A DNA stretch of 14,593 nucleotides, taken from Methanobacteriota archaeon (GTDB lineage: Archaea > JAADCQ01 > Methanopyri > Methanopyrales > Methanopyraceae). Positions within the stretch are counted from its first letter, which is position 1, and each line of letters begins with the position of its first letter. The notes under the pieces were generated by a model. The model saw nothing but the letters and a program-made list of their open reading frames with translations. It was not told the DNA's origin and searched no databases. The translations under genes and the position numbers were made by a program. Positions 1-14,593 of the stretch are shown piece after piece. The stretch is taken from contig JAMOPY010000013.1 of NCBI GenBank assembly GCA_027064305.1, positions 1 through 14,593 of the forward strand, in the 5' to 3' direction.

Positions 1-298
1 GCCGCCCGGAGAGCCGCTCCGCGAGCACCCGGGGCACGCCGCCCATGGCGTCGATCACCAGCACGTCGGTGCGGGACAGCTCGCGGTCCACCACGTCCCA
101 GGGGATCCTGGAAACGTCCTCCGGCTGCTTCGGAACCGGGTAAACGCTGACGGATACCCCCGCCTCCCGGGCCGCCTCGTGCACCCCGGTCAGCGGCGCG
201 TTCGTGAACAGGACCACGTGAACGGCGCCCACGGGCCCGCAGAACGGCGAGACCAGCGCCACCAGCGCTAAAATTAAGCGAAACGCTTTTACATCCAA
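1..298 (-). CDS. Exported protein, 5' part only (runs off the left edge); possibly the N-terminus of a CobN/Mg-chelatase-like surface protein
   Basis: Not in the ORF track; translated by hand. TTG at 298 (in-frame alternative TTG at 304) opens MDVKAFRLILALVALVSPFCGPVGA|VHVVLFTNAPLTGVHEAAREAGVSVSVYPVPKQPEDVSRIPWDVVDRELSRTDVLVIDAMGGVPRVLAERLSGR with no stop before base 1. Signal peptide is clear (K/R, hydrophobic core, V-G-A). The CobN-like guess rests only on the alpha/beta pattern (DVLVIDAMG) and context, so it is weak. Confidence 0.75.
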   Translation of the reverse strand, partial: MDVKAFRLILALVALVSPFCGPVGAVHVVLFTNAPLTGVHEAAREAGVSVSVYPVPKQPEDVSRIPWDVVDRELSRTDVLVIDAMGGVPRVLAERLSGR

Positions 299-364
299 GT
301 TCAAGAGGCCCCGCGCGGGAACGGCGTTAACCGCACCTAAATAACGGTTTGGGGGAGGCCGCGC

Positions 365-1927
365 GTGAGGCGGCTGATTCTCGCCCTCACCGCCGCCCTC
401 TGCCTCGCGGGGGCGGCGGCCGCGCACCCGGTGAACTGGGGACCGGTCATCGACAAGGCCGCGCGCTACTGGGTGGCCCTAGACGAGGCCAACCGGCTGT
501 CCCAGCAGGCGAAGGAGGGCGACCCACGGTACTACCTGTTCTCGGGCAAGAACCTCCAGCTGCACGTGTCCAAGGAGTGCGTGTACTGGACGGCCAAGTA
601 CGGTCACGCGAGGTGGGAGTCGTCCGGCGAGGTGATCTACGGGACCTACTCGGCGCTGTCCTCGATCTACGCCGCGCTGCTGAGCGGAGAGGCGCACGTC
701 AAGGACTGGCCCGAGCCCTACCGGTCCCGGATGGCGACCGCGGTGACCACCGCCCTCGCCAAGCTCCTGTCGCTGCAGCACAAGGACGGTGGCTGGGGCT
801 GGAAGGTGATCCTATCCTCGGGCACGACCCGGTTCCCATCCGGCAAGGGGCACGTCCTGAGGACGGCGCAGATCCTGGCCGACGTGGTGATCCCCGCCCT
901 GCGGCTGAACATCCGGGAGGTCACGCTGAACGGCGCCCGGTACGACGTGGCCAAGTGCGCGCAGGCGGCCGTGCGGTTCCTCCTCGACCAGCAGCTGGGA
1001 GACGGTGGATACAGCGCGAACCGGACGTGGTCGAAGACGGAGGACCCGCTGTACACGGCCCAGGCCCTACGGGCCCTGTGCGAGGCCTACCGGTACCGGG
1101 ACCTGATCGGACTGAGCGAGGCCACGGTGAACCAGATCAAGCAGGCGATCCGGAAGGCCGTGCAGTGGCTCGAATCCCACCAGAACCCGCCGAACAGCAG
1201 GGAGGGGCCGAACCTGTGGGAGATGGAGTCCGCCGCGATCATGGGCTCCCGGTACGCGCCGCCCTCGGAGGCGACGATCCTGCTCGGACTGATCGACGCG
1301 TACTCCCTCGCGGACGAGCTGGGCCTGGACAAGAACAAGCTGGCCGACTGCATCAACCGGGCCCTGAAGGCCCTCGTGGACTGGGCGGCGAAGTGCCGGA
1401 GCCACTCGGTGGTGCAGTTCGACGGCAAGAAGGCCGTCGGCTGGGCGTACTCCAGCACCCGACTGTCGGGCGTGGGCCCGTACGTGGTCCACACGGCCCG
1501 CGTGCTCATGGCGCTGACCCTCGCCCAGCGACTGGGACTGGGGAACGACGCGATACGGGAGCTCAACCAGCTCGGGGCGACGATGGAGAGCGAGCAGGAG
1601 TGGCTGTACCATGAGTGCGTGCAGTACGACGGGCTGGCCGCGTTCCCCTACCCGAACCGGGAGAACTTCGAGCGGGTGAGCGCCTCCTCGCAGATGTACG
1701 GCACCCTCTGCGCGGTGGCGTTCTCCCACCCCGAGGTGTTCCTCCAGCGGACCACCGCGGACGTGCACCGGCTGATCCCCAACGTCGGCGCGACGGAGCG
1801 GGGCACCAGCGAGACCGGCAAGGGCGGTGAAAAGACCGGCGCGAAGGGGACCCGGGGGACCCACGGGATCCCGGTCCACCCGCTGGCGGTGGCCGTCGCG
1901 CTGGCCCTCCTCCGACGCCGGCGCTAG
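365..1927 (+). CDS. Secreted, C-terminally anchored prenyltransferase/squalene-cyclase-repeat (alpha/alpha barrel) protein
   Basis: GTG start after GGGGGAGG. Signal peptide MRRLILALTAALCLAGAAAA. QW-type repeats LLSLQHKDGGWG, FLLDQQLGDGGYS and WLESHQNP. G/K/T-rich linker, then GIPVHPLAVAVALALLRRRR. Confidence 0.85.
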   Translation: MRRLILALTAALCLAGAAAAHPVNWGPVIDKAARYWVALDEANRLSQQAKEGDPRYYLFSGKNLQLHVSKECVYWTAKYGHARWESSGEVIYGTYSALSSIYAALLSGEAHVKDWPEPYRSRMATAVTTALAKLLSLQHKDGGWGWKVILSSGTTRFPSGKGHVLRTAQILADVVIPALRLNIREVTLNGARYDVAKCAQAAVRFLLDQQLGDGGYSANRTWSKTEDPLYTAQALRALCEAYRYRDLIGLSEATVNQIKQAIRKAVQWLESHQNPPNSREGPNLWEMESAAIMGSRYAPPSEATILLGLIDAYSLADELGLDKNKLADCINRALKALVDWAAKCRSHSVVQFDGKKAVGWAYSSTRLSGVGPYVVHTARVLMALTLAQRLGLGNDAIRELNQLGATMESEQEWLYHECVQYDGLAAFPYPNRENFERVSASSQMYGTLCAVAFSHPEVFLQRTTADVHRLIPNVGATERGTSETGKGGEKTGAKGTRGTHGIPVHPLAVAVALALLRRRR

Positions 1928-1960
1928 GCCCCCGCTTTTCCCCGCCTCTTCTTCTTCCCG
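1928..1960 (+). terminator. Pyrimidine-rich tract, possible archaeal terminator
   Basis: CCCCCGCTTTTCCCCGCCTCTTCTTCTTCCC directly follows the stop codon of 365..1927. Confidence 0.4.
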
Positions 1961-1989
1961 CAGTCTCCCGCCGGACCGATCCCCGGGCT

Positions 1990-2075
1990 GACTACTAAAC
2001 CATCTTTTATTATTACCGAAGATGTGTTAACCTAAGTTCACCGGTTCGAACCGATTCTAAGCTTATTATTCAGTA
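1990..2075 (+). promoter_or_regulatory. AT-rich promoter/operator region of 2109..3653
   Basis: TTATTATT twice (2007-2014, 2063-2070), inverted repeat CATCTT-N12-AAGATG (2001-2024) and perfect palindrome CGGTTCGAACCG (2042-2053), in an otherwise very GC-rich window. Confidence 0.6.
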
Positions 2076-2108
2076 AGGGACGGCGGCGCTCCCGGGGGGT
2101 CCACCCAC

Positions 2109-3653
2109 GTGAGACCCCTGGCCGTGCTCCTCGCCGCCCTGACGGCCCTGATGGGGCCCGCGCTGGCGGAGGAGGAGAGCTTCAAGGTGGCCGTGGTGCT
2201 GCCGTACCACGGCAGCTACGACCCGCACTGGGTGTACAAGGCCCACCAGCTGCCGGAGAAGCTCCAGGAGTACCTGTCGGCGACCTTCAGCGAGGGCTAC
2301 GACATCAAGGTGTACCCGGGCGAGTTCGAGACGTTCGGTGTGACCGAGGTCACGCTGCAGGGCGGCAAGACGTACGAGATCCACCAGGAGTCGATCCGGA
2401 CGGAGGAGGAGACCCTGGAGACGGAGTTCGGGTACGCGCTGAAGCAGGCGGCGCAGTTCACGAACAAGGGTAAGGACGGGCTGATCGTGATCCTGCCGGC
2501 GTTCCTGAACCGGGGCGGTCAGCACCAGGGCGTGGAGATCCCGGAGCTGATCGAGCGGGTGCTGGTGGAGGACCAGAAGGTCCCGAGGTACGCGTACGTG
2601 TACCAGCAGTTCGGCATCGCGTCCTGGGACCGGCAGGACGACCTGGGCGTCATCCCGGAGCTGATGTACAAGAACGTCGAGGCAGAGGAGGGTAAGCAGC
2701 TGGTGAACATCTCAGACTCCAACCTGCAGAGCCTGCTGAGTGGCATCCAGAACCCCACACTAGGGGACCTGATCAATACGGTCAAGAACAAGAACGAGCT
2801 CGGACTGCTGGTGATCGCGTTCGGCACGCTGAGGGTCAGCTACTGGCAGGACTACAAGGCGAACATCGAGTACGTGCTCAAGCGCCTTGCGGAGAAGCTC
2901 GGGATCGACCGGAGCAAGGCCAGGTTCTTCGCCTTCAACAACCCGGAGATCGGTCCGGAGAAGTGGGAGCAGTCTCGGTGGGACATCAGGTACAACAACT
3001 TCAAGCAGGTGATGCAGGAGCTGAACAAGGCCGGCGTGAAGTACGTGCTGGTGGTTCCGTACCTGACGGTGACGGGGATCACGGACCGGAAGCTGTTCGA
3101 GGGTAACCCGAAGCAGGGCGAGCCGGACGTGTACAACTACAAGGAGGCCATCCTGAGGCACTTCAACGCGCAGCTCGCGGCCGAGACCCAGGCTAACGAG
3201 GAGAAGTACACGTACGTGCAGAATGGTAAACAGAAGAACGTGACGGTCTACATCAACACCCGCATTTACAGGATCCCCAAGGATCAGCTGGGCACGAACG
3301 ATGACATGTACATCATCTACGTGCGGCGGGGCGTGCTGGACGCTCCGGGCGCCGTGGAGGCGGTGGCGAAGGTGCTGGCGAGCTACATCTCGCTGCAGCT
3401 GCCGACGTGGCGGCACCGGTACGAGGCGATGAAGGAGCTGGAGGGTGACGTCTCGTCCGTGAGCCGGGAGGTGCAGCAGGTGAAGCAGCGGGTGGAGGGC
3501 CTGCAGGGTAAGGTGAAGGGTCTGGAGAAGCGGGTGAGTAAGCTGGAGAAGCAGGGTGGTAAGGGTCAGCAGGGTGGTAAGAGCGGTAAGGGTCCGGTGC
3601 TACCGGTGCTGGCGCTGGTCGCGCTGCTCCCGCTGGCGGCGCGCCGGCGCTAG
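2109..3653 (+). CDS. Secreted, C-terminally anchored class II chelatase-fold (CbiX/CbiK-like) protein with coiled-coil stalk
   Basis: Signal peptide MRPLAVLLAALTALMGPALA. Domain 1 has VVLPYHGSYDP (H34) and IVILPAFLNRGGQH.GVEIP (H139), resembling CbiX/CfbA GHGS and VPxFL..G.H...DIP. Domain 2 has LLVIAFGT and GVKYVLVVPYL..G, resembling CbiK. Heptads VSSVSREVQQVKQRVEGLQGKVKGLEKRVSKLEK, then tail GPVLPVLALVALLPLAARRR. Confidence 0.8.
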   Translation: MRPLAVLLAALTALMGPALAEEESFKVAVVLPYHGSYDPHWVYKAHQLPEKLQEYLSATFSEGYDIKVYPGEFETFGVTEVTLQGGKTYEIHQESIRTEEETLETEFGYALKQAAQFTNKGKDGLIVILPAFLNRGGQHQGVEIPELIERVLVEDQKVPRYAYVYQQFGIASWDRQDDLGVIPELMYKNVEAEEGKQLVNISDSNLQSLLSGIQNPTLGDLINTVKNKNELGLLVIAFGTLRVSYWQDYKANIEYVLKRLAEKLGIDRSKARFFAFNNPEIGPEKWEQSRWDIRYNNFKQVMQELNKAGVKYVLVVPYLTVTGITDRKLFEGNPKQGEPDVYNYKEAILRHFNAQLAAETQANEEKYTYVQNGKQKNVTVYINTRIYRIPKDQLGTNDDMYIIYVRRGVLDAPGAVEAVAKVLASYISLQLPTWRHRYEAMKELEGDVSSVSREVQQVKQRVEGLQGKVKGLEKRVSKLEKQGGKGQQGGKSGKGPVLPVLALVALLPLAARRR

Positions 3654-3676
3654 CCCTCCCCTACGCCCCCTTCTCG

Positions 3677-3701
3677 AATCGTTACGGGTCTTGTAACGGT
3701 T
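3677..3701. repeat. 25-bp imperfect palindrome, copy 1
   Basis: AATCGTTACGGGTCTTGTAACGGTT between convergent genes; 19/25 identical to 11557-11581. Confidence 0.7.
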
Positions 3702-3713
3702 GGCGCGGGCGGT

Positions 3714-4523
3714 TCAGGGGGCCTCGGCGAGTTCGTAGGGGTCGTGGTGGACGCGGACCTCGCGGCCGGGTCCGGTGAGTTCGAGCTCCGGGGCGTAGCC
3801 GAGGGATTCGAGGTCCTCGTAGAGGGGGAGGTGGCCGGAGAGGTCGCAGATCTCGGCGTTGAGGGCGCCGGCGAGGTGGGCGGCGGCCTTGACGGAGACG
3901 GCGCTCTCGAGTTCGGTGAGGATGGCGATTTTCAGGCCCTGTTCGCGGGCCTTGCGGCCGAGGAGGATGGTGTCGAGGAAGCCGACGCGTTGGACGGTGA
4001 GGGCGACGCCGTCGGCGGCGTCGAGGGCGTGGAGTTCGTCCTCGGTGCGCACCTTGACGTACACGGGGACGTCGGCGTCGAACTCGCGGGGGGTGAGCGC
4101 GATGACCTCGGCGTCGGTGGCGGCGCGGATCTCCTCGAGGGTGCGTTCGTTGGGGTGGTCGGGGAAGTCGAGGAGGATGGTGTCGAAGTCGAGGGTGGAG
4201 ATGGCGGTGGCGTGGGGGGTGTCGGCGGGGATGCGGGCGGTGGTGTAGCCGGCGGTGAGGCCGTGCTGGGCCTCGCGGGGGCCGTCCTCGGGGTGGAGGC
4301 GGAGGGCGGATTGGAGGGTGCGGGGTTCGCCGCCGAGGATCTCGGTGAGGGGTAGGCCTTCGGAGCGGGCTTCGGCGTCGAGGATGGCCATCTCGTGGGC
4401 GGTGGTGGGGTCGTAGCCGAAGCCGAGGCCGGGGGTTCCGTCGGGGGTGTGGACGCGGCAGAGGTAGCCGGTCACGGGGCCGGCGGCAGCGTTTAAGGTG
4501 AGGCGGCGGGTCTCGGCGGTCAA
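3714..4523 (-). CDS. Degenerate enolase-superfamily protein (mandelate racemase/muconate lactonizing family, L-Ala-D/L-Glu epimerase-like)
   Basis: TTG start with GGGGAG SD. Capping-domain traces RVHTPDGTPGLG and EMAILDAEAR..GLPL..ILGG. C-terminal ESAVSVKAAAHLA and DLSGHLPLYED (compare DLDGPLLLxED). The catalytic KxK and most metal ligands are not recognisable. Confidence 0.75.
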   Translation of the reverse strand: MTAETRRLTLNAAAGPVTGYLCRVHTPDGTPGLGFGYDPTTAHEMAILDAEARSEGLPLTEILGGEPRTLQSALRLHPEDGPREAQHGLTAGYTTARIPADTPHATAISTLDFDTILLDFPDHPNERTLEEIRAATDAEVIALTPREFDADVPVYVKVRTEDELHALDAADGVALTVQRVGFLDTILLGRKAREQGLKIAILTELESAVSVKAAAHLAGALNAEICDLSGHLPLYEDLESLGYAPELELTGPGREVRVHHDPYELAEAP

Positions 4524-4555
4524 GGCGGTCTCCCCGCCCGTGGGGGTGAGGGGGT

Positions 4556-5953
4556 TTGAGTCGGGTTATAGTTGTCGGAGCGGGGAGCGCGGGTCGGTCG
4601 GTCGCGCGGTTGTTGAACCACGCGGGGTGCGAGGTGGTGGTGAACGACGTGCGGGAGTGGGAGGAGTTCACGTCGGAGGAGCGGGAGTACCTGGAGGTGT
4701 TGGAGCGGGAGGGGGTGGAGGTGGTCCTGGGGGGGCACGATCCGGGGCTGTTTGAGGCGGCGGACGCGGTCTTCGTCTCGCCCGCGATCCCGGAGGGTGC
4801 GGAGGGGCGGCGGTTGGCGGAGCGGGTGCCGGAGCGGATCACGGTGCGGGACGTGGCGGAGGTGTTGGGGAGTCTCTTTCCGGTTCCGGCCGTCGGGGTG
4901 ACGGGGACGAACGGGAAGACGACCACGACCTGGGCGATCGCGCACCTGTTGGAGGCGTGTGGGTACGACGTGTGGCGGTGCTCGTCCCTGGATCGTCACC
5001 TGGTGATCGAGGCGCTCGTGGAGGGGGTGGTGACGGGGGAGGTGGAGGGGTGCGACGTGGCGGTGGTGGAGCTGCCGCACGGGACGATCCGGTTGGCGTC
5101 GGGGATTCGGCTGGACGTGGGCGTGCTGACGAACGTCGCGCCGGAGCATTTGGACGAGTTCGGGGGGTCGTTCGAGCGGTACGTGCGTCGGAAGCTGACG
5201 ATCGTGGGGATGAGTGAGACGGTCGTGGCGGGGTACGACTGTCGGGAGCTGCGGGAGCGGTTGGAGGGGGCGGTGTGGTACTCCGTGCGGAGTGGGGAGG
5301 CGGACTACTTCGGGCGTCGGGTGGACGGGAGGTTGGTGGTGGAAGGGCCGGGGTGTCGGGTGGAGGCGGGGTTCCGGCTGCTGGGTTATTACGTGGAGAA
5401 CTGCACGGGGGCCGTGGCGGCCTGCCTGGAGTTCGGGGCGGATCCGGAGGGGGTGGAGGAGGGGCTCGAGACGTTCGAGGGAGTGCCGGGTCGGATGGAG
5501 TTGGTGGGGGAGTTCGCGGGGCGGGTCGCGTACCTGGACGCGGCGCACAACCCGGAGGGTCTGCGGGCGAGCCTGCCGCCGTTTCGGGAGTTGGCGGAGG
5601 AGCGTGGGGGTCGGTTGCTCGTGAGCGTGGATAACCCGGACACGGTGACGGAGCGGGATAAGCGGGAGTTCGGGCGGATCGTGGGGGAGTTCGCGGACTT
5701 CGTGGCGGCGAGTGGGTTCAACGAGACGTTGGAGCGGCTTGACATGGATGCGGCCCGGGAGGTGGTGCGCGGGGCGGAGGAGTCGGGCTGCGAGGGGGTG
5801 GCGGTGCGGTCGGTGGAGGAGGCGGCGCGGGAGGTCGCGAGGCGTTCCCGGGAGGGGGACGTGCTGCTGCACGTGGGTCCGGGGGTGGTGAACGCGTACG
5901 AGCGGGTGCGGCGGGCGTTCCTGCGCGGGCTGTCCGGGGTGCTGGGGGGTTAG
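4556..5953 (+). CDS. Mur ligase family protein (MurD-like architecture), probable pseudomurein peptide ligase
   Basis: TTG start after GGTGAGGGGG. Rossmann-like VVGAGSAG, FVSPAIP, P-loop GVTGTNGKTTT, VVE, LTNVAPEHLD, GVPGRME and DAAHNPEG. Confidence 0.92.
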   Translation: MSRVIVVGAGSAGRSVARLLNHAGCEVVVNDVREWEEFTSEEREYLEVLEREGVEVVLGGHDPGLFEAADAVFVSPAIPEGAEGRRLAERVPERITVRDVAEVLGSLFPVPAVGVTGTNGKTTTTWAIAHLLEACGYDVWRCSSLDRHLVIEALVEGVVTGEVEGCDVAVVELPHGTIRLASGIRLDVGVLTNVAPEHLDEFGGSFERYVRRKLTIVGMSETVVAGYDCRELRERLEGAVWYSVRSGEADYFGRRVDGRLVVEGPGCRVEAGFRLLGYYVENCTGAVAACLEFGADPEGVEEGLETFEGVPGRMELVGEFAGRVAYLDAAHNPEGLRASLPPFRELAEERGGRLLVSVDNPDTVTERDKREFGRIVGEFADFVAASGFNETLERLDMDAAREVVRGAEESGCEGVAVRSVEEAAREVARRSREGDVLLHVGPGVVNAYERVRRAFLRGLSGVLGG

Positions 5954-5956
5954 GGG

Positions 5957-7504
5957 TTGCGCCGGGAGGTGATCCGGCAGGGGTTGATCTACGCGTGCGA
6001 GGAGATGGGGGCGCACCTGCGTCGGAGCGCGTTCTCGCCCAACATTCGGGAGCGGGAGGATTTCTCCTGCGCGGTGTACGACGCGGAGGGGGAGCTCGTC
6101 GCGCAGGCGGAGCACATCCCGGTGCACCTGGGGTCCATGCGCTGGGCCGTTCGGGCGGTGCTGGAGGAGTTCGATCCGGGGGAGATGGAGCCCGGGGATG
6201 CGTTTCTAGTGAACGATCCGTACCGGGGCGGCACGCACCTGCCGGATCTGACCGTCGTCGCGCCGATCTTTCACGAGGGGGAGCCGCTGGGGTTCGCGGC
6301 GGTCCGCGCGCATCACGCGGACGTGGGCGGGAAGGCGCCGGGGAGCATGCCGCACGATGCGGAGGACGTGTACGCGGAGGGGCTGCGGATCCCGCCGGTC
6401 CGGCTGGCGGAGGGTGGGGAGCCTCGGGAGGAGTTGCTGCGGCTGGTCGAGGCCAACTCGCGCGGGGGGCGGGAGCGGCGGTACGACCTGATGGCGCAGC
6501 TCTCCGCCGCGCTGTTGGGCTGCGAGCGGGTGGGGGAGCTGGTGGAGGAGCACGGGGTGGAGGCGTTCCGGGAGGCGTGCGAGTGGGCGAAGGAGTACGC
6601 GGAGCGGCGCATGAGGCGGGCGATCGAGCGGCTGCCGGACGGGGAGTATCACGGGGCGGATCGGCTGGAGGGTGATGGGGTCTCGGACGGGGACGTGTGG
6701 ATCAAGGTGACCGTGAGCGTGGAGGGGGATGAGATCACGGTCGATTTCTCGGGGACGAGCGAGCAGGTGGACGGGCCGGTCAACGCCCCGTTGCCGGTGA
6801 CGTACTCGGCGGTCTTCTTCGTGCTCAAGGCCGCGCTGGACCCGGGGACGCCCGCGTCGGAGGGGGCGTACCGGCCCATTCGCGTGCGGGCTCCGGAGGG
6901 GACGGTGGTCAACCCGCGCCCGCCGGCCCCCGTGTGCGCGGGCAACGTGGAGACGTCGCAGCGCATCGTGGACGCGGTGCTGGACGCGCTGCGGGGGGCG
7001 ATCCCCGACCTGCCGGCCCACTCGCACGGGTCGATGAACAACGTGGCGATCGGGGGCCCGGACTTCGCGTACTACGAGACGATCGGTGGGGGCGCGGGGG
7101 CCTCCCCGGAGCGGGACGGGGAGAGCGCCGTGCACGTGTACCTGACCAACACGGCCAACACGCCGGTGGAGCACGTGGAGCGGGAGTACCCGATCCGGAT
7201 CCTGGAGTACACGGTCCGTCGGGGGAGCGGTGGTGCGGGGGAGCGGCGGGGCGGGGACGGGATCGTGCGCCGGTACCTGGCGCTGGAGCGGTGTCGGGTC
7301 ACGGTGCTGGGGGACAGGGTGGAGCGGGGTCCGAGGGGGGCGGAGGGCGGTGAGCCGGGCGCGCCCGCTGAGTACTTGGTGGAGCGGGCGGACGGGTCGG
7401 TGGAGCGGTTGGGGTCGAAGGATTCGACCGTGCTCGAGCCGGGTGACATGCTCGTCGTGAAGACGGCCGGAGGCGGTGGGTACGGGCGGGTGGGAAAGGC
7501 ATGA
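5957..7504 (+). CDS. hyuB: Hydantoinase B / 5-oxoprolinase subunit B family protein
   Basis: EEMG..LRRSAFSPNIREREDFSCA, HIPVHLGSM, NDPYRGGTHLPD, HHADVGG..PGSM, EGLRIPP, GNVETSQR, YETIGGGAGA, NTPVE, and terminal TAGGGGYG. Confidence 0.93.
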   Translation: MRREVIRQGLIYACEEMGAHLRRSAFSPNIREREDFSCAVYDAEGELVAQAEHIPVHLGSMRWAVRAVLEEFDPGEMEPGDAFLVNDPYRGGTHLPDLTVVAPIFHEGEPLGFAAVRAHHADVGGKAPGSMPHDAEDVYAEGLRIPPVRLAEGGEPREELLRLVEANSRGGRERRYDLMAQLSAALLGCERVGELVEEHGVEAFREACEWAKEYAERRMRRAIERLPDGEYHGADRLEGDGVSDGDVWIKVTVSVEGDEITVDFSGTSEQVDGPVNAPLPVTYSAVFFVLKAALDPGTPASEGAYRPIRVRAPEGTVVNPRPPAPVCAGNVETSQRIVDAVLDALRGAIPDLPAHSHGSMNNVAIGGPDFAYYETIGGGAGASPERDGESAVHVYLTNTANTPVEHVEREYPIRILEYTVRRGSGGAGERRGGDGIVRRYLALERCRVTVLGDRVERGPRGAEGGEPGAPAEYLVERADGSVERLGSKDSTVLEPGDMLVVKTAGGGGYGRVGKA

Positions 7505-7788
7505 GGATCTCCGAGTTCCAGCGGTTGATGGACGAGATTTACGGGGAGAAGGACCGGGAGCGGGGCCCGGAGCGGACGCTGCTCTGGCTGGTGGAGGAGG
7601 TGGGGGAGCTGGCGGAGGCGGTGCGTCGCGGGGACGAGGAGGGGATTCGAGAGGAGCTGGCGGATGTGATCGCGTGGGCCTTCTCGCTGGCCAACGTGGT
7701 CGGGGTGGACGTGGAGGAGCTGCTGAGGGAAAAGTACCCGGGGAAGTGCCCGAAGTGCGGGCGGAAGCCCTGCCGGTGCGGCGAGTGA
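7501..7788 (+). CDS. MazG-like nucleotide pyrophosphohydrolase with Cys-rich tail
   Basis: ATGA overlap with hyuB. LVEEVGELAEA...EELADV...SLAN motif. C-terminal CPKCGRKPCRC. Confidence 0.9.
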   Translation: MRISEFQRLMDEIYGEKDRERGPERTLLWLVEEVGELAEAVRRGDEEGIREELADVIAWAFSLANVVGVDVEELLREKYPGKCPKCGRKPCRCGE

Positions 7789-8900
7789 GGGATGGGGTGA
7801 TCACGGCGGATCTGGGGTTGGTGGGCGAGGGTCTGGAGCCCTACGCGCCGGTGACGGTGGAGGTGCGGGACGGGGTGGTTCGTCGGGTCGAGGAGGGTCG
7901 CGAGCGGGGTGGTCGGTCCTACGACGCGCTCCTTCCGGCCCCGTTCAACGCCCACGTTCACGCGGCGGATTGGGCGTTTCGTCACGCGGGTCTGGGGCGG
8001 CCGCTGGAGCGGGTGGTGGCCCCGCCGGACGGGTTGAAGCACCGGCTGTTGAGGGAGGTGGATAAGGGGGAGCTGGAGGGGGCGATCGCGGGGTTTCTGG
8101 CGGCGTCGTTGCGGTTCGGCTGCCCGGGCGTGGCGGACTTTCGGGAGGGTGGTCCGGAGGGGGTGCGGTTGGGGCTGAGGGCGGCGGGCCGGGTGGGGTT
8201 CCCGGAATACGTGCCGATGGGTCGTCCGGGCTCGTGGGAGCCGGAGCGGTTGGAGGGGGAGCTGCGGCGGTTGCGGGCGGTGACGGAGTTCGTGGGCGTG
8301 CCGGACGTGCACCTGCCGGGGGAGGCGTTGGAGGCGGTGCGGGACTCGGGGCTGCGGGTGTTCGTGCACGTGAACGAGAGCTGGCGGTCGGTGCGGGAGT
8401 GCGTGCGGGAGCACGGGGTGACGGAGCTGGAGCGGGCGGTGGAGCTGCTGGAGCCGGACGGGGTGGTGCACTGCGTGGTGTTGACGGGCCGGGATGAGGA
8501 GCTGCTCAGGGAGTTGGATCCCTTGGTCGTGCTCTGCCCGCGCTCGAACGAGTACTTCGAGCTCGGGGTGCCGGAGGTGGAGCGGCTGCGGGGGTTGAGG
8601 CTCGCGCTGGGCACGGACAACGGGATGTGCGTGGAGCCGGACGTGTGGGAGGAGGCCCGGTACGCCTGGCTGCGGTTGGGGATGCGGCCGGTGGACGCGC
8701 TTCGGGCGGCGACGGTGACGCCGGCCCGGTTCTTCGGACTTCCGGTGTTGGAGGAGGGGGAGCGGTTGCGGGCGGTGGGGCTAAAGGGCGTGCCGGCGCT
8801 GGATCGGGTGGCGGGGGAGGGGTTGAACCGGGTGGTGGCTCACCTGCTGCAGGTGGTGAAGTTGGCCCGGGTGGAGGTGCTGCTGGGGGAGGGTGGTTGA
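7785..8900 (+). CDS. Metal-dependent amidohydrolase (SsnA/TRZ-ATZ deaminase-like)
   Basis: Start re-called to the GTG overlapping the MazG stop (GTGA); the track start at 7476 overlaps MazG entirely. Motifs PFNAHVHAAD (HxH), DFREGG, VHVNE, VHCV, CPRSN and LGTDNG. Confidence 0.88.
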   Translation: MRDGVITADLGLVGEGLEPYAPVTVEVRDGVVRRVEEGRERGGRSYDALLPAPFNAHVHAADWAFRHAGLGRPLERVVAPPDGLKHRLLREVDKGELEGAIAGFLAASLRFGCPGVADFREGGPEGVRLGLRAAGRVGFPEYVPMGRPGSWEPERLEGELRRLRAVTEFVGVPDVHLPGEALEAVRDSGLRVFVHVNESWRSVRECVREHGVTELERAVELLEPDGVVHCVVLTGRDEELLRELDPLVVLCPRSNEYFELGVPEVERLRGLRLALGTDNGMCVEPDVWEEARYAWLRLGMRPVDALRAATVTPARFFGLPVLEEGERLRAVGLKGVPALDRVAGEGLNRVVAHLLQVVKLARVEVLLGEGG

Positions 8901-9289
8901 TGGTTCGGTACGTCGTGCTGATGGACGGTTCGGATCCCTCGTTTCGGGCGCTGGAGTACGCGCGGGAGCGGACGGAGGACGTGATCGCGGTGTACCTGAT
9001 CGACGCGCGGGCGTTCAAGGGGTTGAACGAGGAGATGGCGCGGGCGTTGAGGGAGTTCATGCGTCAGGAGGCGTCCCTGATCGAGGAGCTGGTGAGGCGG
9101 GAGTACGGGGCGCGGTTCGAGGTGGTGGAGGGGGAGGGTCCGGAGGCCGTGATGGAGTTCGCGAAGGAGGCGGGCGCCGACGCGGTGGTGGTGGGCGTGG
9201 GCAGCGTGCCGGGGTTCGAGAAGATCACGCTCCGGCGCGGGATCGAGGAGTGCGTGCGGGATGTGCCGGTGATCTTGGTCCCGGGTTAG
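8900..9289 (+). CDS. Universal stress protein (UspA family)
   Basis: Start re-called to the ATG in the TGATG overlap. MVRYVVLMDGSDPSFRALEYA...EGEGPEAVMEFAKEAGADAVVVG...VPVILV; 129 aa. Confidence 0.88.
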   Translation: MVRYVVLMDGSDPSFRALEYARERTEDVIAVYLIDARAFKGLNEEMARALREFMRQEASLIEELVRREYGARFEVVEGEGPEAVMEFAKEAGADAVVVGVGSVPGFEKITLRRGIEECVRDVPVILVPG

Positions 9290-10887
9290 CCGAGCTCCTT
9301 GCCCATGTACGGGCCCACGCGCTCGTAGCCCAACCGTCGGTAGTACTCCCGGGTGCCGATGGCGCTGATCACGAGGATCCTCTCCGCGCCGAGCTCGCTC
9401 TCCGCGAGCTCCTCCGCCTTCTTCATCAGCCGCTCGCCGAATCCGCGGTGCTGCACCGCCTTCGAGTCCCGCTCGCCGAGGGGGACGGTGGGTCCGACGA
9501 CCTTCAGCTCGCGCACGATGGCGGTCTCCGGGTCGATCTCGGGGCGGTGCGCGTGCTCCGTGGGCTTCCGTAGGCGCAGGTACCCGAGGATCGCGTCCGC
9601 CTCCGGGTCCTCGTAGGCCAGGAAGTAGTCGACGCCGCCCCGCCACGTCCGCTCCCGGATGATGCGCAGCTCGGCCCGCTCCGGGTCGACCTCGGCTCCC
9701 TCGCGCATTCGGTGACCCGCCTCCCGGCACCGGATGCACCGGCACTTCCAGCCGCGCTCCTCCATGTACTCGTGGACGAGCTGCCGCAGGTTCGTCTTTC
9801 GGATGCCCGCCGCGGCCAGGTGCGCCGGGATGTCCCGCTGCACGCGCATGATCCGGCAGTACTCGGGGATGTACCGGCGCTTGGCCTCCGCGATCACCCG
9901 CACGGCCGTTTCCTCGTCGTACGGCTCGTACTCGCCCCGCTTCCACAGGTCGTAGAGGGGCGTGTCCTCGAAGACCATGCACGGGTAAATCTTCAGCATG
10001 TCCGGCTTGAACCGCGGGTCCTTGAACAGGCGCTTGAACATGCGGAGGTCCCGGTCGGGATCGGACCCGGGCAGGCCCGGCATCACGTGGTAGCACACCT
10101 TGAGGCCGGCGTCCTTCAGGATCCGGGTGGCCTCGATCGTGTCCCGGACCGTGTGGCCCCGCTCGACGCGCTTGAGGATGAAGTCGTAGATCGTCTGCAC
10201 GCCCACCTCGACGCGCGTGGCGCCCAGCCGGAGCATCCGGTCCACGTGCTCCTCCTTGCAGTAATCCGGGCGGGTCTCGAACGTGATCCCCACGGGCCGG
10301 TGCTCGGCGGTCTCCGCGTGCTTCTGCGCCTCCTCGATCGTGAGCGCGTCCTTGCCCGTCAGCGCGTTGAGGCACTCCCGCACGAACCACTCCTGGTAGC
10401 AGAGGGGCATGGCCGGGAACGTGCCGCCCATGATGATGAGCTCGACCTTGTCCGTCGGGTGACCCGAGATCTCCAGCTGGCGCAGCCGGGCCTCCACCTG
10501 GCGGCGCGGGTGGAAGTCGTGCTCCTTGGCCCGACGACCGGCCGGCTCCTTGCCCGTGTAGCTCTGCGGGACGCCCCGCTCCGGCCCGCCCGGGCAGTAC
10601 GCGCAGCGCCCGTGCGGGCAGGGGTACGGCTTCGCCATCACGGCGACGACGGCCACGCCCGAGATCGACCGGACGGGCTTCTTCACCACGATCTCGCGGA
10701 GCTTCCTCCGCTCCTCGGGCGTCGCGTGCTCCAGCACGTCCGCGTCCGTCGGGAACTTGGACAGCCGGTACTTACGACAGACCTCCCGCTTCGCGTCCTG
10801 CAGCTCCCTCTTCGTCCGGATCTCGCCCGAGAGCATTTTTTCGATCAGCTCGCGGCAGGCCCGCTCGAAGGCCTCGGTCTCGGACAA
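9286..10887 (-). CDS. elp3: Elp3, radical SAM + GNAT tRNA uridine(34) carboxymethyltransferase/acetyltransferase
   Basis: KPVRSISGVAVVAVM, CPHGRCAYCPGGP (radical SAM Cys motif), PQSYTGKEPA, MGGTF, ETRPD, KIYP, RVQRDIP, CRCIRCRE, QHRGFG, ISAIGTREYYRRLGY. TTG start with GGGGTGAG SD. Confidence 0.97.
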   Translation of the reverse strand: MSETEAFERACRELIEKMLSGEIRTKRELQDAKREVCRKYRLSKFPTDADVLEHATPEERRKLREIVVKKPVRSISGVAVVAVMAKPYPCPHGRCAYCPGGPERGVPQSYTGKEPAGRRAKEHDFHPRRQVEARLRQLEISGHPTDKVELIIMGGTFPAMPLCYQEWFVRECLNALTGKDALTIEEAQKHAETAEHRPVGITFETRPDYCKEEHVDRMLRLGATRVEVGVQTIYDFILKRVERGHTVRDTIEATRILKDAGLKVCYHVMPGLPGSDPDRDLRMFKRLFKDPRFKPDMLKIYPCMVFEDTPLYDLWKRGEYEPYDEETAVRVIAEAKRRYIPEYCRIMRVQRDIPAHLAAAGIRKTNLRQLVHEYMEERGWKCRCIRCREAGHRMREGAEVDPERAELRIIRERTWRGGVDYFLAYEDPEADAILGYLRLRKPTEHAHRPEIDPETAIVRELKVVGPTVPLGERDSKAVQHRGFGERLMKKAEELAESELGAERILVISAIGTREYYRRLGYERVGPYMGKELG

Positions 10888-10915
10888 CGCGTCTCACCCC
10901 CGTGGGGTGGTTGGG

Positions 10916-11428
10916 GTGCCCGGGATCGCGAAGCTCGCGGGGACCGCGCTCAAGGTGGGGTACGGGTGGGGCAAGACCCTCCAAACGTTGGGAATCAGCG
11001 CGCTCCTGCACTGGGGGATCTGGGGGCCGGTCGGGCTGGCGGTGGTGGTGGGCGTGTTCTTCCACGAGCTGGGGCACTACCTCGCCTGCCGGCTGCTGAG
11101 GGTGCCGGCGTCCGCCCCCGTGTTCCTCCCGCTCGGCGGGGCCTTCGTCGAGCACCTGCCCACCACGCCGGACACGGAGGCGCTCATCGCGGCGGCGGGC
11201 CCGTTCAGCGGGGCGCTCGCCGGGCTGATCCTCCTGCCGATCGTCCCGCACGGGGCCGCCTGGAACGCCGCGCTGCAGCTGGCCAACCTGCTCCCGATCC
11301 CGCCGCTGGACGGGTCCAAGGTGCTGGCGGGGCTGAGGGTCACCTCGGCCCGCTCGCTCGCGGCCCTGGGGCTGGCCGCGCTGACCGTGCCGCTCTGCGC
11401 GGTGCCGGTGGCGCTCGTCCTCCACTAG
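10916..11428 (+). CDS. Small site-2 protease (peptidase M50) family membrane metalloprotease
   Basis: Start re-called to GTG 10916 after GGGGTGG (the track start lies inside elp3). HELGH (HExxH) in a hydrophobic segment, AAAGP and NLLPIPPLDG; 170 aa. Confidence 0.9.
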   Translation: MPGIAKLAGTALKVGYGWGKTLQTLGISALLHWGIWGPVGLAVVVGVFFHELGHYLACRLLRVPASAPVFLPLGGAFVEHLPTTPDTEALIAAAGPFSGALAGLILLPIVPHGAAWNAALQLANLLPIPPLDGSKVLAGLRVTSARSLAALGLAALTVPLCAVPVALVLH

Positions 11429-11438
11429 GCACGCAACG

Positions 11439-11446
11439 TTTTTAAA
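11439..11446 (+). promoter_or_regulatory. TATA box of tRNA-Thr
   Basis: TTTTTAAA ending 28 nt upstream of the mature tRNA 5' end. Confidence 0.75.
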
Positions 11447-11473
11447 CGTGAGGGAGGGGCCCGGTACGGGCGC

Positions 11474-11551
<78 letters not shown>

Positions 11552-11556
11552 CCGGA

Positions 11557-11581
11557 AATCGTTACGATTCTCATAACGATC
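11557..11581. repeat. 25-bp imperfect palindrome, copy 2
   Basis: AATCGTTACGATTCTCATAACGATC between the tRNA and the convergent PP-loop gene; arms ATCGTTACGA / TCATAACGAT with one mismatch. Confidence 0.7.
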
Positions 11582-11592
11582 CTCGAGTCGGA

Positions 11593-12450
11593 TCAGCGCA
11601 GGGAGGGAAACCGATCCCGCCCGCACGCGACGTCGGCCAGCGCCATCCGGGCCAACCCCCGAGCCACGTTCTCCACGGCGAGCTCGTCCCGAACGCGGGC
11701 CAGCCGGCGGATCCCCTCCACGGCCTCCGCGGCCAGCCGGCGGGGGGAGTCGGCGTCCCGGTACCGCTTCGCGTGCGGGCACTCCGGCTCGACCCTAGGC
11801 AGGCCCAACCGCTCGCGGATCTCCCGGTAGATCCGGGCCGTGCGGAGCTCGCTGACCACGTACAGGGGACGGAGGAGGTAGGCGTCATCCTCCTCCAGGT
11901 ACTCCGCGGGCGGGAACGTGCCCGCTCCCCGGGCCCGGTTCGCGCTCATCAGCAGCGTCTCCAGCGCGTCCTCGGCCGTGTGCCCGTACACGACCCAGTC
12001 GTACCGCTCCGCGAGCTCCCGGCGGCGCAGGGCGGAGCAAACCTTGCACGGCGGCTTGTTCATCTCCTCCGCCAGGTCCTCCACGTCCTCGGACGGTCGC
12101 ACGAACTTCAGCCTGTAGCCCAACTCCTCGGCCATCCGCTCCAGGTCCCGCCGATACGGGCGCCAGATCTCCACCCCTCGGACGCGCACGTCGACGGTCA
12201 CGAGCCGCGCCTCCGCGTCCCACCCCTCGAGGAAGGGTCGAAGGGCGAGCGCGCAGGTGAAGCTGTCCTTGCCCCCGCTGAAACCGATCGCCAGGTCGCC
12301 CTCGGGCTCGCCGAACGCCTCGGAGACCGCCTCCAGCACGGCGGAGACGTTCTCGTGGACCCTCCGGTAATCCTCCCCGTACACGGAGTTGGGGGCGAGC
12401 GGCCTCGCGTCCCAGGACACGGTCAACCCTTTCAGCCTCGTGACCCGCAC
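11593..12450 (-). CDS. TtcA/TtuA(Ctu1/NcsA)-like PP-loop ATPase, probable tRNA thiolation enzyme
   Basis: GFSGGKDS (PP-loop), PCKVCSALRR (CxxC), GHTAED, LRPLY and CPHA. Start re-called to GTG 12450 after GAGGGGG; the track's extra N-terminus overlaps the sRNA candidate. Confidence 0.87.
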   Translation of the reverse strand: MRVTRLKGLTVSWDARPLAPNSVYGEDYRRVHENVSAVLEAVSEAFGEPEGDLAIGFSGGKDSFTCALALRPFLEGWDAEARLVTVDVRVRGVEIWRPYRRDLERMAEELGYRLKFVRPSEDVEDLAEEMNKPPCKVCSALRRRELAERYDWVVYGHTAEDALETLLMSANRARGAGTFPPAEYLEEDDAYLLRPLYVVSELRTARIYREIRERLGLPRVEPECPHAKRYRDADSPRRLAAEAVEGIRRLARVRDELAVENVARGLARMALADVACGRDRFPSLR

Positions 12451-12457
12451 GGGCCGT

Positions 12458-12525
12458 CCCCCTCGGCAGCGGTCTCCCCGATCATCCCGCCCTCGGGTCA
12501 CCCCCGCCCTCTCGTCATCCGGGGG
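12458..12525 (-). ncRNA. Candidate C/D box guide sRNA
   Basis: Minus strand reads CCCCC-GG-ATGACGA(C)-GAGGGCGGGG-GTGA(D')-CCCGAGGGCGGG-ATGATCG(C')-GGGAGACCGCTG-CCGA(D)-GGGGG: 68 nt, 5-bp terminal stem, guides of 10 and 12 nt. Confidence 0.75.
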
Positions 12526-12535
12526 TGAGGGGCGC

Positions 12536-13618
12536 GTGTGGAGGGCGGAGCGACGGCTGGCGCTGGTCTACGACGAGGAGTACCTGGAGCACGAGCAGCA
12601 CCCCACGCACCCGGAGCGGCGGGAGCGCCTCTCCTACACCGTGGACCGGCTGCGCGAGGAGGGCGTGCTCGAGGTGGAGGGGATCGAGCTGGTCGAGCCG
12701 AGGCCGGCGGGGAGGGAGGAGCTTGAGCTGGTGCACGAGCCGGAGCACGTGGAACTGATCCGCCGGATGAGCGAGCAGGGTGGCGGGGTCATCGACGCGG
12801 ACACGATCGTCACGGGTCGCACGTACGAGCAGGCGAGGCTGGCGGCGGGCGGGGCCCTCCGGGCGGTCGAGCTGACGGTGAGCGGGGAGTACGACGTCGC
12901 CTTCGCCATGGTGAGGCCGCCCGGGCACCACGCGGGCCGGGCGAAGGCGGCGGGCTTCTGCTACTTCAACAACGTTGCGATCGCCGCGGAGTACGCGCTC
13001 CGGGAGCTCGGCGTGGAGCGGATCGCGATCCTGGACTGGGACGCGCACCACGGGGACGGGACGCAGGAGATCTTCTACGACCGGGACGACGTGCTGTACG
13101 TCTCCATTCACCAGGACGGTAGGACCCTGTACCCGGGCACCGGGTTCCCGCATGAGGTGGGTGAGGGGAGGGGCGAGGGGTACACCGTGAACATCCCGGT
13201 ACCCCCGGGCTCGGGGGACCGCACCTACCGACGGGCCTTCGAGCGGATCATCGACCCGATCGTGCGCGAGTACGGGCCCGACCTGATCCTGATCTCCGCG
13301 GGCCAGGACTGCCACTTCACCGACCCGATCACGAACCTGTCGGTGACCGCCCGCGGCTACGAGTGGATGATGCGGAGGGCGGTGAAGCTGGCCGAGGAGG
13401 TGAACGCCCTAGGTCCCGTGGCGGTGCTGGAGGGCGGCTACTCCGTGGAGGACGGGCTCCCGTACACCAACCTGGCCGTCATCTGCGGGCTGGCCGGGCT
13501 GCCCACGGACCTGCGCGAGCCGGTCGGGTCACCGGAGGAGAACCCGGAGGGCCCCGAGCGGGTGGAGGAGGTGGCACGGCGCCTCTCGGGGTACTGGGAG
13601 GTCCTCAGCCGGTCCTGA
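12536..13618 (+). CDS. Zn-dependent histone deacetylase family protein (HDAC/AcuC/HdaH-like)
   Basis: Start re-called to GTG 12536 after GGGGGTGAGG. HPERRERL, RPPGHHA, GFCYFNN, LDWDAHHGDGTQ, SIHQ..LYPGTG, SAGQD and LEGGY. Confidence 0.95.
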   Translation: MWRAERRLALVYDEEYLEHEQHPTHPERRERLSYTVDRLREEGVLEVEGIELVEPRPAGREELELVHEPEHVELIRRMSEQGGGVIDADTIVTGRTYEQARLAAGGALRAVELTVSGEYDVAFAMVRPPGHHAGRAKAAGFCYFNNVAIAAEYALRELGVERIAILDWDAHHGDGTQEIFYDRDDVLYVSIHQDGRTLYPGTGFPHEVGEGRGEGYTVNIPVPPGSGDRTYRRAFERIIDPIVREYGPDLILISAGQDCHFTDPITNLSVTARGYEWMMRRAVKLAEEVNALGPVAVLEGGYSVEDGLPYTNLAVICGLAGLPTDLREPVGSPEENPEGPERVEEVARRLSGYWEVLSRS

Positions 13619-14593
13619 CGCGGCGGCGAAGTAGGAGCACCAGGACGGGCAGGTGGACGAAGGGTCCGGTGGGCGCGCGATCGAGGGGCTCCCCGGGCCG
13701 AGCGGCCCTGGAGGCCCGGTCACCCGTTCCGCCGTTCCGGGCCCCGTTCGTTCCCTTCCTCTCCTCGCTCACCTTCTTCCTCGCCTCCTTCACCTCCGGG
13801 GATTCCTCCGATCTCGCGCTCCCGCCCTGGGGCCGCCCGGTGGGGGCGCTGCGCGTTCGAACCCCGGTGCCCCCTCGGGTCGAAGCGGTTCGAGCCGCCT
13901 TTTCGGCCTGGGCGGGTCCGGGGTGAGTCTCGGACCTCGCGACCTTGGCGCGGCCCGCGCTCGAGCCTCCGCTGGCGCTCGGCGTGGCGCGGTGTCGGCC
14001 TCCCACCACCCTAGGGTACCGCTCGTTCACCGCTCGGGCGAGCTCCTGGGCCGCGTCGAGCAGCGACCTCAGGTACCTCTTCACCAGGTCGGGGTTCCTC
14101 CATCCCTGCAGGGCCGCGTAGAGGGCCGCGTCGTTCCAGGCCAGTTGGACCACCCGGTCGAGGCGGCGCTCCAGCTCCCGGTCCACGAGTCCCCGTTCCA
14201 GGAGCCGGCTCAGCCGGTCGTCGACGCTCCTGAGGGTTTCCAGGTATCGCTCGTATAGGTGCCGAACCTCCGGGTCCACCTGCAGGTCGCGGATCGGCGC
14301 GTACCCCTCGTACCGGAGGGCGCGCTCGTAGCTCGGGATGGGGAGCTCGATCGAGCGGTACGAGTCCAGGTCCTTCACCACCCGTTTGGGGTCGGCGAGC
14401 TCGATCCTGGCGGTCAGCCCGTTCGCCCGCAGGGTAACGCCCCGCTTGAGCCGTTCCAGGAAGGATTCGAACTCCGACAGCGTCGCGTCGCTCATCTGCC
14501 ACGGTTCGAGCAGCACCCACACCACCAGCCGGTCGCCGTCCCGCACCAGGCCCGATCGTAGGAGCAGCTCGAGGCCCCGCTCGAGCCGGGAGA
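13605..14593 (-). CDS. Hypothetical surface protein, 3' part (frame open to the right edge), with low-complexity linker and hydrophobic+RRR tail
   Basis: No stop in frame between 14546 and the window end (..SRLERGLELLLRSGLVRDGD..). Long G/S/R/T/A-rich linker, then GPFVHLPVLVLLLRRRVRTG. Overlaps the deacetylase 3' end by 14 bp. Confidence 0.75.
   Translation of the reverse strand, partial: SRLERGLELLLRSGLVRDGDRLVVWVLLEPWQMSDATLSEFESFLERLKRGVTLRANGLTARIELADPKRVVKDLDSYRSIELPIPSYERALRYEGYAPIRDLQVDPEVRHLYERYLETLRSVDDRLSRLLERGLVDRELERRLDRVVQLAWNDAALYAALQGWRNPDLVKRYLRSLLDAAQELARAVNERYPRVVGGRHRATPSASGGSSAGRAKVARSETHPGPAQAEKAARTASTRGGTGVRTRSAPTGRPQGGSARSEESPEVKEARKKVSEERKGTNGARNGGTGDRASRAARPGEPLDRAPTGPFVHLPVLVLLLRRRVRTG

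Follow-up and report, generated by a model that had tools for sequence, protein, structure and literature searches.

What would three adjacent proteins with chelatase-like and alpha/alpha-barrel folds be doing outside the cell of a methanogen? The question is raised by positions 1-3653 of the window, a 14,593-nucleotide stretch of DNA from the Methanopyraceae, which encode three neighboring genes whose products begin with Sec-type signal-peptide-like segments. The initial annotation had noted these genes and proposed that their products act together in tetrapyrrole or metal scavenging. The explanation favored here, with a probability of about 0.5, is that the locus encodes an ATP-independent, extracytoplasmic and membrane-tethered chelatase-family module for the acquisition of Ni/Co or tetrapyrroles.

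The leftmost gene (2-304, minus strand; TTG start at 304 or 298) is truncated by the start of its contig (C13) and retains only its first ~101 codons. It is followed on the plus strand by genes encoding a toroid protein of 520 aa (365-1927, GTG at 365) and a CbiX-like protein of 514 aa (2109-3653). All three N-termini present a basic n-region, a hydrophobic core and an Ala-rich end, with cleavage sites placed by eye between MNLDVKAFRLILALVALVSPFCGPVGA and VHVV in the left gene product, between MRRLILALTAALCLAGAAAA (365-424, plus strand) and HP in the toroid protein, and between MRPLAVLLAALTALMGPALA (2109-2168, plus strand) and EE in the CbiX-like protein. In the structural models, the toroid signal peptide corresponds to a low-pLDDT N-terminal helix, and residues 1-22 of the CbiX-like protein show pLDDT values below 50.

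The divergent spacer separating the left and toroid genes (305-364, 68% G+C) contains a TAAATAA element ~25 nt upstream of the GTG at 365 that may constitute a TATA box. The toroid/CbiX-like spacer (1928-2108) harbors an intergenic AT-rich island (1985-2075; 37% G+C, versus 70% for the window) and a block, GTT[A/G]AC...TTC...TAA, common to five species, which would most simply be the promoter of the CbiX-like gene. The initial annotation had regarded the intergenic DNA as AT-rich and operator-like. The former description applies to 1985-2075, but not to the low-G+C stretch at 268-300 (33% G+C), where the left gene encodes its signal peptide. The latter was not borne out: a search for inverted repeats in the divergent spacer returned none, and one AT patch is coding while the other is promoter-like. 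No RNA run was found to contain this stretch of DNA.

The left fragment encodes a signal/anchor helix followed by the beginning of a head domain, and its CobN-like identity, originally a guess, was upheld by its continuation and by full-length orthologs. The continuation maps to contig C12 of the same genome (28428-32981, minus strand), after a gap of ~180 codons, and matches PF02514 (CobN/Mg-chelatase) with an E-value of 3.6e-156. Orthologs of 1736 aa (P0001) and 1800 aa (P0002) match the same Pfam family with E-values of 1.3e-168 and 8.5e-157, and PF02514 covers the whole core of the protein. Both orthologs start with a hydrophobic signal and end with a transmembrane helix that follows a low-complexity linker, and the C12 piece ends in a low-complexity linker and RIWEWVLALMLTLLALSVGALWKRR. 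As judged from its sequence, the left gene is the first part of a ~1800 aa CobN-like class I chelatase subunit, predicted to be exported and membrane-anchored. The class I active-site motifs (GTHGTFEFLPG, PTGRN and NPGEGTLAKYRG) are present, and they are conserved across CobN-like paralogs. Compared to the sequences of known structures, the protein scores 233 bits against CobN (7c6o, the best PDB match), 222 against ChlH and 191 against HmuS, and it misses all the NCBIfam equivalog cut-offs for CobN and BchH (e.g. 404 versus 829 bits). The genome also encodes a canonical CobN elsewhere (1182 aa), which is signal-less and devoid of the anchor ends.

Structure prediction and fold search upheld the chelatase fold suggested for the third gene. 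The AF2 model of its product (pLDDT 80.8) confirmed a predicted two-domain class II chelatase fold of the CbiX/SirB/CfbA type, matching the ferrochelatase CpfC (Z 18.2, 265 residues aligned), SirB (Z 16.8, 17-18% identity), CbiK and periplasmic CbiK (Z 15.5) and FetB (Z 15.3), and with its N-domain matching CfbA (Z 10.0, 28% identity, 105 residues). The Pfam CbiX model returned 26.5 bits (cut-off 22), the NCBIfam CfbA and CbiK cut-offs were missed (13 bits versus 120 and 400), and no sequence relatives outside its own family were found among 1.84 billion representatives. Beyond its chelatase core, the protein continues with a coiled-coil stalk, then a Gly/Lys/Gln linker, and finally a tail. 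The stalk, a long DSSP helix with weak matches to coiled-coil families, spans residues ~415-482 (3351-3554, plus strand), and surface proteins elsewhere in the genus match the same stalk-plus-tail module. The catalytic pair comprises His34 of YHGS (2208-2210) and His139 of PAFLNRGGQHQ (2523-2525), both encoded on the plus strand, invariant in 10/10 family members and aligned respectively with GHGS and PVFLAHGVH of an ordinary cytoplasmic CfbA/CbiX (147 aa, with a His-rich insert) encoded elsewhere in the genome. Six His residues (H34, H40, H46, H92, H139 and H351) are invariant among the 10 members, and in the second domain FGT and TVTGITDRK take the place of the His pair.

The alpha/alpha barrel reported for the middle gene was likewise sustained by its AF2 model (pLDDT 77.8) and by fold search, which outlined an alpha/alpha (six-hairpin) toroid of the prenyltransferase/squalene-cyclase-repeat type; the Pfam SQHop_cyclase_C match (E 1.3e-4) is below cut-off. 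The protein contains two Q-x2-DGG repeats, and checks for the DxDD and CGEQ thioester motifs found neither. The best structural matches were drimenyl-diphosphate synthase (Z 25.4), squalene-hopene cyclase (Z 24.4) and C4dg (Z 22.9), with GH76, GH88, GH105 and a polysaccharide hydrolase at Z 24.6-22. Transcobalamin, whose relatedness had been invoked in favor of corrinoid binding, ranks 49th (Z 19.1, 10% identity), outranked by terpene cyclases, glycoside hydrolases and complement TED (Z 25.4-22.9). That argument is not specifically supported, and on the predicted model the resemblance is one of fold only.

Both complete genes finish in the shared tail that had been recognized in them, of the form PxxP-hydrophobic-RRR (...GIPVHPLAVAVALALLRRRR and ...GPVLPVLALVALLPLAARRR). 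In the toroid protein this tail, IPVHPLAVAVALALLRRRR (1868-1924, plus strand), comprises a PxxP motif, a short hydrophobic stretch and an Arg cluster; its counterpart in the CbiX-like protein is PVLPVLALVALLPLAARRR (3594-3650, plus strand). The tail can be read as an anchor or, possibly, as an archaeosortase-type sorting signal, and the genome contains an archaeosortase-family gene. A regular expression for the tail retrieved six ORFs genome-wide, three of them loose matches and three clear ones (toroid, CbiX-like and C40:51653-53059), and all the clear ones reside in CobN-like loci. With signal-like starts and hydrophobic/basic ends, features read by eye, each of the three products has the appearance of an exported, anchored protein, which points to an extracellular location.

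The CobN and CbiX families usually function in cofactor biosynthesis, and the three proteins could thus be ordinary cytoplasmic B12 or F430 chelatases whose hydrophobic ends have been misread as export signals. Additional methanogen CobN paralogs have indeed been proposed as candidate nickel chelatases in earlier genome papers (PMC3087415). This explanation is nonetheless very improbable, given signal-like starts in three genes, membrane tails at the ends of all three products, the separate canonical CobN without such ends, the 147-aa CfbA, and the failure to reach the equivalog cut-offs for CobN, BchH, CfbA and CbiK.

Evidence that the products work together comes from a complete genome of the same genus, which harbors four exported CobN-like loci, each with an exported toroid neighbor (4/4) bearing the same tail as the toroid of the window. 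Three of these neighbors were identified by Pfam or BLAST, and the fourth was recognized through hhalign (probability 90%, E 1.7e-6). The genome under study retains loci 1 and 4; of locus 2 it retains the CobN-like gene, interrupted by a contig end. Synteny within a single genus is weak evidence, and the genes might be chance neighbors that share a secretion route and no joint work. We regard this as quite unlikely, since the CobN-like and toroid genes pair in all four paralogous loci in varied arrangements, either divergent or on the same strand, and the three clear tail ORFs all fall within CobN-like loci. The proposal that the genes act together is hence supported, beyond simple synteny, for the CobN-like and toroid proteins, and the initial interpretation as a whole is supported in part, with tetrapyrrole/metal scavenging as a candidate function. 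The ABC/ECF transporter anticipated nearby was not found: none of the four Methanopyrus loci contains a transporter gene, and DUF2162/ExbB-like/DUF2149, CbiMQO and NikR are encoded elsewhere in the genome.

Two genes away from the locus, and in conserved synteny with it across the genus, lies pMurD1 (4556-5953; 575 bits versus a cut-off of 610). This proximity, together with the glycosidase matches of the toroid and the resemblance of class II folds to periplasmic binding proteins, is compatible with a cell-envelope role, in which the proteins would be wall or S-layer components binding or remodeling pseudomurein or glycans, with chelatase folds co-opted as periplasmic-binding-protein-like modules and a glycan-binding or hydrolase-like toroid. 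One other archaeon, moreover, encodes a fusion of an exported CobN-like protein with CARDB, DUF3344 and CBM domains. The gene for this fusion adjoins one encoding a protein with pseudomurein-binding repeats. Such a role appears unlikely, however, as the class II catalytic His pair is invariant and the conservation of class I motifs across paralogs is unexpected for a purely structural function. Furthermore, the other three paralogous loci of the complete genome do not adjoin pMur genes, and the toroid is closest in both Z and identity to terpene cyclases (20% and 17%, versus 8-12% for glycosidases).

Exported CobN-like proteins were also surveyed in 12 loci, containing 13 large CobN-like ORFs, from six genomes of other families of methanogen-type archaea. 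A hydrophobic anchor with basic residues terminates 13/13 of these ORFs, and 10/13 present a signal-like start. DUF2162, MotA/ExbB and DUF2149 co-occur in 6/12 loci, with Pfam confirming all three in one locus (L063) and DUF2162 in another (L073), and the remainder assigned by resemblance; CbiM is present in two loci, one Pfam-confirmed. HMMs for the toroid and CbiX-like families returned no hits in the 12 loci. These neighborhoods, and the six invariant His residues of the CbiX-like family, would fit a tetrapyrrole-free capture of metal ions, with the CobN-like and CbiX-like ectodomains acting as extracytoplasmic, high-affinity Ni2+/Co2+ metallochaperones and supplying transporters of the CbiMQO or DUF2162 type. 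In line with this, PMC12350162 describes increased CobN1, a paralog that may or may not be exported, under Ni limitation in M. marburgensis. We consider this alternative possible, if doubtful, since the motifs lining the class I tetrapyrrole cleft are retained and a toroid partner in 4/4 loci is easier to explain with a large organic ligand.

In the favored chelatase-family module, the CobN-like subunit would be held at the membrane by its N-terminal signal/anchor helix and its C-terminal helix, with its bulk outside, and would be joined by the exported toroid and by the exported CbiX/SirB-like chelatase on its coiled-coil stalk. Since neither ATP nor an AAA+ partner is available outside the cell, we propose that ATP-driven insertion, as performed by CobNST/ChlHID, is not the reaction of this module. 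Its ligands at the cell surface may instead be metal-tetrapyrroles or free Ni/Co(/Fe). The metal, or the entire ring, could be stripped off or handed over, and then delivered to transporters in the membrane whose genes lie elsewhere (DUF2162/ExbB-like/DUF2149 or CbiMQO). The presence of ordinary cytoplasmic CobN and CfbA/CbiX in the same genome implies that the exported set is an extra one. If this is correct, a heat-loving methanogen probably has extracellular proteins that handle Ni, Co or cofactors with a metal-bearing ring. To our knowledge, such extracellular handling has so far been shown for no archaeon.

Among known systems, the exported CobN-like protein shares with CobN/ChlH the PF02514 core, the best PDB sequence match and the active-site motifs, but adds a signal peptide, a C-terminal anchor and ~500 residues, scores below every equivalog cut-off, and lacks CobS/T and ChlI/D genes in the Methanopyrus locus. 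The toroid has the fold of terpene cyclases, TED and the transcobalamin alpha-domain, but is a single toroid bearing a signal peptide and tail, without DxDD and CGEQ motifs and without a DUF4430-type beta domain detectable by Pfam, in contrast to transcobalamin. The CbiX-like protein retains the HGS and P-x-F-L...G-x-H motifs of CfbA/CbiXS/SirB and, as in CbiX/SirB/CfbA, bears its His pair in the N-terminal domain; the His pair of CbiK is located in the C-terminal domain. It differs from them in its predicted export and anchoring and in a second domain without the pair. With CbiKP of Desulfovibrio vulgaris (2xvx/2xvz) and FetB of Porphyromonas gingivalis (9b86) it shares a class II fold (Z 15.5/15.3 over ~250-259 residues), here too predicted to lie outside the cytoplasm, but identity is just 11-13%, and the archaeal protein adds a beta-rich insertion, the stalk and the C-terminal tail.

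The HmuS heme dechelatase of Bacteroides thetaiotaomicron (PDB 9d26) differs from the archaeal protein in several respects. In a direct alignment, the family His-1209/Glu-1212 are Asp and Ser, as in CobN, so that a dechelatase mechanism identical to that of HmuS is unsupported, and the archaeal protein is closer in bits to CobN than to HmuS. The archaeal case also lacks hmuY/hmuR-type genes, its Methanopyrus partners (alpha/alpha toroid and CbiX-like) are not part of hmu, and the host has a pseudomurein wall rather than being a diderm bacterium. Nevertheless, both are CobN/ChlH-superfamily proteins of more than 1400 aa with a single membrane helix predicted at each end, as PMC12583661 indicates for the anchor helices of HmuS. 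HmuS is encoded with MotA/ExbB-type genes, and exported CobN-like proteins of other archaea adjoin MotA/ExbB-like and DUF2149 genes. The HxGxHG His is present in both, the His of GTHG being the counterpart of HmuS His-538, which the same paper shows to be essential. According to that paper, HmuS de-chelates heme without requiring ATP and without AAA+ partners, and we propose that the archaeal CobN-like protein may likewise be independent of ATP.

The left end of the window harbors three adjacent genes whose predicted products, as read by eye, all start in a Sec-like arrangement, the basic n-region giving way to a hydrophobic core and then to an Ala-rich end. The leftmost (CobN-like) gene, on the reverse strand, starts at a TTG codon at position 304 (or 298), runs off the contig at base 2 and encodes a protein beginning with MNLDVKAFRLILALVALVSPFCGPVGA, followed by VHVVLFTNAPL. 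On the forward strand, the middle (toroid) gene (365-1927) encodes a 520-aa protein beginning with MRRLILALTAALCLAGAAAA and then HP, and the third (CbiX-like) gene (2109-3653) a 514-aa protein beginning with MRPLAVLLAALTALMGPALA and then EE. The C-termini of the toroid and CbiX-like proteins are alike (GIPVHPLAVAVALALLRRRR and GPVLPVLALVALLPLAARRR, respectively), taking the form PxxP, 10-13 hydrophobic residues and RRR(R). The three adjacent signal-peptide genes and the anchor-like tail common to both complete genes, on which the initial annotation had built, are thus both present.

Protein searches name Methanopyrus or Methanopyraceae as the closest relatives of the source genome (G000), which is assembled into 50 contigs (1.21 Mb, 89% complete, ~70% G+C). 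At least half of the window's words were found in five DNA runs from two studies, one run in each of two studies (X1 and the small-share X6) being labeled as hydrothermal vent metagenome, and no RNA run is listed among the public sequencing runs matched to the window. Past the three genes, the window encodes a 269-aa protein (3714-4523, -) with no Pfam or NCBIfam family, whose position between the CbiX-like gene and pMurD1 is kept in the genus (L016:14577-15398 in G001, a complete genome). The pseudomurein peptide ligase pMurD1 (4556-5953, +; 575 bits, slightly short of the 610 cut-off) is directly followed by a hydantoinase B/oxoprolinase-family gene (5957-7504, +; E 6e-199), and a tRNA-Thr (GGT) gene is located at 11474-11551 (+).

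The 101 in-window residues of the left gene returned no Pfam or NCBIfam match, and no match in 15 genomes from other families. They matched the N-termini of very long ORFs in four of the five other genomes of the genus (30-79% identity), with 61-79% identity to the N-termini of full orthologs. The CobN/Mg-chelatase domain (PF02514) was detected in the full-length orthologs P0001 (1736 aa, G001; E 1.3e-168) and P0002 (1800 aa, G003; E 8.5e-157), and also in the remainder of the G000 gene, which sits at the terminus of the preceding contig (C12:28428-32981(-), 1518 aa; PF02514 at G000:C12:29340-32912, E 3.6e-156). Within the gene, some 180 codons (about 540 bp) are missing from the assembly between the end of C12 and the start of C13, the contig of the window, and the two contig ends do not overlap. 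The domain in the orthologs and in the C12 piece bears out the CobN identity of the left gene, which had been put forward as a guess.

In all three versions of this protein, a hydrophobic signal at the N-terminus leads into the chelatase body, which a low-complexity Ala/Ser/Arg/Pro linker connects to a C-terminal membrane helix with basic residues behind it (RIWEWVLALMLTLLALSVGALWKRR in G000). Read by eye, membrane helices flank the catalytic body at both ends and, because basic residues precede the first helix and follow the last, the positive-inside rule would place this body outside the membrane. Set against these helices and the Sec-like starts, which were likewise assigned by eye, the notion that the three products are cytoplasmic enzymes misread as exported deserves very little credence. 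The best PDB sequence matches of the CobN-like protein were CobN (7c6o, 233 bits), ChlH (222 bits) and HmuS (9d26, 191 bits), and it reaches none of the BchH and CobN equivalog cut-offs in NCBIfam. Active-site motifs of class I chelatases (VGTHGTFEFLPG, PTGRN and NPGEGTLAKYRG) are kept, as is the H-x-G-x-H-G motif (VYVGTHGTFEFLPG in the locus-1 protein), the catalytic His of which is present in 16 of 18 aligned archaeal sequences, L066 and L068 being the exceptions. No gene for an AAA+ partner (CobS/T, ChlI/D) was detected among the scanned neighbors in the window or in G001 and G003.

Evidence for a class II chelatase fold in the third gene product came mainly from structure prediction. The Pfam CbiX model reached 26.5 bits (cut-off 22), though across just 28 residues, and the NCBIfam equivalogs fell far below their cut-offs (CfbA, 13.3 vs 120; CbiK, 13.2 vs 400). 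An AlphaFold2 model based on 10 family members (mean pLDDT 80.8, pTM 0.77) shows two Rossmann-like alpha/beta domains around a cleft, and Foldseek matched it to ferrochelatases (HemH), periplasmic CbiK and SirB with probability 1.00 and E-values of ~4e-4 to 1e-3. Alignment with the structural aligner VIA yielded Z-scores of 18.2 for coproporphyrin ferrochelatase CpfC (rmsd 3.6, 265 aligned residues), 16.8 for SirB (17-18% identity), 15.5 for both CbiK and the periplasmic CbiK of D. vulgaris, and 15.3 for FetB of P. gingivalis, with the N-domain alone matching the Ni-chelatase CfbA at Z 10.0 (28% identity over 105 residues). The class II chelatase fold proposed in the initial annotation is supported by these results.

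Two histidines of the N-terminal domain, His34 (YHGS) and His139 (PAFLNRGGQHQ), which make up the catalytic/metal-binding pair of class II chelatases, are invariant in all 10 members of the CbiX-like family. In an hhalign comparison with the cytoplasmic CfbA of G000 they align with GHGS and PVFLAHGVH, at an E-value of 0.013 and with a probability that is low because the template was a single sequence. The second domain lacks the His pair, presenting FGT and TVTGITDRK instead, and beyond the core the chain continues through a long helix (residues 415-482) and a Gly/Lys/Gln linker into the tail. The cytoplasmic CfbA/CbiX of G000 is itself a 147-aa protein encoded on contig C29 (L028:1471-1914, -), with a His/Asp-rich insert (HGHDHDHGHHHHHDHH). 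A word-based search with the CbiX-like protein gave 13 matches, 12 to its own family and one through a coiled coil only. When 1.84 billion representatives were searched exhaustively with HMMER, three proteins were returned, all from the family, and a scan of genome contigs located it at two loci, both in the same genus-level group; the family profile found nothing among PDB sequences at E<=1. As judged from these searches, the CbiX-like family is confined to the Methanopyrus lineage.

The middle gene product is predicted to adopt the (alpha/alpha)6 toroid fold of terpene cyclases and prenyltransferases. Its squalene-cyclase matches in Pfam and NCBIfam are sub-threshold (SQHop_cyclase_C, 21.6 bits vs a 26.1 cut-off), and two of its paralogs, L2_512 and L4_408, pass that cut-off with 45.6 and 46.1 bits; no further domain was found in a Pfam scan of the protein. 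The AlphaFold2 model (7 sequences; pLDDT 77.8, pTM 0.82) was ranked in a VIA-wide all-against-representatives search, which placed drimenyl-diphosphate synthase (Z 25.4, 20% identity), a polysaccharide hydrolase (Z 24.6, 12%), squalene-hopene cyclase (Z 24.4, 17%), several glycoside hydrolases (Z 24-22, 7-11%) and complement C4dg (Z 22.9, 17%) ahead of bovine transcobalamin (rank 49, Z 19.1, rmsd 5.3, 10%). In transcobalamin and intrinsic factor, cobalamin is enclosed jointly by an alpha-domain toroid and a beta-domain. The relation to transcobalamin that had been invoked for this protein hence holds at the level of the fold, but is not supported as a specific link. The toroid contains two Q-x2-DGG repeats, with DGG at residues 141 and 213, and its 520-aa sequence has neither the DxDD motif (no D.DD) that defines catalysis in class II cyclases nor the CGEQ thioester motif. 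The family search gave seven matches, all in Methanopyrus-type genomes, and the leads returned by the ESM Atlas, all below 0.9, were to anchored prenyltransferase-like proteins. The likeness of the toroid to glycan-acting enzymes and the presence of pMurD1 two genes away would both fit a role of the three proteins in the cell wall; we regard such a role as quite unlikely.

Gene order and orientation at this locus (locus 1) are conserved in four other genomes (G001, G002, G003 and G005), although synteny inside one genus is, on its own, weak evidence for linkage. In the 1.69-Mb complete genome G002 (contig C1), the CobN-like gene of locus 1 is split (1578 + 163 aa; L018 6794-12026) and the toroid gene consists of two overlapping ORFs (283 + 213 aa; L018 12031-13385), with the CbiX-like gene intact (505 aa); the split ORFs may be frameshifts, pseudogenes or sequencing errors.

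The complete genome G001 contains six CobN-family loci, two of them cytoplasmic (a canonical 1214-aa ORF and a split pair) and four exported, the exported types carrying a signal peptide and a C-terminal helix. An exported alpha/alpha toroid with the same kind of tail adjoins all four exported CobN-likes. At locus 1 a 1736-aa CobN-like protein is accompanied by a 474-aa toroid and a 508-aa CbiX-like protein, and at locus 2 a 1775-aa CobN-like protein by a 512-aa toroid (SQHop_cyclase_C, E 6.5e-12) that shares 34% identity with its locus-1 counterpart and a 583-aa beta-rich, coiled-coil protein. Locus 3 pairs a 2112-aa CobN-like protein with a 582-aa toroid, recognized by hhalign (probability 90%, E 1.7e-6), and no third exported partner was seen there, while locus 4 combines a 1334-aa CobN-like protein with a 408-aa toroid (SQHop_cyclase_C, E 4.5e-12) and a 436-aa helical, coiled-coil protein. 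The variable third partners of loci 2 and 4 both have a coiled-coil stalk. In a FastTree phylogeny of 18 archaeal CobN sequences, the proteins of loci 1 and 2 are sisters (support 100) and those of loci 3 and 4 form long branches.

The arrangement of these genes varies by locus, being divergent or same-strand, and the pairing is therefore not one block copied. Such paralogous pairing is stronger evidence than synteny that the genes belong together. The prediction of a complex between the toroid (22-470) and the CbiX-like protein (23-440) scored 0.00 against a mark of 0.32 and favors neither side; with the recurrent pairing in view, chance adjacency of the three genes is considered very unlikely. 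G000 holds locus 1, locus 4 (on contig C40) and a locus-2 CobN-like gene cut at the end of contig C50. The further paralogous clusters correspond to L059 (6097-14732), L060 (5053-13204) and L061 (5298-12073) in G001, and to C40:50412-56562 and C50:20428-25092 in G000.

The C-terminal tails matched none of the named CTERM models at E<=1. In G000 the tail is rare, and a regular expression for it retrieved six ORFs, three of them loose matches and three clear (toroid, CbiX-like and C40:51653-53059), and all three clear ones are located in CobN-like loci. The accessory proteins of the paralogous clusters all end in V-P-x-x-P, a hydrophobic stretch and RRR. A further ORF in the window (13605-14591, -), cut by the right window end and without family match, has a C-terminus (…GPFVHLPVLVLLLRRRVRTG) like the tails of the toroid and CbiX-like proteins. 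G000 encodes an exosortase/archaeosortase-family protein that scores 40.8 bits with TIGR04178 (cut-off 23) but attains no named subtype, and that may be the enzyme processing the VPxxP-hydrophobic-RRR tails. Its gene (G000:C29:13702-14196; L027:1444-1938, -) codes for 164 aa and lies ~4.3 kb from the cytoplasmic CfbA/CbiX gene, both on contig C29.

The initial annotation also described the intergenic DNA as AT-rich and operator-like. The AT-rich segment at 1985-2075 (37% G+C) is truly intergenic, but that at 268-300 (33% G+C) codes for the signal peptide of the left gene, and the divergent spacer (305-364) has 68% G+C. The operator-like character was not upheld: no inverted repeat was detected in 255-375, which covers the divergent spacer, and only two weak ones in 1920-2115, and by eye no motif was common to the upstream sequences of the DUF2162 operon, cbiM, nikR and the four CobN-like loci in G001. 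The spacer preceding the CbiX-like gene contains, at 2019-2075, a block (GTT[A/G]AC...TTC...TAA) conserved in five species and followed by T/A-rich sequence, which we read as a putative promoter of this gene's own.

Exported CobN-likes are also found beyond the genus, in other methanogen-type archaea. PF02514 was detected in 24 of 121 related archaeal genomes searched, and we examined a wider context set of 12 loci from six genomes of other families, comprising 13 large CobN-like ORFs (1248-2394 aa). All 13 present a C-terminal hydrophobic helix followed by basic residues, and 10 a signal-like start, the start positions of the other three being uncertain. One of the exported proteins carries fused DUF3344, CARDB and CBM domains and adjoins a NosD/beta-helix protein with pseudomurein-binding repeats. 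In six of the 12 loci (L063, L069, L070, L072, L073 and L074), a triple of small membrane proteins lies beside the CobN-like gene. Pfam identified one triple as DUF2162 ('predicted transporter', E 7e-68), MotA/TolQ/ExbB (E 3e-11) and DUF2149 (E 3e-21) and confirmed DUF2162 in a second locus, with the remaining triples judged by resemblance. CbiM was found in two loci (L066 and L072), one of them confirmed (E 6.5e-42). Family HMMs of the Methanopyrus toroid and CbiX-like proteins had no match at E<=1 in these 12 loci. In Methanopyrus genomes, a single DUF2162-ExbB-like-DUF2149 operon, a single cbiMQO and a single nikR are encoded, each of them well away from the four loci; a transporter neighborhood of the kind that the initial annotation proposed to look for is seen in other archaea, but not beside the Methanopyrus loci.

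Methanogens have a large demand for Ni (F430, hydrogenases) and Co (corrinoids), and the way in which they take up trace amounts of these metals is understood only in part. In bacteria, chelatase-family proteins located outside the cytoplasm have been described, including HmuS, periplasmic CbiK and FetB. The predicted position outside the cell, the lack of an AAA+ partner in the locus and the presence of cytoplasmic CobN and CfbA elsewhere all point away from ATP-driven insertion, leaving a surface binding module as the best-supported reading. We estimate a probability of roughly one half that the locus encodes a surface module handling metallotetrapyrroles or Ni/Co, and both its substrate and its reaction direction are what we infer. 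Having bound metallotetrapyrroles or Ni/Co ions, such a module would either capture the ring or take out or transfer the metal, and would hand the product to importers, with the toroid, as the constant partner, possibly holding an organic ligand or docking the enzyme. The case for retained metal/tetrapyrrole chemistry rests on the conserved cleft motifs of class I and the intact His pair of class II, and capture of metal ions without any tetrapyrrole is deemed unlikely. Of the scavenging interpretation originally advanced, the exported chelatase-family module and the linkage of its genes are supported, but a specific transcobalamin link and the operator-like DNA are not.

In the available part of a 2025 proteome study, a CobN-annotated protein of M. 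marburgensis (CobN1) is made only under nickel limitation and a 'Transporter, MTBMA_c10530' is listed (PMC12350162), and an available portion of an earlier genome paper suggests MTBMA_c10550-10570 as candidate nickel chelatases (PMC3087415). The literature search returned no description of exported CobN-likes with toroid partners, no paper on DUF2162 and none on squalene oxidase repeats together with CobN, and the accessible parts of the literature on Methanopyrus and CobN describe no exported CobN. An archaeal set in which both chelatase classes occur together with a recurrent toroid and a distinctive tail hence appears to be undescribed. Locus 1 also delineates two protein families restricted to the lineage, and the C-terminal tail is a candidate for a new sorting signal.

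A broader, doubtful proposal is that Methanopyrus, and methanogens at large, carry out the chemistry of both chelatase classes extracellularly, a membrane-tethered CobN-like enzyme having the toroid as an obligatory partner that replaces the AAA+ motor, with an exported CbiX-like protein added at locus 1. The system would strip Ni/Co from, or load it into, environmental metallotetrapyrroles such as F430, corrinoids or sedimentary Ni-porphyrins without ATP, its products feeding DUF2162/ExbB-like or CbiMQO importers. If true, it would be an archaeal counterpart of heme-iron piracy, targeting the metals of methanogenesis.

HmuS provides the closest point of comparison for the surface module. As reported in the accessible part of its description, HmuS de-chelates heme without ATP, has helices predicted at both ends, requires His-538 and carries the family motif LSLDHxxEFMGG with His-1209 and Glu-1212 (PMC12583661). 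The CobN-like body is also flanked by N- and C-terminal membrane helices, and the His of its GTHG corresponds to His-538, as far as the available part of that source defines this residue. In contrast, His-1209 is replaced by Asp and Glu-1212 by Ser, as in CobN, the phmmer alignment to 9d26 pairing 'alsldhvyefmgg' with 'vidvndyyswagg'. Identity with HmuS was rejected given the absence of both residues, and their replacement marks the CobN-like protein, on sequence grounds, as a distinct branch of the CobN/ChlH/HmuS superfamily. The same source notes that archaeal HmuS/CobN/ChlH homologs are numerous and of unclear role (PMC12583661), a question that this locus makes concrete and testable. It further describes an hmu operon encoding HmuS with ExbB/ExbD-type genes (PMC12583661), and other archaea likewise place exported CobN-likes beside MotA/ExbB-like genes.

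Follow-up and report, generated by a model that had tools for sequence, protein, structure and literature searches.

A two-domain class II chelatase homologue with predicted export signals in Methanopyraceae, encoded beside a CobN/ChlH/HmuS-family gene

The chelatase relatives of the protein described here are enzymes that insert cobalt or nickel into vitamin-B12-type rings. Extracytoplasmic class II chelatases are known from a few bacteria, where they are tied to heme and iron piracy or to surface pigments, and a literature search found no description of an archaeal one. Methanogens require large amounts of nickel, cobalt and iron and, to our knowledge, the acquisition of metals by hyperthermophilic methanogens from sulfide-rich fluids is poorly known.

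Several described systems come close. SirB and CbiX(L) are cytoplasmic proteins of about 250–300 residues with two Rossmann-like halves per chain; the His pair is reported only from the N-terminal half, which holds the active site (PMC4063343). CfbA and CbiX(S) are archaeal, like the family studied here, and have short chains (the NCBIfam profile spans 122 positions), CfbA being a cytoplasmic symmetric homodimer with two equivalent sites. A His follows strand 1, a Glu follows strand 2 and a second His follows strand 3, and nickel in CfbA is reported to be bound through His9, His75 and Glu42 (PMC8179277). The periplasmic CbiK (CbiK-P) of Desulfovibrio vulgaris and IhtB/FetB of Porphyromonas gingivalis have the class II chelatase fold outside the cytoplasm. 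They belong to the bacterial CbiK family (PF06180), are soluble periplasmic proteins or lipoproteins, and are linked to heme and metal handling. Bacteroidota have the hmu system, whose HmuS has been proven to be a heme de-chelatase; it removes iron from heme without ATP and is anchored by N- and C-terminal membrane helices (PMC12583661).

Here we investigate a gene for a 514-residue protein, P0001, in a 14,593-nucleotide stretch of DNA (the window). The host is a Methanopyraceae archaeon, a heat-loving methanogen. P0001 is a two-domain, single-chain homologue of the class II (ATP-independent) tetrapyrrole chelatases. We tentatively propose, with a probability of roughly 45%, that it is an extracytoplasmic, ATP-independent site that binds and exchanges a metal or tetrapyrrole and works with a CobN-like protein. 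It resembles SirB and CbiX(L) in the layout of its halves, differing from them in its predicted export and anchoring, its length and two beta-sheet inserts (residues 73–105 and 352–405). It shares with CfbA the order of His, Glu and His along the strands; unlike CfbA it is a fused, asymmetric chain with unequal halves and appears to be exported. Compared with CbiK-P and IhtB/FetB, it is archaeal and carries a putative C-terminal anchor. A preliminary description of the same DNA had read P0001 as a surface metal or tetrapyrrole receptor, or a reverse chelatase, on a coiled-coil stalk. Its observations are confirmed as a whole, and its interpretation is partly supported; by its sequence, P0001 may be either a receptor or a reverse chelatase.

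The gene, its family and its fold

2026..2070, + strand: promoter region of P0001, with a conserved box GTTRAC..TRGTTCACCG, then CTAA, then a TATA-like CTTATTATT (three upstream regions aligned)
2109..3653, + strand: coding sequence of P0001, a class II chelatase-like protein of 514 residues, predicted to be exported, with a GTG start (open reading frame and relatives)

The reading frame is as first described, in start, end and strand. P0001 is a real gene, since 12 relatives at 43–100% identity have starts and ends that line up with its own. About 40 nt separate the TATA-like CTTATTATT from the GTG; as promoter words, GTTRACS and GTTCACCG lack sufficient specificity in the GC-rich window. An Rfam scan found no riboswitch near the gene, and its sole match was a tRNA at 11474–11548. 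When the family profile was compared with 1.84 billion representative proteins, it recovered three representatives of the family, all from Methanopyraceae, and no protein outside the family. All family members with a source name are annotated as hypothetical.

P0001 passes Pfam PF01903 (CbiX) with 26.5 bits against a cut-off of 22. Each half also matches this profile alone (domain 1 with 14.4 bits, domain 2 with 17.4 bits), as do 4 of 10 relatives at E ≤ 0.01. The AlphaFold model (mean pLDDT 81.2, pTM 0.77, from a shallow alignment of 10 sequences) has the class II chelatase fold, with two Rossmann-like domains whose parallel four-strand sheets face a central cleft. In a Foldseek search of the PDB, class II chelatases make up 14 of the 45 matches listed (probability 0.99–1.00, target-normalised TM 0.43–0.57), and the other 31 listed have TM ≤ 0.30. 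The chelatases include HemH (TM 0.57), periplasmic CbiK 2xvz (0.57), FetB 9b86 (0.47) and SirB 6jv6 (0.46, probability 1.00). The chelatase-like fold expected in the preliminary description is therefore borne out by Foldseek and Pfam, and the bacterial proteins to which it had drawn parallels, Desulfovibrio periplasmic CbiK and Porphyromonas IhtB/FetB, are among the structural matches.

At the level of sequence the protein stands apart. The family profile matches 0 PDB chains at E ≤ 10, and a search with the single sequence matches only coiled-coil peptides. Scores for NCBIfam CfbA (NF033198; 13.3 bits against a cut-off of 120) and CbiK (NF047852; 13.2 against 400) are far below threshold, placing P0001 outside the CfbA/CbiX(S) and CbiK (PF06180/NF047852) families. 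Its language-model neighbours, which count as a lead only, are CbiK and CbiX clusters (0.85–0.86), the nearest being a Bacteroidota CbiK 'heme-binding protein'.

Could P0001 nevertheless be an ordinary cytoplasmic CbiX, CfbA or SirB serving the biosynthesis of B12, F430 or siroheme? The Pfam match agrees with such an enzyme. The architecture, a chain of 514 residues with two large beta inserts between a signal peptide and a C-terminal anchor, contradicts it, as do the CfbA score (13.3 bits, cut-off 120) and the restriction of the family to one archaeal lineage. We consider this explanation extremely improbable.

Or, is P0001 a non-catalytic, membrane-tethered substrate-binding protein that captures a metal ion or metal-tetrapyrrole for a transporter encoded elsewhere? 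Archaeal solute-binding proteins with a C-terminal anchor deliver their ligand to a transporter, and the order of parts in P0001, from signal peptide through domain and linker to C-terminal anchor, suits such a protein. The lowest Foldseek E-values belong to periplasmic-binding-protein folds (7e-5 to 1e-3, the best being 4iil at 7e-5), including glucose/ribose and riboflavin binders, yet their TM is only 0.17–0.30, compared with 0.43–0.57 for the chelatases. A structural relationship between class II chelatases and binding proteins is recognised (PMC12583661), and D. vulgaris periplasmic CbiK and FetB are reported to bind metallated porphyrins (PMC13065792). However, a His pair and Glu of catalytic type are invariant in the family, and no transporter gene was found in the window or in the 21 kb that make up a second locus, L002. 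We regard a binding protein as somewhat unlikely.

Two unequal halves and a candidate metal site

2175..2753, + strand: domain 1, residues 23–215, a Rossmann-like half (secondary structure, Pfam CbiX, NCBIfam CfbA)
2208–2210, + strand: H34 of domain 1, in Y-H-G-S directly after strand 25–33
2325–2423, + strand: beta-meander insert of domain 1, residues 73–105 (secondary structure)
2328–2330, + strand: E74 of domain 1, after strand 2, invariant
2523–2525, + strand: H139 of domain 1, in P130-A-F-L-N-R-G-G-Q-H after strand 124–128
2754..3398, + strand: domain 2, residues 216–430, a Rossmann-like half without the His pair (Pfam CbiX, model)
2820–2822, + strand: F238 of domain 2, in place of the first His
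3057–3110, + strand: invariant motif P317-Y-x-T-V-T-G-I-T-D-R-x-L-F-E-G-N-P334 of domain 2
3084–3086, + strand: D326 of domain 2, in place of the second His
3162–3323, + strand: five-strand beta insert of domain 2, residues 352–405 (secondary structure)

On domain 1 alone, Pfam CbiX aligns residues 119–155 with profile positions 48–83, and NCBIfam CfbA aligns residues 116–150 with positions 52–84, which puts H139 at about profile position 75. H34 follows strand 1 and H139 follows strand 3, the matching places in sequence and secondary structure for the chelatase His pair. Judged from these positions, the N-terminal half keeps two His corresponding to the metal-binding His of CfbA, CbiX(S) and SirB. 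All 10 sequences have H34, E74 and H139, which agrees with the pair noted in the first half by the preliminary description, and each of the six His of the mature core is likewise invariant.

Domain 2 had been described as keeping the signatures of the fold without His at the equivalent positions, and this is what we find. F238-G-T and T325-D326-R327, both invariant, occupy the positions of the His pair, and the one invariant His of this domain, H351, lies elsewhere. Pfam CbiX on domain 2 alone aligns residues 296–324 with profile positions 38–66. The equivalences between the domains are taken from Pfam profile coordinates and secondary structure, since an internal duplication is undetectable by sequence (profile-profile alignment of the two domains with hhalign, probability 0.3%). 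Having lost the His pair from its C-terminal half, P0001 has an asymmetric cleft like that of SirB/CbiX(L). In Se-CbiK, by contrast, the active site is reported in the C-terminal half (PMC4063343), whereas the candidate site of P0001 is in the N-terminal half. Of the two halves of P0001, domain 2, which lacks the His pair, is the better conserved: 81 of its 215 columns are invariant, compared with 57 of 193 for domain 1.

Under the proposal of a metal- or tetrapyrrole-exchanging site, H34, E74 and H139 would bind a divalent transition metal. Candidates are Ni, Co or Fe, the metals that a hydrogenotrophic methanogen needs most. A tetrapyrrole would sit in the cleft between the halves, and the invariant R290, R294, R327, R350, R385, R406 and R407 may hold its carboxylates.

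Predicted export, coiled coil and tail

2109..2168, + strand: signal peptide, residues 1–20, with an A-L-A cleavage-type site before EEES (read from sequence; hydropathy)
3429..3554, + strand: six heptads, residues 441–482, continuing the last helix of domain 2 (register; helix 415–483 in the model)
3555..3593, + strand: G/K/Q-rich flexible linker, residues 483–495, inside a 21-nt tandem repeat
3594..3650, + strand: C-terminal tail, residues 496–514, with a P-V-x-P motif, about 13 hydrophobic residues and RRR (alignment, hydropathy)

The N-terminus of P0001, MRPLAVLLAALTALMGPALA followed by EEES, has the basic n-region, hydrophobic core and A-L-A site of a signal peptide, as had been proposed, and all 10 relatives show the same pattern. 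Residues 2–13 are modelled as a helix with low pLDDT. In a Kyte-Doolittle scan (15-residue window, threshold 1.6), hydropathy exceeds the threshold only at residues 1–20, 231–245 and 493–512. The last of these falls in the region of the tail, PVLPVLALVALLPLAARRR (residues 496–514), whose hydrophobic residues ending in RRR agree with the anchor described earlier. From its sequence, the three-part tail may be a membrane anchor or a sorting signal. P0001 scores below the curated cut-offs for C-terminal sorting signals, with 19.8 against 27 for JDVT-CTERM and 14.7 or 15.0 against 15.85 for GC_trans_RRR (MYXO-CTERM), although the three-part layout is present. Because P0001 begins with a signal peptide of the Sec type and its hydrophobic tail closes with RRR, the folded part should face the outside of the membrane, tethered through a linker of variable length. 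The G/K/Q-rich linker is encoded within the 21-nt tandem repeat (3522–3581, 3.0 copies), and its length varies among P0001 and its relatives P0003 and P0004.

About 40 residues of heptad repeat had been noted, and the register gives six heptads over 42 residues. The a positions are M441, V448, V455, V462, V469 and V476, and the d positions are L444, V451, V458, L465, L472 and L479. The segment has weak matches to coiled-coil families and trimer peptides. Its conservation does not extend across the family. Heptad runs of at least nine occur in 3 of 10 relatives, runs of five or six in two and runs of four or fewer in five, and the linker is 17–62 residues long, none of its 55 columns being invariant. 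The suggested role of the stalk as a functional core, oligomerising P0001 and projecting it through the wall, is not upheld by these figures. The coiled coil, with long runs in only 3 of 10 relatives, is a variable linker rather than a core part; it is clade-specific, and only a spacer in the clade of the window.

The neighbouring genes and the proposed function

2..298, − strand: N-terminus of a CobN/ChlH/HmuS-family protein, TTG start at 298, with a signal or anchor helix (runs off the window)
365..1927, + strand: P0015, 520 residues, a predicted exported (alpha/alpha)6-toroid protein with the same tail type as P0001 (upstream partner)

A scan of genome contigs for P0001-type loci gave two besides that of the window, L001 and L002. 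In all three, a gene for a predicted exported alpha/alpha-toroid protein with the same tail precedes the P0001-type gene, and both are divergent from a CobN/ChlH/HmuS-family gene. The product of 2..298 is 57% identical to the start of an 1800-residue protein of L002 that matches Pfam CobN-Mg_chel (E 8.5e-157), and the CobN-family gene is also present at L001. A signal or anchor helix at the N-terminus and a transmembrane helix at the C-terminus give this CobN-like protein the same arrangement as HmuS. In the PDB it matches CobN (4.9e-68) and ChlH (1e-64) slightly better than HmuS (9d26, 1.9e-55) and, unlike in the hmu system, HmuY, HmuR, HmuT, HmuU and HmuV are absent from the P0001 locus.

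This three-gene unit of exported proteins is a new finding, beyond what the preliminary description contained. The reading of P0001 as a surface metal or tetrapyrrole protein is strengthened by the conserved neighbourhood with an exported CobN/HmuS-family protein, and the adjoining of two further exported proteins suggests metal handling outside the cell. The synteny may be inherited rather than selected, since it is seen only in close relatives, and the pMurD1 and hydantoinase genes are as syntenic as the three-gene unit in the window and L002.

Might the chelatase fold have been re-used outside metals and tetrapyrroles, for example for the biogenesis of pseudomurein or the envelope, where a glycan would be the substrate of the toroid partner? 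The greater conservation of the His-less domain 2 would fit, as would pMurD1, 0.9 kb downstream of the P0001 gene in the window and in L002. The best 50 Foldseek matches of the toroid include the glycan-acting MmpH and AGE-family epimerases, but also complement TED domains and terpene cyclases. However, a convergent gene lies between the P0001 gene and pMurD1, which forms an orientation block of its own. The family also keeps an invariant His/Glu/His triad of the kind typical of chelatases, and its conserved neighbour of the CobN family speaks for tetrapyrroles or metals. Such a re-use seems to us very unlikely. A transcobalamin-like identity for the toroid was considered and dropped; the same best 50 matches contain no cobalamin carrier.

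Returning to the metal- or tetrapyrrole-exchanging site, class II chemistry without ATP would allow P0001 to work outside the cell, moving a metal from a tetrapyrrole into solution (de-chelation) or from solution into a tetrapyrrole (chelation). P0001 and the CobN-like protein would belong to one surface module, along which the metal or the ring would then be passed, and the cell would thereby acquire metal or salvage tetrapyrroles. Methanopyrus presumably synthesises its own tetrapyrroles, so that it has no obvious need of salvage. That a metal might be removed without ATP outside the cytoplasm is an idea drawn from the HmuS system (PMC12583661).

An opposite possibility is that P0001 is a forward chelatase outside the cell, inserting Ni or Co into a surface-held tetrapyrrole that serves as a metallophore-like trap or surface pigment. 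The predicted metal site is intact, the chemistry has no need of ATP, and FetB-dependent Mn-protoporphyrin forms on P. gingivalis. On the other side, an exported tetrapyrrole or an importer is neither known nor seen, and ring-export genes were not found in the three loci; we think a forward chelatase quite improbable.

On a broader view, which we hold to be a long shot, the three tethered proteins of Methanopyraceae (CobN/HmuS-like, alpha/alpha toroid and CbiX-like) would together form an extracellular tetrapyrrole-metal exchange machine. It might take Ni, Co or Fe out of metalloporphyrins in the environment, for instance the nickel geoporphyrins in hydrothermal sediments, or load scarce Ni or Co into a surface ring for import, the tetrapyrrole acting as a metallophore. 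If true, the many orphan CobN paralogues of archaea would gain a first function. In any case, three exported proteins encoded as a conserved unit, two of the three belonging to chelatase families, make a concrete, testable system with parts small enough to express.

In other methanogens, CobN-like proteins react to the supply of metals. CobN1 is reported to be up under Ni limitation in M. marburgensis (PMC12350162), and two BtuS-like proteins of M. barkeri are described as responding to the Fe/S source (PMC10846266). In M. kandleri and KOL6, P0009/P0021 (110177) and P0012/P0022 (1430309) appear to be same-contig pairs, judging from their equal contig sizes.

The gene and its family

The window has a G+C content of ~70%, and the closest relatives of its proteins are found in Methanopyrus and Methanopyraceae genomes. 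The preliminary description had placed a CbiX/CbiK-fold protein in an open reading frame whose boundaries we recovered exactly; it has a GTG start and 514 codons. A word-indexed search returned 12 relatives of the 514-aa product, with 43-100% identity and aligned starts and ends, and the reading frame is a real gene. Members of the family with a source name are labelled "hypothetical". Because a profile search run exhaustively against 1.84 billion representative proteins retrieved nothing beyond the family itself (3 representatives), it appears to be confined to the Methanopyraceae. K, N, Q, Y and I are abundant in the protein and Cys is absent, and over its gene (window 2001-3500) G+C falls to 0.61-0.62, with flanks of 0.69-0.73.

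Features of the window, with their counterparts in two further Methanopyraceae loci (L001, L002)
2-298 (-): CobN/ChlH/HmuS-family protein, divergent from the following pair; L002 2828-8230 (-), L001 2-1519 (-)
365-1927 (+): toroid partner, 520 aa, directly upstream of the CbiX-like gene on the same strand
1868-1924 and 3594-3650 (+): shared tail, P-V/L-x-P, short hydrophobic stretch, RRR(R)
2026-2070: conserved box GTTRAC..TRGTTCACCG, upstream of a TATA-like element; L001 ~3190-3235, L002 ~9862-9908
2109-3653 (+): CbiX-like protein
3522-3581: 21-nt tandem repeat, 3.0 copies, unit LEKQGGK, at the heptad end and G/K/Q linker
3714-4523 (-): 269-aa ORF, convergent with the CbiX-like gene, beside pMurD1
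4556-5953 (+): pMurD1, pseudomurein peptide ligase (575 bits, slightly under the NCBIfam cut-off of 610)
5957-7504: hydantoinase B, after pMurD1
7476-8900: amidohydrolase, after hydantoinase B
9286-10887 (-): Elp3 radical-SAM/GNAT tRNA-modification enzyme
11474-11548 (+): tRNA gene
12389-13618 (+): histone-deacetylase-family protein

Fold, halves and histidines

The whole protein passes the Pfam CbiX model (26.5 bits, cut-off 22). The link to chelatases at the sequence level is thin, since only four of 10 relatives match Pfam CbiX at E <= 0.01, the NCBIfam models CfbA and CbiK score 13 bits each, far under their cut-offs, and no PDB sequence matched the family profile at E <= 10. The AlphaFold model, confident in its core (mean pLDDT 81.2, pTM 0.77; pLDDT > 85 in most 10-residue blocks between residues 41 and 440), has two beta-alpha-beta halves. 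Structure comparison gives a clearer picture than sequence: among the 45 Foldseek matches listed, 14 are class II chelatases (probability 0.99-1.00, target-normalised TM 0.43-0.57), including HemH/CpfC entries, periplasmic CbiK (2xvz), FetB (9b86) and SirB (6jv6); the proposed chelatase-like fold thus stands. The remaining 31 listed are mostly periplasmic binding proteins, some with better E-values and all with TM <= 0.30, and a role for the CbiX-like protein in binding only is conceivable if rather doubtful. Language-model neighbours fall in CbiK and CbiX clusters (0.85-0.86), which serves as a lead only.

Both histidines noted earlier in domain 1 (residues 23-215), H34 and H139, are invariant in the aligned relatives, as are E74 and the remaining histidines of the mature core (H40, H46, H92 and H351). 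In the model, Y-H34-G-S directly follows strand 25-33, and strand 124-128 leads through P-A-F-L-N-R-G-G-Q-H139 to the start of a helix. In the class II chelatase FetB the sheet order is reported as beta2-beta1-beta3-beta4, with strands 1 and 3 adjacent (PMC13065792); as H34 and H139 follow strands 1 and 3, they would be expected to lie close in space. For comparison, the Ni ligands reported for CfbA are His9, His75 and Glu42 (PMC8179277). The active site is described in the N-terminal half of SirB and CbiX(L) and in the C-terminal half of CbiK (PMC4063343). Judged by this feature, the CbiX-like protein, with its His site in the N-terminal half, groups with SirB and CbiX(L), unlike CbiK.

Domain 2 (residues 216-430) was correctly said to have no His at the equivalent places, which hold the invariant A-F238-G-T and T325-D326-R327. 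The halves were mapped through the Pfam CbiX profile, direct alignment of domain 1 with domain 2 having given no match. Residues 119-155 of domain 1 fall on profile positions 48-83, and those at 296-324 in domain 2 on 38-66; these coordinates equate P130 with P317 and set H139 opposite D326 (+/- one residue). Is domain 2 a decayed copy? The His-less half is the more conserved (81 of 215 columns invariant, versus 57 of 193 in domain 1) and holds the strongest family motif, P-Y-x-T-V-T-G-I-T-D-R-x-L-F-E-G-N-P; it is therefore no such copy.

Export, linker and the conserved locus

In line with the signal peptide first noted, the protein opens with MRPLAVLLAALTALMGPALA and then EEES, which, judged by eye, shows the basic region, hydrophobic core and A-x-A site typical of Sec signal peptides. 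The pattern is kept in 10 of 10 aligned relatives, and an ordinary biosynthetic role for the protein is very improbable. Residues 441-482 form six clean heptads (a = V, d = V/L), and the last 19 residues, PVLPVLALVALLPLAARRR, are the predicted tail. The coiled-coil stalk does not extend to the family: long heptad runs occur in three of 10 relatives, all of the window's clade, about three heptads are present in two proteins of M. kandleri type, and the other five have a Q/G/A/T-rich linker or almost nothing. From W434 to the tail the segment varies from 17 to 62 residues, with none of 55 columns invariant, and the 21-nt repeat region differs in length among close relatives. The linker behaves as an adjustable spacer, and the oligomerisation and wall passage first suggested for the stalk are conjectural.

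The toroid partner also has a signal peptide, and ends in I-P-V-H-P, a hydrophobic stretch and RRRR. Its model is an (alpha/alpha)6 toroid, terpene-cyclase/TED-like, with a SLQxxDGGWGW motif; the structure matches listed are complement TED domains, AGE epimerases, MmpH and terpene cyclases. A word-indexed search gave 7 family matches, in Methanopyraceae-type records only. In each locus the P-x-x-P/hydrophobic/RRR tail is found on the toroid and CbiX-like proteins only, and resembles a sorting signal specific to this lineage. Its scores on the curated JDVT-CTERM and MYXO-CTERM (GC_trans_RRR) models are slightly under their cut-offs. An envelope role unrelated to metals or tetrapyrroles has a low probability for the CbiX-like protein.

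The toroid gene adjoins the CbiX-like gene in 3/3 loci, and the three-gene arrangement with the CobN-like gene is likewise kept in the window, L001 and L002. Only the start of the CobN-like gene is present in the window, where it is cut at the edge. In L002 the protein has 1800 aa, with a signal/anchor helix at the N-terminus, a transmembrane helix at the C-terminus and ~250 aa of low-complexity linker; it matches Pfam CobN/Mg-chelatase (E 8.5e-157) and the structures of CobN (E 5e-68), ChlH (E 1e-64) and HmuS (E 2e-55). The window, and L002's 21 kb up to the last ~4.7 kb, showed no transporter gene. The CbiX-like gene is preceded by its own AT-rich promoter region, in which the box is conserved in 3 loci, as a perfect 16-bp palindrome in L002 (GTTCACCGCGGTGAAC). 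GTTAACC recurs at window 326-332, in the promoter between the divergently transcribed CobN-like and toroid genes, and the box may be a shared regulator site.

Proposed role and other genes

Exported class II chelatase homologues are already known in bacteria, and the CbiX-like protein is an archaeal variant of these. It differs from them in the half that carries the putative active site and in having two beta inserts, a three-part C-terminal tail and a conserved exported CobN-family partner. No description of such an archaeal variant was found in the literature searched, which took in few subscription journals.

Class II chelatases work without ATP, which makes their chemistry feasible in an extracellular setting. 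In Bacteroides, HmuS is reported to be a membrane-anchored CobN homologue that takes iron from heme without ATP (PMC12583661). IhtB/FetB of P. gingivalis is described as a surface-exposed CbiK-fold lipoprotein and proposed reverse ferrochelatase (PMC12094164), on which surface Mn-protoporphyrin is said to depend (PMC13065792). In methanogens, a CobN paralogue and a NikR homologue are reported to appear in M. marburgensis under nickel limitation only (PMC12350162), and two CobN-like proteins of M. barkeri to respond to iron and sulfur source (PMC10846266). Taken together, these points suggest, at a tentative probability of about 0.45, that the CbiX-like protein is the class II component of a module that handles metals and tetrapyrroles outside the cytoplasm. 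H34/E74/H139 would bind a divalent metal and the cleft would hold a tetrapyrrole ring, with metal exchanged either into or out of the ring; forward chelation at the surface is improbable.

The 269-aa ORF has weak matches in the enolase superfamily: muconate cycloisomerase at E 0.0012, N-acetyl-D-Glu racemase at E 0.0095 and L-Ala-D/L-Glu epimerase at E 0.15. Its position is also kept in L002 (11472-12290), where the order pMurD1, hydantoinase B, amidohydrolase is repeated. Across the + strand genes of window 3500-9500 there is strong positive GC skew (0.25-0.44) and negative AT skew. The Elp3, tRNA and histone-deacetylase-family genes appear unrelated to the CbiX-like gene.
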